From assembly GCA_963833985.1 (NCBI GenBank), contig CAWIAD010000001.1, positions 1,344,001-1,408,000 on the forward strand: DNA of 64,000 nt, in the 5' to 3' direction. Below, one piece after another: positions 1 to 64,000 of this stretch. Position 1 is the stretch's first letter; each line of letters opens with the position of its first letter. The notes under the pieces are model-generated. The model saw only the letters and a list, made by a program, of their open reading frames with translations, was not told the origin of the DNA and did no database searches. A program made the position numbers and the translations under genes. This stretch comes from an uncultured Planctomycetaceae bacterium (GTDB lineage: Bacteria > Planctomycetota > Planctomycetia > Isosphaerales > Isosphaeraceae).

Positions 1-234
1 CGGGTGCTCGCGCAGGAACGATCCGATCTCGCTCAGGGAGAAATGCCACCATGCCGCCAGGTCCAGGTAGTCGCGGCCGTAGTCGCCCACCGCGGTCACC
101 AGACGAGCCGTCCCCAGAATCATCATCCAGTAGCTCAACCGGCTCGTCCGTGCCATGAGGACCGGGGAGCGTGCCTCGACGTTCCTCCCGGAGGCCGGTT
201 CCGTAACTCCCTGAGCCTGCGCGATCGGCTGCAT
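1..234 (-). CDS. Hypothetical membrane protein, 5' part (runs off the window)
   Basis: Manual translation from ATG 234 with GGAGG SD: MQPIAQAQG...SYWMMILGTARLVTAVGDYGRDYLDLAAWWHF..., open to position 1. Confidence 0.55.
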   Translation of the reverse strand, partial: MQPIAQAQGVTEPASGRNVEARSPVLMARTSRLSYWMMILGTARLVTAVGDYGRDYLDLAAWWHFSLSEIGSFLREHP

Positions 235-554
235 CGCTTGCCTCCGCCCACTCCTGGGAAACGATCTTGAGACGGTCAGAGCGCATCATCCGAGACGGGC
301 ACCCGCTTCAGGTTTTACCACACTGGGCCCGTCTGGTGACCCGATTTTCTCACGTGTCACCCTGGCTACCGCCGAACGAGAGCCCTCCCGTGAGTTTTCG
401 GTCCTCTTGAGGTATAGTGAATTCAGCGTCAATCGGAGGGCGCAGGGACACGGGGAGGGCGCAGGGACAGGCGGAAGTCCTGTTCTCGTCCGACTCGAAG
501 GCCAGTTTCCGCGGCCTCGCGACCTGTCGCCGGGCCGAAGAACGGTGCACGCCC

Positions 555-1848
555 ATGATTCCAGAACCCATGCTCAATGAGAACGCTCCAGGAGTGCAAG
601 CACGCGGGCGGAACCCGGGTGCACGCCTCCGGTGGTTCGGCCTGGCCCTGATCGCCGCGCTGGCGCTTGCCATTCCGGCCATCGGCTTTCTGCTGATGGG
701 CGAGCGGAAAGATCCCGACACGCTCTGGAGGGAGGGTGAGGCCTACCTCAGGAGCGAGCAGATCGAGCGGGCGGATGCGGTTGCTGACCGCCTGGTTCGC
801 ATGCGGAAGCCCACGCCGCTGGACCTCATGTTCCTGGCCCAGCTCGATCTGGCGCACGACCGCGGCGAGGATGCCGTCTTCAAGTTACGGCAAATACCGG
901 ACCAGCACCCCATGGCCGCGCAGGCCTGGCTCATGATCGGCCGCACCGAGCTCAGGCAACAGCGGGCGCGTCTGGCCGAGGAGGCCCTGCGCAAGGCGCT
1001 CCAGCTCGATCCGAAGCTCGAGGCCGCGCACCGCGAGCTGATCTATATCCTTGGTTACCAGCTCAGGCGAACGGAGCTGAGCGCGGAATTCCTGGCGCTC
1101 TCGCGTCTCACCGAGCTTGGTTTCGATAACATGTTTCACTGGTGCTTGATGCGAACGGCACTCTGGGAACCCGATACGGCCATCGAACAGCTCAGACAGT
1201 TCTCGGAGGCGGATCCCCTCGACCGCTGGTCGCGGATTGCCCTGGCTGACAATTACCGCCGTATGGGCCAGCTTGACGCCGCCGAGGAGACGATCGCACC
1301 GCTGGCGGGCTCCGATGTGGATGCCCTGGCGATCCGGGTCATGCTCGCGATCGACCGGCACGATCACCCGCGCCGAGAGCTTGCTCGCCTCGGGCCCGGC
1401 CGATGATCCCACGCTGGCCCGTCTCAGGGGCCGGCTTGCGCTGGCGCAACGCGACGGCCCGGCCGCGATCCGCTACTTTCGCCGCGCCTACGAACATGAT
1501 CCTCAAGACCGGGACCTGCTGCTTGGCCTGATCAATGCGTTCACCCTGGCCGGTGACGACAAGGACGCTGCGCCGCTGCGCGAGAAGGCCAGGGATTTCG
1601 AGCGGATCAATAGCCTGGTGCAACGGGCGGCGCTTCCCAACGAGCGAGGCAGTCTCGGGCTGATCCGCGAGCTTGGCGCGGCCTGCGCCGCGGCCGGCCG
1701 TCTGCCCGAAGCGCGTGGCTGGTACCGTCTGGCAATCGCACGCGATCCGCTCGACGTCGAGTCGCAGCAGGCACTCTTTCAGATTGACCAGAAAGAGCGG
1801 ACTCGAAACGCGTTGCCCGATGCGGGCGGAAAGCGCCCCGCGGGCTGA
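555..1848 (+). CDS. Tetratricopeptide-repeat protein with N-terminal TM anchor (frameshift near 1367)
   Basis: ORFs 417-1406 and 1237-1848 join at DRHDH/TRAESLL; TPR-like helices AEEALRKALQLDP, AIRYFRRAYEHDP, ARGWYRLAIARDP. Confidence 0.8.
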
Positions 1849-1879
1849 GCGGCCAGATCCTGGACCATTGATTCTTCTC

Positions 1880-2538
1880 ATGCACGATCACAGCTCCGGC
1901 CTGCTGACGCAACCATGGCTGCTGGCCGCCACGGACACCCGGGGCGACTGGCACTTCGGCATCGGAGACCCGACGCCGATTGGCTGGTTCACCGTGTTCG
2001 CTTACCTGGTGGCCACTCTCGCCTGCGGCGTGGTCTGGACCCGCGAGCGGCAGGGCGCAAGCGTGGCGCGGCGGACAGCTCGACTTTCTGGCTGGTGCTG
2101 ACTCTCGCCTTGCTGTTCCTGGGGATCAACAAGCAGCTTGACTTGCAGACCTTGCTGAATGATGTCGGCCGGCGTGTCGCCAGGTCTCAGGGCTGGTATG
2201 ACCGTCGCCGGATTTACCAGACGGCGTTCATCGCCACCGTCGCAACGGCCGGACTCGGCGTTCTGGCGGCCTTCTCGTGGCTGGCTCGCCGGCACTGGAA
2301 GCGCAACTTCCTGGCACTGCTGGGAACCGTATTTCTCTCTGTCTTCGTCTTGACCAGAGCCTCATCCATTCACCATGTGGACGTGATGCTCCGGTGGCGG
2401 TTTCTGGGATGGACCTGGAACTGGATTCTCGAGCTGGGGGGCATCGCCATCGTGGCCACAGGCGCGTTGCTTGCGGCAAGGAGCCCGGGGCACCAAGCAA
2501 CGCGGAGCCCGGATCGTATGTGGTTCCCGCGAAGATAA
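1880..2538 (+). CDS. Conserved integral membrane protein (GIGDPT...GINKQLDLQ type; frameshift near 2055)
   Basis: WHFGIGDPTPIGWFTVFAY in one frame continues as FWLVLTLALLFLGINKQLDLQ...GWYDRRR...WILELGG in another. Confidence 0.7.
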
Positions 2539-2657
2539 CGGGCTCGCATTCCGCCCGCCCGCGAGGGATGTCCGAACGCCGGGTCGTGTCCGGACTCGCC
2601 GGCCCGGACGACTCACCGGATCGTACATCCTCCGCTGGCTGGAGAGGGCGGGGGGGC

Positions 2658-3509
2658 TCAGTGCGCCGAGTCGGCCACAAGGGGCGGCACACCGCGATCC
2701 TGCATGTAGGGGTAACCGGGCTTGAAGGTGGGAGCGATCACCTCGACGAGGTGGCGCGAGGACCAGATGCCGTGCCGTGCGTTGCCAGGGAAGTAGACCC
2801 TGGTCTCTCCCGTCAAGGGGTGCTCGAGCACTTGCCGCGAGCAGATTTGCAGGCCGAGCAAGCAAACCGGGAACTCCGCGGCACGCTCCATGTCACCCAG
2901 CCTGAGCGGCTCGGAGAGGGGCAGGCCGGCGTAGCGGAAAGCTTTCTCCGTCATCTCGACGCAGTAAAGCGCGGAGTCGTCCAGGCCGAGCTCGTAATCA
3001 AACGGGGGTTGCTGCACGAACACCTTGCGGCAATACGCCAGCACCATGGGAATGGCCTTGCGATCCGCGGGCCGCAGCCTCTTGACCCCGAAATTGCCCA
3101 CGTTATCCAGGATCCAGACGCAGAACGGCTGCTTCGCCACGCCGCTTCCGGTCGTATCATAGACCATCGGGGTATCGTTCTCGATGGCGACGATCCCGGT
3201 ATGTGAGAACTTGCTGTTGCTGCAATTCGCGTAGAACCGGCTCATGGGAAAGAACCCGCGGAGTACCCGCGCGTCGCCGAGCCTAAAGACGATGTCTCCA
3301 TCCTTGAGAACCTTGCGGCCCCACTCATCCCAGCGAGCCATCTGCGGCGTCGTCTCGATTGGCGGCAGTTTGCCTTCACGGCGTGCGCGCCACGCGTCCG
3401 GGCCCCAGTAGTTTCCCTGGAAGCCAGGAGGGACCAGGCGGTCGGTCATCTCCCGACCCTCGGGAGGGTACAGGTAGAAGGGCAGGAACAGAAGGAGGAT
3501 CTTGATCAT
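2658..3509 (-). CDS. YiiX/YebB-like permuted NlpC/P60 cysteine hydrolase
   Basis: DGDIVFR, FSHTGIV, FDY...LYCVEM: His before Cys (permuted order). Confidence 0.8.
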   Translation of the reverse strand: MIKILLLFLPFYLYPPEGREMTDRLVPPGFQGNYWGPDAWRARREGKLPPIETTPQMARWDEWGRKVLKDGDIVFRLGDARVLRGFFPMSRFYANCSNSKFSHTGIVAIENDTPMVYDTTGSGVAKQPFCVWILDNVGNFGVKRLRPADRKAIPMVLAYCRKVFVQQPPFDYELGLDDSALYCVEMTEKAFRYAGLPLSEPLRLGDMERAAEFPVCLLGLQICSRQVLEHPLTGETRVYFPGNARHGIWSSRHLVEVIAPTFKPGYPYMQDRGVPPLVADSAH

Positions 3510-3643
3510 TCTTGGCTCTCTACACTAGGAGACATCGATTCCGCGCCGTGCGATGTCGACACGGGGAAATTCCCTGGCTCACTGTCCGCCGGGGCTGACT
3601 GGAAAAGTTTGAGAACCCGCACCGGAGGCCTGCGTGGCAGCAA

Positions 3644-4400
3644 TCAAACCTTCGAGGCGGTCGCCTTCGCCTGCATGGCATTGAGCGATCTTTCGAGGAT
3701 CGTCTCGGGGGTACCCTCGGCTTGAATGGGCACAAGCCGCCCGGTCCGCTGGTAATACTCGGCCAGGGGACGCGTGCTTTCCTCATAGGCCTGCATCCGG
3801 ACGCGAATCGATTCAGGCCGATCGTCCTCGCGCTGGATGAGCGTTGCTCCGCACAGGTCGCAGATCCCCTCGTGCTCTGGCGGACGGGCCGTCACGTGGA
3901 ACACGGCCTTGCACTTCGAGCAGGTGCGCCTGCCGCCCAGCCGATCCACAATCTCGTCCAGGGGCAACTCGTAACTGAGCACCGCATCCAGGGAAACACC
4001 TTGCAGTTCCAGGAGCTCGATCGAGCGCTTCGGCCTGGGCTGCCGTGCGGGGAAAGCCGTCCAGCAGGAAACCTCCACCGCAGCTCAAACAACCGGATCT
4101 CTCGCTGACCATGGAAACGACCAGGCCGTCGGAAACGAGCTCGCCGCGCCGCATCGCCTCGAGCGCGGCACTCAGGGCCGGACTGTGCTCGGACTGACAC
4201 TGAGCCGCACGAAAGACGTCGCCCGTGGAAAGGTGGCAGGTTCCCAGCGTCTTGCAAAGCAGCTCAGCCTGCGTCCCCTTGCCCACGCCCGGAGGCCCCA
4301 GTAGCACAAGTCGGTAAACAGCTCCTCGCGCAGCAGGAGCTACGTCACATTTCGCATCGCCACCCTCGAACCACGCCGCGCGATCTGGTTTGTCGGTCAT
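3644..4400 (-). CDS. adk: Adenylate kinase with Zn-lid (frameshift near 4021)
   Basis: LLGPPGVGKGTQA, HLSTGD, GFLLDGFPRT, then RLGGRRTCSKC...CDLCG...QREDD in the next frame. Confidence 0.9.
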
Positions 4401-4569
4401 TCCCGGCTCCTGGGAGTCTCTCGAGCGGTCTTCAATCCCCCAGCTTTCCCAGACACGCAGTGAAAGATGAAGAACCGCCAACTTCTCCTCGATGGAAACA
4501 CCTATCCAGGGTAATGAGCCGGTACCCGGTGCCGTCAAGAGATCGCTTCACCCGCGGTATGAAAAAAGT

Positions 4570-4583
4570 GCAAGTTTCGTTCC
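4570..4583 (-). promoter_or_regulatory. Putative sigma54 -24/-12 promoter upstream of adk
   Basis: Minus strand GGAACGAAACTTGC fits GG-N10-GC with TTGC. Confidence 0.45.
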
Positions 4584-4744
4584 CAAGTCCGCAAAATCGA
4601 TTGTTCCACAGCCGCCTGCCCGCGAGCCGCCTCGCGGACATGAGTATCGGCTGCCGGGTCTTGTGATTTGACCTTCCTCCACTGACAAACCGAAGTGGCG
4701 ATCACCGTTTTCTACGACCATTTCCCGGTGGATGTTCCGGGCTC

Positions 4745-5160
4745 CCGCAAGCCGTTCACCCAAGGGTGAGAGCTCGATGGCAGGTCTCGAGGGGGCTCGG
4801 CGTCGGCCTAACCATGGCGCGAGAGGCTGATCAAGCTCCCAGGGAGAGTGCTGACAACCTGCGACGGGCCGGGAAGGGGATGACTTCACGCGGCAACTCC
4901 TCGCCGCAACAAGATCGAGGCCGACTCCTTGAAAGGCCGGTCACGGCTTGGCCCTGGAATGAAGCGGCCCGCGCGCGTTCCGGTCGTCGACGATGACTCG
5001 GAGAAGGCCCAGCGGACTGGCCGGATTCTCGAAGTACTGGGACATGACGGTTGAGCAAGGGGAAGGCCGGATGCCTAAGTGGTTCCCGGCCTCCCCCGAA
5101 TCCGACGTCATTGAGCGTGCACCTGGCACCTTCGCCCACAAGCGAGTCGACATCGACTGG
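4745..5160 (+). pseudogene. Decayed hybrid histidine kinase C-terminus (HATPase_c plus receiver)
   Basis: Fragments across frames: KPFTQG / SRGLGVGLTMAR / RLIKLPGRVLTTCDGPGRG* / RVPVVDDDSEKAQRTGRILEVLGHDG* / HKRVDID. Confidence 0.6.
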
Positions 5161-5991
5161 TGCACCCACCCAACAGGTCATTTATATGCGCTTCCTCGGC
5201 GAGAATCAAGAGTATTAAGTTTTTTTAAGCAGCGTTGGGCGGTCTCTTTCAACCATTTTGTCAGGTGTACCTCGCGATAAACCTTGTCGCATCGCCATGT
5301 CGCTCCTTCCACCTATGCCGGGACGGCAGCTCAGATCAGCTCGAAAGGCTGGGGGAGGAGCCTACTTCACGGCCGCTTGCTCCGGCTCTTGCTCGATTCC
5401 CCTGAGGGCAATGCATGTGAGTGAAATGTACTCGTTCACGGGCCGAGGGCGACAGGCGTATAGAAAGCTCGAGGCTATCCCGGCACCTGTCATGCGGCGT
5501 GAAACGGCGAGTCGGCAAGGCCAAACCGCTCGGCCTCAAATCGCTGAACCTTTAGTCCCGGACGAACGTACCGTACGTCGTGGTGCGGCTCGAGCAGGAG
5601 TTCGTGTGGGCGACCATCCGTTGATCCGACCGACTGGCGCCGCGACGGATCGGTGACCGGGACCAATCCTCGGCCCGAGTCCGCAAGCCGGCTCGTTAGG
5701 CGATCGATGCGAGAGTTCAGTTCGCCGCAGTGCCGACCTCGCGCTACGGCGACTACCTGTCCGGGGGCCGCACCGGGATTTCCGGAGGGGTTCCGGAGTT
5801 TCGCCGATATGCGGCTTGGATGCCCCGAGGCATCCCAAATGATCGCAGATGGTGGGCCTGGGCTGTACGGGCCTGGCATCCGCACGGGGTGATGCGGGGG
5901 CCGTCGCGGGCCGGTGGGCGGCCCGGCCTTTGTGTATACTAGGTCGGGTGCGGGGGCCCGTTCGGCGAAAGGGCCAGTCCAGGAGCGCATC

Positions 5992-8262
5992 ATGGGGGCC
6001 GGTCGCGATCGGAGCGGGGCGGATCAACGCCCCGAGGAGCTGGGTGCCCTGCGGGCCGAGAATGACGCCCTGCGCGACCGCATCGCCTCACTGGTGGCCG
6101 TCATCAATATCATGGACGACGCTGTCTTCGTCAAGGGCGGGGACGGCCGCTATCGGATGATCAATTCCGCGGGCGCCCGCCTGCTCGGCCGGTCGCGGGA
6201 CGAAGTCATCGGGAAGGATGACACGGAGCTGTTCGAGGCCGAGACGGCCGAGCGGCTCATGATGGACGACCGCTCCATCATCGCGGAGGGCGCGGCCCGG
6301 ACGTACGAGGAGGTGGCGACGTCGTCGGAGGTCACGCGCACCTATCTCGTCACGAAGGGGCCTTACCGGGACGACCGGGGACTCGTCGCCGGTTTGGTCG
6401 GCGTCTCGCGGGATATCACCGCGTGGCGGCGCGACGAGACGGCGCTGCGCGAGGCACGGCAGTTCCTGGCAAGGCTGCTGGACCACGCCCCGGCCCTGAT
6501 CTACGTCACCTCCGCCGACGGGGAAGTCCGGCTCGTCAACCGGGCCTGGGAGGGCCTGTTCGGGATGCGACGCGACGACGTGGTCGGCCGCTCGGCGGGG
6601 TGCCTGTTCCCGCCCGAAGAGGCAGGTCGCTTCCTGGAGCAGAATCGGACGGTTATTGCGTCCGGGACGCCTCTCGAGCTGGACGAGGAGGTGAGTACGC
6701 CCGGCGGTCGGCGCGAGCTGCACACGGTCAAGTTCCCCCTGCGTGACGCCATCGGCCGGATCGAGGCCGTGGGGGGGATCTCCTTCGACGTCACCGCCCG
6801 CCGGAGGGCCGAGAAATCGCTCGAGGAGAGCCGTCGCCGTATGCGTGCCCTCTTCGAGAACACTCTGGACGCCATCTGGCTCCTCGACGACGAGGGCCGG
6901 TTCGTCGACGCCAACCCCGCCGTCTGCGCCCTGCTGGGCTACACCCGCGAGGAGTTCCTGCGGATGCGAATCGAGGACGTGGCGACCGCGGATGAGAGAG
7001 GATCGGTCCGGGATCTGTGGAACGCAATCCTCGCCGCGGGCCAGCTCGCCGGTGAGTTCACTCAGATTAGCAGGGACGGCACGACGCGGGTCGTCGACTA
7101 TCGCGCGGTCGCCAACATCTTGCCGGGTCTCCACCTGTCGGTGAACCGCGACATCACCGAGCGGAGGCGGGCGGAGCGGGAGCTGCGTGCCAGCGACGAG
7201 CAGGTCCGTTTGCTGCTGGACTCCACGGGCGAGGCGATCTGCGGGATTGACCTGGAGGGTCACTGCACGTTCTTCAACGCCTCCTGCCTCCGGCTCCTGG
7301 GGTACGCTGATCGGGCCGACCTGTTGGGCCGGGAGCTGCACCGGCTCATCCACCACACCCGGCCCGATGGGGCGCCCTTCCCCCGCGAGGCGTGCCGGAT
7401 TCTCTGCGCATGCTGCCGCGGGGAGGAGGCCCACGCCGAAGACGAGGTTTTCTGGCGCGGCGATGGGACGAGCTTCTCGGTCGAATACTGGTCCCACCCG
7501 GTGCGCCGCGGTGGTGAGGTGGTCGGGGCCGTGGTCACATTCGTCGACATCAGCGAGCGGCGTCGGGTCCAGGAGGAACTCCGCGAGACAGCGGAGCGGC
7601 TCCAGGTCCTCTCACGCCGCCTGGTCGAAGTCCAGGAGGAAGAGCGGAGGCATCTGGCACGCGAGCTCCACGACGAGATCGGCCAGGCTTTGACGGCGAT
7701 CGGGATCGGCATCCAGGCCGCCAAGAAGGCGAGCTCGGACGCCGCCACGTCGTACCTCGACGACTGCATCGGCCTGGTCGACAGCGCGATAGGGCAGGTG
7801 CGCCACCTCTCGCTCGACCTCCGGCCGTCGATGCTCGACGACCTCGGCCTGGTGGCGACCCTCCGATGGTACGTCGACCGTCAGGCCCAGCGGGCCGGCT
7901 TTCGGGCGCGCTTCACCTCCGACGCGGTCGACATCCGCCTCGATCCCGCGATCGCGACGGCGGCCTTCCGGGTGGCGCAGGAGGCGCTGACGAACATAGC
8001 CCGGCATGCCAAGGCCCGCCGGGTCCGGGTGAGCGTGAGGCACCGCGACGGGTCCCTGCGACTGGCGGTCCGCGACGACGGGGTCGGGTTCGACTCGGGG
8101 GCGGCCCTGGGGTATGGGGCTCGGGGCTCGGGGCTCGGGCTGCTGGGGATGCGCGAGCGGGCGGCCCTCCTCGGCGGTCGCGTCGACGTCCGCTCCCTCC
8201 CGGGCCGTGGGACCCGGGTCTTGCTGACCATCCCCCTGCGGCATCCTGAAGGAGGGGCCTAG
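5992..8262 (+). CDS. Multi-PAS sensor histidine kinase, NarX/UhpB (HisKA_3) type
   Basis: AGGAG SD; four PAS/PAC repeats; EEERRHLARELHDEIGQ, FRVAQEALTNIARHA, DDGVGF, GLGLLGMRER. Confidence 0.93.
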   Translation: MGAGRDRSGADQRPEELGALRAENDALRDRIASLVAVINIMDDAVFVKGGDGRYRMINSAGARLLGRSRDEVIGKDDTELFEAETAERLMMDDRSIIAEGAARTYEEVATSSEVTRTYLVTKGPYRDDRGLVAGLVGVSRDITAWRRDETALREARQFLARLLDHAPALIYVTSADGEVRLVNRAWEGLFGMRRDDVVGRSAGCLFPPEEAGRFLEQNRTVIASGTPLELDEEVSTPGGRRELHTVKFPLRDAIGRIEAVGGISFDVTARRRAEKSLEESRRRMRALFENTLDAIWLLDDEGRFVDANPAVCALLGYTREEFLRMRIEDVATADERGSVRDLWNAILAAGQLAGEFTQISRDGTTRVVDYRAVANILPGLHLSVNRDITERRRAERELRASDEQVRLLLDSTGEAICGIDLEGHCTFFNASCLRLLGYADRADLLGRELHRLIHHTRPDGAPFPREACRILCACCRGEEAHAEDEVFWRGDGTSFSVEYWSHPVRRGGEVVGAVVTFVDISERRRVQEELRETAERLQVLSRRLVEVQEEERRHLARELHDEIGQALTAIGIGIQAAKKASSDAATSYLDDCIGLVDSAIGQVRHLSLDLRPSMLDDLGLVATLRWYVDRQAQRAGFRARFTSDAVDIRLDPAIATAAFRVAQEALTNIARHAKARRVRVSVRHRDGSLRLAVRDDGVGFDSGAALGYGARGSGLGLLGMRERAALLGGRVDVRSLPGRGTRVLLTIPLRHPEGGA

Positions 8263-8263
8263 C

Positions 8264-8917
8264 GTGGAGACGATCCGCGTCCTGATCGCCGACGACCACA
8301 CGCTCGTCCGCGCCGGCATCCGTGCCCTGCTCCAGGGACTGGACGGGGTCGAGGTCGTCGCCGAGGCGGGCGACGGCCGCGAGGCCATGGCCCTCGCGCA
8401 GGTGCATCGACCCGACGTCCTCGTGACCGACATCGCCATGCCGCACGTCAGCGGGCTGGAGCTGGCTAGCCGCGTGGCCCGCGAGCTGCCGGAGGCTCGC
8501 GTGATCATCCTGAGCATGCACGGCAACGAGGAATACGCGAGCCGGGCGCTTCAGGCCGGCGCGGCGGGCTACCTTCTGAAGGACTCGGGACTCGCCGAGC
8601 TGGAGATTGCGGTCCGAGCCGTGGCGCGGGGCGAGACCTATCTCAGCCCGGCCGTCTCCAAGCACGTCATCGCCGACTACCTCCGGCGCACGGGAGGAGC
8701 GCAGGCGGAGTCGGGATCGCTGACGCCCCGGCAGCGCCAGGTGCTCCGGCTGATCGCGGAGGGGAAGACGACGAAGGCGATTGCCCGGCTCCTCGGGGTG
8801 AGCGTCAAGACAGTCGAGACCCACCGGGCCCTGCTCATGGACCGGCTCAACATCCACGACCTGGCCGGGCTGGTCCGCTACGCCATCCGGATCGGGCTCG
8901 TCGAGGCAGGCGGCTGA
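8264..8917 (+). CDS. NarL/LuxR-family response regulator
   Basis: IRVLIADDH, DIAMP, GYLLK, LTPRQRQVLRLIAEG...SVKTVETHR. Confidence 0.95.
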   Translation: METIRVLIADDHTLVRAGIRALLQGLDGVEVVAEAGDGREAMALAQVHRPDVLVTDIAMPHVSGLELASRVARELPEARVIILSMHGNEEYASRALQAGAAGYLLKDSGLAELEIAVRAVARGETYLSPAVSKHVIADYLRRTGGAQAESGSLTPRQRQVLRLIAEGKTTKAIARLLGVSVKTVETHRALLMDRLNIHDLAGLVRYAIRIGLVEAGG

Positions 8918-8927
8918 CGCCGCGTTC

Positions 8928-8989
8928 TCGGGTTTGACCCCGAGGCGTATCGGGGGAACCCCGGTCCGCACGCCCGGGGTAAGACCCGA
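8928..8989. promoter_or_regulatory. Three phased inverted repeats YCGGG-N5/6-CCCGR (candidate operators)
   Basis: TCGGGtttgacCCCGA (8928), TCGGGggaacCCCGG (8950), CCGGGgtaagaCCCGA (8974). Confidence 0.4.
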
Positions 8990-9181
8990 TGGCCGGGGCA
9001 GGCCCCGCGATCGACACTGAGAGCAGTCCGAGCGGGCGCGGCTGCCGCGATGTCGCGGGAGCCATCAGGCTACGATCGCCTGCGCCCGACTCGGCGACGG
9101 GCGACCACGACCCCTGGCCGGGATCGACCCACGGCGGCTGGACTGCCACCCCGCGTCGGATGCTACACGGAGTCAGTCGCG

Positions 9182-9451
9182 ATGAAGAGATCGTTGATGG
9201 AACCCAGGACCTTCCGCACCGACAGCCCGTCCGCCGACGAGGACCACCGGGTGCTCCTCGCCCTCCTTGGCCGCGTGCTCACCCGGATCGGCCAGGGCGA
9301 CGGCGGGCCGCCCATCCTCCCGGGGGGCCTGCCAGCCCGGTGGGACGACGAGGCGTACGTCTACCTCGAGGCCGTCCTCACCAAGCCCATTGAGTTCGGG
9401 GCCGACATCACGGTCCACGACGGTCGCGTCTTCATCCGGCTGGAGAAATGA
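9182..9451 (+). CDS. Small hypothetical protein (89 aa), coupled to the HD-GYP gene
   Basis: GGAG before ATG 9182; stop overlaps next start (ATGA at 9448). Confidence 0.6.
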   Translation: MKRSLMEPRTFRTDSPSADEDHRVLLALLGRVLTRIGQGDGGPPILPGGLPARWDDEAYVYLEAVLTKPIEFGADITVHDGRVFIRLEK

Positions 9452-11769
9452 TGGCGACCAGCGGAATCCCTGGGCTCCCGGACGGCCCCGCCCGGGAAGG
9501 CCGGGAGGCGGTGCGAGACCCCTTCGATGTGCTCGACTCGCTGGCGGCGAGCATCGCCATCATCGACGAGGCCGGGACCATCCTCGCGGTCAACCGGGCC
9601 TGGCGCCGTTTCGCCGCGGCGAACGCGCCCGCCGGCGCCCGCGTCGCCGAGGGTACCAACTATCTCCGCGCCTGCGACGAGGCGGAGGGCGAGGACGCCG
9701 AGGTCGCGGCGGCCTTCGCCCAGGGCATCTGCGATGTGCTCGCCGGTCGCCGCGCCGAGTTCGCCCGCGAGTACCCCTGCCACGGCCCGGGCTGTCGGCG
9801 CTGGTTTATCGGCCGCGTGACGCGCCTCGGGGACGGGCCCCGCCGGGCGCTTCTCGCCCACGAGGACATCACCGAGCGGAAGCTCATGGAGGAGTCCCTC
9901 GCCCGGAGCGAGGCACGATTGCGGACCGTCCTGGACCACGTCCATGCGGCGATTTTCCTCAAGGACCTGGAAGGACGCTACCTGCTGGTCAACCGCTTGT
10001 TCGCCGAGCTATTCGACGTGGGTGAAGAGTGGGTCATCGGCAAGTCCGACCGCGACTTCCTCCCGGCCGGAATCGCCGACCGCTTCCGCGCGAACGATCG
10101 GCAGGCGCTCGAGGCGCTCGCCCCGACCGAATTCGAGGAGGTCGTCACGCACGCCGACGGCCCCCGCACGTCGCTCGTCATCAAGGTCCCCCTGCGCGGC
10201 GCCGACGGGGCCCCCTTCGCCGTCTGCGGAATCGCCACCGACATCACCGAGCGGAAGAAGACGGAACTGGCGCTGCGCGAGAGCGAGTCGGTCCTGCGGA
10301 GCTTCTATGACGGAGTCCCTGTGGCGCTGGCCGTCGCCGAGGTGGACGACGAGGATGTCAGGGTCATCTCGGCCAACGCGACCATGGCCCGGCTGCTGGG
10401 GTGCCCCGCCAGCGAGACCCCGGATCACCAGGTCGCCGGGCTGGAGATCCCCGATGAGCACCGGCGCCGTTGGCTCGCCGCCCATCAGGAGGCGTCGTGT
10501 ACGGGCCGGCCGGCCAGGTTCGAACTCGTCTGGGCGACGCGCGAGGGCCGCGGCTGGTTCGCCGCCATGGTCAATCCGATCGCGGTCGAGCCGGGGGCGC
10601 GGCCGCGATTCTGGGTCACGATCGAGAATATCACCGAGCGCAAGGAATCCGAGCGGGAGATTTTCGTCCTGAACGCCGAGCTCGAGGAGAGGCTCGAGCG
10701 GATCACCTCGCTCCGCGAGATCGACCAGGCGATCACCGGCAGCCTCGACCTGCCACTCACCCTGGGGATTGTCGTCGACCAGGTCCGCTCCCGGCTCGAG
10801 GTCGACGCCGCGGGCATCCTGCTCCGCAGCCCGCAGGCACCGGCCTTCGAGTATGCCGTCCGCAAGGGTTATCGCGCCGGGCCGGAGCATGGGCCGGCGC
10901 AGCGGCTCGACGAGGGACCGGCCGGCCGCGCGGTCCTGGAATGCCGGACTCAACGTGCCGCCGCCCTCTCCGACATCCCATCACGGCTGGTGAGGGGCGA
11001 GGGGTTCGTCGCCTACTGGGCCGTACCGCTTGTGGTCAAGGGCGAGTCCCGGGGGGTGCTGGAGGTCGGCCACCGCTCCCAGCTCGACCCAGAGCCCGAG
11101 TGGCTGGAATATATCGAGGCCCTGGCCCGCCAGGCGGCCATCGCCGTTGACAACGCCGGGCTGCTGGCGTGCCTGCGCCGGTCCAACCTCGAGCTGTCTC
11201 TGGCGTATGACGCCACCATCGAGGGGTGGTCGCGGGCGATGGACCTGCGCGATCACGACACCGAGGGGCACAGCCGACGCGTCACCGAGATGACCCTCCG
11301 GCTGTGCCGCGCCCTGGGCATGAGCGACGACGAGCTGGTCCACATCCGTCGCGGGGCCCTGCTCCACGACATTGGCAAGATCGGCATCCCCGACGCCATC
11401 CTGCTCAAGCCCTCGGAGCTGTCGGACGATGAGCGTGCCGTCATCCGGCGGCACCCTCGCTACGCGCTGGAGATGCTCTCGCCGATCGCTTTCCTCCGCC
11501 CGGCCCTGGCCATCCCGCACTGCCACCACGAGCGCTGGGACGGGGCCGGCTACCCGAACGGCCTCCGCGGCGAGGAGATCCCTCTGGCGGCGAGGGCCTT
11601 CGCCGCCGTGGACATCTGGGACGCCCTCCGCTCCGACCGGCCCTACCGCCCGGGCTGGCCCATGGGACGCATTCTCGAGCACCTCCGGTCACTCGCGGGG
11701 ACCCACCTGGACCCTCACGTCGTGGAGACCTTCCTGGCAACCCTCAGCGCGGAGCCGACCGGCCCATGA
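9448..11769 (+). CDS. PAS-PAS-PAS-GAF-HD-GYP cyclic dinucleotide phosphodiesterase
   Basis: TEGHSRRV, LLHDIGKIGIPD, HHERWDGAGYPNGLRGEEIP; GAF AVPLVVKGESRGVL. Confidence 0.93.
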   Translation: MMATSGIPGLPDGPAREGREAVRDPFDVLDSLAASIAIIDEAGTILAVNRAWRRFAAANAPAGARVAEGTNYLRACDEAEGEDAEVAAAFAQGICDVLAGRRAEFAREYPCHGPGCRRWFIGRVTRLGDGPRRALLAHEDITERKLMEESLARSEARLRTVLDHVHAAIFLKDLEGRYLLVNRLFAELFDVGEEWVIGKSDRDFLPAGIADRFRANDRQALEALAPTEFEEVVTHADGPRTSLVIKVPLRGADGAPFAVCGIATDITERKKTELALRESESVLRSFYDGVPVALAVAEVDDEDVRVISANATMARLLGCPASETPDHQVAGLEIPDEHRRRWLAAHQEASCTGRPARFELVWATREGRGWFAAMVNPIAVEPGARPRFWVTIENITERKESEREIFVLNAELEERLERITSLREIDQAITGSLDLPLTLGIVVDQVRSRLEVDAAGILLRSPQAPAFEYAVRKGYRAGPEHGPAQRLDEGPAGRAVLECRTQRAAALSDIPSRLVRGEGFVAYWAVPLVVKGESRGVLEVGHRSQLDPEPEWLEYIEALARQAAIAVDNAGLLACLRRSNLELSLAYDATIEGWSRAMDLRDHDTEGHSRRVTEMTLRLCRALGMSDDELVHIRRGALLHDIGKIGIPDAILLKPSELSDDERAVIRRHPRYALEMLSPIAFLRPALAIPHCHHERWDGAGYPNGLRGEEIPLAARAFAAVDIWDALRSDRPYRPGWPMGRILEHLRSLAGTHLDPHVVETFLATLSAEPTGP

Positions 11770-12090
11770 TGAGTCAGGCGCGCCCCTGCGAGCGGGTCCC
11801 CTTCTTCGCGCGGGTGACCATCACGCCGTCGGGTGGAGTGCCCCCGTTCGAGGCCCACAGCTTCAACATCCGCCTCGCCAGCGTCGGCCTGACCTCGCCG
11901 CGGGTCCTGGCAGCCGGCCAGTTCGTCTCCCGCGCGTTCCACCTCCCCGACGGCCAGGGCGGCCAGGTCACCGGGATGCCGGCCGGGCGGATCGTCCACT
12001 CGAGGGCGCGACCCCCATCGCGATCCAGCTCCTTGCCCCGCCAGACGACCGCTCGACCGCCGTGCTGGCGAGGAAGATATCGAGATGTCA
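11766..12090 (+). pseudogene. Degenerate or frameshifted PilZ-like domain
   Basis: ATGA-coupled; RPCERVPF (RxxxR) and FNIRLASVGL (eroded D/NxSxxG); C-part ATPIAIQLLAP in another frame after ~12005. Confidence 0.5.
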
Positions 12091-12132
12091 GAGCGGGTGG
12101 GGGGGAGGCGGACCATTGCCCCCCTGCCTGCG

Positions 12133-13782
12133 TCACATCTCCTTCAGATATTCGTGCACGAACAGGACCGCCATCGACCCCTCGCCGACGGCCGAGGCGA
12201 CGCGCTTGGCCGAGCCGGACCGGACGTCCCCCGCGGCGAAGACCCCGGGGCGGCTGGTCTCCAGCAGGTGCGGCTGCCGGCGCGCCGTCCACGCCTCGGA
12301 ATTCTCCAGGGAGGCCCCGGTCCGCACGAATCCCTTCTCGTCCTTCTCGATCTCCGGGGGGAGCCAGTCGGTCCGCGGCGTCGCGCCAATGAAGCTGAAC
12401 AGGGCGGGGGTCTTGATCGTCCGCGCCTCGCCCGTCTTGTTGTTGACGGCCTCGACCTCGCGGAGGCAGCGTTCCCCGGACATCCGCAGTACCTCGGTGT
12501 CGAGGAGCACTTCGATGTTGGGGGTCTCCTCGATCCGCTTCGCGAGGTAGCTCGACATGTGCTCGTAAAGGTTCCTGCCGCGGACCACCAGGTACACCTT
12601 GCGGACCTGCCCGGAGAGGAAGACGGTGGCCTGGCCGGCGGAGTTACCACCGCCGACGACTACGACGTCCGAGCCCTTGCAGAGCTGCGCCTCGACGGGG
12701 GTCGCGGCGTAATAGACGCCGCACCCTTCGAACCGTTCGCACCCCTCGACGCCCAGGAGGCGATAGTCGGCCCCGGTGGCGATCAGCAGGCACTTGGCCG
12801 AGACCGTCTCGCCGTTGTCCAGGTGCAGCACCGCATACTTGTTGTCGAACGACAGCCCCGTGACCTGCGAGGCGACGGGAAGGTGCGCCCCGAACTTGTT
12901 GGCCTGCACGACGGCGTTCTCGGCAAGTTCACGGCCGGTGATGCCGGTGGGGAAGCCGAGGTAGTTCTCGATCCGCATGCTGCGACCGGCCTGGCCCCCG
13001 GGCGCGTCCCGCTCCAGCACGACCGTGTTCAGCCCCTCGGAGGCGCCGTAGACGGCCGCGGCCAGCCCCGCCGGGCCTGCCCCCACCACGACCAGGTCGT
13101 ACACTGTTTGCTCGAGCGGCCGGCGAAGGGCCAGGGCATTCGCCAGCTCCTCCTTCGAGGGGTTGCGCAGGGTCAGCTTGTGGCCCCAGGTGACCACGGG
13201 CGTGTCGCCCTCGGTGAGCCCGGCCTGCTCGAGAAACTGCTTGACCTGCGGGTCGTCCTCCAGGTCCATCCAGGTAAACGGCACCAGGTTCTTGGCCAGG
13301 AACTCGCGAACGCGAAGGGTGTCCTTCGAATAGCGCGAGCCGATCACGCGCAGGCCCGTGAAGTCCCCCATCTCGTGGAGGAGGTGGCGTCGGGCCATGA
13401 AGGCCCGGAGGATGAGGTCGCCCACGTTCGGGTGGACGTTCATGAGTTCACGCAGGGCGTCGTTCGAGACCTCGAAGACGTCGCTCTCTCCCCGGGCGAC
13501 GCCGCTGAAGATCGCCGGGCCCCCGGTCAACTGGGCCACCTCGCCGGTGAACTCCCCGGGCCGAAGGGTCGCGACGACCTTCGGCTCATCGCCGGCGTCG
13601 TCGATGATCTCGACAGCGCCGGTCTTGACGACGTAGAAGTTGCAGTCGCATTGCCCGGCTTCGAAGAGCTTCTCCCCGTCGCGATAATGCTCGAGCTGCG
13701 ACAGCGGGCAGCCATCCAGCGCGGCGAGCTGGGCGTTGTCGAGCCTGGGGAATGCGGAGGCGTGCAGGTCCTGATCGAGCAT
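12133..13782 (-). CDS. cNMP-binding domain fused to thioredoxin reductase-like FAD oxidoreductase
   Basis: N-terminal FEAGQ...PGEFTGE; VVGAGPAGLAAAVYGASEG, IENYLGFPTGITG, VVGGGNSAGQA, GVFAAGDVRSGS. Confidence 0.92.
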   Translation of the reverse strand: MLDQDLHASAFPRLDNAQLAALDGCPLSQLEHYRDGEKLFEAGQCDCNFYVVKTGAVEIIDDAGDEPKVVATLRPGEFTGEVAQLTGGPAIFSGVARGESDVFEVSNDALRELMNVHPNVGDLILRAFMARRHLLHEMGDFTGLRVIGSRYSKDTLRVREFLAKNLVPFTWMDLEDDPQVKQFLEQAGLTEGDTPVVTWGHKLTLRNPSKEELANALALRRPLEQTVYDLVVVGAGPAGLAAAVYGASEGLNTVVLERDAPGGQAGRSMRIENYLGFPTGITGRELAENAVVQANKFGAHLPVASQVTGLSFDNKYAVLHLDNGETVSAKCLLIATGADYRLLGVEGCERFEGCGVYYAATPVEAQLCKGSDVVVVGGGNSAGQATVFLSGQVRKVYLVVRGRNLYEHMSSYLAKRIEETPNIEVLLDTEVLRMSGERCLREVEAVNNKTGEARTIKTPALFSFIGATPRTDWLPPEIEKDEKGFVRTGASLENSEAWTARRQPHLLETSRPGVFAAGDVRSGSAKRVASAVGEGSMAVLFVHEYLKEM

Positions 13783-13815
13783 GTCTCGGGCTCCTCCGGT
13801 CCGATGCGGTCCGCT

Positions 13816-14109
13816 TCAGTCACGCAGGACCGGCAGGATATGTTCCGGCACCGGCAACACCGTCTCGTCGACGTAACACCAGGCCCAACGCTCGCCGGGC
13901 TCGTAGGACGCCACCACGGGGTGGCTCGTGTGGTGGAAATGTTTCGTCGCGTGCCGTCCCGGTGAGCTGTCGCAGCAGCCGACGTGGCCGCAGTTCAGGC
14001 AGAGCCGCAGGTGGACCCGGCGCAGTCCCGTCTTGAGACACTCCTCGCAGCCCGGGGTCCGCGCGGGGATTGGCCTGGCCTCGAACAGGTGCTCGCACAC
14101 CATAGCCAT
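13816..14109 (-). CDS. UBP-type zinc finger protein
   Basis: CEHL...CEECL...HLRLCLNCGHVGCCDSSPGRHATKHF...EPGERWAWCYVD; AGGAG SD. Confidence 0.92.
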   Translation of the reverse strand: MAMVCEHLFEARPIPARTPGCEECLKTGLRRVHLRLCLNCGHVGCCDSSPGRHATKHFHHTSHPVVASYEPGERWAWCYVDETVLPVPEHILPVLRD

Positions 14110-14549
14110 GTTCAAATCTCCTGGAGAAGGCTCATCTGCCGCGTCACTCGCATCCACATCGGCCCGATCGGCCGTCGGGCTCTGAATGGATCATCGCACG
14201 GCAGTCAGCGTTCGGAGGGCATCGAAAGCGATGCCCCGGATGGCCTGGTGAATCGGGCCGGGTCCGACAGCGTGATGATGTGCCCGTTCACCGGTCAGGA
14301 CAATTGGCCCCTCAAGAGATGTAGATTATGCTGATCGAGACTTCCGGTCAACCCGGGCGATTGACGACTTCACCCCGCGGGGATCCGGGCTTTCGACTCG
14401 GCCGGGCGTTTCTCGCGCCGCCGCTTGCGCGCTCGGGCGGCCGCATTTGCCTCATCACCGCGGTACTGCGGCAAGTGTTCGGGATGCGCGGCGATCCGGC
14501 TGCCGGGCAAGAGCGACCTCAGGTCCACGCCAGCCGAGGGCAGCGCGAT

Positions 14550-14798
14550 CAGCAACTGACGGTAGACGCCAACCCCGACTCGTTGGAACGTCTGCTTCGA
14601 GACCACTGGGCCGCGGCGCATCCCGAGCAAGTTCTGAATCCTCGCCTCGACGAATCCCGAGAGAAGACCCGGCGGCGCGATCAGCGCCGGGCAGAACGGC
14701 ACCGCTTGAAGTAGAGCACGCAAGACGACGAGGTTACGGTCCTGGCAGCCGCCATCCCGCCGCCCCCCCGCGCGGCTACCGGGTAATCCCGCGCTTAC
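14550..14798 (+). mobile_element. IS66-family 3' remnant (TnpC C-terminus plus right inverted repeat)
   Basis: LERLLRDHWAAAHPEQVLNPRLDESREK resembles the TnpC tail; ends CGCTTAC (14798), reverse complement GTAAGCG, the typical IS66 terminus. Confidence 0.55.
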
Positions 14799-14883
14799 GG
14801 AGCAAGGCGGCGTGTTGCTCCAGGACCGCGCGGAGTTGTGCCTGGCAGGTCGGCAGGTCGCCAGGGATAGGGGGTGAGTGCAA
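14799..14883 (-). pseudogene. Possible IS66 TnpC N-terminal fragment
   Basis: SPPIPGDLPTCQAQLRAVLEQHAALL, cut exactly at the IS66 end. Confidence 0.35.
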
Positions 14884-14915
14884 CGCCAGGATGGCTAAGT
14901 TTGAGGCGGCCCGCC

Positions 14916-15614
14916 TCAATCGTCTACTTCGAGGATGTCCTCACCAATTGCGGTGTGAGGGTTGCGGCGGTTATAGATCTGCCGGATCAGGTCGAAGTAT
15001 TCCGCTTCGGTCACCTGTTTGTTGGAGATCGTGTCAATGAGGCGTATCCAGGGAGTCACGGCGGGGTCGTGCGTGACGGGCTGAAATAGCATCATGGTCA
15101 CGTTTTCGAATTTCTCGCCCGGATCCGTGTACTCTTGCCTTCCGCTGATCGTGGCCAGCAGCTTTCGGGCACGATCAAAAGTCGAGACCTTGCGGCCCGG
15201 CGTCACATCCTCGTTCGCCGCGTTCGGGAAACAGAAGAGCGCACAGACGACCGAATAAGGGAAACGAAGGTGAAGCGTGATCCCTTCCGGGCAAAGATCG
15301 TAGAAGCGATTCTTCAGGTTCTTGCCGTAAGGCTCGGACGTGATGGTCTTGATCGAAACGGCGAGGATGAGGCCGTGCTGCTCGTCAGCGTAGCTCACGT
15401 CGACCCGCTTGGGGCCAAGCCCACCCTGAAAAGCCTTCTCCCCGGCACCGCCTATGGGGGGCTTCACGTTTGCAAATCCAATCTCGCGCAGGCCAGTTGC
15501 AACCGCCTGCGCGAGTTTTTGGGAAAGCACTTCGGAGTAGCGTTTCTTCGATGGTTCTCCAATAAAGCCGGCCGCAGTCACGGCATCAAGCAGCCCCATT
15601 TGCTGATTCTCCAT
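14916..15614 (-). CDS. Putative type II restriction endonuclease (PD-(D/E)xK)
   Basis: KRVDVSY...LAVSIKT...KNLKNRFYDL..E; overlaps the MTase end; lower GC. Confidence 0.7.
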   Translation of the reverse strand: MENQQMGLLDAVTAAGFIGEPSKKRYSEVLSQKLAQAVATGLREIGFANVKPPIGGAGEKAFQGGLGPKRVDVSYADEQHGLILAVSIKTITSEPYGKNLKNRFYDLCPEGITLHLRFPYSVVCALFCFPNAANEDVTPGRKVSTFDRARKLLATISGRQEYTDPGEKFENVTMMLFQPVTHDPAVTPWIRLIDTISNKQVTEAEYFDLIRQIYNRRNPHTAIGEDILEVDD

Positions 15615-17292
15615 AACCGCGACGGGCTGTCAGCGAGACAGCGGCCTCTCGCAGCAACCGGCATTCCGCTCTGGAAAGCCCCATCATCTCTTGCAGGACT
15701 GCCTGGTCGGCTCGTCCGCGCGCAGCCTCATCACCGGTCTTCCGAGCGAGATCATCCAGTTCCGATGAAAGTTCGAGCAGTCTGGGGATTCCTTGCTTGT
15801 CCAGGAAAGGCACGAGGACATTTTCCGCCTCCGTCGGCTCGAGTTTCAGCATGCCTCCGCCGAGGGCATGTCCCTCGATCTCGGCGCTCAGGCGCGTGAG
15901 AGACGTCTGCCAGAGCGCCGCGAGTGCATTGCTGGGCATCTGGGCCAGCGGATGAATACGGAGAATGTGCAGACTGTTCGGAGCGAATGCTCCGGCATCG
16001 TTCGCGACAAGCCGAGGCATGGCCCCACTCATGTAGGTCAGGAAGGCGTCCGGCATATGGACGCCAGGTACGCAATACCACGGAAAGCGCATGCGGCATT
16101 TGTAGCCTCGCTGAATATCCTGCGCTTCACCTTGATCGAGGTATTTGCGAATTGTCGTGGGGATCGCCTGATTCTTACGGAGATGCAGCAGGAATCCCGC
16201 CTCACCGGTTTCGGCGGCCCGATGCCAATCTGATGACGTGAAGCGCAGGCCGGACAGGGCTCTACCCCTGCGGATCGCTTGCTTGAGGTATTCCATCGGC
16301 ATGCGATGTTGCTCGGCCTGGCGCGGGCTCAGATGGAAGTAGTCATTGGCCCCGGTCACGTAGCCGATTCCAACGTCAGCCACAGCGCCGAGCCGCTGGG
16401 CACGCCCTGACCCCACGAGATCGTGGTAAAGACCTCGTGCTTTCTCTGGGATAAAGTACTCGATGAGGCGAGCGTCCCCGGACGCCACCGCCACCGCGTC
16501 CAGCGTGTGGACGTTGGCCAGCGGCCAGCCGTCTTTCTCTCTCAGCTCGGCGAGTTCCTTCGGATGCGCGACGTCTCGCCAGAAGAATGTCGCGGGTGCG
16601 GATCCGTGGTCGCTCGCCAGTAAGAGCACCGTATCCTCGCTCAGGTCGGGAAAGAGCTTTTCCCGGAATGTAAGAAAAGTCGCGGAGCCAAACGATTGCC
16701 GAATATGTTCAAGCAATGGCTTTGCGTACTGCGCGTGGCCCACCTCCCTCGGCAAGACCATCGCCAGGCATCCGCCCGGGCGCAACATGGCCATCGAATG
16801 GACGAGGAATGGCGCCCATGAGCTGCAAAGCTCGGGCAAGCGGATCCCCTGGTCCAGGCAGCGAGCGAGCGCCCGTTTTCGCATGGCACCCGTGAATCGT
16901 TGGTAGCGGATAAATGGCGGATTACCTATCACCACATCGACCCGCAGGCGAGGCGGATCGATACTGAAGAAATCGGCGAGGATGAGATTGTTTCGATCGA
17001 TCGCGCACTCGACTGTGAGGAGATCGGACGTGCGATGGAATACGGCGGAATCAATCTCCGCACCATAAACCTGCTTTTCCGGCCTGCCTCCGAGCTTTAT
17101 CAGGCGATTGCTTGCTGATCGAAGGAAAACGCCCTCCCCGAAAGAGGGATCGAGGATCGTCTGAACGGGAGAACGTATTCCCCACCAGGCCAGGAAATCG
17201 GCGGCCCCTACATCTGTATAGTAGGCACCCATGGATTTGGTGCCGAGTACGTCCAGTCGATGGTCCAGAAAGCGACTTGAATCGGTCGGCAT
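15586..17292 (-). CDS. Amino (probably N6-adenine) DNA methyltransferase, gamma class (Eco57I/TaqI-like)
   Basis: GAYYT, ILDPSFGEGVFL (motif I), VIGNPPFIRYQ (motif IV), C-terminal GGGMLKLEP. Confidence 0.92.
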   Translation of the reverse strand: MPTDSSRFLDHRLDVLGTKSMGAYYTDVGAADFLAWWGIRSPVQTILDPSFGEGVFLRSASNRLIKLGGRPEKQVYGAEIDSAVFHRTSDLLTVECAIDRNNLILADFFSIDPPRLRVDVVIGNPPFIRYQRFTGAMRKRALARCLDQGIRLPELCSSWAPFLVHSMAMLRPGGCLAMVLPREVGHAQYAKPLLEHIRQSFGSATFLTFREKLFPDLSEDTVLLLASDHGSAPATFFWRDVAHPKELAELREKDGWPLANVHTLDAVAVASGDARLIEYFIPEKARGLYHDLVGSGRAQRLGAVADVGIGYVTGANDYFHLSPRQAEQHRMPMEYLKQAIRRGRALSGLRFTSSDWHRAAETGEAGFLLHLRKNQAIPTTIRKYLDQGEAQDIQRGYKCRMRFPWYCVPGVHMPDAFLTYMSGAMPRLVANDAGAFAPNSLHILRIHPLAQMPSNALAALWQTSLTRLSAEIEGHALGGGMLKLEPTEAENVLVPFLDKQGIPRLLELSSELDDLARKTGDEAARGRADQAVLQEMMGLSRAECRLLREAAVSLTARRGYGESANGAA

Positions 17293-17540
17293 GGGTTAAC
17301 CTACTGCCTATATGTTTAGTCCGACTTCACTATACTACGGGCGAAGGGATCAAGGCAATAGGGGCTTCATCCTTTATGTAAACCATACGCTCGTATTGAG
17401 TTATGGCGTGTTGGCGTGGAGGTCACGAAAGTTCAATAATGGCCACAACCTGCCGATTCACCCAACGCCAGCTCACCTCGTGCAGACGATATAGACAGGA
17501 CGGGCCTCATGTGCAGCTTCATCGATTTGACGTAAGCTAT

Positions 17541-17625
17541 TACCGGCGGTGGGATTCGAACCCACACGGGGGTTCCCCCCCAGAGGATTTTAAGTCCTCA
17601 GCGTCTGCCATTCCGCCACGCCGGC
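17541..17625 (-). tRNA. tRNA-Leu(TAA)
   Basis: GCCGGCG acceptor, GAGGA-CT-TAA-AA-TCCTC anticodon arm, long variable arm, GGTTCGAATCC; CCA not encoded. Confidence 0.97.
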
Positions 17626-18218
17626 AACTCACCAGGTCTTGCCGCGCATCCGGCCATCGACTGTACCATCCCCGTGGCATGTGTCACGAGCTTGACCCGC
17701 AGCTCACCGTCCCCTCTGATCTGCGGCCTGTGCACCTTGACCGTGAATGAGCGTCCCATCCGCCCAGGCGCGTCCAGTTCCGCACGCCTTCCGGGCAGGT
17801 AACCCATGGTGCGATGGTTGTCGGGCCCGCGCCTTAACCTTCTTTTCCCGCAAAGATGGAGGAAATTCTACCACGCTGTCATGATCTCTCTTGAGCGAGC
17901 CCTCATTCTGTGCTAAGTTAAGCTCAGTCAGGTCTGACATGGCTGCCGGGCTCGGGTTGACGGTTCATTGTGGAATGACGGCACATTCCGCGATCGGGAC
18001 TGGGTCTGTACCGAGCCGCTCGAGAAGGACCTCGACCACTTTTCCCCAGAAGTCTGACTTCGCGCCGCCTTTCGTCCTGCCCAGAGCATGATAGACCGAA
18101 CCATCCAGACCCGGTAATCGCGATCGCAACCTTACTCCAGAGTCCGGATCCATTCGCGCGGCCTGGGCAGGCTCGTCCCGGCTGAGGTGGGTCCGGCACC
18201 CCGAGATGGAGCTGCCTC

Positions 18219-20306
18219 GTGGACCTCCTCCAGCAACTGGTGGATTCATCCGACTTCCCCCCACGCTGGCTCTCCGGCCGCTGGACCGTCGCTCACGTGG
18301 GGCTTGATGTTGTCTCGGACCTGGCCATCTGGGCGGCTTACCTGGTCAGCTCGTGCATCCTGGCCCGCTGCCTGGTGCGACGACGACCCACGCGGTTACG
18401 TGCGGGACCTGCGCTCTTCGCGGCATTCTTTCTCGTCTGCGGTACGATGCACCTGATGGGAGCGGTCTCCTTCTGGTGGCCTGCGTACCGGCTCGCGGGG
18501 CTGATCAAGCTGGTTGCCGCACTGATTTCCTGGGCCACCGTGGTTTACCTGATCGCCAGGCTGCCGCGGCTCCTGATGTGCTGTACTTGCGAGGAGCTCG
18601 AGGCGGAGCTCGCGGCAAGGCAACAGGCCGATGCGGCCCTCCGGCGGACCAACGCACTCCTGGAGCAGCGGATCGATGAGCGGGCGGGGGAAGCACTTCA
18701 TGCGGGTTGCCAGGTTCGTGCCGAGCGCCTGCTTCTCAAAACGACACTCGAAAGCATTGCCGATGCGGTCATCATCACGGACGGACGCGGACGCGTGGTC
18801 TCTGTCAATGGGATCGCGGAGGAGCTGACGGGTTGGTCCCAGGATGAGGCGCAGGGGCAGCCGCTGGAAGAAATCGTCTGCCTCCTGGACGAGCAGACGG
18901 GCCAGCCGATGCGCGGTCTGGCTCACAGGGTGCCGGGCGATGGCATCATGCTGCGGATGACGCTGCAAGTCTTGCTCAGGAGCAAGTCGGGAACACTCTG
19001 TCCCATCGACCTCAGTGTGGCACCCATCCGGGACGACGCGGCGAGCGCCTTGGGCGTGGTCCTGGTCCTGAGCGAGGTGAGTGAGCGGATGCGCCGGGAA
19101 GTGCAGTTGAAGGAGAAGGTCCGCGAGCTCGAGACGCTCATGAACGTCGTCCCCGTGGGCATCGTCATGAGCCACGACCCGAATTGCCGCACGATCACGG
19201 GGAACAGGGCGGTCTACGAACTGCTGCGGATGCCGCACGACGAGCCATTGTCATTCTTTCCCGCGGGCAATGAGCCTCCATTCCGGGTGCTCCGCAACGG
19301 CCGTGAGCTGCTGCCCCATGAGCTCACCATCCAGGTCGCGGCCGCGACGGGCATGGAAACCAGCAGCGAAGAGCAGGAGGTCGTCTTTCCGGATGGCACT
19401 GTGAAGCACGTGGCTTGCCACGCCGCGCCTCTTTTCGATGTTCTTGGCCGCGTACGAGGGAGTGTCGCGGCCCTGATGGACATCTCGGAGCGGAAGCGGG
19501 CCGAGGTCCGAAGCAAGGAGGCTGATCGCCGCAAGGACGAATTCCTGGCGATGCTTGCTCACGAGCTGCGTAATCCACTGGCCTCGATCAGCAATTGCGT
19601 ACAGTACCTGGAGATGGTTCGGTCGCCTTCCCCGGAGCACGAATGGAGCCGCGACATCATCGCCCGGCAGGTCCGGCAGCTCACGCGATTGATCGACGAC
19701 TTGCTGGACGTCGCGCGCATCACCCGCGGCAAGATCGCTCTGAAGAAGGAGCGCGTCGATGCCGCGGTGATCATCCGGCAGGCGACCGAGTCGGCCCGGC
19801 CGCTGGTGACGGAACGAAATCACCAGCTCCGGATCACCATCGAACCGCAGACGATGGTCGTCCTGGCCGACCCCGTCCGCCTCGAGCAGGTCCTGGTGAA
19901 CTTGCTCACGAACGCCGCGAAGTTCACGCCGTCCGGCGGCCACATCTGGCTGACAGCAACCAACGGCGGTCCTACGGTGGACATCTCGGTTCGCGATGAT
20001 GGCATCGGCATCGCACCCGAGACGCTGCCTCTGATGTTCGAGCCGTTCGTTCAGGGCGATCAGAGCTATTCCCGATCCGAGGGAGGGCTGGGAATCGGCC
20101 TGACCCTTGCCAGGTGCCTGGTCGAGATGCACGGCGGGTCGATCGACGCTCGGAGCGCAGGGACCGGCCATGGCAGCGAGTTCATCATCCACTTTCCCAT
20201 CGCGCCCAGACCGCAGCGCAGCAACGGGTCGCCGGCGAGATGCCGCAGCCAGCCCGCAGCCTCCTACCGTCTGCTGATCGAGGACGACGAGCCGGCCCGG
20301 AACTGA
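18219..20306 (+). CDS. Sensor histidine kinase with ethylene-receptor-like 3-TM domain, 2 PAS, HisKA/HATPase; receiver truncated
   Basis: SDLAIWAAY...FFLVCGTMHLM...WWPAYRLAGLIK; KDEFLAMLAHELRNPL; GGLGIGL; ends YRLLIEDD. Confidence 0.88.
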   Translation: MDLLQQLVDSSDFPPRWLSGRWTVAHVGLDVVSDLAIWAAYLVSSCILARCLVRRRPTRLRAGPALFAAFFLVCGTMHLMGAVSFWWPAYRLAGLIKLVAALISWATVVYLIARLPRLLMCCTCEELEAELAARQQADAALRRTNALLEQRIDERAGEALHAGCQVRAERLLLKTTLESIADAVIITDGRGRVVSVNGIAEELTGWSQDEAQGQPLEEIVCLLDEQTGQPMRGLAHRVPGDGIMLRMTLQVLLRSKSGTLCPIDLSVAPIRDDAASALGVVLVLSEVSERMRREVQLKEKVRELETLMNVVPVGIVMSHDPNCRTITGNRAVYELLRMPHDEPLSFFPAGNEPPFRVLRNGRELLPHELTIQVAAATGMETSSEEQEVVFPDGTVKHVACHAAPLFDVLGRVRGSVAALMDISERKRAEVRSKEADRRKDEFLAMLAHELRNPLASISNCVQYLEMVRSPSPEHEWSRDIIARQVRQLTRLIDDLLDVARITRGKIALKKERVDAAVIIRQATESARPLVTERNHQLRITIEPQTMVVLADPVRLEQVLVNLLTNAAKFTPSGGHIWLTATNGGPTVDISVRDDGIGIAPETLPLMFEPFVQGDQSYSRSEGGLGIGLTLARCLVEMHGGSIDARSAGTGHGSEFIIHFPIAPRPQRSNGSPARCRSQPAASYRLLIEDDEPARN

Positions 20307-20570
20307 GCACGTGCGGCTGTCCAGCAACGATTCGCCCGCCTGGATGAGAACACGGAGCAGACGTGTGCTGCGGCTGCCCCCGGACTCGACTTCGAGCCGG
20401 CACGGCTTCCAGCGCGCCGACGTCGGCGTATGCGGTCCCGGCCGGCTGCTTGCTGCCACGGGCGCAGTGGAGGGGGCGGGACGCCAATTGAACTCTTTAT
20501 CGCTGGTGTCATGGGCTCAGACGTCGAATTACGGCGCTTTCTCGACACTTCGGCGGATGGGAAATGACCG

Positions 20571-20667
20571 TACGAACGCCCCCGCTCACCTGCCGCAGCG
20601 ACTGGCGAGAAGTTGAACCTCGAAGAACCGTGATACCGCCGCGGACAGTTGCAACGGCTGGTTCGGC
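20571..20667 (-). mobile_element. Integron attC-like recombination site
   Basis: Minus strand GCCGAAC-cagccgttgcaactgtccgcggcg...cgctgcggcaggtgagcgggggc-GTTCGTA; 97-bp imperfect palindrome 49 nt after the hydrolase stop. Confidence 0.7.
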
Positions 20668-20715
20668 CTGTCTGCCAGGAGCCGCAGCAGCAACGCCCTG
20701 GCTTTCGGTTTTGCT

Positions 20716-21561
20716 TTACGGCTTTGCATCGAAAAAGTCGTTCACCATCGGGACGATGACGGCCGTGCGCGCCATCAGCGTGACGTGCGTTGTGTCGGGC
20801 AATATGGCGAGCCGGGACCGAGATCGCGGCTGCATGTCGCCGTGAATCTCGCCGCCCTTCAGGCGGAACATCTCCGCGACGTGCTCGAGCCGCACGCCGT
20901 CGGCGTCGCCGTGAATAAAGAACATCGGCGCCGTAGTGGCCTTGAGCTTGTCGGCGCCGAAGTCATGCCCTTTCGATGCCGTGGCGAGAACCCGCTTGAT
21001 GAACTTCGGAAACTCGTCCGGCGTCGGGCTCAGCCTCTTGTACTCCGCTTCGATGGGCGAGCCTTTGAAGGCGTCCGCCGTGAGTTTCGGGATCGCGTCG
21101 AGCGCTTCCTTGACCATGCCGTCACGGCGGAATGTGGACGAAATGACGACCACCTTTCTCACTTTGTCCGGATGGCGGATCGCACACTGCATCGCGACGC
21201 CGCCACCCATGCTGTATCCGATGAGGTCCGCGCTTGGGATCTTGAGGTAATCGAGCAGCGCAGCAACATCGTCGGCGAGGTGTTCGGAACTGAATTCGCG
21301 ATCGATGTCGGCGGTGCGCCCGTGCCCCTGCATTTCGATGGCAATCACTTTCCGCGTCTTCGAGAGCTCGCCGATCCAGCCGGTCCAGTTGTTGGTGATG
21401 GTCATGAACGCGCCGTGGAGCAGCACCACTGGTTCGCCGCTGCCGTGGACTTCGTAGTACATTTTGACTCCGTTGACTGGCGCGTAGCCCGTCGTTGGCT
21501 TCTGCTGCGCCGATACGACAGCCGGCACGAGCATCGTCAGGAGAAAAGCTGTTGTTTTCAT
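20716..21561 (-). CDS. Secreted alpha/beta hydrolase
   Basis: Signal peptide; VLLHGA, QGHGRT, GYSMGG nucleophile elbow, HGDAD, TTH. Confidence 0.92.
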
Positions 21562-21655
21562 GCTTCCGATCTCCAGATTCCGGTTAGGACGAAAGGCTGA
21601 ATCCTTGCGAATCCAGCGACAATAGGGTCAACGGCGCAGAACGCCAATCACGTTT

Positions 21656-22147
21656 TCACGCCTCAGCCAGCAGTCCGTCGAGCAGCTTGTAGCTCATCTC
21701 CATGCCGTCTGTCATGCCGGTTGCGAACGCCGCATCGCGGTCGGCCTTCGAGGCGTATCTGATCGTGGTCGTCATGTTTGTGATGCCGTTGGTCTCCTGG
21801 AAGGTGACGGTGATGATCGACGGCTCGCTCCCCATGGAAAAGCCAAGGTCTCCGGCATCGTAGATTTGCGTATGCACGATTTTCGCGTGCGGAGTGACCT
21901 CCAGGACCTCTCCAGTGAATCCGAACTCCTGGCCGTTCTCGTCGCTGCGCCAGCGCCAGCGATACTTTCCGCCGACGCGCATATCCATCTCGCAGACAGG
22001 CATCGACCAACCTGGGAGGCCCGAGCACCAACGACGCATCAGGTCCGGTTCCATGTAGGCGCGCCACACCAGTTTGACGGGTGCATCGAAGCTGCGCTTC
22101 ACCAACACTTCTGTATCTGACGGCAGACTTGCTTCCGCGGGTTTCAT
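21656..22147 (-). CDS. SRPBCC/AHSA1 family protein
   Basis: RSFDAPVKLVWRAY, CEMDMRVGGKYRW, ATGMTDGMEMSY. Confidence 0.92.
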   Translation of the reverse strand: MKPAEASLPSDTEVLVKRSFDAPVKLVWRAYMEPDLMRRWCSGLPGWSMPVCEMDMRVGGKYRWRWRSDENGQEFGFTGEVLEVTPHAKIVHTQIYDAGDLGFSMGSEPSIITVTFQETNGITNMTTTIRYASKADRDAAFATGMTDGMEMSYKLLDGLLAEA

Positions 22148-22485
22148 TTCTTTGGCTCCTGTTTCTCGGCTTGCTTCAACTCAGTAAGTAACGCATCGAG
22201 CCGCTTGTAGTTGCCTTCCCAGATCTCCTGCACCTGTTCCAGCCAGTCGGTGACCGACTTCAGTCGCTCCGGCACCAGCTTGCAGGGCCGCAACTGCGCC
22301 ACTTTGCGACGCGAAATCAGCCCCGCAGATTCCAGCACCTTCAAGTGCGAGGAGATCGTGGGCTGTGTCAGCGAGAAGTGGCCCACCAATTCGGACACCG
22401 ATGCCTCACCGCGGGCCAGATGCACGACGATTCCGCGTCGGGTGGGATCAGCAAGAGCAGCAAAGGCTTGGTCCAGCTGGTTCAT
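22144..22485 (-). CDS. ArsR/SmtB family regulator
   Basis: FAALADPTRR, QPTISSHLKVLESAGLISR, RPC; ATGA overlap with the SRPBCC gene. Confidence 0.93.
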   Translation of the reverse strand: MNQLDQAFAALADPTRRGIVVHLARGEASVSELVGHFSLTQPTISSHLKVLESAGLISRRKVAQLRPCKLVPERLKSVTDWLEQVQEIWEGNYKRLDALLTELKQAEKQEPKK

Positions 22486-22491
22486 TTAAAT

Positions 22492-22524
22492 AGATTACCG
22501 TCTATATTGATGGCTGTCAATATA
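22492..22524 (-). promoter_or_regulatory. Sigma70 promoter (leaderless mRNA) overlapped by a palindromic operator
   Basis: TTGACA (22520-22515), N17, TAATCT (22497-22492), 6 nt, ATG; palindrome TATATTGA-N6-TCAATATA at 22503-22524. Confidence 0.7.
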
Positions 22525-22561
22525 ACGGTGACTATTTTTCGTAACTGCTGAGAAGCGACCG

Positions 22562-22717
22562 CTGAGGCATTCCTTCGCCACGCACTTGCTGGAAAATGGC
22601 TATGACATACGCACTGTGCAGGAGTTGCTCGGCCACAAGAATGTCGAGACGACCATGATTGACACGCACGTGATGAGCAAGCCGGGCCTGGGCGTGCGCA
22701 GCCCTCTCGAAAGATGA
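22562..22717 (+). pseudogene. intI: Integron integrase C-terminal fragment, catalytic Tyr replaced
   Basis: [51 protein letters not shown]; IntI-type tail, TMIYTH reads TMIDTH; no N-terminus. Confidence 0.85.
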
Positions 22718-22752
22718 ATGCAACTGAGCGGCTTATGGACTGAACGTCGAAA

Positions 22753-22772
22753 CGGAGGACGGGATTCGAACC
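22753..22772 (-). repeat. Degenerate copy of a tRNA 3' end (att-like scar)
   Basis: CGGAGG-ac-GGGATTCGAACC vs tRNA-Ser end CGGAGG-gggt-GGGATTCGAACC. Confidence 0.5.
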
Positions 22773-22907
22773 GCAGATAGTCTGAGAGCGAAAGCAACTG
22801 GGTCAACTCATGCGGAATAGTCGAGCATCCCGCCGTGAGCATTGAACGCGATTCAGACGTAGAAAGCCCTTCGACGTGCTCGTCCAAGGGAGGTTTCTAA
22901 AAACAAG

Positions 22908-22995
22908 CGGAGGGGGTGGGATTCGAACCCACGGACAGGCGGAACCTGTCAACGGTTTTCAAGACCGTCCCGATCAACCACTCTGGCACCCCTCC
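22908..22995 (-). tRNA. tRNA-Ser(TGA)
   Basis: GGAGGGG acceptor, ACGGT-CT-TGA-AA-ACCGT, long variable arm, GGTTCGAATCC, discriminator G. Confidence 0.97.
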
Positions 22996-23079
22996 GGATT
23001 GCACTTGCAGGCAAGAGGACGCGAGCTGCGGAATGGGAGCAGGTCGTCGCGCAGATCCGCCGGACGCTGGGCGGTCCGT

Positions 23080-23475
23080 TCACGTGCCAACCTCGTCAAT
23101 GATATCCTCGGCCACGTAGATCGGCACATCCACGGTCACGGCCAGGGCGATGGCGTCACTGGGCCGGGAGTCGACCTCGATCAGCTCGCCGTCGTGGCGG
23201 ATCCGCAGCTTGGCAAAGTAGGTATGCTCGCGCAGCTCGTTGATGTAAATGTCCTGAAGCTCGCCGCCCAGCAGCTCCACGGTATTCGCCAGCAGGTCAT
23301 GCGTGAGCGGGCGCTGGGTCGGTTGGTTCTTGACTCGCCGGTCGATGCTCGACGCCTCGAAGATGCCGATCACGATCGGGAACATTCGATCGCCTTCCAC
23401 TTCCCGCAGGAAGATGATGTGCTGATCGCTGTTCTCATTGATGATGATCCGCGTGAGCTCCATCTGGACCGGCAC
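23080..23475 (-). CDS. Bifunctional nuclease family (DUF151/BFN)
   Basis: FPIVIGIFEA, RPLTHDL, VDSRPSDAIALA. Confidence 0.93.
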   Translation of the reverse strand: MPVQMELTRIIINENSDQHIIFLREVEGDRMFPIVIGIFEASSIDRRVKNQPTQRPLTHDLLANTVELLGGELQDIYINELREHTYFAKLRIRHDGELIEVDSRPSDAIALAVTVDVPIYVAEDIIDEVGT

Positions 23476-23536
23476 GGCGTGATACCTCGCTGATCAGGCG
23501 CGCGACCATCGGTCGCCTCCGGAACGTAACACCACG

Positions 23537-23565
23537 ATCATAAAGGGGCTGCGCCGCGCCGTCAA
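23537..23565 (-). promoter_or_regulatory. Sigma70 promoter of the BFN gene
   Basis: TTGACG-N17-TATGAT on the minus strand. Confidence 0.6.
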
Positions 23566-24023
23566 CGCGAGGAAGAGGGCCGGGCTGGCGCGACCTCGCG
23601 GCCCGCCATGTGGACGCCTCCGCACACCGGGAGGTTCGCACCGATCCGGAGCGGCCTCGGCTTCAATGGGGAACTCCGCGGCCCGATCCCGGAATCGTCA
23701 CGGGCCTCTGGCCGCAGCGCCGGAGTGGCGGGCGAGTCCCGAGCCGGCAGGTCCGGTGCCGCGCTGCTGGACCCGGGCGACAAGGCATTCTGGCGGCAGA
23801 CCTTTTGCTACGATGCGCAGAACCGCCAGGTCCGTCCACTCGGCAGAGCGAGATTCTTTTGCCGCGTGCGACTGCGGACGCTACGCTTTCGCCGTCTCGT
23901 GCCCGACATGGTGAGCCGGGTGGCATTGCAAGCCAGGGAAGCCCGGACATGTCCGGGGACAGGCCCGGTTCACGTCGTGTGCGCGTCGTCGGCGCCCACT
24001 CTCCTGTGTCCTGGAGGCCTGAA

Positions 24024-24344
24024 ATGCAAGCGACCGTTGTGATGCTGATCGCCCTCAGCGGGCTGGGCTGCCACCACAAGTGCTGCGAGGCGAACCAGGT
24101 TGTGCCGCAAGTTTGCCCTGCGGTCTGCACCCAGAGACTGTTCGCCGTCGATTACATGACTATGGTCGAGCCCTCTTGCTACAGCCCCTGCATCGGTCCC
24201 TACTGCGGGGGTGCCAACTGCTGCGGCGGGACGGGCATGACCCGGGACGGCTACGGACCCGCGAGCGGCGGTTACGTGGGCTGCTATGCCGGTGGCGCGA
24301 TCGGCTGCGGATGCACGCGCTTTCCGCCGCACGGCAGTCCGTGA
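24024..24344 (+). CDS. Small exported Cys/Gly-rich protein (106 aa, 13 Cys)
   Basis: GGAGG SD; MQATVVMLIALSGLGC signal/lipobox-like start; CC, CxxxC and CGC motifs. Confidence 0.7.
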   Translation: MQATVVMLIALSGLGCHHKCCEANQVVPQVCPAVCTQRLFAVDYMTMVEPSCYSPCIGPYCGGANCCGGTGMTRDGYGPASGGYVGCYAGGAIGCGCTRFPPHGSP

Positions 24345-25082
24345 TGCGGGTGATGTGGCCGCTCGCGCCGCCCGCTCGCGCCGCGCGACGGCAAGGGGCG
24401 GTCGGTGAACTAAACAGCTCCCCGTAAAAGGGAAAGTGTGGGACGGCGGCCCTCGGCCGTCCCGAGCCAGCCGAGGGCGGCTGGCCCACATTCCAGGAGG
24501 CGAGGTTCTATCTAGGTTCCGGTCGCGGCGGGGCGATTCCGCGGCGTGCCCGTGCGCGGTGGCTCAAGGGCCGGTCGAGGCGGGGTCGCAATGGGTCCGG
24601 CCGCAAGCGAAGCCATCGGCCGCGTCTGGAAAGCACTCCCCCCGGTCCCGATGCATTGCTCGATGAGTACACGTGCGATCGATGGCGCCTGGTCTTTTCG
24701 GCAAATCACGTACTTGTGCTTTGCTGGCTGACTCATTATTCTGAAACGGAACTATGAAGTTCCCTGCCGGTGAGGGGCTCCTTGCCGGTTATACCGGATT
24801 GGGGCACCCGGTGATCCACTGAGCGGAACGCTATATCGGATTCGTGAACACCATTTGACAGACAGCCGATAGTTTCGACGTACGGTCCGACTCCGCGGCC
24901 ACCGCCGGTACGCCTCTTCAGCGATGTCGCCGTGATGCACGCCTCGCTGTTTCGAGGCTGACGAAGAGGGTCAAAACTCGACCGGGCTGCTCGTGGCGCG
25001 GTCGCTCCGTCAAAACTCAGAGCAGTTGCAACACTGCCTGCTCATCCTCAGGACGATCTGATCAGGGCGCCTCCCCGGAGCC

Positions 25083-25751
25083 GTGGAGAACCTGGCTGTG
25101 CCCCTACTGTTCACCGAGCGTTTTGACTACTGGACGCGCCGCACGATCATCGGCGCCTTGGCCGCGGCCCTGCTGGCTCTGGTGGCTCTGTACTACTACG
25201 CACCCCAGCAATACACCCGTGTGGGTTACGCCCCGGTGCAGCCTGTGCCGTTCTCGCACGCGCAGCATGCCGGGCAACTGGGCCTGTCGTGTCTGTACTG
25301 CCACACCGGCGTGGAAGAGTCTTCCGTGGCCAAGATCCCCGCCACACAGGTCTGCATGAACTGCCACCAGACGATCAAGGCCGAGAGCCCCAAGCTGGCG
25401 CTCGTGCGGTCGAGCTTTGCAACCGGCAACCCCGTGCCCTGGGTGCGCGTGCACAAGACTCCGGATTATGTCTTCTTCAACCACGCCGCTCACGTGAAGC
25501 GCGGGGTGGGTTGCGTGAGCTGCCATGGCAAGATCAACGAGATGGCAGTCGTGGTTCACGACCAGCCTCTGAGCATGGGCTGGTGTCTGGACTGTCATCG
25601 CCAGCCGGAGAACCATCTGCGGCCCGTGTCCGAGGCCACGAACCTGGCCTGGCGGCCCGACGAGGGTAAGAGCCAGCAGGATCTCGGCCTCTTCTTGAAG
25701 GCTCAGTACAGGGTGCAAGCCCCTGACCAGTGTGTAGGGTGCCACCGATGA
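25083..25751 (+). CDS. actA: Alternative complex III pentaheme cytochrome c
   Basis: TM anchor, QPVPFSHAQH, five CxxCH (CLYCH, CMNCH, CVSCH, CLDCH, CVGCH). Confidence 0.93.
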   Translation: MENLAVPLLFTERFDYWTRRTIIGALAAALLALVALYYYAPQQYTRVGYAPVQPVPFSHAQHAGQLGLSCLYCHTGVEESSVAKIPATQVCMNCHQTIKAESPKLALVRSSFATGNPVPWVRVHKTPDYVFFNHAAHVKRGVGCVSCHGKINEMAVVVHDQPLSMGWCLDCHRQPENHLRPVSEATNLAWRPDEGKSQQDLGLFLKAQYRVQAPDQCVGCHR

Positions 25752-28700
25752 CAGAGACAGAGCCGTCCAGCTCGAACCTGGAACCGCTGGCGATCCCCAC
25801 GGGGAAGGCCTACTGGCGCAGCCTGGATCACCTGGCGGACACGCCCCAGTTCCGAGACTGGATCGAGCGGCGGTTTCCCGAGTCGATGAGCGAGCTGCTC
25901 GCCGGCGGAGTGGACCGGCGCCGGTTCCTGCAACTGATGGCGGCCTCGATTGGTCTGGCCGGGCTGGCAGGCTGCCGCCGGCCCGAGATGAAGGCGCTGC
26001 CCTACGCGAAGTCTCCCGAGGAGGTGGTGCCCGGGCTGCCGAATTTCTACGCCACGGCCATGCCCCGGCGCGGTGGGGCGCTGCCCATCCTGGTCGAGAG
26101 CCACGAGGGACGGCCCACCAAGATCGAGGGAAACCCCAGGCATCCCGACAGCGGGGGATCTTCGGATGTGCTGGCGCAGGCCTGGGTCCTGGAGCTCTAC
26201 GATCCGGACCGCGCGGGCCCGGTGCGGCACTTGGGTGAGCCGTCCACCTGGAAGGATTACGACGTCTTCGCCGCGCAGCACTACGCTTCCCTCCGGCAGC
26301 GCAAGGGCAAGGGACTGCGGATCCTCAGTGAGGGACTGAACTCTCCCTCGCTGGACCTGCTTCGAGAGCACCTGCGATCCACCCTGCCAGAGGCAGGATG
26401 GCACGTGTTCGAGCCGGTCTCGACGTCGAACGCACTTGACGGCGCAGCGCTCGCATGCGGATCGCCGGTCCTCCCGCGGTTCCACTTCGACCGGGCCGAG
26501 GTGATCGTCTCTCTGGACTCGGATTTCCTGGGACTCGAGGAGGACGGCACGCGGCACCACCGAGGTTTCTCGCGCGGGCGGCTCGGCGAGGGGCAGGTGC
26601 CGGCGATGAACCGGCTGTACGTGGTGGAGAGCCAGTTCTCGATCACAGGCGGCATGGCCGACCACCGCCTCCGGCTCCCTTCCAGCCATGTACTGGATTA
26701 CACGCTGGCCCTGGCCCGGGCCGTCGCCACGAGCGACCCGGTCGTGCCCGCGCCGGGGAGCCCCCAGGCGCGCCTGCGCACCGCTCTGGAGCAGCGCAGG
26801 CCTTCGGTGCGGCTGGACGAGCGTTGGGTGCGCGAGGTGGCCGCGGACCTGAGGTCACGCCCCGGGAAGACGATCATCGTCGCGGGCCGGCGGCAGCCGC
26901 CTCTCGTGCACGCGCTCGCCCTGGCGCTCAACGACATGCTCGGAAGCCTGGGCAAGACGGTCGAGCTGCACAAGGCCCCGGGCCGTCCCGCCGCCGGGAC
27001 CATCCACGAGCTGGCCGGGGCCATCGATCAGGGCCAGGTGGAAACACTGGTGATACTGGGAGGCAACCCGGCCTACAACGCGCCGGCGGACCTTGCCCTG
27101 GCCGAGCGTCTCAAGCAGGTTCCCACCACCATTCGCCTCGGTCTGCACGCCGATGAGACCTCGCGGCTGGCCACGTGGCATCTCCCCCTGGCGCACGGCC
27201 TGGAGGCGTGGGGTGACGCCCGCGCCGGAAACGGCGCAGTGCTGCCGGTGCAGCCGCTCATCGAGCCGCTCTTCGAGGGGCGCAACATGCTCGAGGAGCT
27301 GGCGCGGCTGACGCAGTACGAGACCAGCTCCCCATACGAGATCGTCCGCCGCGCGTTCCGCAAGGTCAGTGGTACGAAGGACGCCGAGTTCGAGGCCGCG
27401 TGGCGCAGGTGCCTGCACGAGGGAACCAGCACCGCCGGCGCGGAGGCCTCCGTGCGACCCGCCGTCGCGTGGGACTCGGTGGCGCGGGCGGTCGGCGCCG
27501 CCGGACCGGGCACGGGACCGCTCTCGGCGTCGAACCTGGAGCTGGTGCTGGAACGCGACACCAAGGTGGACGACGGGCGGTTCGCCAACAACGGCTGGCT
27601 TCAGGAGCTGCCCCATCCCGTCACGAAGCTCTCCTGGGGAAACGCGGCGCTCTTCAGCCCGCGCACGGCGGAGGAGCTGGGCATCGTGGACGGCGACGTC
27701 GTTCGCCTGGAGCTCGACGGCCGGAGCCTCGAGACCGCGGCCATGATCTTGCCCGGACAGGCGGACCACTCCGTGGGGCTGGCGCTCGGCTACGGGCGTT
27801 CCGGCGCAGGCCATATCGGCCGGGATGTGGGCTCCAACGCGTACGCGCTGCGATCGTCAGGCGCGCCGGATCTCGCGCGGGGACTGAAGGTTTCCGGAAC
27901 CGGCAAGAAAGCCTCGCTGGCATGCAGCCAGGACCACTTCACGATGGAAGGGCGAGACCTGATCCGGGAGCTCACACTGGCCGATCTGATCGGCCCGCAC
28001 GAGACCGGCCACGCTCATGAGCCGGAGCTCCATGACATTCAGACCGTGCCGGTGTCCGCCGGCGAGCATCAGTGGGGGATGGCCATCGATCTGAATACCT
28101 GTACGGGCTGTAATGCCTGTGTGCTCGCCTGCCAGAGCGAGAACAACATTCCGATTGTGGGTCGGGACGAGATCCTCCGGGGGCGTGAGATGCACTGGAT
28201 CCGCATCGACCGCTACTTTGCCGGTGATCTGGAAGAGCCCGAGCTCGTGCATCAGCCGGTCGCCTGCATGCAGTGCGAGAAAGCCCCCTGTGAGGTGGTC
28301 TGCCCGATCAACGCCACGGTGCACGGCGAGGAAGGTCTCAACCTCATGGTTTATAGCCGGTGCATCGGCACCCGCTACTGCGCGAACAACTGCCCGTACA
28401 AGGTGCACCGGTTCAATTACTTCGACTACAACCAGCGGCCGCTGGACCAGTTGTGGTACGGGCCGCTGGCCGAGAAGGGGATGCCCGAGACCCTGAAGAT
28501 GCAGAAGAACCCCGACGTCTCGGTGCGGATGCGGGGTGTGATGGAGAAGTGCACTTACTGCGTGCAGCGGATCGAGCGGGCCCGGATCGGGGTCCATGTG
28601 GCCGCGGGGGGTGCGCCGCCGGGCAAGATCCCGGACGGGACCGTGGTGCCGGCCTGCGCCCAGGCGTGCCCGGCCCAGGCGATCGTCTTCGGCGACATCT

Positions 28701-28864
28701 CGGATCCCGGGAGCAAGGTCTCACGGATCAAGAACCAGGCGCACAACTACGACCTGCTCGGCGATCTGAACACCAAGCCGCGCACCTCCTACCTGGCACG
28801 GCTGAGGAACCCGAATCCCAGGATGGCCGCCGGAGCGGACGTGGCGGCAGGGGGGCACGCATGA
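25748..28864 (+). CDS. actB: ACIII molybdopterin-oxidoreductase-like/Fe-S subunit
   Basis: YWRSL, Tat DRRRFLQLM...[13 protein letters not shown]; Fe-S motifs [43 protein letters not shown]. Confidence 0.95.
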
Positions 28865-30828
28865 ACGGTCCGTCGGAAGAGCCGCTGGATCCTCCTTCCC
28901 TGGTCGCGGGAAGCCATGACTTCGGCTCCATCACCGAGATGGTCTGCGGGCTGGTGGAACAGCCAGCCCCGGCCTGGTGGTGGCTGGCCTTCCTGGTCTG
29001 CGGGGCCGTCGGCACGATCGGTGCGATCGCGACCGTTTACGTCATCTCGACGGGGCTGGGCATCTGGGGCATGAACCAGACGGTGGGCTGGGGCCTGCCC
29101 ATCGGAACCTTCGTCTTCTGGGTCGGCATCGGCCACGCCGGCACACTCATCTCGGCGATCCTCTTCCTGTTCCGACAGAAGTGGCGGTCCAGCCTGAACC
29201 GCGCCGCCGAGGCCATGACGCTCTTCGCCGTGGCCTGCGCGGGGCTGTACGTGATGATCCACATCGGCCGCGTCTGGATCGCCTGGTTCATGGTGCCGTT
29301 CCCGAACTCGAACGAGCTTTTTCCGAACTTCCGCAGCGCGCTTTCGTGGGATTTCGCGGCCATCTCGACGTATGGCCTGGTGTCGCTGATGTTCTGGTAC
29401 GTGGGGCTGATCCCCGACATGGCCACCTTGCGCAACCGCGCGAAGACCCGGCTGCGTGGCTGGATCTACGGCCTGCTGGCCCTCGGCTGGCGCGGCTCGG
29501 CGCGGCACTGGAACAACTACGAGATGGCCTACCTGCTCCTGGCTGGCCTGGCCACGCCCCTGGTGGTGAGCGTGCACACGATCGTGAGCTTTGATTTCGC
29601 GACCGCGGTGGTTCCGGGCTGGCACTCGACGATCTTTCCTCCCTACTTCGTCACGGGTGCGATCTTCTCCGGGCTGGCGATGGTGATCACCCTGCTGGTG
29701 CCCTTGCGCCGGCTCTGCCGGCTCGAGGACCTGATCACCGGCACGCATCTGCAAAATATGTGCAAGCTGATCCTGGTGACGTCGCTGATCATCGCCTACG
29801 CCTACGGGACCGAGTTCTTCATGGCCTGGTATGCCGGCAACCCGTTCGAGCAGTACACGTTCCGCAACCGGGTGATGGGGCCCTACGGCTGGTGCTTCGC
29901 GACCATGGTGCTGTGCAACGTGCTCTTGCCGCAGCTCTTCTGGTTCCGCTGGTTCCGGACGACGCCTTGGGCCATGTTCGTCATCTCGCTGTTCGTGAAC
30001 GTCGGCATGTGGTTCGAGCGATTCGTGATCGTGACGACGAGTCTGCACCGCGATTTCCTGCCGTCAAGCTGGAAGATGTTCTACCCCACATGGGTTGACT
30101 ACGTGCAACTGCTGGGCGGCTTCGGGCTCTTCACGACGCTGTTTCTGCTCTTCATCCGGGTCTTGCCGATGGTGGCCATGAGCGAGGTGAAGGCTTGCCT
30201 CCCGGCGGCCGACCCTCATTCCGAGGAGCATTGCGGGTTGGGCCGGGACGGAGCGGAGCAGGCCGGAGCGGTTGTCTCCGCGGTGGTGCGGCCGGCTTCA
30301 GGTCCCACTTTCGGGGTGCTGGCGCGGTTTGCCGGTCCGGGACCGCTGCTGAATGCGGCCCGGCGGCTGCACGCCGCGGGGTACCGGCGGGTGGACGCGT
30401 ACTCGCCGTTCCCGATCCACGGCATGGAGCGGGCGCTGCGGCTGCGCCGCTCGCTGGTGCCGGCATTCGTCTTCGCGGGCGGGGCGATCGGAGTGCTCTT
30501 TGCGCAGTGGGTCCAGCACTACCAGAGCTCAGTAGGCTACCCGGTGGTGGTCTTCGGAAAGCCGCTGGACAGCGCGGAGGCGTTCGTACCGATCAGCTTC
30601 GAGACGATGATCCTGTATGCCTCTTTCGCGTCGGTACTGAGCATGCTGGTGCTCAACGGCCTGCCCCGGTTCTACCATCCGGTGTTCCGCGGAAGGTCAT
30701 TCGCCAGGGCCAGCGATGATGGCTTCTTCCTTTCCGTCGAATCGCGGGACGATGTGTTCGGCCGTGAGGAAACGCCGGCCTTGCTGGCGGAGCTGGGGGC
30801 GACCGAAATCGAATTCCTGACAGACTGA
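28861..30828 (+). CDS. actC: ACIII ActC (NrfD-like) fused in frame to ActD (DUF3341)
   Basis: [43 protein letters not shown], then [10 protein letters not shown]...PISFE...NGLPRFYHP. Confidence 0.9.
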
Positions 30829-30925
30829 GGACCGTGTGCCGGTCTGGCCGGGGTTCGTTCTCCGGGGGGTGGTGTCGCGTGGCGTGCAGCGCGTTTCTTC
30901 ACTTGCGGATTGATGGGTGGCGGCG

Positions 30926-31582
30926 ATGCGATTGGTGATCTGTGTGCTGGTGCTGGCGACGGGCGTGTTCGTTTCCCTGATGGGAGTGCGGGGCACGATC
31001 AGCGATCGGCGGCCGCTCATGATCGTGCCGGACATGGTGGTCCAGCCGCGCTACGGCGCCCAGGATGAAAGCGCGTTCTTCAAAGACGGCCGGGAGCTGC
31101 GCACACCTCCCACGGGCACGGTGGCCTTCGGCGGGGCCGACTATGCAAGCGATGCGGGCGCACCGCGATTGAACCCCGATTTCCTCCAGGAGGATGAGCG
31201 CTACTACCGCGGCAAGCAGGGAACGGGGTGGGTGACCCGTCTCCCCGTGAAGCTTGATATGGACCTGCTCAAGAGGGGCCGGCAGCGCTACGAGATCTAC
31301 TGCGCACCCTGCCACGGCCTGACCGGGTCCGGCAATGGGCTCATGACGCAGTACGGCCTGGCGGGCGTGGCGACGATCACCGACGCGTTCCACGGCCTCA
31401 TGCCGGTGGGCGAGTACTTCAGCGTCATCAGCAACGGCAAGGGGAAGATGCTCGGCTACGGCGGCCAGATCAAGGTTGCCGACCGCTGGGCGATCGTGGC
31501 CTACATCCGCGCCCTGACTCGCAGCCAGAACGCGCGCATCGGCGATGTCCCGGAATCCAGGCGAGCGGAGCTGAACCAGTGA
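30926..31582 (+). CDS. actE: ACIII monoheme cytochrome c
   Basis: PDMVVQPRY...FFKDGR..RTPPTGTV; RGRQRYEIYCAPCHG; DRWAIVAYIRAL. Confidence 0.92.
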   Translation: MRLVICVLVLATGVFVSLMGVRGTISDRRPLMIVPDMVVQPRYGAQDESAFFKDGRELRTPPTGTVAFGGADYASDAGAPRLNPDFLQEDERYYRGKQGTGWVTRLPVKLDMDLLKRGRQRYEIYCAPCHGLTGSGNGLMTQYGLAGVATITDAFHGLMPVGEYFSVISNGKGKMLGYGGQIKVADRWAIVAYIRALTRSQNARIGDVPESRRAELNQ

Positions 31583-32777
31583 CCCATGCACGCCGGCTGA
31601 CCGACAGTGTGTATCTGCCCGGCGGGGGAGGGCGCATCGTGGTCGCGCTCTTCACCGCGCTGGCCCTGGCCGCCGGCGCCGTGTCGTGGTCCCGCTGGGA
31701 AAGCGACCCGCACCGGTGGCTCTTCTCGTACCTGGTGGCCTGGACCTTTCTGGTCACAATCGGCGTCGGCTCCCTGGCGTGGCTGATGCTCCAGCACCTC
31801 ACGCGCGCGGTCTGGTCCATCGTCGTCCGCCGTCTGCTGGAGAACATCGCCCTGGCCCTGCCGTTGCTCGCCGTCGGGTTTGTCCCCATCGCCCGCAATT
31901 TGCAGAGGATCTATGCCTGGGCAGACGCCTCGCGCGTCGCTGCGGACCCTGCCCTGGGCGCAAGGCGGCCTGGCTTGACCCCATGTTCTTCAGCCTGCGT
32001 GCAGCCCTTTACCTGGGGCTCTGGGCCCTTCTCGCCACCCTGCTGGGAAGCAGCTCGGCGCGCCAGGACCGAACATCTGACCCGCGCGCGAAGCAGCGCA
32101 TGCGGAGGCTGAGCTGCGCCGGGCTGCCGGTGCTCGCCGTGACCGCCAGCTTCGCCGGATTCGACTGGCTGATGTCGCTGGAGCCGCACTGGGCTTCCAC
32201 GATGTTCGGGGTCTACTTCTGGGCCCAGTCGCTGGTGTCTTCGCTGGCCGCGCTGATCGTGGTCGCACTGGTGCTGCGCGGCACCGGCTGGCTGCGCCAG
32301 ACCATCACTGTCGAACACCTGCACGACCTGGGCAAGCTGCTCTTCGGCTTCGTCGTGTTCTGGACCTACATCGCCTTCAGCCAGTATTTCCTCATCTGGT
32401 ACGCCAACCTGCCGGAAGAGACAAGCTGGTACATCGCGCACCGCATGGGTACCTGGAACACGCTGAGCTGGGCCCTGTGCTTCGGGCATTTCACGGTCCC
32501 CTTTTTCCTGCTCTTGTTCCGAAAGACCCGGCGCGATCCTTTCTGGCTGGGATTCCTGGCCGTCTGGGTGCTGGTTTTCCATTACCTGGACCTCTTCTGG
32601 GTCATCATGCCGACGCCGTACCCCGAGGGCGTCTTGCCCGACTGGCAGGACGCGTCGACCCTGGCCGCCCTGGTGCTGGCCGTCGGGGCGGTTGTGGCCC
32701 ATGGCTGCCGGGTGCGCGCACTGGTCCCGGTGGGCGATCCTCATCTTCCCGGGTCGCTCGCGTTCCGCAATCCATGA
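31579..32777 (+). CDS. actF: ACIII membrane subunit (frameshift near 31958)
   Basis: SYLVAW...QHLTRAVWS...RRLLE then DWLMSLEPHWASTMFG, HDLGKLLFGF..FWTY..FSQY..IWYANLPEET. Confidence 0.9.
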
Positions 32778-32789
32778 GGGGCGAGTCTG

Positions 32790-34394
32790 ATGTCTGCGGG
32801 TAGAGACCATTCCACACAATCGAATCAGGATGATCCTGACATGAGCGATCCATCCCGAGCACCGCGGACGCCATCCGGAACCGCGGACGAAAGTCACGAG
32901 AACGAGCCCCAGGCGGGCACTCATTCCCTGTTGCTGGCCCTGGTGCTGGGCCTCTTCAAGCTGGCCGGCGTGGCCTTGCTGGTTTACCTGACATACTTCT
33001 TCACGACGAGTTTCGCGAACCGGACCCCGCCGCCCCCGGCGCTGTCGGAGGACCAGCAGGCACTTGCAAAGAAGTCGGAGGATCTGCGGAACCAGGGGAA
33101 GAAGCTGCTGTCGTCATACGGGTGGATCAATCCCGCGGTCAAGAGCAGCGTGCGCATTCCCATCGAACGTGCCATGGAGCTGATTGTTGCCGAGGCATCC
33201 CAGCCCGCGCTGCCCCTGGCCGCGGCTGCCCCCGGCGCTGGAGCACCGGGGACTGCGCCAGCGGCAGCGGGCTCAGGCGTGAAACCGGCGACGGCCCCCG
33301 GAACGTCGACGCCCGTGGCGGCTGCGCCAGCGGCCCCGGCCGGCATGCCTCCCCAGGAGATCTACCGCGCGGTCTGCATGGCGTGCCATGAAGCGGACGG
33401 CAAGGCCAAGATCTTCCGGCTCGCCACGCCGGCCATCCCCGACCTTACCGACCCGAAGTGGCAATCTTCCCGCAGCGACGCCGAGCTCGAGAAGTCGATC
33501 CTTGAGGGCAAGGAATCCGTCATCAGGGGCGTGAAATCGACGGTCATGGTCTCGCAGAAGGAGAACCTGGCCCGGGCCGGTACGAGCGTCAAGGACATGG
33601 TGGCGTTCATGCGCGCCTTCAAGGGGGGCAAGCAAGTGGTCTCGGCCATTCCCGGTGGCATGCCGGCGGAAACCCAGGCGCCGCTGGCGGTGGCGTCCGG
33701 GCCCGCCGTCCCAGCACCCGCGGTGCCGCCGGCCCCTGCTTCAGCGGGGGGAAGCGTTCCACCTTCCCTTGCCATGACCACCACATCGGCTTCCGTCGCG
33801 GGCTCGGCGCCCGCCCCAGCCGGCCGTGCCGCGATGAGCGCAGGGCTGCCTTCCGCCGCGCCCGCGGCTTCCCTGTTGACGGCTGCACCCGGTGCGACGG
33901 CACCCGCGCAGGCCCCACGCATGGCCGCTGCCGGCACCACCTTGCCGTCCGCGCTGCCTTCCTCCGCGAATGCGGCTGCTGTCGCGGCCCAGGCGGAACG
34001 GCTCAGGCTGGCCTCAATGACCTTCAACACGCTGTGCATCGCCTGCCACGGTGCCGACGGGCGTGGCACCGCAGTCCGGACCGCAATGCCGCAACTTCCG
34101 AACTTCACCTTGCACGACTGGCACACCACCAAGAGCACCAGTCAGCTTGCCACCACGATCATGGAAGGCAAGGGCCTGATGCCCGCCTGGAACGCTCAGT
34201 TGACGGCGGACAAGGCGCGTGACCTGGCGCTCTATGTCCGCAGCTTCGGTGCTCCGGAGATGCTCGCCGAGACCCAGGCCGCCTCCGCCCCGTCGATGGC
34301 GGCCTTCGACAGCGAGATGCAGTCATTGCGGCAAAGCTTCGACGAGATCGAGAAGCAGCTCCAGGCGCTTTCGGCCGGAGCTGCCAGGCCATGA
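32790..34394 (+). CDS. Membrane-anchored ActG-like domain plus two c-type cytochrome domains on Ala/Pro linkers (start may be 32841)
   Basis: One TM helix; SYGWINP...VRIPIERAMELIV; CMACH and CIACH; long AP-rich spacers; C-terminal coiled coil. Confidence 0.8.
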   Translation: MSAGRDHSTQSNQDDPDMSDPSRAPRTPSGTADESHENEPQAGTHSLLLALVLGLFKLAGVALLVYLTYFFTTSFANRTPPPPALSEDQQALAKKSEDLRNQGKKLLSSYGWINPAVKSSVRIPIERAMELIVAEASQPALPLAAAAPGAGAPGTAPAAAGSGVKPATAPGTSTPVAAAPAAPAGMPPQEIYRAVCMACHEADGKAKIFRLATPAIPDLTDPKWQSSRSDAELEKSILEGKESVIRGVKSTVMVSQKENLARAGTSVKDMVAFMRAFKGGKQVVSAIPGGMPAETQAPLAVASGPAVPAPAVPPAPASAGGSVPPSLAMTTTSASVAGSAPAPAGRAAMSAGLPSAAPAASLLTAAPGATAPAQAPRMAAAGTTLPSALPSSANAAAVAAQAERLRLASMTFNTLCIACHGADGRGTAVRTAMPQLPNFTLHDWHTTKSTSQLATTIMEGKGLMPAWNAQLTADKARDLALYVRSFGAPEMLAETQAASAPSMAAFDSEMQSLRQSFDEIEKQLQALSAGAARP

Positions 34395-34414
34395 GCGGGC
34401 GGTTTCCGCTTGCC

Positions 34415-34960
34415 TCATGGCGTCATCTGGAACGGTCCCGGGCCAGCCGGCAGGGGCACGGCCTGCACCGGCGGATTGGCCGCCTCTTCCGCGGCCTTGG
34501 CCTGCGCGGCTGACTTGTCGGCCGCCTGGGACTCCTCACGCATTTCGGCAATCGGCTGTGAGAAGATCTGCCGCTTGGGCGAGGCCTCGATGGGCCCGCT
34601 TGCCGGCGGGATGTCGTGCCAGCGGCGGAAGAATGACTCGATCTTGGCCTGCTCCTCGCCGGTCATCAGGGCCCGCACTCGCATGTGGGCCAGCACGTTC
34701 TGGTAATTCGAGAACGGCCGTTCGCCGATTGAGCGCGCGTTGTGGCAATAGCCGCAGTACATGGAGAAGAGCTGGCCGCCAGTCACCTCGTCCTCCCACT
34801 TGCCGCTCAGCTCGTCTCCCTTCGGCAGCCGGAACCGGAAGGGAGCGGGCTTCTGGGAAACATCGACGGGCGGCGTGAAACATCCGACCGCGGGCAGGGC
34901 GAGGACGCCGAGAATCATCAGCCTGGCGACGGCTGACACGCCTTCACGAGGTCTCCGCAT
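34415..34960 (-). CDS. Lipoprotein monoheme cytochrome c
   Basis: Lipobox-like LPAVGC; GGQLFSMYCGYCHNAR; HMRVRA. Confidence 0.82.
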   Translation of the reverse strand: MRRPREGVSAVARLMILGVLALPAVGCFTPPVDVSQKPAPFRFRLPKGDELSGKWEDEVTGGQLFSMYCGYCHNARSIGERPFSNYQNVLAHMRVRALMTGEEQAKIESFFRRWHDIPPASGPIEASPKRQIFSQPIAEMREESQAADKSAAQAKAAEEAANPPVQAVPLPAGPGPFQMTP

Positions 34961-35091
34961 CGTCCTCGCTTCCATGCTTGAAGTTCCCGACATGAGTCTG
35001 GCTCCCCTCTCTCCTCGAAATCGTCCCTGATTTCGTTCACGGCGGCGTCTGGCCGGATCCCCTGACCGCAGGCGAGCCGGGATTCCGGAAC

Positions 35092-36681
35092 TCACCAGAA
35101 CCAGGCCCACTGGGCCATGAAGATGTTGTCATTGAGTTGATGGTGGACCTCCTGGTTGATCTCGTAGGCGAAGTGGACCACGTTGCTGGCGTAGAACCAG
35201 TAGTTCAGGCCAAAGGTATACTGATTCGTATCCACGGGTGCTCCCCCCGCCCCGAAGGTCGTCAGGTCCAGCTTCGCGTAATTGATACCGGTGAAGTTGG
35301 CGAAGCTGTACCGGACGACATACTCGACCTTGGAGAGAATCGGGGAGCGGTTGTTGTAGTCGCGGTAGGTGAGCTGTGAATAGAGTCCGCGACGTTCGAT
35401 GTTATTGCCGATCGACCCCTTGGCTTGCTGGTAGTTGTCAGCAAATTCCGTGAGGAAGTACCAGTTGCCCTTATGGTAGCTGAGGTCCCATCCCCAGAGC
35501 TGAAAGTGGTCGCGAACGCCAGGATTGTAGATGCCGTTGGAGTAGCCAGAGAAGCCCATGTTCAGCCCCCGCCTGGGCATCCAGAGCGCGAAACGGCCGC
35601 CGTAAGCCTGCGAGCTCACCTCTTCCGGCCCTCCGACGATGCCTCCGAGGTCGACCGACTGGGTGTAGTTTGAGGGGCTCTGGGCAAGCTGATAGCCGTT
35701 TCCAAAGTACATCTGGTAGGTCATCTTGATCGGTAGAGCGCCCAGGTAACTGGCTCCGCTGAGCTGGATGCCGTCGGTGGAGGACGCGGGTGAGACCTGG
35801 TTGAACATGAGCGGGGGATCCGGCAGACGGTTGATCCACTCGTGGTTGTACCAGAGGTTGAATTGTCCGATGGGCGTGAGGAACCTGCCGACGTTCAGCG
35901 TCATCCACTTGTTGAGCAAAACATCGATCTGGGCGTTGCCGATGCCAACGCCGGAGACGTTATTCAGATCGATGCTGGCTTCCGCCAGGAACCGCTTGTT
36001 GAGCTGAACGAGGAAGTAAGGAGAAACCTGCATCGTCGTGAAATTGCCGTTCTGCCCGTTCTGCTTGTTGTACCCCGCGAGCATCTGGCCGTAGATGCTC
36101 ACCGGCGTCTCGTTGTTGTAGTGTGTGTCGAACAGTTCCTTCAGGGGCGCCGGCAGCCGTGGGCCGTTGCGGATCTCGGTGTCCAGCCGTTCGCGCAACT
36201 CGTCGGTGGCCGCGGCCTGCTCCTGGTCGCGCTGGGCCGCTTGCTGGGCGCGCGACGAGAGCTGCTCGGTCTTGGCCTCCAGCTTGTCGACCGCCTGCGT
36301 TGACGTCGGCGCGACCGCCTGTTTCTTGAGCTGGTCGGCCAGCAGATTGGCGGTTTTCTGAAGGATCTCGATCTGCTTTTGCTGGAGTTCCGCGCGCTTC
36401 TTTTGTAATTCCATGTCGCGGGAGTACTGCTCCTTGAGAGCCTGGATCTCGCGTGCATTGCGGGCGAGGGCCTCTTGCAGGCTATCCTGGGGACCCGCAG
36501 CGGCGTTTGCCGGCGGGGCCGCCTGTCGCGGAGCCACGGGCTTTGCCGCGGTCGATGGGAGCGGGGCCGCCTTGATGTCCTGTGCAGTCAATGGACCATT
36601 CAAGGGCGCGGGAGCCTGAGCCTGGGCGGATCCCAGCCAGATCATGCATCCAATGAGCCCCAGGCCTATGCCGTGCCGCAT
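35092..36681 (-). CDS. Putative outer-membrane beta-barrel porin with N-terminal coiled coil
   Basis: Signal peptide ending AQA; Q/E/K/L coiled coil; amphipathic aromatic strands, VGRFLTPIGQFN, QYTFGLNYW; C-terminal AQWAWFW. Confidence 0.8.
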   Translation of the reverse strand: MRHGIGLGLIGCMIWLGSAQAQAPAPLNGPLTAQDIKAAPLPSTAAKPVAPRQAAPPANAAAGPQDSLQEALARNAREIQALKEQYSRDMELQKKRAELQQKQIEILQKTANLLADQLKKQAVAPTSTQAVDKLEAKTEQLSSRAQQAAQRDQEQAAATDELRERLDTEIRNGPRLPAPLKELFDTHYNNETPVSIYGQMLAGYNKQNGQNGNFTTMQVSPYFLVQLNKRFLAEASIDLNNVSGVGIGNAQIDVLLNKWMTLNVGRFLTPIGQFNLWYNHEWINRLPDPPLMFNQVSPASSTDGIQLSGASYLGALPIKMTYQMYFGNGYQLAQSPSNYTQSVDLGGIVGGPEEVSSQAYGGRFALWMPRRGLNMGFSGYSNGIYNPGVRDHFQLWGWDLSYHKGNWYFLTEFADNYQQAKGSIGNNIERRGLYSQLTYRDYNNRSPILSKVEYVVRYSFANFTGINYAKLDLTTFGAGGAPVDTNQYTFGLNYWFYASNVVHFAYEINQEVHHQLNDNIFMAQWAWFW

Positions 36682-37066
36682 TTGGAAGCCCTCGAAGAAA
36701 TGAGGCCTACGTCCGGATCGCATCGTGTCCGGACCGTCCACGCGAGAATCGGCGTGAGCGGATGACCCGATCCGGGCCATCCGCCACGCGAACAGCATCG
36801 TCAGGATCCCGGTCCGGCTCTGGCAGCATCACCAGGTGAGCCTGTCGGCTCGTCTTGGACCGGACGGTCGGACCGGGAACGATCGCGAGCTACCGGGCGG
36901 TGCTCTGAGTCGCCGCTGACAATATCGGTTAAACCGATCATTTCGATGAAATGGATTTTATGAAGTTTAAGGTTTTCTCACTCCGCCACGGGATGAGCGA
37001 AGCTCGAGACGCGAAAGACAAGTCGTCCGAACAGAGGCCGTAATGGTTTCGTTGTGGCAAGCCACG

Positions 37067-37100
37067 AAACGAAAAGGCCAGCCCCGTGGTGGGGCTGGCC
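37067..37100 (-). terminator. Intrinsic terminator after the cytochrome c gene
   Basis: 10-bp stem GGCCAGCCCC/GGGGCTGGCC followed on the minus strand by TTTTCGTTT. Confidence 0.75.
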
Positions 37101-37163
37101 CGTGATTGTCATGACTCGGCCGGACCGCTCGAGATTGAGAATACTTCAGGCTGCGGGCCCAGG

Positions 37164-37847
37164 TTACCGTGCAAAGGGAGTGGCGCTGGTGATACCTGCA
37201 TCAGGTGAGGGGAGACGCAGGGCGGCCTTCGGGGTGGCACCCGCCGCGGCACCGGGTGGGCTGCTGGAGGGAGCTTTTGGAGTGGACGCGCCACCGGCGC
37301 CGGCGCCCGCGCCGGCGGCCGCCGGTGCCTGGCCAGGCGGATTGCGCAGGACCGGCTTCGAGAGTTGCGTGCCGGGGACGAACGTCCGCAGGTAATGGGC
37401 GATGCCGTACGCTTCGTCGAGCGCGAGGGCGCCGCGGAACTGCGGCATCACCGCTCCCCGTCCTTCGATGATGATGCGCACGATGGCCGCGTCCGAGCGG
37501 TAGTTCTGCCAGCGCACGTCGGTGAAGTCCGGAATACCGGGAATGTCCCAGACTCCACGGCCGTCCACTCCGTGGCAGCGGATGCAGTACCTGTTGAACA
37601 GGTTCATGGAAACGGTTTTTTCCTGCTCCGGACTTCGCATCCAGTACCAGGCACCGCCGTTCAATGTCTCGATCTGGCCTGGCGGTACATGCTTGTGGCC
37701 GAAGTGTTTGTCGAAAATCGAGCCCCACGCATGATCGTCGCCGAGTGTGGGACAGCTGCCGACGGCAAGTAACACAACCGTGAGCACGGCCGAGATCAGC
37801 CCTGTCAGCAGCGTCGCGGTTCTGTGAGAGTGCGCGGACAACCTCAT
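37164..37847 (-). CDS. Exported monoheme cytochrome c (c6/cbb3-III-like)
   Basis: AGGAGG SD; signal peptide; LFNRYCIRCHGVDGRG, PDFTD, EGRGAVMPQF. Confidence 0.87.
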   Translation of the reverse strand: MRLSAHSHRTATLLTGLISAVLTVVLLAVGSCPTLGDDHAWGSIFDKHFGHKHVPPGQIETLNGGAWYWMRSPEQEKTVSMNLFNRYCIRCHGVDGRGVWDIPGIPDFTDVRWQNYRSDAAIVRIIIEGRGAVMPQFRGALALDEAYGIAHYLRTFVPGTQLSKPVLRNPPGQAPAAAGAGAGAGGASTPKAPSSSPPGAAAGATPKAALRLPSPDAGITSATPFAR

Positions 37848-38150
37848 GGCTCCTCCTGAGCGCAAATGCCTCTGAGAATAAAGGATCCCCACGATTGCCC
37901 GCGAAATCAGATCAACGGCGCCATCGCCGACGGCATGTATCGTGGTACTTCGAATGTATCGGAGAAATCCCGGGCCAAGTTTTGAACAGTTTCCCTGGCG
38001 GGACCGATTCTGCCGGGGAATCAGTCAGCGACGTTCGGTTGTCGTCTGAACGGGAATCCCCACGCGGCAAAACGAGATCCTTCATTCCACGCTCGCTGGC
38101 CGGTATGTTAGCCGATGGCGTGACACCGGACCACGAGACGAGGGAATGAC

Positions 38151-38960
38151 ATGGATCTGCAACTCCGGGGCAAGCTTGCACTCGTGACCGGCTCGACGGC
38201 CGGCATCGGCCTGGCGGTGGCGAAGGGGCTCTTCAGGGAAGGGGCGTCCGTCGTGGTCAACGGCCGCACGATCGGCCGCGTCGAGGAAGCCGTGGCCACA
38301 GTCCGGTCCGGCGGCCATGGCGACGGCGACGGCGACGGCAAGGTCTCGGGCATTGCCGCGGACCTCTCCAGCGCCGAGGGCGTGAACCTGCTTGTGCAGA
38401 GGCTGCCCGAGGTCGACATCCTGGTCAACAATCTGGGCATCTTCGAGCCCAGACCCTTTGAGGCGATCCCGGACGAGGACTGGCTGCGGTTCTTCGAGAC
38501 GAACGTCCTGAGCGGAGTGCGTCTCACACGCCGGTTCCTGCCGGCGATGCGCCGCAAGGACTGGGGCCGCATCGTCTTCGTCTCCAGCGAATCCGGGCTC
38601 CAGATCCCCGCGGAGATGGTCCACTACGGCATGACGAAGACCGCCCAGCTCGCCATTGCCCGGGGCGTGGCCGAGTCGGTCGCCGGGACCGGCATCACGG
38701 TCAACTCCGTCCTGCCGGGGCCGACGGAATCCGAGGGCGTGGCGCAGTTCGTGGCCGACCTGGCCCGTCAAAGGGGCGTGGAGCGCTCGGTGGTCGAGGC
38801 CGAGTTCTTCCAGACGGCCCGCCCCACGTCGCTGCTGAAGCGGTTTGCGACGGTTGAGGAGGTGGCGAACATGATCGTCTATGTGTGCAGCCCGCTCGCC
38901 TCGGCCACCAATGGAGCGGCCCTGCGGGTCGATGGCGGCGTGGTGCGGGCCATCGGCTGA
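38151..38960 (+). CDS. SDR family oxidoreductase
   Basis: TGSTAGIG, LVNNLG, YGMTK, RVDGG. Confidence 0.95.
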   Translation: MDLQLRGKLALVTGSTAGIGLAVAKGLFREGASVVVNGRTIGRVEEAVATVRSGGHGDGDGDGKVSGIAADLSSAEGVNLLVQRLPEVDILVNNLGIFEPRPFEAIPDEDWLRFFETNVLSGVRLTRRFLPAMRRKDWGRIVFVSSESGLQIPAEMVHYGMTKTAQLAIARGVAESVAGTGITVNSVLPGPTESEGVAQFVADLARQRGVERSVVEAEFFQTARPTSLLKRFATVEEVANMIVYVCSPLASATNGAALRVDGGVVRAIG

Positions 38961-39167
38961 GCCTCATCGCGGGCAGCTATTCTCCTTACCGTGCGCAAGA
39001 TCGGAGGCAAACGACAATAAGACCGGAGGCATATCACAATACGGTCGAAAGCCGAAAGCCGGAGTCAGAGAACAACTCGACCGGAACCTTTGACCATGAG
39101 CCCTCAGAGGGCGTCCGACCATTTCTGCTTGGAGTGGAAGTTGCGTATCCGAGTATCCGGATGCGCA

Positions 39168-39545
39168 TCACGCGACGATATGCGGCACGCCATAGGCGGA
39201 AACATGGGGATCACGGCTGACCAGCTTGAAGCCCTCGTGCCGCGCCTGAGCGATCAGCAAGCGGTCGAACGGGTCGCGGTGATGATCGGGAAGTGTCTGC
39301 ACGGTCAAGGCGTGTGGAATGGTCACGGGGAGGGGCAAAAAGCGGTTGGCCGCCATCATCGCTTCCAGGTCGTCGGGGGAGTCCAGCTTGTGCAGGGAAC
39401 GCTTGATGCTGATTTCCCAGATGACGGCGGCACTGATGTAAACGGTGTTACTGCCGTCGCCAATCGCCCTGCGGGCCGCTCTGGACAGGAGCTGCGGATC
39501 GTCCAGCCACCAGAGGAAGACGTGGGTATCGAGTAAAAGTGTCAT
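39168..39545 (-). CDS. vapC: VapC PIN-domain toxin
   Basis: LLLDTHVFLW, SAAVIWEI, HRDPFDRLLIAQA. Confidence 0.93.
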   Translation of the reverse strand: MTLLLDTHVFLWWLDDPQLLSRAARRAIGDGSNTVYISAAVIWEISIKRSLHKLDSPDDLEAMMAANRFLPLPVTIPHALTVQTLPDHHRDPFDRLLIAQARHEGFKLVSRDPHVSAYGVPHIVA

Positions 39546-39781
39546 TGCGGCTTGATGCCGAAGGCGGCTGCGATGTCATCGGGCAGGGTGTCGAAGTCCT
39601 CAGCGATACGGACGCGGCCTTTCCATTGCCCGCCGTGCCGGGGTGAATCATCGGCGTGGATCGGGACCAGCCGGACCACCGGCCGACCGGCCTTGGCGAT
39701 GATGACCTCTTCGCCGTTCATGGCCTGCTCGACCAGCTTCGAGAGCTGCGACTTGGCTTCGTGAATGTTGGCAATCTCCAT
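39542..39781 (-). CDS. Phd/YefM family antitoxin
   Basis: NIHEAKSQLSKLVE...GEEVIIAKAGRPVVRLVP. Confidence 0.93.
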   Translation of the reverse strand: MEIANIHEAKSQLSKLVEQAMNGEEVIIAKAGRPVVRLVPIHADDSPRHGGQWKGRVRIAEDFDTLPDDIAAAFGIKPQ

Positions 39782-39792
39782 GGGCACCTCCT

Positions 39793-39804
39793 GCTTAGCT
39801 AAGC
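39793..39804. promoter_or_regulatory. Palindromic TA operator candidate
   Basis: Perfect palindrome GCTTAGCTAAGC just upstream of the antitoxin SD. Confidence 0.5.
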
Positions 39805-39965
39805 CTAGCTCAATTCGCTGTTCTTGACAAGCCCAGAATGCGAGCGTGCGTGCGTTTGCCCGCCCATACAGGTAACGCGAAAGAATCCCTTTATTTCCCG
39901 CTACCGCCTTGGTCTGCTAACCAAAGCGTAGAAACGCTCGGCAGGAGGAACGAGAGGCAGGTGAC

Positions 39966-40229
39966 ATGAACATCAGCTATGAAATACCCCGGGACATCGA
40001 GCAAGAGCTTCGCGCCAGCCGCCCGGACATCAACCGAGAGGCGAAGGAGGCCTACCTGATCGACCTCTATCGCCAGGAACGGATTAGCCATCGCCAGCTC
40101 GCCGACGCGTTGGGGTTGAACCGCTACGAGACCGATGGGGTATTGAAGCGGCACAAGGTCTCGCCGAACGTCACCGCCCAGGAGATGCGCGCTCAGGCCA
40201 CGGGTCTCAAGGATGCGAGGCCGGAGTGA
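39966..40229 (+). CDS. UPF0175 family antitoxin
   Basis: LYRQERISHRQLADALGLNRYE..GVLKRHKV. Confidence 0.85.
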   Translation: MNISYEIPRDIEQELRASRPDINREAKEAYLIDLYRQERISHRQLADALGLNRYETDGVLKRHKVSPNVTAQEMRAQATGLKDARPE

Positions 40230-40744
40230 TTGTCGTCTCCGATACGACACCCCTGAACTACCTCATCCTGATCGAAGCGGCTCAGGTGCTCCCCGCCCTG
40301 TTCGGCGGGGTGTATGCACCGACGGCGGTGATGGAGGAGCGATCGCACCCGCGCGGTCCTCAGCCTGTCCGAGTCTGGGCCAGTTCACCTCCCGAGTGGC
40401 TCGTCGTGCAGGAGCCCACCCGGGTTGACGAGACGTTGCCCAAAGCGCTTCACAAAGGGGAGGTGGAGGCCATCTCCCTCGCTCAGGAGATGCGGGCTGA
40501 CTGGGTCCTGATTGACGAACGGAAAGCGTCGAGAGAGGCCGAAAGCCGTGGCCTCCGGGTCGCGGGGACGCTCGGCATCCTCGAAGAAGCAGGGGCCAGG
40601 AATCTTCTCGACTACGAGAAGGATCGAGACCGTCTCGTCAACGAGACGAACTTCTATGTCACGGACGACGTGCTCCGCGAATCGGAGCGTCGATATCACG
40701 AGCGAAAGCAAGCCCAGGAACAAGAACGGAAGACCCATGAGTAG
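40226..40744 (+). CDS. DUF3368 PIN-domain protein (toxin)
   Basis: VVSDTTPLNYLILI, LHKGEVEAISLA, VLIDERKA, GTLGIL; GTGA overlap. Confidence 0.88.
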   Translation: MIVVSDTTPLNYLILIEAAQVLPALFGGVYAPTAVMEERSHPRGPQPVRVWASSPPEWLVVQEPTRVDETLPKALHKGEVEAISLAQEMRADWVLIDERKASREAESRGLRVAGTLGILEEAGARNLLDYEKDRDRLVNETNFYVTDDVLRESERRYHERKQAQEQERKTHE

Positions 40745-40860
40745 GCTGAACCGATCCAGCACGTGAAAGCTGGGCGAGCTTGCGAGTACGATGAACGCCG
40801 TGGCTATCGCGGTCACGGCAAGAGCCACACCTTCGCGGCGTGTCTTTGGGGGGCTGATCG

Positions 40861-41701
40861 ATGGGCGATGACCTGGCTTCGGGGTTCCAGGCCGTGGACA
40901 GCGCCGCGGAGTTCGCGGTGTTCGCGGACTGTCTCACACTGGTGGACTCGATCCCCTTCTTTGCCGCGTGCAAGCGGGAGAGTTATGAATTGCTCGGGGC
41001 GTCTCCGGGCCAGCGGGTCCTGGAGGTCGGCTGCGGCCTGGGCGACGATGCGAAAGCGCTGGCGGGCGTTGTGGCGCCCGGCGGCGCCGTCGTTGCTGTC
41101 GACGCCAGCCGCACGATGATCGAGGCGGCGCGCGCGGCATGGCAAAACGGAGGGACTGAACTTTGAGGTCGCTCTGGCCACTGCCTTGCCCTTCGGCGAT
41201 GCCAGCTTTGACGCCTGCCGGGTGGACCGAGTACTCCAGCACGTGGCAGACCCCTTCGCGGCGGTCAGGGAAATGGTCCGCGTGCTGCGTCCCGGCGGCG
41301 TGCTGGTCGCCTACGACAATGACTGGGAAACACTCACGGTCGATTCGGCCGAGCGTAGCGTGACGCGTACCGTCTTGAACGCCTGGTGCGATCGCTTTCC
41401 TTCGGGCTGGATCGGCCGCCGGCTGACCCCGTTCTTCCTTCAGGCCGGGCTGGCCGATGTCGTCGCGATTCCCAAAACGCTGGTGCTCCGTGACCTCTCG
41501 CTGGCCGACCGTCTTTACTGCTTCTTCGCGACGATCGAACGTCTCGCGGAGCAAGGGATCGTCTCGCGGGCGGTAGCGGAGCGCTGGTCAGTTGGGCTCC
41601 GCTCCGCGGACGCCCAGGACCGTTTCTTCAGTTCTTACACCGGGTTCCTGGTGCGTGGCCGGCGACCGGCAGACGTCCCGAACAGTCCCTTGCGCCGCTG
41701 A
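40861..41701 (+). CDS. Class I SAM methyltransferase, UbiE-like (frameshift near 41140)
   Basis: VLEVGCGLG then LPFGDASFD..RVDRVLQH...VLRPGG. Confidence 0.85.
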
Positions 41702-41843
41702 GATTCGTCGCCGGAAGACGATCGCGCTCTTGCCCGGACCGAAGGCCGGGAGCAGTGACGACCAGGAATCTGCCGGGCTGAAGCGCGTGGGCTTTCGTGC
41801 TCTCCCCAGCGAGATCCCCATCATCTGACCTGGCTGAAGCCGG

Positions 41844-44674
41844 CTATCCCTTGGCGATCAGGGCCGACACGGCGGTGCGCTGGGATTCGAGGTCGGCCAG
41901 CCTGGTCCGCTGGCTCTCGACCACCTCGGCTGGGGCGCGTGAGAGGAATGCCTCGTTCCCGAGCTTGGCCTGAAGCGGGCCGATCTGGCGTTCCAGGTCG
42001 GTGAGCGTCTTGCGCAGGCGTTCCAGCTCGGCTTTCCTGTCGATCAGGCCTGCGAGCGGCAGGATGATCTCGGCGTCGGCCAGAACGGTGATGGCGGCAT
42101 CGGCGGGTCGGGCCGGATCCGCGGTGATGGTGACATCGGCCGCGTTGGTAAGGCTCTTCAGGAACGCCTCCCCCTGACGCAGGCGATCGGCGACGATGCC
42201 TTCCGCCACGATCCGCGGCGCGATGCGCGCCTCCTTGGGGACATTGCGCTCGGCCTTCAGGTTCCGGAGCGCCTGGATCTTCTCCTGCCACTGGGCGACA
42301 GTCGCCCGCGCCTCGGGGTCGGTCCAGCCCAGGGGCACGGGCCAGGCGGCAATGCAGGCGCTCGGCTCGGCGGTCACCGGCTCGGGCAGCCCGCGCTCGG
42401 GTGCCAGCGCGCCGAGCGGCTGCCAGATCTGCTCCGTGAGGAAGGGCATCACAGGGTGCAGCAAGCGGCAGAGGGTGTCCAGGGTGGCGGCCAGCACGCG
42501 CTGGGCCACGGGCCGGGCGTCCGGGTCGCGGAGCCTCGACTTGATGAACTCCACGTACCAGTCGCAGAACTCGCTCCAGGTGAATTCGCGGAGCCGGCGG
42601 GTCGCGTCCGAGAAGCGGAAGGCTTCCAGGTCGGCGGTGGTCTCGGCGATGACCTCGTCCAGCCCCGCCAGGATCCAGCGGTCCTCGATCGGCAGGGTTG
42701 CCAGCTTGAGCGGAGCCGGCGCATACCCCTCCAGGTTCATCATGGCGAAGCGGGCGACGTTCCAGAACTTGTTCGCGAAGTTGCGGCCCTGCTCGAACCG
42801 CTCCGAGGTGTTGATGGTGCGGCCATCGGGCAGCTTCAGCTTCTCGACGGGCATGCGCAGGTCCTGCGTCTCGGTGGCGCCCAGGGCGAGGGTGTACCGC
42901 AAGGCGTCGGCGCCATAGATCTCGATGATGTCCACCGGGTCGACACCGTTGCCGGCCGACTTGGACATCCGCTTGCCCTGGCCGTCCTGGATGACCGGGT
43001 GGATATAGACGTCGCGGAACGGCACGTCGCGCATGTTGAACTGCCCGAAGATGACCATCCGGGCTACCCAGAGCGTGATGATGTCGCGGGCCGTGGAGAG
43101 CACGCTGGTGGGATAGCAGCGCCCCAGCTCGGGCGTCGCGGCGGGCCATCCCAGCGTGGAGTGCGGCCAGAGTGCGCTGCTGAACCAGGTGTCAAGCACG
43201 TCGGGATCGCGAACGAAGCCCAGGTGTTCCAGCGCGCTGACGAGGTTGGGCTGCTCGTCAGGGTCCTGAATGCAGGCGTATGCCACGTCGTCTTCGATTG
43301 TGTACCAGACCAGGTCGCCGGTGGCCGGGTCGGCGTCGGAGCCGGTTTTCATGTCCTTCAGCCGGCTGGAGACGGGGCCCGGATTGTCGAGCCGCCAGAT
43401 CGGGATCTGGTGCCCCCACCAGAGCTGGCGGCTGATGCACCAGTCGCGCTTCTCGGCCAGCCAGTCAAGGTAGCTGCGGGCGTACCGCTCGGGGTGAATC
43501 CGCACCTGGCCCGACGTCACGGCATCCATGGCCTGCTGGGCGAACCCGGGGCTGCCGTCGGGCTCGTCGCCCATGCGGATGAACCACTGGTCAGAGCGGA
43601 TCGGTTCGATGGCCGTCTTGGAGCGGTCGGAGTGTCCCTGCCGCAGCAGGTGCGGGTCCACGCGTTCCAGCAGCCCTTGCAGCTTGAGGTCCTCGACGAC
43701 GCGCTTGCGGACGACGTAGCGGTCCAGCCCCGCGTACTTGCCGGCCGCCTCGTTGAAGGTGCCGTCGGGGTTCATCAGGTCGATGATCGGCAGATTGTTG
43801 CGCTGGCCGGCCTGGTAGTCGTTCGGGTCGTGACCGGGGGTAACCTTCACGCAGCCGGTGCCGAACGCCGGGTCGACAAGTACGGGATCGGCGATGATGG
43901 GGATCTGCCGGCCCGTCAACGGCAACTCGGCCTGCTTGCCGATGAGGTGCTGGTAGCGCGGATCTTCGGGATGGACGGCAACGGCCGTGTCGCCGAGCAT
44001 GGTCTCGGGGCGCGTGGTCGCCACGTGCAGGACGTCATCGGAGCCCGCGATCGGGTACTTGATGGTCCAGAGGTGGCCGTTCATCTCTTCATAGTAGATC
44101 TCGTCGTCGGCCACGGCGGTGCGGAGCTGGGTGTCCCAGTTCACCAGCCGCTTGCCGCGGAAGATCTTGCCGGCCTTGAAGAGGTTGAAGAAGGTGCGCC
44201 GGACTCGCGCGAGCAGCCCTCGTCGAGCGTGAACCGCGTGCGCTCCCAGTCGCACGAGCAGCCCATGAGCCGAAGCTGGCTGAGGATCCGCTTCTCGTAC
44301 TCGTCCTTCCAGGCCCAGATGCGCTCGACCAGGGCGGGGCGGCCAAGGTCGTGTCGGGTCTTCTTCTCCTCCTCGAAGAGCCGCTTCTCGACGACCGCCT
44401 GGGTGGCGATGCCGGCGTGGTCGGTGCCGGGCATCCAGAGGCAGTCGAAGCCCTGCATCCGCCGCCAGCGGACCAGCACGTCCTGGAGCGTGTTGTTCAG
44501 CGCATGACCCAGGTGCAGGGCGCCTGTGACGTTGGGCGGCGGGATCACGATGCAGTAGGGCGGCCTGTCGCTGGCCGGGTCGGCATGGAAGTACCCGCGT
44601 TCCAGCCAGTGCGCATACCAGCGCTCCTGGGCTTGCCTGGGATCATACTGCTTGGGAATGTCTTGACTGTTCAT
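41844..44674 (-). CDS. valS: Valyl-tRNA synthetase (frameshift near 44205)
   Basis: PPPNVTGALHLGHA, GTDHAGIATQ, ATTRPETMLGD, DWCISRQLWWGH, DVLDTWFSS, RMSKS, C-terminal coiled coil. Confidence 0.96.
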
Positions 44675-44729
44675 GGTGCTCCAGCGCCGTTCCGCGATCT
44701 CAGGTCCTCATGCCCGTCCGCGTGTCTCG

Positions 44730-45230
44730 CTACCATTGCGGCTTCTGACCGGCTTCGGGCTGAAGGGCCTGGGCCAGGTAGCTCATCTGGCCAAGGTGGT
44801 TGTTCATGTGTGCCGCGCACACCAGCAGCAAGCCCAGTCGCGTCCGGATCGGCACGTTGTGCTCGACCGCGACCTGAAATCCCGCGTCGTCGAGCGATTG
44901 CAAGGTCTGCACGACCATCGCCACGGCCTGGTGGAACGAGCTCAAAAGCTCGTTCAGCGGGGGATTCGTCGCGTCGGTGAACTCCTTTTCTCGCTCGCGC
45001 ACGTAGCCGGTGCCGGCGATGGCGGCACCGACGTAATGGTTCAGGTTGCCGGTGAGGTGCAGGACCAGGTGGCCGATGCTGTTGCCGAAAGGAAAGGGCT
45101 TCGTCCACAGCGCGGTCTCCGGGACGGCCCGGGCAAAGTGCTCCACGCGCTGGGCCATGTGCTCGAAGTAGCGCGAGAAATCCTCGGCGATCGACTGGGC
45201 GAGCTCGGACCTGGTCTCGGATTGGCTCAT
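44730..45230 (-). CDS. DinB/DUF1572 family protein
   Basis: NSIGHLVLHLTGNL, REREKEF, HMNNHLGQ. Confidence 0.85.
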   Translation of the reverse strand: MSQSETRSELAQSIAEDFSRYFEHMAQRVEHFARAVPETALWTKPFPFGNSIGHLVLHLTGNLNHYVGAAIAGTGYVREREKEFTDATNPPLNELLSSFHQAVAMVVQTLQSLDDAGFQVAVEHNVPIRTRLGLLLVCAAHMNNHLGQMSYLAQALQPEAGQKPQW

Positions 45231-45272
45231 GATGAGACTCCCGGAAAGAGAAACAACCGGCGCACCGGCCCG

Positions 45273-46880
45273 TTATTGCGCGGCCTCGACTTCCATCTTG
45301 ACCTTGCCGCCTGCCTGTGCGCGCGCATCACGCGAGAGCTTGTACTCGAAGGCGTCGATGAGTGCCAGCCAGCTTGCCTCGATGACATTTTCGGAGACGC
45401 CGATGGTGCCCCAGACGGAGTCGTGGTCGCGGCTCTCGATGATTACCCGCACCCGCGCGGCGGTGCCGGCACGGGCGTTGATCACCCGCACCTTGTAGTC
45501 GGCCAGGTGCATCTCGCGGAGCCGCGGGTAATGCCTTTCAAGGGCCTTCCGGAGCGCACCATCAAGGGCGTTCACCGGTCCGTCGCCCTCGCTCACGGTG
45601 TGCTGGAGCTCATCGCCGACGAGCAGCTTGATGGTTGCCTCGGTGAGCGGCTCTCGCCCTGTCTTGCCGGAGGCGCTGACGTGAAATCCAAGCTGCTTGA
45701 ACCAGTCATTCCGCCGGCCGGCGAGACGATCCACCAGCAGCACGAACGAGGCCTCGGCGGCCTCGAACTGGTAGCCCTCGTTTTCCAGCTCCTGGACGCG
45801 GTCGAGAACCCGCGCCAGCAGGGGCGCATCCTGTTCCAGGCCGTACTCGGCCAGCTTCTCGGCGATGTTCGACTTACCGGAGAGCTCACTCACCAGCACC
45901 CGGCGCTCATTGCCCACGGTCTCGGGCTCGATATGCTCGTAGCTGGCGGCGATGCGCCGGACGCCGTGGACGTGCATGCCCCCCTTGTGCGCGAAGGCGC
46001 TGGAACCGACGAACGGCTGGCCGGGCCGGAAGTTCATGTTGGCCGTCTCGTAGACAAACCGCGAAACCTCGGTGAGGTGGATCAGCTTCCCCGGGAGGAG
46101 AACCTGGTGGTCCCGGTACTTGAGGGCCAGGTTGGCGACGATGCTGCACAGGTCGGCATTGCCGCATCGTTCGCCCAGGCCGTTGATCGTGCCCTGGACC
46201 TGCCGTGCCCCGCAGCGCACGGCCGCCAGCGCGTTGGCGACGGCCAGCTCGCCATCGTTGTGGGTGTGGATGCCCAGCGGCACCGAGATCTCCCGCGCGA
46301 CCTGCCGCACCGTCTCGGCAATCTCCTCGGGAAGTGAGCCGCCGTTGGTGTCGCAGAGCACGATCCAGGAAGCGCCGGCCTGTGCGGCCGAGCTCAGCGT
46401 TTCCACGGCATAGTCCGGGTTCTGCTTGAAACCGTCGAAGAGGTGCTCGGCGTCGTAGACGACCTCGGAAACCTGTGCAGCGCAGTAAGCCACCGAATCG
46501 GCGATCATGCGCAGGTTCTCTTCAAGAGAGACTCCGAGCACCTCGCGGACATGCAGGTCCCACGACTTGCCGACGATGGTCACCACCGGCGTGCGGGCGG
46601 CGATCAGTGCTTGCATGCCCTGGTCGTCCTCCGCGGCCACATCCCGCCGCCTGGTCATACCGAAGGCGGCGACCCTGGCTTGCTGGAGCGAGAGGTCGCG
46701 CACGGCATGGAAATAGGAGGCATCCTTGGGGTTGGAAAGCGGATAGCCTCCCTCGATATAGTCGACGCCCAGCTCATCGAGGCGGGAGGTGATGAGCAGC
46801 TTGTCCTGGAGCGAGAAGTTGACGCCCTCGCCCTGGCTGCCGTCTCGCAAGGTGGTGTCGTAAATGGCAATTCGTGTCAT
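45273..46880 (-). CDS. cimA: Citramalate synthase
   Basis: YDTTLRDGSQGEG, YDAEH, LCDTNGG, HTHND, GERCGN, YEHIEP, VSELSG, GDGPVNALD. Confidence 0.92.
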   Translation of the reverse strand: MTRIAIYDTTLRDGSQGEGVNFSLQDKLLITSRLDELGVDYIEGGYPLSNPKDASYFHAVRDLSLQQARVAAFGMTRRRDVAAEDDQGMQALIAARTPVVTIVGKSWDLHVREVLGVSLEENLRMIADSVAYCAAQVSEVVYDAEHLFDGFKQNPDYAVETLSSAAQAGASWIVLCDTNGGSLPEEIAETVRQVAREISVPLGIHTHNDGELAVANALAAVRCGARQVQGTINGLGERCGNADLCSIVANLALKYRDHQVLLPGKLIHLTEVSRFVYETANMNFRPGQPFVGSSAFAHKGGMHVHGVRRIAASYEHIEPETVGNERRVLVSELSGKSNIAEKLAEYGLEQDAPLLARVLDRVQELENEGYQFEAAEASFVLLVDRLAGRRNDWFKQLGFHVSASGKTGREPLTEATIKLLVGDELQHTVSEGDGPVNALDGALRKALERHYPRLREMHLADYKVRVINARAGTAARVRVIIESRDHDSVWGTIGVSENVIEASWLALIDAFEYKLSRDARAQAGGKVKMEVEAAQ

Positions 46881-47071
46881 GTCGAACCGATCCGCATGCG
46901 CAAGGAGACCGTGGCCCGAGCGGCCCTGGATTGTGCCTCGATTCTACCAGACGGCAGCCCGGTTAAACGACATTCCGACAGTCGGATCGTTCCCGAGGTT
47001 CAAGCGGTCGATCGGTCTGCGCGGAAAGAAGGCCGGCACCCGGCCTCGCAAGGTCAGAGAGGAAGACCCAG

Positions 47072-47761
47072 GTGGCCGCAACCATTGAAGACCTCTACGA
47101 AGCGATCAGGACGAGCGCGCGGAGCTCGGCGTTTCCCGTCGACGCGGAAGTGTACGAGCGGTTTCACAAGGATCCCTGCCAGCCCATCCTGCATGCCGGT
47201 GCGCTCGATGCTCCGGTCTGCATCTTCGGTCGCGACCTGGGGAAGGATGAAGTCAGGCTGGGGCAGCCCTTGATCGGAGCCGGTGGCAAGCTGGTCAGAC
47301 AGGGGCTCCAGCAGTCCTTCGAGGCGGAGACAGCACCCACGTCGAATGCCGATTTGCTGGCGCCGCCACGCCATGCGCTGTTGACCAACACGGTTCCTTA
47401 CAAGCCGCCCGGCAACAAGGCGTACTCCGCCGCTGTCAAGGAACGTTTCCGACCCTTCGTGATCGAGCTGCTCACGCACTTCTGGAGCGGAAGCCACATC
47501 ATCACGCTGGGAACCGAGGCGTTCCAGTGGTTTGAACCTTACGGCGACCCGCAGGCATTCAGTGCGCTCGGCCGCACCGACGAACGGTTCGAATCCATCT
47601 TCGACTGCCGTTTGACGACGGCACGAGATGATGCTCGCGATGATTCAGGCAAGCATGTGTTGGTGATGCCGCTTCCGCACCCCTCCCCACTGAACCGCCG
47701 CTGGCTACCGCGGTTTCCGGCGATGCTCCGGGCACGATTAGCCCAGGTCCCGAGCCGCTGA
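47072..47761 (+). CDS. Uracil-DNA glycosylase family protein
   Basis: GRDLGKDEV..GQPLIGAGG, TNTVPYKPPGN, PHPSPLN. Confidence 0.88.
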   Translation: MAATIEDLYEAIRTSARSSAFPVDAEVYERFHKDPCQPILHAGALDAPVCIFGRDLGKDEVRLGQPLIGAGGKLVRQGLQQSFEAETAPTSNADLLAPPRHALLTNTVPYKPPGNKAYSAAVKERFRPFVIELLTHFWSGSHIITLGTEAFQWFEPYGDPQAFSALGRTDERFESIFDCRLTTARDDARDDSGKHVLVMPLPHPSPLNRRWLPRFPAMLRARLAQVPSR

Positions 47762-47830
47762 GTTGCTTGCGAGTCGTGCTCGCGGGAAGAGCCGAACAGG
47801 CGACCGCGCCGATGAAAGTTCGAGCGAAAG

Positions 47831-47858
47831 TGCAACCGGGACTGCGCTGCCGGCATCT
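47831..47858 (+). promoter_or_regulatory. Candidate ECF promoter, copy 1
   Basis: TGCAACCGGG-N10-CGGCATCT upstream of the sigma gene. Confidence 0.6.
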
Positions 47859-47891
47859 TCTTTCATGGGGGGACAACAACGAGGCCGAAAG

Positions 47892-48536
47892 ATGCACGTC
47901 ACGGAGAATCTCGAAATCGGATCGTGCCGGGCCGCGAGTGCCGCTGAGAACCGGGATGCTGCGACGGATCTCGACCTCGTTTCGCGTGCGCGGGACGGCG
48001 ATGCGGAGGCCTTCGGCGCTCTGTTCGAGCGGCACTATCCCCGGATCCTGGATTATCTCTACCGCCAGACCCTGCGTGTCGCCACCGCCGAGGACCTGAC
48101 CAGTAACACGTTCTACGCCGCCTTGCGCGGGCTGGGGAGGTTCCGCGGTGAGGCCCCGTTTCGCCTCTGGCTGTACCGGATCGCGACCAATGAGCTGCGG
48201 ATGTGGCGACGCGCCAGGCGCCGGCGTCCCGAGCCAGAGCGGCTGGACGCGGTCGATGAAGAGCTGGATCGCCTGTGCTGCGTGCGAGGCGACGTCGGGG
48301 AGGGCCTGGTGGAGCATGCCGAGCAGGCCAGGCAGTTCGCCAGGGTCCGCCGCGCCATGCTGCGGCTCGGCGAGCGCTACCAGGAGGTGCTCGTCCTGCG
48401 GTATTTCGAGGGGTTGGACAACGATCATGTCGCCCAGGTCCTGGGGAAGCGTGTGGGGACAGTGAAGTCGCTGGTGCACCGCGGGCTGGAACTGCTCAGG
48501 AGCATCCTCGGGCCGGGCGATGCAACCGGGGCGTAG
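47892..48536 (+). CDS. ECF RNA polymerase sigma factor
   Basis: GDAEAFGALFERH, AEDLT, FRLWLYRIATN, VLVLRYFEGL...GTVKS..HRG. Confidence 0.92.
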   Translation: MHVTENLEIGSCRAASAAENRDAATDLDLVSRARDGDAEAFGALFERHYPRILDYLYRQTLRVATAEDLTSNTFYAALRGLGRFRGEAPFRLWLYRIATNELRMWRRARRRRPEPERLDAVDEELDRLCCVRGDVGEGLVEHAEQARQFARVRRAMLRLGERYQEVLVLRYFEGLDNDHVAQVLGKRVGTVKSLVHRGLELLRSILGPGDATGA

Positions 48537-48547
48537 CATCGGCATCT
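48521..48547 (+). promoter_or_regulatory. Candidate ECF promoter, copy 2
   Basis: TGCAACCGGG-N9-CGGCATCT spanning the sigma stop codon. Confidence 0.6.
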
Positions 48548-48568
48548 CTTTTTGCAGGGGCGACGGTC

Positions 48569-49537
48569 ATGGCAAGCGACAGCCGGGACATCGAGCGGAT
48601 GCTGGAGCAGGTTGAGCTGCCGCGCGTCGTTACGGGAGTCCACCGCGATCGCCTCCGGGAGGATCTTCTTCGAGCGGATGCACGGGGCCTTGACGGGCGC
48701 GAGGGCGTCCGGCGGGCCACTGCATGGAGGTGGATCTTGATGGGATATCGATCGAACTTACTGGCGGTGCGGCTGGCGTGGGCCTGCGCCGCGATCCTCT
48801 TGATGGCGGCCGTAACCTGGGGGGCTGGGCAGGTGGTTCAACGAGCGCGGAAGAGCTATATTGCATACGCTGGACCCCAGTCGCCGCCCATCCAGGTCCG
48901 GACACCGGAGGGTGAAACGAGATTCGTCGGCTCGTACTCGGTGACCGTCGCCTCGGACGATGCGAATTTCAACGAGGCGGATGCCCGACGTCAGTTCGAG
49001 CTCATCTCCCGTGCACAAGCCACGGGCAAGGCGGCGGTCGTCAAGAGCCGGGAGACGGACTTCGGGACGGTCGTGACCTACCAGGTCAAGCTCGACGATG
49101 GCCGCGTGGTCACATGGAACGGCAGCCCGGAAGACGTGATGACGCCCGAGCAACGAGCGGAACGACAGAAGCAGATGGCCGAACTGCTCGCCGCCAGAAG
49201 GTTCCAGTTCGTCCGCAAGTTCACCACGCCGGACGGCGTGACGATGTACAACTACCGCGTCCGGCTGCCCGACGGCACGAACGTTCCCTACAACAGCCTC
49301 CTGCCGGACCACGACCCAGAGAGGGCGAAGCAGCTCCGGCAGGAGATTGATCGGGCGAAGGATCAGCACCAGGGGACCTTGGCCGGCGTGATCGAACCGT
49401 TGAAGGGCGTGGCCGTGCCCAGGGGGATGGAGCCGCCCGGTTCCACGAAGCTGTACACGTACAAGGTGAAGCTTTCGAACGGGGACACTTCGATGTACTC
49501 CACCCCCGACCCGCCCGCGAAGGAGGACGCGAAGTAG
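48569..49537 (+). CDS. Putative anti-sigma factor: single TM plus three extracytoplasmic repeats
   Basis: HRDRLREDLL N-domain, TM, repeats YQVKLDDG / YRVRLPDG / YKVKLSNG. Confidence 0.7.
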   Translation: MASDSRDIERMLEQVELPRVVTGVHRDRLREDLLRADARGLDGREGVRRATAWRWILMGYRSNLLAVRLAWACAAILLMAAVTWGAGQVVQRARKSYIAYAGPQSPPIQVRTPEGETRFVGSYSVTVASDDANFNEADARRQFELISRAQATGKAAVVKSRETDFGTVVTYQVKLDDGRVVTWNGSPEDVMTPEQRAERQKQMAELLAARRFQFVRKFTTPDGVTMYNYRVRLPDGTNVPYNSLLPDHDPERAKQLRQEIDRAKDQHQGTLAGVIEPLKGVAVPRGMEPPGSTKLYTYKVKLSNGDTSMYSTPDPPAKEDAK

Positions 49538-49730
49538 CCGCGGGCCGCGCCAGTGGATCGGCCTGTCAGACGGTTCGGCGGCGGGCCGCGGCCTGCGATG
49601 CACGAACCCTTTTGCTGCTCATCGATGCGGGCACGGACAGCCCGGGCGGGACCACTATCAGTGAGTTCCAGTCGGAGGCGGATCCCAGCGCCTCCTGGCC
49701 GAAGTGACCATGGAGCATGTCGGACTGAAC

Positions 49731-50407
49731 CAGGGCGATTGCACCATATAAGTCACGTTCTGACAACTCATGGCGTCGAAGGTGACCATAGCACCCGACA
49801 AATCGAGCATTTCCAGAAGCTTCGGAATCGCCGTGATCTCGTTAGCTCTTGGCGCCGCCGCCGACGTGTCCCGAAGAATGTGATTGGCGGTTGCCCAGGC
49901 ACTCACCATAGGAATGGCCGCCTTGTTGCTGGCCGTATCAAAGCTGCGTCGGAGCGTCTTCCCGTCGATGGCGATGCCTGACCGTCGGTGAATTCGTGTG
50001 AGGCCGTGATCCAGCTCAACAAACACTTCTCGAACTGCGCCGGTTTGATGGCCGCCAGGATCGCGTTGAAACGGTCATGCGGCGGGATACCGCTCCTCAA
50101 GTCCAGGAACCGTGCGAGCCCGTCGCGCTTGTTGGTCCCGAACCTCGCGATGGCGAAGAAATCATCCGCGCCACAGATCACCGCGCAGACTGCAATCACC
50201 TCCACATTGATCAGAGGATAGGCCACCTCACGGCGCCGCGGATCTGTAAGTTCCACGAAGTGATCCGCGATCCGGACCGACTTCGGCCTGGCCATGGCAC
50301 CGATTCCTGGCTCGCGCGATCTTCTCTGCCCTCGTTCTTTCGCAACAAGAGGAGAACTTGTGTATATCAAGACATGTCAAATTACCAATCATGACGCAAT
50401 CGCCCTG
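49731..50407 (-). mobile_element. Internally deleted ISAs1-family element (677 bp) with both terminal inverted repeats
   Basis: IRs CAGGGCGATTGC at 49731-49742 and 50407-50396; broken transposase from 50295: HF..LTDPR, GIPPHDRF, AIDGKTLR, NEITAIPKLLEMLDL..VTFDAM.CQ. Confidence 0.88.
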
Positions 50408-50832
50408 CCTGATGCGTTGTCGATGGCGTCAATCGACCCTGGCGGTGGTCTGGTGTCAGTCGACCATTACGACCTTGATTGCGGCTGGCCGCCATTTCTT
50501 GCCTGTGCCGGCGACCAGCGGTCACCTGGGGATGGGATGGGGTGCAGTCGTCTGTGATTCCCAAATCGCGCAGGTGGTGACTCATCTTGCCTGGGACCAA
50601 TCGTTGTTTGCGACCTGTCCTGTAGCGTGGGGGCGGTGCCCAACCTGCTGCACTGGCCCGTGGTCTTCGGAGCCCATGGGCCGTTTCACTTCTTCTTGCT
50701 GGCGGGTAGTCTGGCTGACTAGCTGTTCATTCTCAAGGTGGCCGTGCCGTTCGATCGGTAACCTTGAGCAGTCGGTGTGACCTGGCACGCGGCATTCTTT
50801 GCTTGTCTCGGTCGATCCCGAAGGAGCCGCTC

Positions 50833-51867
50833 ATGCCCAAAAGCCTCCGCCAGCACACGACCATGATTCTTGGCGGCCTATCCCTACGGCAGGTCGCCGT
50901 GGGGGTGTGGAAGCGGTTGGAGGCCCACGATGCCATGACCTGGGCGGCGGCCGTTGCCTTCTATGCGATGCTCGCCACCGTCCCGTTTCTGGCCCTTGTC
51001 CTGGTCGGCGTAGTGCTGCGGCTGCCCGACCTCTCGGGCACAGGCCGGCGAACGACGGGCTTCGGTCACCTCACGGTCGATCAGCTCGAGGCGACCCTGA
51101 GGTCGCTCTTTCCGAATGAAGCCTACGTGCTGGTCAGGGACCAGATTGCGCGCATCCAGGGAGAGCCTCCCCTGGCTCTGCTCTCCCTGGGCGCGGTGAT
51201 TGCGCTCTGGAGTGCGTCGAACCTGTTCCTGGTCGTCATCGACGCCCTGAATCGGACTTACGCCGTCAAGGAGACCCGATCGTTCGTGAAGCTTCGCCTC
51301 ACGGCGATGGCCATGACGCTCCTCCAGACGGCCTGTCTGCTCGGGTCGCTCGTGGCGATTGTCGCCTGGCCGCAGATTCTCAGGGTAATCGGTTGGGACC
51401 CCAATGGTGCGGTGGCATGGGTGGCGATGGCTATTCGGTGGTTTGCCGTCTTCCTGATGGTAGTCCTGAGCTTCGCTCTGACATTCCACGTCGGCCCCAA
51501 CATCCAGCATCGCTGGACCTGGGTCACGCCCGGAAGCCTGGCGGGAACGATCGCCTTCCTGGTCTTCTGTATCCTGTTCCGCCTCTACGTCCAGAACTTC
51601 GGCAGCTACAACAAGTCGTTGGGAGCGCTCGGAGGAGTCATGGTGCTGTTGTTCTGGTTCTGGGTCGTGGCGTTAGTGCTCCTGGGGGCGGCCGAAATGG
51701 ACAGGACGATCGAGGACGGTTGCAAGAACGGCGGGTCCCCGGCGATCGCCGTCCTGCTCAGCCAGTTGCCGCAGCCGCCGTCGTCATCGCCGGCGCCGGA
51801 ACCACCGCCACTGGAACCGCGGAAGTCGCCCTGGCCAGGATCTGGTCGCGGGCATCGGCCAGCGTAA
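50833..51867 (+). CDS. YihY/BrkB family membrane protein
   Basis: AAAVAFYAML, ALWSAS, LNRTYAVKETR, PGS, YNKSLGALGGV...LLGAA. Confidence 0.9.
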   Translation: MPKSLRQHTTMILGGLSLRQVAVGVWKRLEAHDAMTWAAAVAFYAMLATVPFLALVLVGVVLRLPDLSGTGRRTTGFGHLTVDQLEATLRSLFPNEAYVLVRDQIARIQGEPPLALLSLGAVIALWSASNLFLVVIDALNRTYAVKETRSFVKLRLTAMAMTLLQTACLLGSLVAIVAWPQILRVIGWDPNGAVAWVAMAIRWFAVFLMVVLSFALTFHVGPNIQHRWTWVTPGSLAGTIAFLVFCILFRLYVQNFGSYNKSLGALGGVMVLLFWFWVVALVLLGAAEMDRTIEDGCKNGGSPAIAVLLSQLPQPPSSSPAPEPPPLEPRKSPWPGSGRGHRPA

Positions 51868-53599
51868 ACGCCACGCGCGTGGGACCGACGCCGGAGAGCC
51901 CCTCGGACGCCGCGTCGCTGCCGGTCTCCCCCCAGCGCCCCACCACGATCGGCAACGCGGCGAACCGCGCCCGGAGCCGCCGGACCTGGTAACGGGCCTG
52001 CGCCAGAGGCTCCGGAGGCAGGTGCGCCAGAACGACCATTGCCGGGGATTCCTCCGCCACGAGCTCGGCGAGTTGCATGGGCGTGCCGGAGCCCTCGAGA
52101 TTCCCGAGCGAACACTTCGAGGGGTCGAGGATCAGTCCCAGCATTCGAAGTGTCAGGGCGTCGGCAGTGCCGCTTGCAGCCACGCCCGCGGCTTCGAATG
52201 GTGGTGCCCCGACTTTCCCGTTGACCTGACCGGGATCCCCTTCGCTCGACCGGCTGAGCGACCTGGCGCCAGGATCTGCCGTCACTTCCAGATCGTCGAG
52301 GATCTCACCGATGACTCGCAGGATGAAGGCCATCCCGCTCTCGTCCAGCTCACCAAGCGCCGCGTCGCGCCCGGCACGCGAGAGGGCAGGGACCAGCATC
52401 TGATCGAAGACCTCCACACGCGGACGTTCCTTCAGGGCGGCTTCGACGACGGCGGTGGCCCCGTCCTGGTCGAGCGAGACGAGCCGCTGGTAAAGCCTGA
52501 TATTCTGGTCAAGTTCGGCCTCCTCGCCAAGGAGGGTCGCGAAGAAGCCCAGGCTGGGAACGTACTTGCCGAGAACGGCCAGGCAGAGCGTCATGGGTGT
52601 CGACAGCAAGGTGCCGAGCAGCCCCCAGAGCCACGTCCAGAACATTGCCGCGATCAGGAGTCCAAGGGCCGACACGCCGGTGGTCCTGCCGTAGATGATT
52701 GGCTCCAGATAGTTCAGCGCCACCTCGACCGCCGCGAAGAGCGCGACCACTTCCAGCGGCTGACTCCAGCCGGGGAACTGTGCGACCGAGAAAACCAAGG
52801 GCAGCAGAAATGCCACTGCCGCCCCCACGTAGGGGATGAACCGCATCAGGGCCGCGAGACAACCCCAGAGCACGGCGAACGGCACGCCGATCGCCCAGAG
52901 GCCCAGGCCGACGATGAGACCGTACCCCGCGTTGACCAGCGAGATCATCGCCAAATAGCGGCTGATCCTCTGGCCGATCTCGCCCATGGTCCGGGTCGTA
53001 AGGTTGATCTGGCGCTGGCCAAAAAGCTGAACGATCCGATCTCCCACGTCCTCCCGGGACATGAGCATGAACAGGACCAGTATGAGCACGAAACCACCGA
53101 CGCCAATAAATTCCAGGGAAGGGCCGACGGCCGCCTGCAAGCGCTCGCGAAACGAGGGCTGCTGAACGACCCGCACGTCCATTGCCTCGGAGCCAGGGAC
53201 TACGGGCGTGTCGAGAGACTTGACCACATCGCCCGCGACTTGCTGTGCTCGGGACAACACAGTGTCATCCGATGGCTTCAGGAAGTTGACCTTCTTCTGG
53301 ATTTCCTTCTGATAGCTGGGTAGTTGATAAGCCAGTATCGAGAGCTGCCGCACGACGACGTAGCCAATTCCGCCGAGACTGCCGAGCGCGAGAGCGACCG
53401 TGAGCAGGACCGCGATGACCCGCGGCACGCGCCGCCGTTCGAAGAACCCCGCAAGCGGCGCCAATGCGAAGCTGAGCAGGACCGCCAGCGCCAGCGGCTT
53501 GAGCACCTCGGCCGCGAGCGACATCGCGGCGATGACCGCCAGGATGAGGAAGGTCACCACGGCTGGGTGGTCCATCGGTGACTTGTGTTGACTGCCCAT
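51758..53599 (-). CDS. AI-2E family transporter with C-terminal soluble domain
   Basis: PLALAVLLSFALAP, RFIPYVG, LEPIIYG, FWTWLWG..G.LLSTPMTLC. Confidence 0.9.
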   Translation of the reverse strand: MGSQHKSPMDHPAVVTFLILAVIAAMSLAAEVLKPLALAVLLSFALAPLAGFFERRRVPRVIAVLLTVALALGSLGGIGYVVVRQLSILAYQLPSYQKEIQKKVNFLKPSDDTVLSRAQQVAGDVVKSLDTPVVPGSEAMDVRVVQQPSFRERLQAAVGPSLEFIGVGGFVLILVLFMLMSREDVGDRIVQLFGQRQINLTTRTMGEIGQRISRYLAMISLVNAGYGLIVGLGLWAIGVPFAVLWGCLAALMRFIPYVGAAVAFLLPLVFSVAQFPGWSQPLEVVALFAAVEVALNYLEPIIYGRTTGVSALGLLIAAMFWTWLWGLLGTLLSTPMTLCLAVLGKYVPSLGFFATLLGEEAELDQNIRLYQRLVSLDQDGATAVVEAALKERPRVEVFDQMLVPALSRAGRDAALGELDESGMAFILRVIGEILDDLEVTADPGARSLSRSSEGDPGQVNGKVGAPPFEAAGVAASGTADALTLRMLGLILDPSKCSLGNLEGSGTPMQLAELVAEESPAMVVLAHLPPEPLAQARYQVRRLRARFAALPIVVGRWGETGSDAASEGLSGVGPTRVAFTLADARDQILARATSAVPVAVVPAPAMTTAAAATG

Positions 53600-53679
53600 C
53601 GTGGCGTTCCTATGGAAGTCACCCGGATGTCACAGGTCCGCGAGGAGACCGGCGAACTGTTGCCACTATCCGGCGGCGC

Positions 53680-54069
53680 TCATCGTCCCCTGATCGCCAG
53701 CCCCGCTATGAGTCCGGCCACCAGGCCGATGCCGAAGGCGGCGACCACCGTCTCCGTCGGGTGGTGGCGGACCAGACTCTCGGCACTATCGTACCGTTCC
53801 CGGACCTGGTCGCTCACCCGATGGGCGTACTGGCCGGCGGCCTCGGCCGCATGTGTGACAGCCGATGAGCCGCGCGCGGTCATCTCGGTGAAGAATGTCT
53901 CGATCGCCTCGCGACCCTCGCCAGTCTTCTGCTGGATCCGGCCGATGAGCTGTTCGATGTTTTTTTCTTGTACCCGGAGGTCGTCCTCGGTCAACTGACT
54001 CCAGCGCTGCCTCGCCTGATCGCAGAGGTAGTTCCACTCTCCCTGTATCCTCTGGGCATTGGTCGCCAT
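53680..54069 (-). CDS. CsbD family protein with C-terminal membrane tail
   Basis: IQGEWN...RWSQLTEDDL...LIGRIQQKTGE; HHPTETVVAAFGIG. Confidence 0.85.
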   Translation of the reverse strand: MATNAQRIQGEWNYLCDQARQRWSQLTEDDLRVQEKNIEQLIGRIQQKTGEGREAIETFFTEMTARGSSAVTHAAEAAGQYAHRVSDQVRERYDSAESLVRHHPTETVVAAFGIGLVAGLIAGLAIRGR

Positions 54070-54184
54070 GATCGTCGGACTCCTTGGTTGCGGGATCGGC
54101 CGGTGCGATCCCGGCCTCCCTGGTGGATATCGATTCAATCTCAATGAGCCATCGGGGATTCCAAGTCCCTGCGAATGGCTGCTC

Positions 54185-54658
54185 TCACAGACGACGCCGG
54201 GGGCGCAATCGTGCGCTGGCGCTCGTGACAAGGACGGTCCGGGCCCATGCCAGGTTGAGCCAGAGTTGCTTGCGCGAGCGGCGGAAGCTGTCGAAGCTGT
54301 ACCTGAGCCGCATCCCGGCCAACCCCGCCACCACTCCCCCGAGAACCATCGAGGCACCGGCCATCAGGAGCATCGCCCAACCCTGGTGAATCTTCAGTGC
54401 GGAGGCGATCAGCCAGCCCGCGCCGAGCAGCGCCACCGGAACGCTGCTCACGATCACGGAGAGGCCCGCCACGGTCAAAGCGATGGGAATCGCCGACTTC
54501 CGGGCGGCTTCCCTGAAGTCGACGGCCGCGAGCCTGGCCTGGAGTTCGGCAAGCGACGCGACGTCGTCGACGAACTCGGCGACGCCATCGGGCCCCACCG
54601 AGCTGGAACCGGGCACACCTGCCGCCACGCGACCGTTCACGGACGCCTGATCAACCAT
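54185..54658 (-). CDS. YqjE/phage-holin-like membrane protein
   Basis: DDVASLAELQARLA..DFRE plus two TM helices. Confidence 0.7.
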   Translation of the reverse strand: MVDQASVNGRVAAGVPGSSSVGPDGVAEFVDDVASLAELQARLAAVDFREAARKSAIPIALTVAGLSVIVSSVPVALLGAGWLIASALKIHQGWAMLLMAGASMVLGGVVAGLAGMRLRYSFDSFRRSRKQLWLNLAWARTVLVTSASARLRPRRRL

Positions 54659-54849
54659 CCCAGTACGACTCCTGTGCAAAGCGCGATCCCCAGAGCCTTT
54701 ACGGGTTCTCTGGCCACATAGTCCCGCACCATGTCTCTCCCCTCGGCCAGCCGCTCACGAGCGACAGCCACGTCCTGGTGCGCCATGGCCCGGATTTCTT
54801 CCAGGCCGGGAGTAAACTCCGATTTCGTGCCTTGAACGCGGTCATTCAT
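54637..54849 (-). CDS. ElaB/YqjD (DUF883)-like tail-anchored protein
   Basis: YVAREPVKALGIALCTGVVLGWLIRR. Confidence 0.75.
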   Translation of the reverse strand: MNDRVQGTKSEFTPGLEEIRAMAHQDVAVARERLAEGRDMVRDYVAREPVKALGIALCTGVVLGWLIRRP

Positions 54850-54905
54850 TGTCTTTTCCTCATAAATGCATGCTTTGATTAAATCCGTTGTTTCGACTCG
54901 GTGTC

Positions 54906-55379
54906 CTACCGGTCTGCACTGTCCATCCAGCCGCGCCGCTCCTCGGCCGCCGGCGAGACAGCGATCCGGTCCCTGGGCCTGTTCGAGTCACGTTGTTCGA
55001 GCCAGTTCAGCAGGTAATTCTGGCCGGCATGGACGGCCACGGGGAACAGGATGCCCCAGGCGCCGAGCAGCAGATTCTGGACGGTCCTCGATCGTTTCCG
55101 ACCCACGGTGCTGGCTCCCGCGATCGGTTCAACAGCCTGAGCCCCATCTGCCAATGCTGCGGTATCGGCCGAGACCTTCTGATGCCCGCTGGTGTAGACC
55201 AGGAATCCAACTGAAGCCGCCGCGCCCAAGGCGATCCAGGGATACGTCCACGTGTACCTTCCCCAATCAACGACCGCCTCGGCGCCGGCGACCGATTCGC
55301 GCACGTTCGTATGAAGCTCGCGGCGAATCACCGCCATGCGATTGTAGATCTCATCAACGTCATTCGATCCCGCGGCCAC
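54906..55379 (-). CDS. Hypothetical membrane protein of the stress cluster
   Basis: MAVIRRELH...YTWTYPWIALGAAASVGFLV; same orientation as its neighbours. Confidence 0.65.
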   Translation of the reverse strand: MAAGSNDVDEIYNRMAVIRRELHTNVRESVAGAEAVVDWGRYTWTYPWIALGAAASVGFLVYTSGHQKVSADTAALADGAQAVEPIAGASTVGRKRSRTVQNLLLGAWGILFPVAVHAGQNYLLNWLEQRDSNRPRDRIAVSPAAEERRGWMDSADR

Positions 55380-55443
55380 GGTTCTCTCCCTGCGAGCTTC
55401 CGGAATCCGGCCTGAAGTTCACGCGAAGTTGACGCCATGAAGA

Positions 55444-55614
55444 TCAAACGGCCGGCCCCCACCTCCTGCCAAAGATCAGCGAGATCACGAACAGGGCCAG
55501 GAAAACGAACAGCAAAATCTTGGCGATCATCCCGAGAGTACCGGCAAGGGCCACGAAGCCCAGGACGCCGGCGAGCAAGGCGAGGATCGCGAATGTGATG
55601 GCATACCCGAGCAT
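55444..55614 (-). CDS. DUF1328 (YtjA-like) small membrane protein
   Basis: [38 protein letters not shown]. Confidence 0.9.
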
Positions 55615-55757
55615 GGAAGGCTCTCCTCTCACGGAAAAGGCTGGTGCTTACCGCGAGCTGGGTCCGCCCCAGGCCTCGCAACGAGAATAATGACGATTCG
55701 GGAGTCAAGCGTGACGTACCCCTTGCAGCAGCAGCGGGCAGACCAGATCCAGATTCC

Positions 55758-55916
55758 TCAAATGCGCCCCAGGAGGACCAGGATCAGGACGATTACCAAG
55801 ACCAGGCCCAGGCCGCCGCTGGGGCCGTAGCCCCAGTTCCGGCTATAGCCCCAGCGCGGGAAGGCACCCAGCAGGAGCAGGATCAAGACAATCAGCAAGA
55901 TCATCCCGAGACTCAT
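55758..55916 (-). CDS. DUF3309 small membrane protein (52 aa, not in ORF track)
   Basis: MSLGMILLIVLILLLLGAFPRWGYSRNWGYGPSGGLGLVLVIVLILVLLGRI*. Confidence 0.92.
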   Translation of the reverse strand: MSLGMILLIVLILLLLGAFPRWGYSRNWGYGPSGGLGLVLVIVLILVLLGRI

Positions 55917-55980
55917 CGATTACCCCTTTTGATGGTCTGACATCTCATGGAAGCCGGTGCCTTGAACGCCTCGGCAAGCG

Positions 55981-56185
55981 AAACAAAAAAGCCGACGTGG
56001 TGGAACACCCAGAGGTATTCGACCACGTCGGCTTACTCGTCAACGAGCCCCCCGGCCAAGCCGGGTTGCCCTTTATCTAGTCATCCGACAACTTCGATCC
56101 AACTTTTCACCGGAGCCGAACGTGAGTTGACACTGACTCCGGAACTACATTCATTGTCCTGCGTGAGAATGGAAAAGCAAGTGAA
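55981..56185 (-). ncRNA. Candidate cis-regulatory leader (riboswitch/attenuator), copy 1, including its promoter
   Basis: TTGCTT-N16-GACAAT; hairpin CCGGAGTC/GGCTCCGG; GTCGG antiterminator strand; terminator AAGCCGACGTGG...CCACGTCGGCTT plus T-run; upstream of the DUF3309 operon. Confidence 0.8.
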
Positions 56186-56288
56186 TTCTTTACCGATTTC
56201 TTGTGCCATCGATCTGTGCGATCTTCATGCGGGGGAGTCTGGCCCGCAACGAAGGCGGGCTGACATCGTTTCCTCGAAGCAATGGCGT

Positions 56289-56495
56289 TCAGCGGCCCGC
56301 GTCCTTGATCTTCTCACCCACGTTGTGCACAACATCCTTGCTTTTCTCGGCAACGTTGTGCGCGGCGTCCTTGACCTTCGCGCCGACATCATGTGCGGCA
56401 TCCCTGGTCTTCTCGGCAACGTTGTGCGCGGCATCCTTGACCTTCACAGCAGCGTCGTGAATCCCCTCCTTCATCTTGTCGCCCGTGTTCGCCAT
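56289..56495 (-). CDS. Small LEA-like hydrophilic protein with 11-aa repeats
   Basis: AGGAG SD; KVKDAAHNVAE / KTRDAAHDVGA / KVKDAAHNVAE / KSKDVVHNVGE. Confidence 0.8.
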   Translation of the reverse strand: MANTGDKMKEGIHDAAVKVKDAAHNVAEKTRDAAHDVGAKVKDAAHNVAEKSKDVVHNVGEKIKDAGR

Positions 56496-56856
56496 GGTCT
56501 GTCTCCTGTTCCGATGGTGGAAGTCATGAAAAAAACACCCTCTCGCGCGACTGCTCACGCAGCAGGGCCACCTTGACCTTGAACTCCCCACCCCATCGAA
56601 AGTGGGGAAGTTCTAACTTCACTTGATGTCAGACGTTTCCAGATGTCAATAGGTTTCTGGTCAGCGATCGATCTTGTGCTCCGGATCAACGTCGGCCTTC
56701 GGCGATTTACGTCCCCGCACTCCGGATCCAGATTGATCCTCAAGAGGACGAGACCCGGACCACCCAGGTCGTGCCGTGCCGCGACCATGATTCATCAGGA
56801 GAGACTCACCGATTCGGACGTGCAGAATGGCCGGTTGGCCTGATCAGGAAGGATAC

Positions 56857-58785
56857 TCACAGATCGGAGATCTCTTTCGGGGGAAGTGCAGCCCTCAAGG
56901 CGTTCACCACCGCAAGGACATCGATAACCTCTTGGCTGATCGCTCCGCCTACTGGACTCAGATGACCGGTCGCCGCGAACACCATGCCGACAATGCTGAG
57001 GACCATTCCGCCCACGGCGCTCTGCAGCGCGATCGAACGCATCCGGCGGCTGATGTGCATGAACTCGTCCACTTTCTTGATGGAGTTATCCATGACCACG
57101 ACCCCCGCTGCTTCCGCGGTCACGTCGCTGTTCTGCCCGATCGCCATGCCCACCGTTGCGGCCATCATGGCCGGGGCGTCATTGATGCCATCACCGACAT
57201 AGAGCGTTTTCGCCTTTGCCGTTTCGGTGCGGACAATGGCCAGCTTCTCTTCGGGACTTTTCTGGGCCTCGATCTCGGTGATGCCAACCTGCTCGGCCAG
57301 GTAGCGAACCTCGGATTCACGATCTCCCGACACGATCATCAATCGCTTGAATTGGTGCCGGGGTCCCAGGTGCGATATGAAGGAGCGGCTCTCCGCGCGT
57401 GGAGCATCACGAAACCGCAAGGCCCCCGCATAGCGATGGCCGATTGCCACCACACACTCGAGCCCACCTGCGACAGGAGGGAGTTGATCGGTCCCCGCGG
57501 TCGCTTGCGCGATGAGCTTGCTGCGACTCGTGATCTGTAATTGATGTGTGGAAACGGATCCGAGCAGACCGTGGCCAGGCTGGTCGCTGACCTCGGTGGC
57601 GTCCAGGAGTTGAATTCCCTCTTCCTTCGCCGCGGCGAGAATGGCCCGCGCCAACGGATGTTTCGAGTATCTTTCCAGACTCGCTACCAGGGTCAGTACC
57701 TCGTTTTGCTCAAAGCCAGGAGCGACGAGTTGCTCAGTCAGCTTCGGCTGGCCATACGTTAGCGTCCCGGTCTTGTCGAAGATCGCAGTCCGGCACTCGG
57801 CGATTTGCTCAAGTACCACGGGGCTCTTGATTATGATGGCCCGACGTGCACAGAGGGAAATAGAGCCGATGATGGCAATCGGTATCGCGAGGAGCAAAGG
57901 GCAAGGCGTGGCGATGACCAGCACCGCAAGGAATCGAACGGCCTCTCCACTCAGGGCCCACGCGAGGATTGCGACCGTGACTGCAATCGGAGTATAAATC
58001 GCCCCCAATCGATCACCCATCCGCCGCAATTGCGGTCGCTTCTCCTCGGATTCGCGCATGACGAGCATGATCTTGGCGTAGCGCGAATCGGCGGCTCGTT
58101 GGGTCGCCCTGATGGACAGGGCCGATTCGCCATTGAGCGCACCCGAGATGACCGTCGAGCCCGAGGTCTTGCTCATCTGAAATGGCTCGCCCGTGAGATA
58201 GGATTCGTCCATGACGCCGCGTCCTTCGATGACCACGCCATCCACCGGGCAGATGTCATGGGGATAGATCACGAGCGTTTCTCCTACGACAATGTCCGCC
58301 AGAGCCACGTCGGTGATCTGGCCATCCTTCTTCCGGTGAGCCATCGAAGGCATCCTTTTGGCCAGCGCAGCCAGCACCGATGAGGCGCTGCGCAGGGCGT
58401 AACTCTCGAGCGCTTCCCCACCTGCCAGCATCAACACGATGATCGATCCGGCCAGGTACTCGCCCAGCAGGACCGAAGTGATAATGGAAATGCCTCCCAG
58501 CAGATCAGAACCGAATTCCCGCTTCAGGAGCTTCAGGAACAGCTCGTAGAGGAGAGGAATTCCTCCTAGAATGATCGTGGCCAGCAGGGGAAGCTGGTAG
58601 ACTGAGGGACTCACCTGAAAGGCGAATCGCAGCATGAGATGTGCGAGGATCGCCACGACACAAAGAGCCGCGATGACCGTGCTCATGCGATGCCAGAAAG
58701 CGTCCAGTGATTCCCTTATCCAACCGTGTGTCGGTTGATGGTTCAGCGTTGAGTCTGTCATCTTCGGTTCGTGGTCGGTCTTCAT
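56857..58785 (-). CDS. Heavy-metal P1B-type ATPase (P1B-5-like)
   Basis: [35 protein letters not shown]. Confidence 0.93.
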
Positions 58786-58882
58786 TTCACTTCATTGAAC
58801 GGGTGCGGGAGCTTCTTGGAGGGGGCGTTGCATGTCACCGAATCTTTTTGCATATTATTCATAAGTGCGCGTGATTATCACT

Positions 58883-59308
58883 TCACTCGTCAGAGCACTC
58901 GGATCCCCGGGGGAGGATGAGCCACTCGTTCCGGATCTCCCCTGACGGCGCATACCTCTTCAGCACCTTGAAGACGGCCCAGGCAAGGCGCTCCGGATCG
59001 ACCTCTGGGTTGTTGCGGAAGGCCGTCGCGATTTGAGAGAGGAAAGCCTGCTTCTCGCTCTCCCGTGGTGGCGTCCCACTCGGACTCCAGCCCTCGTAAT
59101 ACATGCCACGGACCAGGAGTGGCAGTTGCGAGCCCAGGGCAGCCACTGCCTCTAAAGGGAGTCGGTCCCGGAGTGCATGGAGGACAACCTGCAATGCGCG
59201 GTAGGCCCGAGTACGGTCCTGCCAGCCCAGGTCGGCCATCAAATCACATAGCCAGAGATCCGTCGTATGAAGAGTCGTTGCAATGGGCGAGCATCTAGTT
59301 AATAGCAT
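58883..59308 (-). CDS. DUF2267 family protein
   Basis: AYRALQVVLHALRDRLP, QLPLLVRGMYYEGW. Confidence 0.88.
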   Translation of the reverse strand: MLLTRCSPIATTLHTTDLWLCDLMADLGWQDRTRAYRALQVVLHALRDRLPLEAVAALGSQLPLLVRGMYYEGWSPSGTPPRESEKQAFLSQIATAFRNNPEVDPERLAWAVFKVLKRYAPSGEIRNEWLILPRGSECSDE

Positions 59309-59447
59309 ATCTTATACTCCTTTTATAAGAATTGGACTCCGGGAAAAAACACTGGGCATGAAAGATATGCTTGAGCAGCTGTTTCACCGCATGAGGTCCC
59401 TCCAGCATTGAATGGAATCCTCGGATATTCCTTCCCCGCTTGATGAT

Positions 59448-59837
59448 TCAGAAGTTTGACTTCTTTTTGACTTCACGGAACTGGGGTCCCTCTGCCAGGG
59501 TAAAGAGAACGACCTCTTCACCGGTCACTGTGCTGATGTCGTGGTGCATGCTCAGCACCTGGCTGCCAGTGCACTCATCGACCATCGCTTCCATGATCGG
59601 CCGCGCAGTTTCGAGCAGATAGGTCCGGACTTGCTTGAGCAGGTCTCTGCCCTTCTCGGCCGGAAACGACTTGACCAGATTCTGTTCGGCGGCAGTTAAG
59701 ACGCCCTGAAGGCGTACCACGATGAGATCATCGATCAAATGTGTGCGGATAGCCTTGTGTCCACGGCCCGTGTACTCCAGCTCGAAGCGACTCATGCCCT
59801 GACAGATGGAGGCTTCGATCTCGCCCTGCGTTTTCAT
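59448..59837 (-). CDS. DUF2294 / MpsC-family protein
   Basis: MKTQGEIEASIC..SRFELEYTGRG..., LQGVLTAAEQ, LLKQVRT, SMHHDISTVTGEEVVLFTL. Confidence 0.88.
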   Translation of the reverse strand: MKTQGEIEASICQGMSRFELEYTGRGHKAIRTHLIDDLIVVRLQGVLTAAEQNLVKSFPAEKGRDLLKQVRTYLLETARPIMEAMVDECTGSQVLSMHHDISTVTGEEVVLFTLAEGPQFREVKKKSNF

Positions 59838-59975
59838 GGTGACCTCCAACCCGTCCCCTCTCGCAGTCGAGAGGACGCAAGCTCGGAGTTTCCCGGATGC
59901 CAAACGAGTCCACGTTTTCCGTTCCTCGGTCGTTCAGGGTCTCTCACCTCCACCATACGCGATGCTGGGTGAGGG

Positions 59976-60172
59976 TTCACTTGCTTTTCTCGTCTAGCGC
60001 GGCACAATAAGCGAGGTCAGAGAGCCGTCAACAGTCGGCTCTCATGAAAACTTGAATCCAGGCCGTCGGCCGACTAGATGAAGAGCAACCCGGCTGGTCT
60101 GGGGGGCTGGTTAGCGAGTAAGTCGACGTGGTCGAATACCTTGGGGTGTTCCGCCACGTCGGCTTTTTTTTT
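59976..60172 (+). ncRNA. Candidate cis-regulatory leader (riboswitch/attenuator), copy 2, including its promoter
   Basis: TTGCTT-N16-CACAAT; hairpin GAGAGCCG/CGGCTCTC; GTCGG strand; terminator AAGTCGACGTGG...CCACGTCGGCTT plus T9; upstream of the radical SAM gene. Confidence 0.8.
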
Positions 60173-60216
60173 CATTTGCGGTGACGCCGAGCGGTCGCAG
60201 GCACCAGGAACGCACC

Positions 60217-61797
60217 ATGACTGATCTACTCCGGGTCGTGATCCTCAAGCCCAGCAAGTACAGGGCAGACGGCTACGTAGAACGTTTTCGATGGGGGTTC
60301 ATGCCCAACAGCACCCTGCCGCATTTCCGGAGCATGACGCCGGACAGGCTGGGCGGCACGCAGGTGGAAGTCCACACGGTCGACGAATACGTCCATACCG
60401 ACCTGGGGTACCTGTCCCTGCTCAGGGGGCGCCGGGGTGTCCGGACGCTGGTGGCTCTGGTGGGAGTGCAGAGCCATCAGTTCCACCGCGCGCTGGACCT
60501 CGCGGCGTATGCCCGGCGAAACGGCTGCCTGGCGGTCATCGGTGGCCCCCACGTGATGACCTGCGACACGTCGATGCTGCACGACCGCGGGGTGAGCTTC
60601 GCGCTGGCCGAGGCGGAGTTGGTCTGGCGGGAAATCCTTGAGGACGCGCTGGGGGGCGAGTTGCGGCCGGTCTATGGCGCGGAAGGGCGGTGGCAGCTTG
60701 AGCTGGAGGCGCCGGTCGTCGTGCCGCCGGGCCGGCAAGACCTGCGCCGCTACATCATCCCGATGCTCGGGCTGTACCCGGCCCGCGGGTGCCAGTTCAC
60801 ATGCAACTTCTGCTCGGTGATCAAGATCGCCGGGCGGCGGATTCGCAGCCAGAGCATCGACACTACCCTGGCCAGTCTCCGCGCCGCCAAGGCGGGGGGC
60901 GTGCGCACGATCATGTTCACCTCGGACAACTTCAACAAGTATCCCGAGGCCGAGGAGTTGCTTTCGGCCATCGTGAAGGAGCGCCTGGGGCTGGAGTTCT
61001 TCGTGCAGTGTGATACGCAGGTCGCTAGACAGGAGCGCCTGGTGGCGCTTCTGGCCCAGGCCGGGTGCTACCAGATGTTCGTCGGCGTCGAGTCGTTCAA
61101 CCGCCAGACCTTGCTGGCGGCCCGGAAGGGACAGAACCGTCCGGAGATGTACCGCGACATTGTACGACTGTGCCGCGAACACCGAATCAGCTCGCACTTT
61201 TCCAACATCATCGGCTTCCCGCAGGACATGGAAGAGGACGTGGACCAGCACCTGGAAATGCTCCGCGAGCTGGGCCCGACGTTCGCCTCCTTCTACATCC
61301 TCTGCCCGATTCCCGGCACCGAGCAGTATGACAAGTTCGTGGCCGAGGGCCTGGTCACGGAAAACAACCTTGACCGATTCGACACGACGTGTCTGACCTG
61401 GCGCCACCCCCACTTCTCGCGCGAAGAGTTGGCCGGGTTGCTGTTTCGGTGTTATCGCAAGTTCTACTCGTCTGGCCACGCGGTGCGCAACTTGATGGAC
61501 CTCGGCGGGCGGAGAGGTGGGGTGCTGGCGGAGTCGGTGGGGATCACTGGCATGGCGCTGTTCAATCGATATTGCACGTGGCGGCGGACCCATCCCATGT
61601 CGGGCGGGATCATCCGCGTGATGCGGGACCGTGTGGACGACTTCCTCCATCTGCGCAAGGACACGTTCGGCTTCAAGCTGGTTCCGCTGCCGCGCAGCTT
61701 GCAACTGGTGGAGGCGGACAGCTTGCTGAACCGGGCTATCGATCCGCAGGCGTGGACGAGTCTGTCACGCGCAACCGGCCACTCGATCGAGCACTGA
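60217..61797 (+). CDS. Radical SAM protein with B12-binding-like N-terminal domain
   Basis: ILKPSKY..DGYV, LVGVQSHQF, IGGPH, RGCQFTCNFCS (CxxxCxxC), FVGVES, IIGFP, PIPGT. Confidence 0.9.
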   Translation: MTDLLRVVILKPSKYRADGYVERFRWGFMPNSTLPHFRSMTPDRLGGTQVEVHTVDEYVHTDLGYLSLLRGRRGVRTLVALVGVQSHQFHRALDLAAYARRNGCLAVIGGPHVMTCDTSMLHDRGVSFALAEAELVWREILEDALGGELRPVYGAEGRWQLELEAPVVVPPGRQDLRRYIIPMLGLYPARGCQFTCNFCSVIKIAGRRIRSQSIDTTLASLRAAKAGGVRTIMFTSDNFNKYPEAEELLSAIVKERLGLEFFVQCDTQVARQERLVALLAQAGCYQMFVGVESFNRQTLLAARKGQNRPEMYRDIVRLCREHRISSHFSNIIGFPQDMEEDVDQHLEMLRELGPTFASFYILCPIPGTEQYDKFVAEGLVTENNLDRFDTTCLTWRHPHFSREELAGLLFRCYRKFYSSGHAVRNLMDLGGRRGGVLAESVGITGMALFNRYCTWRRTHPMSGGIIRVMRDRVDDFLHLRKDTFGFKLVPLPRSLQLVEADSLLNRAIDPQAWTSLSRATGHSIEH

Positions 61798-61895
61798 TCG
61801 GGTGGTCATCAGGTGCGCCGGGATGGGGTGTCCGACTTTCTAACGGCTCGCAAGGCCGCTTTGCTTCCACCTCGTCTTTGATCTTCAGGGCGCAT

Positions 61896-62054
61896 CTATT
61901 TTGACACGACCCACAGGGCATGAACCATCCCTGGGAAGAACAGCAATAAGCAGAGCAGGATATTGATGAGAAGGTCCTTGCCAAAGCCCCGTTTCAGCAC
62001 GACGGCGACCGGTGGCAGGAAGATAGCGATCAAGATCAAGACCAACTTGTTCAC
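61896..62054 (-). CDS. YqaE/Pmp3 (UPF0057) proteolipid (52 aa, not in ORF track)
   Basis: GTG start; MNKLVLILIAIFLPPVAVVLKRGFGKDLLINILLCLLLFFPGMVHALWVVSK*. Confidence 0.9.
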   Translation of the reverse strand: MNKLVLILIAIFLPPVAVVLKRGFGKDLLINILLCLLLFFPGMVHALWVVSK

Positions 62055-62483
62055 GATTCTTGAGCTCCGCTTAGAGTGGAGGGCGTCTCGTCAAGGTGCG
62101 CCGCCCCGCCCCGACCCATCAGCTCAACAGAGAAGGACTTCGAGAACAAGGTCCGACTGATCCGAACCGTCGAACGGCAACGTCTCGGGCAGCCCGTGCC
62201 GGCCGGCGACGTGGGCGCCGACCAGACGGTTGTCCCAGGCGATGAGCTTCGTGGAGATCCTCGCTGGCGGCGCAGCTCATCGCCGCGGCGTACCGGCTTG
62301 TCCTCTCAGTTCACCGATTTCCTTGGACTCAGGCGGGGCGTTCGCGTTAAATCAGCATCATCGCGCAACGAATACCGAAGAAAGACGCGGGAACGAAGCC
62401 AGCCAGGGAATTCTCGTCGAGACGTGATTCAACCCCGATCGGCGATATGGGATCAATGCCATTAATAATCCCGGAGCTTCAAC

Positions 62484-63329
62484 ATGAAACTCAATGTTGG
62501 CTACGACATCGTGTACGATTGCCCGAAACCCACTCCCATGATCTTGACGCTGAGCATTCACTATTCTCGCGTGTCCGACCTGCTGAGACCCGACACGCTC
62601 GTCATCAACCCGTCCGCCCCGATCAAGGCATACCGCGACGGGTTTGGCAACTGGTGCAGCCGGATCGTCGCTCCGAAGGGGGAAATCCAGCTCAAGGCTG
62701 ATTCGATCGTCAGCGACCCAGGGACGACCGACCGCATCGAAAAGGGGGCACAGCAGCACGCGGTCCACGACCTGCCCGAGGAGACCTTGATGTACCTTCT
62801 GGGGAGTCGCTATTGCGAGACCGACAGCCTGTCGGAGACGGCCTGGACGCTCTTCGAAAAGACACCCGCCGGATGGGGTCGCGTTCAGGCTATCTGTGAT
62901 TTCGTCCACCAGCATATCCAGTTCGGCTACGAGCACGCGCGGCCAACAAGGACCGCACTTGGAGCGTATCGCGAGCGCCACGGAGTCTGTCGAGATTTCG
63001 CCCACCTGGCGATCGCCTTTTGTCGCTGCATGAATATCCCCGCGCGCTATTGCACCGGGTATCTCGGCGATATCGGCGTACCGCCGTCCCAGGCCCCCAT
63101 GGACTTCCACGCTTGGTTCGAGGCATTCCTCGGCGGTCAGTGGCACATCTTCGACTCCCGCAATAATGTCCCGCGGATCGGTCGCGTCTTGATCGCGCAA
63201 GGCCGAGACGCTTCCGATGTGGCGATCAGCACGACATTCGGTCCGTGCACGCTGAAATCATTCCGGGTCTGGACCGACGAACTCATCGCACCCGAACAAT
63301 CCTCGCCCCGAACGCCTGCACTTCAATAG
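62484..63329 (+). CDS. Transglutaminase-like protein
   Basis: DGFGN, SRYCETD, GVCRDFAH, PARYCTGYL, DFHAWFE, GRDASDV. Confidence 0.93.
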   Translation: MKLNVGYDIVYDCPKPTPMILTLSIHYSRVSDLLRPDTLVINPSAPIKAYRDGFGNWCSRIVAPKGEIQLKADSIVSDPGTTDRIEKGAQQHAVHDLPEETLMYLLGSRYCETDSLSETAWTLFEKTPAGWGRVQAICDFVHQHIQFGYEHARPTRTALGAYRERHGVCRDFAHLAIAFCRCMNIPARYCTGYLGDIGVPPSQAPMDFHAWFEAFLGGQWHIFDSRNNVPRIGRVLIAQGRDASDVAISTTFGPCTLKSFRVWTDELIAPEQSSPRTPALQ

Positions 63330-64000
63330 CCGCATCGCTTCCGGCCGGTTTGGTGACACCGCCACCGATCAAGTCGTCAAGCTGGTAGGATCGCCAGGCA
63401 CCTCCGTCGATTGGCATTGTTAATGTTCTCGGCTTGTCCGAGCCGTTGAGGACCACCAAGATGCGGTCGTCAGCCAATGTGCGGAGAAACCCATAGGTTG
63501 CATCGCGAGAGAAAACCTCGACGAAGTTCCCCCTCCGCAGTGCGGGTTCGCGCTTGCGGAGAGCGATGACGCGCCTTCACGTCCTTCAAGAACAACGAGT
63601 CCTGCCTATCGGCCGGAAACGCCGCTCCCACGTCATGGAAGGCAATTCCCAGCTCATTTCCAGCGTAGAGCAGTGGGACCCTGTCAAGCATGAGTTGGTA
63701 TGTCAGCGCAAGCCGGGTTCGCCTTGCCTTTGGTTCCTTGGCGATTGATGCGAACGCGTTTTCGTAATTGTCGATCGGCGCCATCATCGTCCGTGGATAG
63801 GGATAGAACTGCTTTGCTTCCCTGGCAATAAACGAGAGCTTGCCAACGTCTTCATCCTTGCCAAACACGTCACGGACCGTCATGGCACTAAAGTCGTAGG
63901 CGCCGTCAAAACCGGCCTCAGTCACGAACTCGCCGATCTTTTTCGGAATGATCGTAAGCTCGGGCAAGAGCAGGAAATCCTTTTCTGGTGGTGCCGACTT
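63283..64000 (-). CDS. GH13 alpha-amylase-family protein, 3' part (frameshift near 63571; start outside the window)
   Basis: FLLLPEL, FDGAYDF, IDNYE, VPLLYAGNELG, ALRKREPALRRG, RILVVLN. Confidence 0.75.

Follow-up and report, generated by a model that had tools for sequence, protein, structure and literature searches.

That alternative complex III (ACIII) acts as the quinone interface in surface electron transfer is a long-standing proposal, based mainly on its co-occurrence in iron oxidisers. A Cyc2-Cyc1-ACIII model has been put forward for these organisms (PMC5566968). Cyc2 models on OprO/OprP and carries the motif AxPxFAR[QK][TY] before its CxxCH (PMC8406198). The porin genes of MtrAB/PioAB/MtoAB, PCC3 and PCC4 lie together with genes for exported c-type cytochromes and for a quinone-reactive partner in the inner membrane; these systems use larger barrels and multiheme cytochromes, which in PCC4 bear 4, 5 and 10 hemes. 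Here we describe an ACIII operon facing a porin and monoheme cytochromes in a 64,000-nucleotide stretch of DNA (the window) from an uncultured Planctomycetaceae bacterium.

Gene content of the act operon

The original prediction placed act genes, a diheme gene, a CGYCH cytochrome, a beta-barrel and a CIRCH cytochrome in this locus, and all were found at the positions given (Table 1).

Table 1. Features of the locus, with positions in the window
Feature	Position	Strand	Evidence and remarks
actA, membrane-anchored pentaheme cytochrome c	25083..25751	+	5 CxxCH
actB, Tat-type molybdopterin-like domain and Fe-S domain	25730..28864	+	TIGR04519 over cut-off; Fer4 domains
actC:actD fusion	28861..30828	+	NrfD and ActD Pfam matches
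actE, monoheme cytochrome c	30917..31582	+	CAPCH; PF13442; operon place as in relatives
actF, two frames (31579-32112 and 31686-32777)	31579..32777	+	One-base deletion near 31957 relative to relatives
Likely ActG with two class I cytochrome c domains	32790..34394	+	CMACH, CIACH; two PF13442
LIP, monoheme lipoprotein cytochrome c, unnamed family	34415..34993	-	CGYCH; ATG 34993
POR, predicted 16-strand OprO/OprP-type outer-membrane barrel	35092..36681	-	AlphaFold2 model; ATG 36681
Terminator-like hairpin between X and POR	37067..37101	-	Hairpin 37101-37075 and T tract
X, predicted exported class I monoheme cytochrome c	37164..37847	-	CIRCH; PF13442; ATG 37847

The six conserved ACIII subunits, ActA to ActF, were all encoded in one cluster, with five heme motifs on ActA and one on ActE in the core, and by gene content the act operon is a genuine ACIII. 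ActA has an N-terminal hydrophobic helix; its match to a QrcA-type model (E 5.6e-23) was under that model's cut-off, as were the matches of ActB to the QrcB and QrcC models. The actC:actD product matched 6F0K_C with an E value of 1.3e-174. ActC retained the quinol-site residues defined in PMC5928083, except that Pro136 was replaced by Val; when counted by hand from the alignment, W77, H134, D164 and D245 (Trp, His and two Asp) corresponded to W82, H139, D169 and D253 of the reference. The diheme gene ending the operon likely encodes ActG fused to two cytochrome domains: residues 55-135 weakly matched ActG (8K9E_G, E 0.027), and this part has one membrane helix and is joined to the two cytochrome c domains by Ala/Pro linkers. 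No FNR-, CRP- or sigma-54-type boxes were found upstream of actA, the porin gene or the X gene.

The actF gene, listed with the other act genes in the original prediction, was split over two frames. It lay in a single frame in 23 of 27 related loci, and valS, a single-copy gene, and cydA were likewise split in the source genome. Since valS was also frameshifted, the actF break is likely an assembly error.

A convergent porin-cytochrome module

The minus-strand genes LIP, POR and X converge on the act operon, leaving a gap of 20 nt after its end. A Pfam search with LIP gave no match, and a fold search with its low-confidence model (pLDDT 65.6, pTM 0.33) gave no clear match (best Z 4.4). Among 89 aligned LIP homologs, the lipobox Gly-Cys was present in 89 and Met104 in 88. 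A search for longer LIP forms yielded two matches, both reading as frameshift run-ons.

The AlphaFold2 model of POR showed two long N-terminal helices and a loop folded into the barrel. Its best structural matches were OprO (Z 27.3, rmsd 3.4 over 313 residues) and OprP (Z 27.2), with 13-14% identity to these porins. The structural neighbours were solute porins, OmpM1 among them, so the clustering that the original prediction had named, together with an inability to dock a cytochrome, as speaking against a conduit was observed at the level of structure. A Pfam search with POR gave no match, and PF07396 matched 6 of 54 homologs, always below cut-off. Four barrel Arg residues were invariant among POR homologs. 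Searches of POR for SLH or other domains that bind the cell wall found none.

X begins with a hydrophobic N-terminal segment. X and the two ActG-tethered domains were each other's best matches among the 187 heme-motif ORFs of the genome, in agreement with the single paralogous set proposed originally, and LIP fell outside this set. The shared PD(L/F)TD style ascribed to the three domains was exact in two (PDLTD and PDFTD), but the third reads PNFTL. Beyond the ACIII core, four hemes were counted, one CxxCH each in LIP and X and two on the likely ActG. The terminator predicted between X and POR was present here, but a strict hairpin scan recovered it after X in only 9 of 67 related loci; it is not conserved, and a general barrier between X and POR was thereby ruled out.

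Conservation of the module and absence of adjacent oxidase genes

Downstream of the act operon, no cox, cco or SCO genes were found, as originally stated, and the oxygen reductase genes that directly follow actF/G in oxidase-linked ACIII were absent. Oxidase genes were found at 0 of 124 close loci; as a positive control, 20 ordinary act operons were picked by hand, and in all 20 the same queries detected oxidase genes behind actF (cox in 18, cco in 2). The second, oxidase-linked act operon sought in the source genome was not found, this locus being the sole act operon, and the aa3-type, cbb3 and bd oxidases of the genome were unlinked to it. Hence, this ACIII could feed those oxidases.

LIP directly followed the porin gene in 135 of 137 loci. 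Of 133 family representatives, 15 have a barrel with a fused cytochrome, and the same arrangement occurs at L079, L084 and L204; such natural fusions indirectly support a physical link of porin and cytochrome. An apparent porin-LIP fusion at L037 proved to be an assembly gap. In the 34 close loci that had 6 kb of flanking sequence to either side, 22 carried act, 4 carried Rieske/cytochrome b and 8 carried neither, while NrfC/NrfD-type partners occurred at L052, L074 and L080; the module was therefore found with three kinds of quinone-reactive complex (ACIII, Rieske/cytochrome b and NrfCD-type). Rieske/cytochrome b loci carried the same heme domains as act loci, and the domains were fused to the resident complex through ActG, ActE or cytochrome b. 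The linkage of porin and act was seen in at least six gene orders, with all genes co-directional in L041, L050, L119 and L123, and the porin and cytochromes stayed beside act across rearrangements and two ACIII clades, so that the synteny check proposed with the original prediction came out in its favour. The loci are related and partly redundant, so these counts are not independent; conservation in dozens of loci excludes chance adjacency of the module and act.

Distant relatives of the module adjoin cupredoxin and copper-efflux genes without complex III. Most distant loci lacked any complex III, and a cupredoxin lay nearby in 22 of 34.

The porin-linked ACIII was often a second ACIII copy. 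In a family sample, two actD genes occurred in 10 of 19 porin-positive genomes versus 2 of 45 porin-negative ones, and the other act copy was oxidase-linked in 5 of 5 genomes checked. A quick tree, with which a single origin is still compatible, divided porin-linked ActC into two clades separate from cox-linked ActC. The position of Pro136 was Val in 15 of 15 members of the window's clade versus Pro in 30 of 30 others.

These data bear on another view, in which no electrons are exchanged at the outer membrane: the hemes would carry electrons through the periplasm to unlinked oxidases or to some other enzyme, and the barrel would be a merely co-regulated anion channel or OmpM-like envelope tether. 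The fold matches of POR to solute porins including OmpM1, the need of the genome's only ACIII for an acceptor when the oxidases are located elsewhere, and the splitting of the units here by convergent orientation and a terminator are all consistent with it. However, it leaves unexplained the near-invariant porin-LIP pair across phyla and the repeated cytochrome-barrel fusion, and POR has no wall-binding domain; we therefore regard it as quite improbable.

A candidate electron route and its direction

Given the observed gene content, conservation, lack of adjacent oxidase genes and swapping of the module among three quinone-reactive complexes, the layout likely forms a candidate path by which the respiratory chain exchanges electrons with compounds in solution at the cell surface. 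The module probably functions like a Cyc2 split into separate proteins, with electrons passing to or from small solutes at the pore. We tentatively propose, rating this somewhat short of probable, that the ACIII has the cytochrome-porin module in its oxidase slot and, at the outer membrane, delivers the electrons of menaquinol to some small dissolved oxidant. The outward direction is suggested by normal ACIII chemistry and by the placement of the module where a terminal oxidase would be. Quinol would be oxidised at ActC; from there, ActB, ActA and ActE would relay the electrons to the pair of hemes that flexible linkers tether to ActG. X, the exported paralog of these domains, would come next and LIP, placed at the porin mouth, last, reducing there a metal ion, chelate or shuttle that fits the OprO-type pore. 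The long N-terminal helices of POR may serve as a periplasmic stalk. Against an outward conduit stand the presence of unlinked oxidases that this ACIII, the only one in the genome, could feed, the occurrence of the module without any complex III in 8 of the 34 well-flanked close loci and most distant loci, the solute porins that surround the barrel structurally, and the broken actF as assembled.

The opposite direction, with Cyc2-like uptake of electrons from dissolved Fe(II), Mn(II) or Cu(I) and their delivery to the unlinked cbb3/aa3 oxidases and, uphill via ACIII, to quinone, seems rather unlikely. The barrel type and periplasmic monoheme layout are as in Cyc2, the model proposed for iron oxidisers offers a precedent, the genome has a cbb3 oxidase, and conserved Met ligands suggest high-potential hemes; moreover, cupredoxins adjoin distant module members, bringing rusticyanin to mind. 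Nevertheless, the Cyc2 motif (PxFAR[QK][TY]) was absent from the module, from 150 representatives (0/150) and from the heme ORFs of the genome (0/187), and those relatives of the hosts that have been described live as organotrophs, for which reverse electron flow would be of little use.

Metal handling, most likely of copper, would have the hemes oxidise or reduce an ion as it passes through the pore, either to detoxify it or to take it up, with complex III merely supplying or removing electrons. CusA/CzcA pumps adjoin the module at L029, L048, L082 and L110, DUF3347, DUF2231 and cupredoxins are among the neighbours, and copC/copD neighbour it on an Alteromonas plasmid. Both kinds of neighbour are rare among the 124 close relatives, however (2 with a cupredoxin, 3 with CusA/CzcA), no metal genes lay next to the locus in the window, and a dedicated ACIII paralog would be a large investment for detoxification. 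This explanation appears unlikely, although it is still a serious contender.

More broadly, we consider it possible, if not yet probable, that these loci represent an undescribed multi-phylum class in which a periplasmic class I cytochrome, an OprO-type barrel and a lipoprotein cytochrome attach to whichever quinone-reactive complex is present, where a terminal oxidase would otherwise stand. For abundant heterotrophs of soil and peat (Isosphaeraceae, Gemmataceae, Ca. Udaeobacter), such a class, unnamed in Pfam and NCBIfam, would provide an electron path through the outer membrane that needs few hemes. In its boldest form, the proposal would have the LIP heme exposed at the surface and the barrel sandwiched by the two monoheme cytochromes. 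In a literature search covering few subscription journals, no description of the module was found; it may still be listed in a genome-survey table. In the locus described here, a porin-cytochrome set replaces the oxidase of a dedicated ACIII paralog, and relatives retain this set but combine it with a Rieske/cytochrome b or NrfCD module instead of ACIII; the proposal of ACIII as a quinone interface thus becomes testable with defined genes. If the module does move electrons at the cell surface, many soil bacteria now treated as plain aerobic heterotrophs would have a part in the redox cycling of metals or humics, using proteins for which current annotation has no name.

Comparison with known systems

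The actABCDEF order is common to this operon and the oxidase-linked ACIII of Rhodothermus marinus (6F0K) and Flavobacterium johnsoniae (6BTM), as are the five plus one hemes, and equivalents of ActC Trp82/His139/Asp169/Ser245/Asp253 are retained. It differs from them in the absence of an oxygen reductase cluster downstream, in the fusion of C and D, in the two cytochrome domains added to ActG and in the Val at pocket Pro136.

Like MtrAB/PioAB/MtoAB, PCC3 and PCC4, the locus sets a porin beside exported cytochromes and a quinone-reactive partner, but its proteins carry one or two hemes each and its barrel has 16 strands. Because the barrel is solute-porin-like and only four hemes lie beyond ACIII, an MtrAB/PioAB-type wire is unsupported; with its narrow barrel and without a multiheme partner, the MtrAB type was largely ruled out. 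A heme wire of this kind reaching minerals or electrodes is very improbable, and so is the alternative that the cluster is decaying or arose by chance. The adjacency of porin and cytochromes and the frameshifted actF would fit, but the loop is folded into the barrel, a profile search of the source genome gave no match to PF11854, conservation in dozens of loci argues against chance, and the frameshifted valS against decay.

OprO/OprP, phosphate-selective porins, are the best fold match to POR, yet the POR family is nearly always paired with heme proteins. With Cyc2 the module shares a 16-strand OprO/OprP-type barrel and monoheme cytochromes, and relatives of POR fuse a cytochrome to the barrel N-terminus. 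Cyc2 membership was ruled out, as the motif is absent and the cytochromes are separate genes here, POR having no CxxCH; in addition, the fused cytochrome of POR relatives is a full class I domain, and the module has an extra lipoprotein cytochrome and long helices. Of the trans-envelope conduit originally predicted, the conserved linkage to act therefore stands and the MtrAB/PioAB-type wire does not; a Cyc2-like geometry fits better.

An ACIII operon facing a cytochrome-porin module

The window carries a genuine alternative complex III (ACIII), a family member joined to an unnamed, conserved cytochrome-porin module that consists of an exported class I monoheme cytochrome c (X), a barrel protein (POR), and a lipoprotein cytochrome c (LIP). 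All genes named in the original prediction were found, and actA encoded five heme motifs. ActC matched 6F0K_C with an E value of 1.3e-174 and kept the Trp, His, and pair of Asp residues that PMC5928083 assigns to the quinol site. Furthermore, ActC residue 131, equivalent to the quinol-pocket Pro136 (R. marinus numbering), was Val in 15/15 members of the window's own porin-linked clade and Pro in 30/30 other ActC sequences outside that clade; this substitution may tune quinone binding. Judging from its sequence, the 534-residue diheme gene product is likely an ActG to which Ala/Pro linkers join two class I cytochrome domains, because its N-terminal part had a single membrane helix and a weak ActG match (E = 0.027).

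Features of the locus, its genome (G000, contig C2), and selected related loci (L-numbers)
Feature	Coordinates	Strand	Observation
tRNA-Leu	17540		
tRNA-Ser	22907-22995		Just upstream of region
Small Cys/Gly-rich ORF	24023-24344	plus	Upstream of actA; signal-like start; no Pfam match
actA, actB, actC:actD fusion, actE, actF, diheme gene	25083-34394	plus	ORF, Pfam, and NCBIfam scans
actC:actD	28861-30828	plus	
actF deletion	near 31957		One base; splits actF
LIP	34415-34993	minus	20 nt beyond diheme gene; faces act operon
POR	35092-36681	minus	Faces act operon
X	37164-37847	minus	Faces act operon
PIN-domain gene and weak DUF3368 match	39168-40744		Downstream
valS	41844-44690	minus	Single-copy; broken across two frames
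cydA	G000:C2:5603858-5605124		Split
Second cytochrome b gene	G000:C2:2443069-2449340		Adjoins 1262-residue protein with 8 heme motifs
Alteromonas plasmid (NZ_CP147980.1)	L203:8920-19065		Distant porin and lipoprotein-type cytochrome between copC/copD and NiFe hydrogenase cluster
Legionella anisa plasmid (NZ_CP082853.1)	L204:6708-10894		Barrel with fused triheme cytochrome, then lipoprotein-type diheme cytochrome
Chthoniobacterales and Ca. Udaeobacter loci	L053-L085		Cupredoxin gene grouped with those for a cytochrome, a porin, and a small cytochrome; no complex III nearby

The split of actF had been missed in the original prediction. The gene was in a single frame in 23/27 related loci, and one of the four exceptions (L046) had a gap at the same spot within a CCTGG word, a known site of long-read errors. 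The broken valS marks the assembly (10.16 Mb, two contigs, 96% complete) as carrying indel errors, and cydA was also split; thus, the actF split is likely an assembly error. The genome's nearest relatives bearing a name were Isosphaeraceae-type planctomycetes, which suggests that it belongs there. Decay, considered together with a heme wire, is a very remote explanation of the locus.

The module occupies the oxidase slot and exchanges partners

Synteny was compared across 78 GTDB-genome loci plus the 80 best of 312 metagenome loci; 124 were close (planctomycete-type) and 34 distant. Some were duplicates or near kin, so the synteny counts are not independent. Among the 34 close loci with 6 kb on both sides, act genes occurred in 22, Rieske/cytochrome b genes in 4, and neither complex in 8. 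The corresponding counts for all 124 close loci were 39, 10, and 75, with 67 of these 75 being short on one side. LIP directly followed POR in 135/137 loci with enough flank, and ORF inspection recovered it in one of the two misses (L052). X was found in 64/74 close loci having 1.5 kb upstream. At least six gene orders were observed, one-strand operons included.

As predicted, no oxidase genes adjoin the act operon: none of the 124 close loci matched Cox, Cco, SCO, or CtaA queries from the window's genome, whereas identical queries detected cox or cco after actF in 20/20 ordinary act operons, chosen manually among rows that scored high and lay on long contigs. Beside POR-linked act genes, the module takes the place of the oxidase genes. 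A second, oxidase-linked act operon, for which a search had been proposed, was absent, the window's being the only one in the genome; elsewhere, that genome has one aa3-type operon, one cbb3 operon, two cytochrome b loci, and one bd oxidase.

The complex partnered by the module is exchanged among loci. The tethered heme domains are fused to the likely ActG in the window, to ActE (four hemes) in a second POR-linked clade, and to the cytochrome b C terminus (three hemes), with a Rieske gene adjoining, in other loci; in the distant L052, L074, and L080, NrfC/NrfD-type genes precede cytochrome, POR, and LIP. In a quick tree built from 48 ActC rows, after removal of broken copies and of 11 duplicate regions, the POR-linked copies fell into two clades (17 and 11 rows, each 100% SH-aLRT) apart from cox-linked copies; POR-linked ActC may still have a single origin. 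The closest neighbor of the window's clade was L171, in which, as in L172, ccoO follows the act operon; ccoN was matched in L171 only. Among 301 sampled genomes of the class, actD occurred in 223 and POR in 21, the latter scored on only four candidates per genome. Two actD were counted from these tables in 10/19 POR-positive versus 2/45 POR-negative genomes of the family.

Cytochromes and barrel

The proposed paralogous set was recovered, X and the two tethered domains being mutual best hits among the genome's 187 heme-motif ORFs. LIP matched itself alone and stands outside this set; it had no Pfam match and no clear fold match, and its lipobox Gly-Cys was invariant in 89/89 homologs and its Met kept in 88/89. 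The predicted terminator-like hairpin 3′ of X is real in the window and was found by a strict scan in only 9/67 related loci, so it is not a conserved element.

AlphaFold2, given 54 homologs (mean pLDDT 76.5), modeled POR as a 16-strand barrel with an in-folded loop; its two N-terminal helices, 57 and 44 residues long, were less certain. Its best structural matches were OprO (Z 27.3) and OprP (Z 27.2), followed by one at 24.3. Pfam gave the window protein no name, and PF07396 was weakly matched by 6/54 homologs. That the module has no redox role at the outer membrane is nevertheless improbable: the barrel carries a natural N-terminal class I cytochrome in 15/133 near-full-length representatives among the best 150. 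The barrel profile retrieved 518 clusters at E 1e-30; at 1e-3 it retrieved 3261, among which other porins are probably counted.

Possible function and relation to known systems

Quinol electrons would pass through ACIII to the tethered hemes and X and would finally reach LIP at the pore. A cytochrome is too wide to fit through a 16-strand barrel, an argument made for Cyc2 in PMC8406198; therefore, the partner reacting at POR is probably small and dissolved. Electron exchange with an outside compound, taken jointly over outward respiration, inward uptake, and metal handling, seems quite probable. Outward respiration, in which electrons leave to that compound, is our tentative choice, and uptake in the inward direction appears unlikely. 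Against a respiratory reading, the distant loci mostly lack complex III, 22/34 contain a cupredoxin, and some adjoin CusA, DUF3347, DUF2231, or copC/copD; metal handling by the module of the window is still rather doubtful.

The conduit idea is partly supported: the linkage of ACIII to a cytochrome-porin module is real and conserved, and the module is neither Cyc2, whose motif occurred in none of the best 150 barrel-family representatives, nor MtrAB, given the pore width. Within the literature searched, mostly outside subscription journals, no description of the module was found, including in passages that deal with Cyc2, with porin complexes of multiheme type, and with ACIII linked to oxidases (PMC5566968, PMC5615132, PMC10732223, PMC9040806, PMC13741234, PMC6344600, PMC8406198, PMC5928083, and PMC6295460). 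By analogy, the module likely functions like a split Cyc2.

Follow-up and report, generated by a model that had tools for sequence, protein, structure and literature searches.

Two intergenic stretches of about 200 nt in the analysed window (64,000 nt from an uncultured Planctomycetaceae bacterium) lie on opposite strands, point away from each other and each precede a gene. A sequence-only reading had taken them for two copies of one leader with a promoter, a 5' hairpin and a terminator/antiterminator switch. The locus raises the question of whether this is a genuine RNA element, and of what it would regulate and by which means.

The two leaders in the window

All elements of both copies were found at the positions first given for them (Table 1), and the description as a leader with its own promoter, ending in an intrinsic terminator, was supported. 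Pairwise alignment of the copies gave a mean column identity of 84% across 249 columns. The repeat search returned inverted arms at 55982-56119 and 60035-60172 (138 nt, 83%) and promoter arms at 56153-56185 and 59976-60008 (33 nt, 79%; I2). The 105-nt core aligned without gaps, with exactly the 14 mismatches that had been counted by hand. The 8-bp 5' hairpins, with arms differing between copies, and the 46-nt terminator hairpins with their T-runs were all located, and both copies contain GTCGG...ACT and AGT...YCGAC. The C>T change in copy 2 yields G-U pairs in both helices (pair 25:93, GU in one row), as claimed. The terminator arms of copy 1 are 21 nt long and 90% complementary (repeat search, I3), and the terminator's 5' base overlaps the 3' strand of P1. 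Both copies out-folded every one of 200 shuffles (z -5.55 for copy 1 and -4.24 for copy 2). The observation is far beyond chance: the covariance model described below finds exactly 10 full-length genome matches, and shuffled sequences fold worse.

Table 1. Positions of the leader elements and neighbouring genes, numbered within the window.
Feature	Position	Strand	Details
Copy 1 promoter	56153..56180	-	-35 TTGCTT 56180-56175, 16-nt spacer, -10 GACAAT 56158-56153
Copy 1 variable 5' hairpin	56110..56142	-	CCGGAGTC ... GGCTCCGG; sequence and folding
Copy 1 sensor	56027..56089	-	3x3 internal loop ATG/AAG; ACT/AGT helix; rod hairpin GGGCAACCCGG...CCGGGGGGCTC; RNAalifold, pair counts, R2 score; 92.8 bits (sensor-only model R2)
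Copy 1 P1	56089-56085; 56031-56027	-	5' strand GTCGG; 3' strand CCGAC
Copy 1 intrinsic terminator	55985..56034	-	stem 56034-55989, T-run 55990-55985
DUF3309 gene, 52 aa	55758..55916	-	PF11752, E 1.8e-23; first gene after copy 1, start codon 63 nt past 3' end of model
DUF1328 ORF	55447-55632	co-oriented with DUF3309	PF07043
ORF without Pfam family	54909-55379	co-oriented with DUF3309	
Holin-X-like ORF	54188-54679	co-oriented with DUF3309	PF07332
MpsC/DUF2294 gene, B type, 129 aa	59451..59837	-	PF10057, E 7e-33; divergent from copy 2
Copy 2 promoter	59981..60008	+	-35 TTGCTT 59981-59986, 16-nt spacer, -10 CACAAT 60003-60008
Copy 2 variable 5' hairpin	60020..60043	+	GAGAGCCG ... CGGCTCTC; sequence and folding
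Copy 2 sensor	60065..60127	+	loop CCG/AAG; ACT/AGT helix; rod hairpin; 69.4 bits (sensor-only model R2)
Copy 2 P1	60065-60069; 60123-60127	+	5' strand GTCGG; 3' strand TCGAC
Copy 2 intrinsic terminator	60120..60172	+	stem 60120-60165, T-run to 60172
Radical SAM gene	60217..61797	+	PF04055, E 5.4e-23

Distribution of the RNA family

The initial description as twice repeated understated the element. A covariance model built from the genome's own copies gave 10 full-length matches (100.8-141.1 bits) in the 10.16-Mb genome, the two window copies among them, and the remaining 10 listed matches (≤37 bits) were the reverse strand of near-palindromic terminators. The sensor-only model (R2) returned the same 10 copies and no others. 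Matches at E ≤ 0.01 were present in 29 of 61 relatives (25 strong by best E-value), in 19 of 151 genomes of a class sample and in six of 151 genomes of a phylum sample. A pattern scan returned at least 132 stretches; among the 80 matches listed, all carried Planctomycetota names, in three classes. The family thereby established occurs in Planctomycetia, Phycisphaerae and Ca. Brocadiia. No Rfam 15 family matched, even with the E-value limit for the region raised to 10, as the earlier failure to place the element had suggested, and full-text literature searches found no description of the RNA family. On sequence evidence, it is previously undescribed, highly conserved and phylum-wide in Planctomycetota.

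Contigs of relatives in soil, peat and wetland metatranscriptomes contain the core, which is weak RNA-level support since RNA libraries can hold DNA. Some such contigs, from other organisms, extend 300-680 nt beyond the terminator, where their sequences are unlike, with loose ends at 55985.

The copies are clustered in two genome regions (six within 21 kb on C1, three within 23 kb on C2). Their number and clustering would suit a MITE- or REP-like miniature mobile or repeat element with an outward promoter, spreading within genomes, and so would the high cross-class sequence identity and the sharing of the promoter as well as the RNA by closely related copies. This explanation was nevertheless considered very improbable: the repeat search reported no terminal inverted repeats beyond internal hairpins, copies have a single orientation relative to downstream genes, the helices covary, 72,556 plasmid records held no match, and every listed match outside this genome bore a Planctomycetota name.

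Helices, covariation and the terminator

The copies share one layout: the promoter is followed by a variable 5' hairpin, which may be absent, then by a conserved rod-like hairpin whose internal loops are rich in purines, its basal helix P1, and a terminator. The CCGAC 3' strand of P1 doubles as the 5' base of the ~20-bp intrinsic terminator. As had been proposed, the 5' GUCGG can pair with the terminator 5' strand, making the two helices mutually exclusive. Across 60 distinct copies, 95.5% of cells were paired (85.2% in shuffles) and 30 of 35 pairs had changed on both sides; across 85 phylum-wide rows, the values were 95.6% (89.5% in shuffles) and 23 of 35. In both sets, 0 of 500 shuffles reached the observed values. 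The terminator helix had both-sided changes at 17 of 20 pairs.

Hairpin and terminator are thus well supported by covariation; for P1 (columns 21-25 with 93-97) strong covariation was not found. P1 was 93.3% paired, with the inner three pairs held in 60, 60 and 59 of 60 copies and the outer pairs in 43 to 54; only its CGG:CCG is universal. Column 22 is an invariant U whose partner alternates between A and G, compensated by U or C in the terminator. The sole clear compensatory case in P1 was L087 (GUUGG/CCAAC/GUUGG, a change on all three strands). Since P1 is almost invariant, the evidence for it is conservation, namely near-invariance and wobble tolerance. So short a helix with almost no compensatory change leaves room for other causes of the conservation of the 5' CGGANGAC word, which might for instance serve as a protein site or a trans seed. 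When transcripts were cut before the terminator 3' arm, the inner three P1 pairs were in the minimum-energy fold of 55 of 60 copies; in the full-length RNA the terminator was favoured by a median of 9.2 kcal/mol (range 1.5-16.3).

The 82 sensor matches (pattern ending at CCG) were all full-length R1 matches including the terminator, one of them truncated where its contig ends; the sensor was never met apart from its terminator. Tandem copies also exist (e.g. L078, 401-530 and 583-712). Across classes, the lower part of the terminator stem (GCCGACGUGG / CCACGUCGGC) keeps its sequence. Expression platforms of riboswitches do not usually do so, which hints at a constraint outside the model.

Several of these features could also be expected of a multicopy family of trans-acting small RNAs, in which a product of ~115-175 nt would pair with mRNAs or bind or titrate a protein. 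In that case the seed or binding site would lie in the 5' CGGANGACU word or in the internal loops, and the position before stress genes would reflect co-regulation, not gating. Each copy forms a self-contained unit, running from its own promoter to a terminator that is very strong (by the median given above), there are many copies per genome, and no sensor was found without a terminator. The cross-class conservation of the lower stem and 5' word fits a whole-molecule product better than a mere expression platform. Against this stand the non-random orientation and spacing of the copies, 38 of 60 lying 11-350 nt upstream of a co-oriented gene of a recurrent family, and the geometry of copy 2 and of c2 in the same genome. 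At both, the leader and its upstream gene diverge, and only 42-45 nt separate the U-run from the start codon. This leaves the downstream gene without another promoter, so that the terminator must be read through. The radical SAM ATG, 45 nt past the copy 2 T-run, leaves no room for a separate promoter; with a divergent gene upstream, copy 2's own is the only promoter available to it. An sRNA family was therefore judged unlikely; a dual role as leader and sRNA is possible.

Downstream genes, MpsC and the proposed attenuator

The leaders had been described as lying directly 5' of co-oriented genes, which holds for both window copies and for the 38 of 60 related copies with a Pfam-named co-oriented gene starting within about 450 nt downstream. 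Three further copies precede a co-oriented MpsC gene (HMM built in this analysis), and at 19 no co-oriented gene of a named family lies within about 550 nt; at copy c10 the next ORF is convergent and matches Cytochrome_P460. Among the 42 first co-oriented ORFs of the phylum-wide set, 29 could be assigned to a Pfam family. Position and orientation being thus established, we propose from the sequence that the element acts in cis. The downstream families counted were DUF3309 (11), MpsC (10), Hsp20 (three) and ferritin (two); CsbD, YflT, DUF1328, BON, HPF, Transgly_assoc, Band_7, Hsp70 and DUF892 also recurred. Genes related to ions or to osmotic stress were those for P-type cation ATPases, BON/OsmY-like proteins, an ATP synthase beta subunit and MpsC. 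The downstream genes fit a general-stress set (including DnaK and ferritin-like proteins). Stress genes had thus been recognised correctly, but the regulon extends well beyond the one stress operon and radical SAM gene first named. It is very broad for a metabolite riboswitch.

CsbD, YflT, DUF1328/YtjA, Transgly_assoc/YeaQ, BON/OsmY, HPF, Dps/ferritin-like, DUF892 and Hsp20 are families of sigma-B, EcfG and RpoS regulons, and the downstream gene content is similar to that of these stress regulons. Unlike in sigma-factor regulons, what the genes have in common here is a structured, terminator-bearing RNA leader, and not (or not only) a promoter. Promoters were called from a recurrent motif and terminators from folding and covariation; a simple sigma-70 consensus scanner flagged neither in the window. 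The motif (CTTGNNN-N15-18-NANN[AT]T) was found in 32 of 60 related upstream regions (shuffles: mean 3.0, maximum 9), and the predicted promoter is sigma-70-like, one per copy. Distances from the -10 box form two clusters, at about 67 nt and about 17 nt, the promoter lying ~17 nt from the conserved CGG in L095, L097, L093 and L094, for example. The 5' hairpin is optional and accessory, and several distant copies lack it.

The shared promoter could alone explain co-regulation, and a broad regulon is as expected of a sigma factor or transcription factor. The leader might then be constitutive, with a leaky terminator and a hairpin that keeps read-through at a constant low level, or that stabilises the 5' end of the mRNA or marks it; control would be exerted wholly at the promoter or via a DNA-binding factor, and MpsC would be cargo. 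Promoter control, however, needs neither a hairpin with covarying helices and near-invariant internal loops in three classes nor a 5' word mimicking the terminator 3' arm in every copy. Promoter sequence and distance vary and the 5' hairpin is dispensable, whereas the sensor-terminator unit is constant. A purely constitutive leader was considered quite unlikely.

A tight linkage between MpsC/DUF2294 genes and the RNA family is new here. In this genome, each of the six PF10057 matches is found no more than 350 nt from an RNA copy. Among the 61 relatives, 24 have both RNA and PF10057, one the RNA only, four MpsC only and 32 neither. An MpsC gene lies within 600 nt of 34 of 82 phylum-wide copies. 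Divergent MpsC-B genes occur near 15 of 38 copies (1-kb limit) and near 20 of 82 (600-nt limit), and MpsC-A occurs as the first downstream gene. With this conserved neighbour, control by a protein becomes an alternative to a metabolite riboswitch. MpsC, described by Pfam as part of a Na+-translocating system, is the leading protein candidate for the effector, and the window gene is a candidate trans factor or ancestral partner of the element; the genes may also be ancestral cargo of the leader. No RNA-binding fold could be recognised in the MpsC-B structure model (Foldseek, best E 0.031; VIA, best Z 6.7), and Pfam returned PF10057 only, with no CAT/PRD, ANTAR, HutP or PyrR domain.

In the leaders controlled by BglG/SacY (RAT), HutP, ANTAR regulators and PyrR, a hairpin overlaps the terminator 5' arm, and the regulator gene of such protein-dependent antiterminator systems often lies beside or just after its own leader. 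The planctomycete hairpin overlaps likewise, and MpsC-B and MpsC-A take corresponding positions. MpsC differs from those regulators in lacking their domains and any clear structural relative, and alignment inspection showed no two-hexaloop signature as in ANTAR leaders. The Na+ (DUF1646 motif) and Li+ (nhaA-I motif) riboswitches each consist of one rod-like hairpin in which the internal loops are conserved; the base of this hairpin and an intrinsic terminator compete, and binding thereby switches genes on. The planctomycete RNA shares this architecture, and some of its downstream genes are related to ions or to osmotic stress; it differs in its conserved nucleotides and lack of an Rfam match, in fronting a broad general-stress set instead of ion transporters, and in its restriction to Planctomycetota among the matches listed. 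The c-di-GMP-I, c-di-AMP/ydaO and ppGpp riboswitches occur in many copies per genome before diverse genes, as would be expected where a global signal and not a pathway metabolite is sensed. The present family resembles them in copy number, functional diversity of genes and tandem copies, and matches them in neither sequence nor structure.

Narunsky et al. (2024; PMC11109978) regard the YjbJ motif, which precedes a CsbD-like gene, as a weak candidate for a riboswitch; it is reported from Streptococcus only (40 representatives) and made of two hairpins, and the authors also ask whether a ligand or a protein factor is involved. The planctomycete RNA is similar as a candidate cis-regulator with an intrinsic terminator before a CsbD-family stress gene; it differs in structure, in its many gene families and in being Planctomycetota-specific among the matches listed.

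In the mechanism we propose, transcription would start at the element's own sigma-70-like promoter, and the nascent RNA would fold into the rod-like hairpin with its conserved purine-rich internal loops. P1 (5'-(C/U)GUCGG with CCGACG-3') would close this hairpin across a conserved 3x3 loop (A-N-G / A-A-G), and its 3' strand would double as the opening 5-6 nt of the terminator's 5' arm, in a stem of ~20 bp. By default, the terminator 3' arm, which repeats the GUCGG word, would displace the P1 5' strand, and polymerase would halt at the U-run. If P1 and the loop were stabilised, the terminator base beside the U-run would be blocked and polymerase would continue into the stress genes. The overlap of the helices and the need for read-through are established here; we infer that read-through is regulated, by an effector that would be either a small ligand or ion, as in a true riboswitch, or a protein.

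The original interpretation of an ON-type element was thus borne out in part. On balance, we think it probable, with some reserve, that the family is a conditional ON-type transcription attenuator before general-stress genes in Planctomycetota; with its terminal stop signal and its position before stress-protection genes, it is probably an on/off gate.

Window copies and extent of the family

All the features that the sequence-only reading had listed for the leader were read on both strands at copy 1 and copy 2, the two copies in the window, and are collected with the neighbouring features in the table. The copies were 84% identical over 249 aligned columns, and the earlier hand count of mismatches in the ungapped 105-nt core was exact (14/105). 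A repeat search returned the two copies as inverted arms of 138 nt (83%), together with promoter arms of 33 nt (79%). The fold energy of each copy beat all 200 shuffles (z −5.55 for copy 1 and −4.24 for copy 2), and both end in a stem of 20 pairs followed by 6–9 U, as in intrinsic terminators. Promoters and terminators of both copies were left unflagged by a simple consensus scanner whose rules admit at most 20 pairs; these calls rest on comparative evidence. The 5' hairpin, described as covarying, was seen; it is an accessory and not a constant part of the family, and in several lineages ~17 nt, not ~67 nt, separate the promoter from the conserved CGG.

Coordinates of the leader parts, neighbouring genes and related loci (G000, source genome with contigs C1 and C2; L, loci; G, genomes)
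Feature	Sequence	Position	Strand	Remarks
Copy 1, −35 TTGCTT	window	56180-56175	−	16-nt spacer follows
Copy 1, GACAAT	window	56158-56153	−	
Copy 1, 5' hairpin	window	56142-56110	−	8 bp
Copy 1, GTCGG	window	56089-56085	−	5' strand of P1
Copy 1, AGT, AAG, CCGAC	window	56037-56035 (AGT), 56031-56027 (CCGAC)	−	3' side of long hairpin
Copy 1, terminator stem	window	56034-55989	−	46 nt, then six T
Copy 2, same parts	window	59981-60172	+	nine T
MpsC-B gene	window	59451-59837	−	129 aa, divergent from copy 2
PF10057 match	window	59451-59903	−	113.5 bits, cut-off 23
Tandem-repeat gene	window	56292-56591	−	just upstream of copy 1
P-type ATPase and DUF2267 genes	window	56860-59308	−	between the copies
Transglutaminase-like gene	window	62484-63326	+	downstream of radical SAM gene
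tRNA gene	window	17541-17625	−	Rfam gathering-level match
tRNA gene	window	22908-22995	−	Rfam gathering-level match
c6/MpsC-B/c10 locus	G000 C1	1420119-1421041		L119 about 12119-13041
MpsC-B gene between c6 and c10	G000 C1	1420392-1420727	+	
c7	G000 C2	1346185 onward		L121/L038; ORFs after c7
Hybrid kinase gene after c6	L119	10213-12162	−	
PP2C/SpoIIE-type phosphatase gene	L119	1436-2353	−	same island
Tandem elements	L078 (G053)	401-530 and 583-712		
ORF after element	L116 (G222, outside class)	1623-3129	+	

The element had been called twice-repeated, which is real yet understates it, as there are ten copies in the source genome (c1–c10) and the family is phylum-wide. BLAST of copy 1 gave ten places with the ~110-nt core in this genome (10.16 Mb, two contigs). 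A full-length covariance model built from the ten copies (R1, alignment A2) gave exactly ten full-length matches at 100.8–141.1 bits; the other matches listed there, at 37 bits or less, were reverse strands of the near-palindromic terminators. Six copies, including the two in the window, fall within 21 kb on C1 and three within 23 kb on C2. R1 matched 29 of 61 genomes of relatives at E ≤ 0.01 (25 strong and full-length by best E-value), 19/151 genomes of a class-wide sample and 6/151 of a phylum-wide sample, three of the latter outside the class. A degenerate pattern of the sensor alone matched at least 132 stretches in a collection of species-representative genomes. Among the matches listed, all 80 carried Planctomycetota names; the lineages, which were checked, were Isosphaeraceae, Gemmataceae, Planctomycetaceae, Pirellulales including Thermoguttaceae, Phycisphaerae including Tepidisphaeraceae, and Candidatus Kuenenia. 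The core had no BLAST match in 72,556 plasmid records.

Elements also occur in pairs. At L078 an Ice_binding-like gene is preceded by a tandem of two complete elements ~50 nt apart, both of which have a terminator, and at L084 and L114 two elements enclose a short ORF. That the leader is a mobile repeat of the MITE or REP kind is highly improbable: apart from the internal hairpins, checks of termini and orientation found no inverted repeats at the ends, and the copies point consistently, not at random, toward downstream genes.

A search of the whole window with Rfam 15 at gathering thresholds returned only the two tRNAs, in line with the sequence-only reading, in which the leader could not be matched to a riboswitch class. 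In E-value mode over 55700-60500, six matches were returned, all at E ≥ 0.87 and far below gathering scores. The best of those overlapping the leader were mir-605 (18.9 bits, gathering score 98), ctRNA_pGA1 (17.8, 45) and P6 (14.8, 50); these identities were rejected, each fitting the terminator hairpin alone. Full-text literature on planctomycete riboswitches, RNA motifs, sRNAs and transcription start sites, general stress and Kuenenia riboswitches gave no description of the RNA. Nothing was found that joins DUF3309 or DUF2294 to a riboswitch. The literature on DUF2294/MpsC/YbcI is obscured by the unrelated term 'mPSC'. The nearest topic in the literature is the YjbJ motif, which is given there as a Streptococcus-only RNA upstream of a CsbD-like gene, but it is a different RNA (Narunsky et al., 2024; PMC11109978).

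Four further identities were considered and rejected. The signature of ANTAR targets is two tandem short hexaloop hairpins in which A1 and G4 are conserved and of which the second overlaps the terminator; inspection of the alignments showed no such pair, only a single long rod whose apical loop varies. A tiny ORF in a conserved word (ATG ACT AGA TAA) was dismissed, as ACG or AAG replaces ATG in many copies. A kink-turn was dropped because the G and A residues of the 3x3 loop are in an order unlike that of the consensus. In a heat-induced RNA thermometer, melting of the weaker P1 helix would favour termination, the wrong direction for induction of Hsp20 or DnaK. The leader is a new, phylum-wide, multicopy RNA.

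Conserved structure and predicted switch

RNAalifold on the ten copies gave a long imperfect hairpin with the terminator directly after it. In an alignment of 60 distinct copies from many genomes (A3), 95.5% of cells were standard-paired (85.2% when shuffled) and 30 of 35 pairs changed on both sides; none of 500 shuffles reached any observed measure, and pairing fell to 30–48% in slid controls. The phylum-wide alignment (A6, 85 rows) behaved likewise (95.6% against 89.5% shuffled, 23/35 pairs, 0/500). Changes on both sides were found at 12/12 pairs of the sensor hairpin helices (columns 35-42/76-83 and 45-49/66-71) and at 17/20 pairs of the terminator helix. The apical loops of both hairpins are free to vary. 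The internal loops and base are near-invariant (5' side, UCGGA-GAC; 3' side, AGUAA-CCG), as are the A-rich/G-rich 2x2 and 3x3 loops.

The sensor rod is predicted to be closed at its base by P1, in which the 5' word GUCGG can pair with CCGAC. CCGAC is also the first part of the 5' arm of the terminator, whose 3' arm repeats GUCGG. The mutually exclusive terminator and antiterminator helices of the sequence-only reading were recovered in this form, with P1 93.3% paired on A3 and its inner three pairs present in 60, 60 and 59 of 60 rows. The fourth position is a constant U with A (45 rows) or G (15 rows) as its partner, and the terminator compensates with U/C. The only clear compensatory case in P1 is L087, where GUUGG / CCAAC / GUUGG carries a matched change on all three strands. 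Phylum-wide, P1 often has six pairs (U-A/G in 75/82, G-C in 53/82 and C/U-G in 60/82 rows), counts in which the CGG:CCG core was preset by the search pattern.

For transcripts cut before the 3' arm of the terminator, the inner P1 pairs were in the minimum-energy fold of 55/60 copies, and in the full-length RNA the terminator was favoured by a predicted median of 9.2 kcal/mol. The exclusion of P1 by the terminator is a prediction from conservation and computed energies, P1 itself showing invariance rather than covariation. On these models the layout is that of a kinetically controlled ON switch. Some factor holding P1 and the 3x3 loop would block the base of the terminator beside the U-run. The leader shares with riboswitches a covarying structured sensor and an expression-platform helix predicted to exclude a sensor helix.

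A sensor-only covariance model (R2) found the same ten copies in the source genome, and in the phylum sample it matched the genomes that R1 had matched. It added no genomes and found no sensor without a terminator in either set, and thus gave no evidence for alternative expression platforms; all 82 sensors selected by pattern were full-length R1 matches including the terminator. Between classes, the sequence of the lower terminator stem is itself conserved, which may reflect the three-strand constraint or an extra function. This conservation and the inseparability of sensor and terminator would also suit a family of trans-acting sRNAs, a reading that we consider unlikely given the position of the copies before genes described below.

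Public runs sharing words with the region were soil, peat and wetland metatranscriptomes only (3–5 of 50 words). Four runs were compared at 85% likeness and gave contigs from relatives only, which carry no starts, ends or strand. Many contigs match the core to the U-run and then diverge, with 27 (run X3), 7 (X2) and 6 (X1) loose ends at 55985; three X2 contigs of 435–772 nt hold the core and 300–680 nt beyond. Such contigs would be expected from numerous paralogous leaders and from read-through RNAs, but DNA can also be present in RNA libraries.

Downstream genes and probable action in cis

First co-oriented ORFs were listed for 60 copies, and 68 ORFs were scanned against Pfam. A Pfam-named co-oriented gene starts 11–450 nt past the element in 38/60 copies; 19/60 have no family-named co-oriented gene within ~550 nt. 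DUF3309 follows 11 copies and MpsC/DUF2294 10, and three more MpsC genes were found by a purpose-built HMM. The same set holds DUF1328, CsbD, YflT, Band_7, BON, Ice_binding, HPF (Ribosomal_S30AE), Transgly_assoc, ATP synthase beta, a GAF histidine kinase, Transglut_core, DUF4142 and, after copy 2, the radical SAM gene. Among phylum-wide copies lacking an MpsC neighbour, 29 of 42 first ORFs had a Pfam family: Hsp20 (3), Hsp70, ferritin-like (2, one in Kuenenia), DUF892, CsbD, YflT (3), Transgly_assoc (2), KaiC-like (2), P-type ATPase N-termini (2), and single cases such as a sigma-70 region 2 protein, PAS, ArsD and NifU. Such gene content is typical of general stress regulons elsewhere in bacteria; the functions form a broad stress set and indicate no single metabolite. 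The sequence-only reading proposed co-regulation of a stress small-protein operon and a radical SAM gene; the set of genes behind the copies is broader.

At copy 2 the upstream gene (MpsC-B) is on the opposite strand, and the radical SAM gene begins at ATG 60217, 45 nt past the U-run. There is no room for a separate promoter, so this gene must be transcribed from the promoter of the element through its terminator. At c2, likewise, the upstream MpsC gene is divergent and the start codon lies 45 nt beyond the 3' end of the model. The need to pass the terminator at these two places is the strongest argument for action in cis. Whether passage is regulated is a separate matter, and a leader that is passed constitutively is, in our estimate, quite unlikely.

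Several neighbouring loci were recorded. The gene just upstream of copy 1 consists of five tandem 33-nt (11-residue) repeats; its Pfam matches, YtxH and Synuclein, are weak and below cut-offs, and we presume a likeness to LEA-type or apolipoprotein-like stress proteins. The P-type ATPase between the copies (E1-E2_ATPase and Hydrolase, 642 aa) is accompanied by a DUF2267 protein, and P-type ATPase N-termini are the first genes after the element at L197 and L179, in two other planctomycete genomes. A transglutaminase-like gene follows the radical SAM gene, and Transglut_core is the first gene after the element at L099 in another genome. After the lowest-scoring copy, c10 (100.8 bits), comes a convergent ORF that matches Cytochrome_P460. 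Directly after c6 is a GAF-HisKA-HATPase-receiver hybrid kinase, and the same island holds a PP2C/SpoIIE-type phosphatase beside a truncated MpsC-B gene; we take these to be signalling proteins as in stress partner-switching systems. After c7, a 62-residue ORF like the N-terminus of the c6 kinase precedes unrelated ORFs, and this locus may be rearranged or decayed. The ORF after the element at L116 reads in translation as a possible GH94 or cyclic beta-1,2-glucan synthase-like protein.

MpsC/DUF2294 and the general stress response

Pfam annotation of the island placed MpsC genes (PF10057) both directly after the element (A type, ~139 aa) and divergently upstream (B type, 129 aa). Close homologues of the window MpsC-B are labelled 'DUF2294 domain-containing protein [Isosphaeraceae bacterium]' or 'YbcI' by their sources. 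In the source genome, none of the six PF10057 matches is more than 350 nt from a copy, while more than a megabase separates them from DabA, the locus that usually partners MpsC. A B-type gene adjoins seven of the ten copies (c2, c3, c5, c6, c7, c9 and c10). One MpsC-B gene on C1 lies between two elements, with c6 upstream in divergent orientation and c10, which shares its strand, just downstream, and on C2 one is flanked in the same manner by c7 and c9.

Of the 61 relatives, 24 had both a strong RNA match and PF10057, 1 (its genome 89% complete) had only the RNA, 4 had only MpsC and 32 had neither. This correlation is drawn from kin that are not independent, and it follows in part from physical linkage. 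With purpose-built HMMs, a divergent B gene was found within 1 kb of 15 of the 38 copies that have at least 1 kb of upstream sequence. Phylum-wide, 34 of 82 copies, including one in Kuenenia, have an MpsC gene within 600 nt; over the 82 there were 20 divergent B, 20 downstream A and 3 same-strand upstream B genes, some copies having both B and A. Genomes with a single copy tend to the order B <-> RNA -> A, which suggests that this is the ancestral locus and that the leader spread later to other stress genes of Isosphaeraceae. MpsC may be the effector of the leader or its original cargo.

The AlphaFold2 model of MpsC-B had a pLDDT of 86. The protein has no sequence relative in the PDB; a Foldseek search of the model gave nothing at E ≤ 0.001 (best YslB, 3njc, E 0.031, then H-NOX domains), and VIA-align gave generic alpha/beta folds (best Z 6.7) and no clue to function. 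Prediction of an MpsC-B and MpsC-A complex returned 'no answer' (score 0.00, mark 0.32), which weighs neither way. A metagenomic MpsC-B homologue (P0004, 167 aa, 53% identity) has an internal duplication of ~40 residues.

Most probably, the leader is an ON-type transcription attenuator of a general-stress regulon. Its effector could be a small ligand or a protein, with roughly even odds, MpsC being the leading protein candidate. A wider and rather doubtful reading makes the leader the master cis-element through which Planctomycetota control their general stress response, in the role that stress sigma factors have elsewhere. In this reading it would either bind a stress signal of global reach directly, such as an alarmone, second messenger or ion, and so form a new riboswitch class, or be switched by the MpsC/DUF2294 proteins encoded beside it, as a new kind of RNA-binding antiterminator. 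In the MpsC version, sensing would fall to the divergent B-type protein and feedback to the A-type protein under control of the leader; if true, this would be the first molecular function for DUF2294.

Gene regulation in Planctomycetota has been little studied. To our knowledge, no general stress regulator has been described in this phylum, and none was found in the literature on planctomycete stress and RNA regulation. The interest of the leader lies in its reach, its regulon and its link to DUF2294. Its position before genes for Hsp20, DnaK, Dps-like, CsbD, YflT, OsmY-like, HPF and small membrane proteins outlines a candidate stress regulon from sequence, and an uncharacterised protein family is tied to RNA-based control. 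The core of this orphan sensor RNA is compact (~65 nt) and well defined, which suits it to a hunt for its ligand or protein. The leader is also a marker for annotating planctomycete stress genes, many DUFs among them, and the copies in Ca. Kuenenia carry this use to anammox bacteria.
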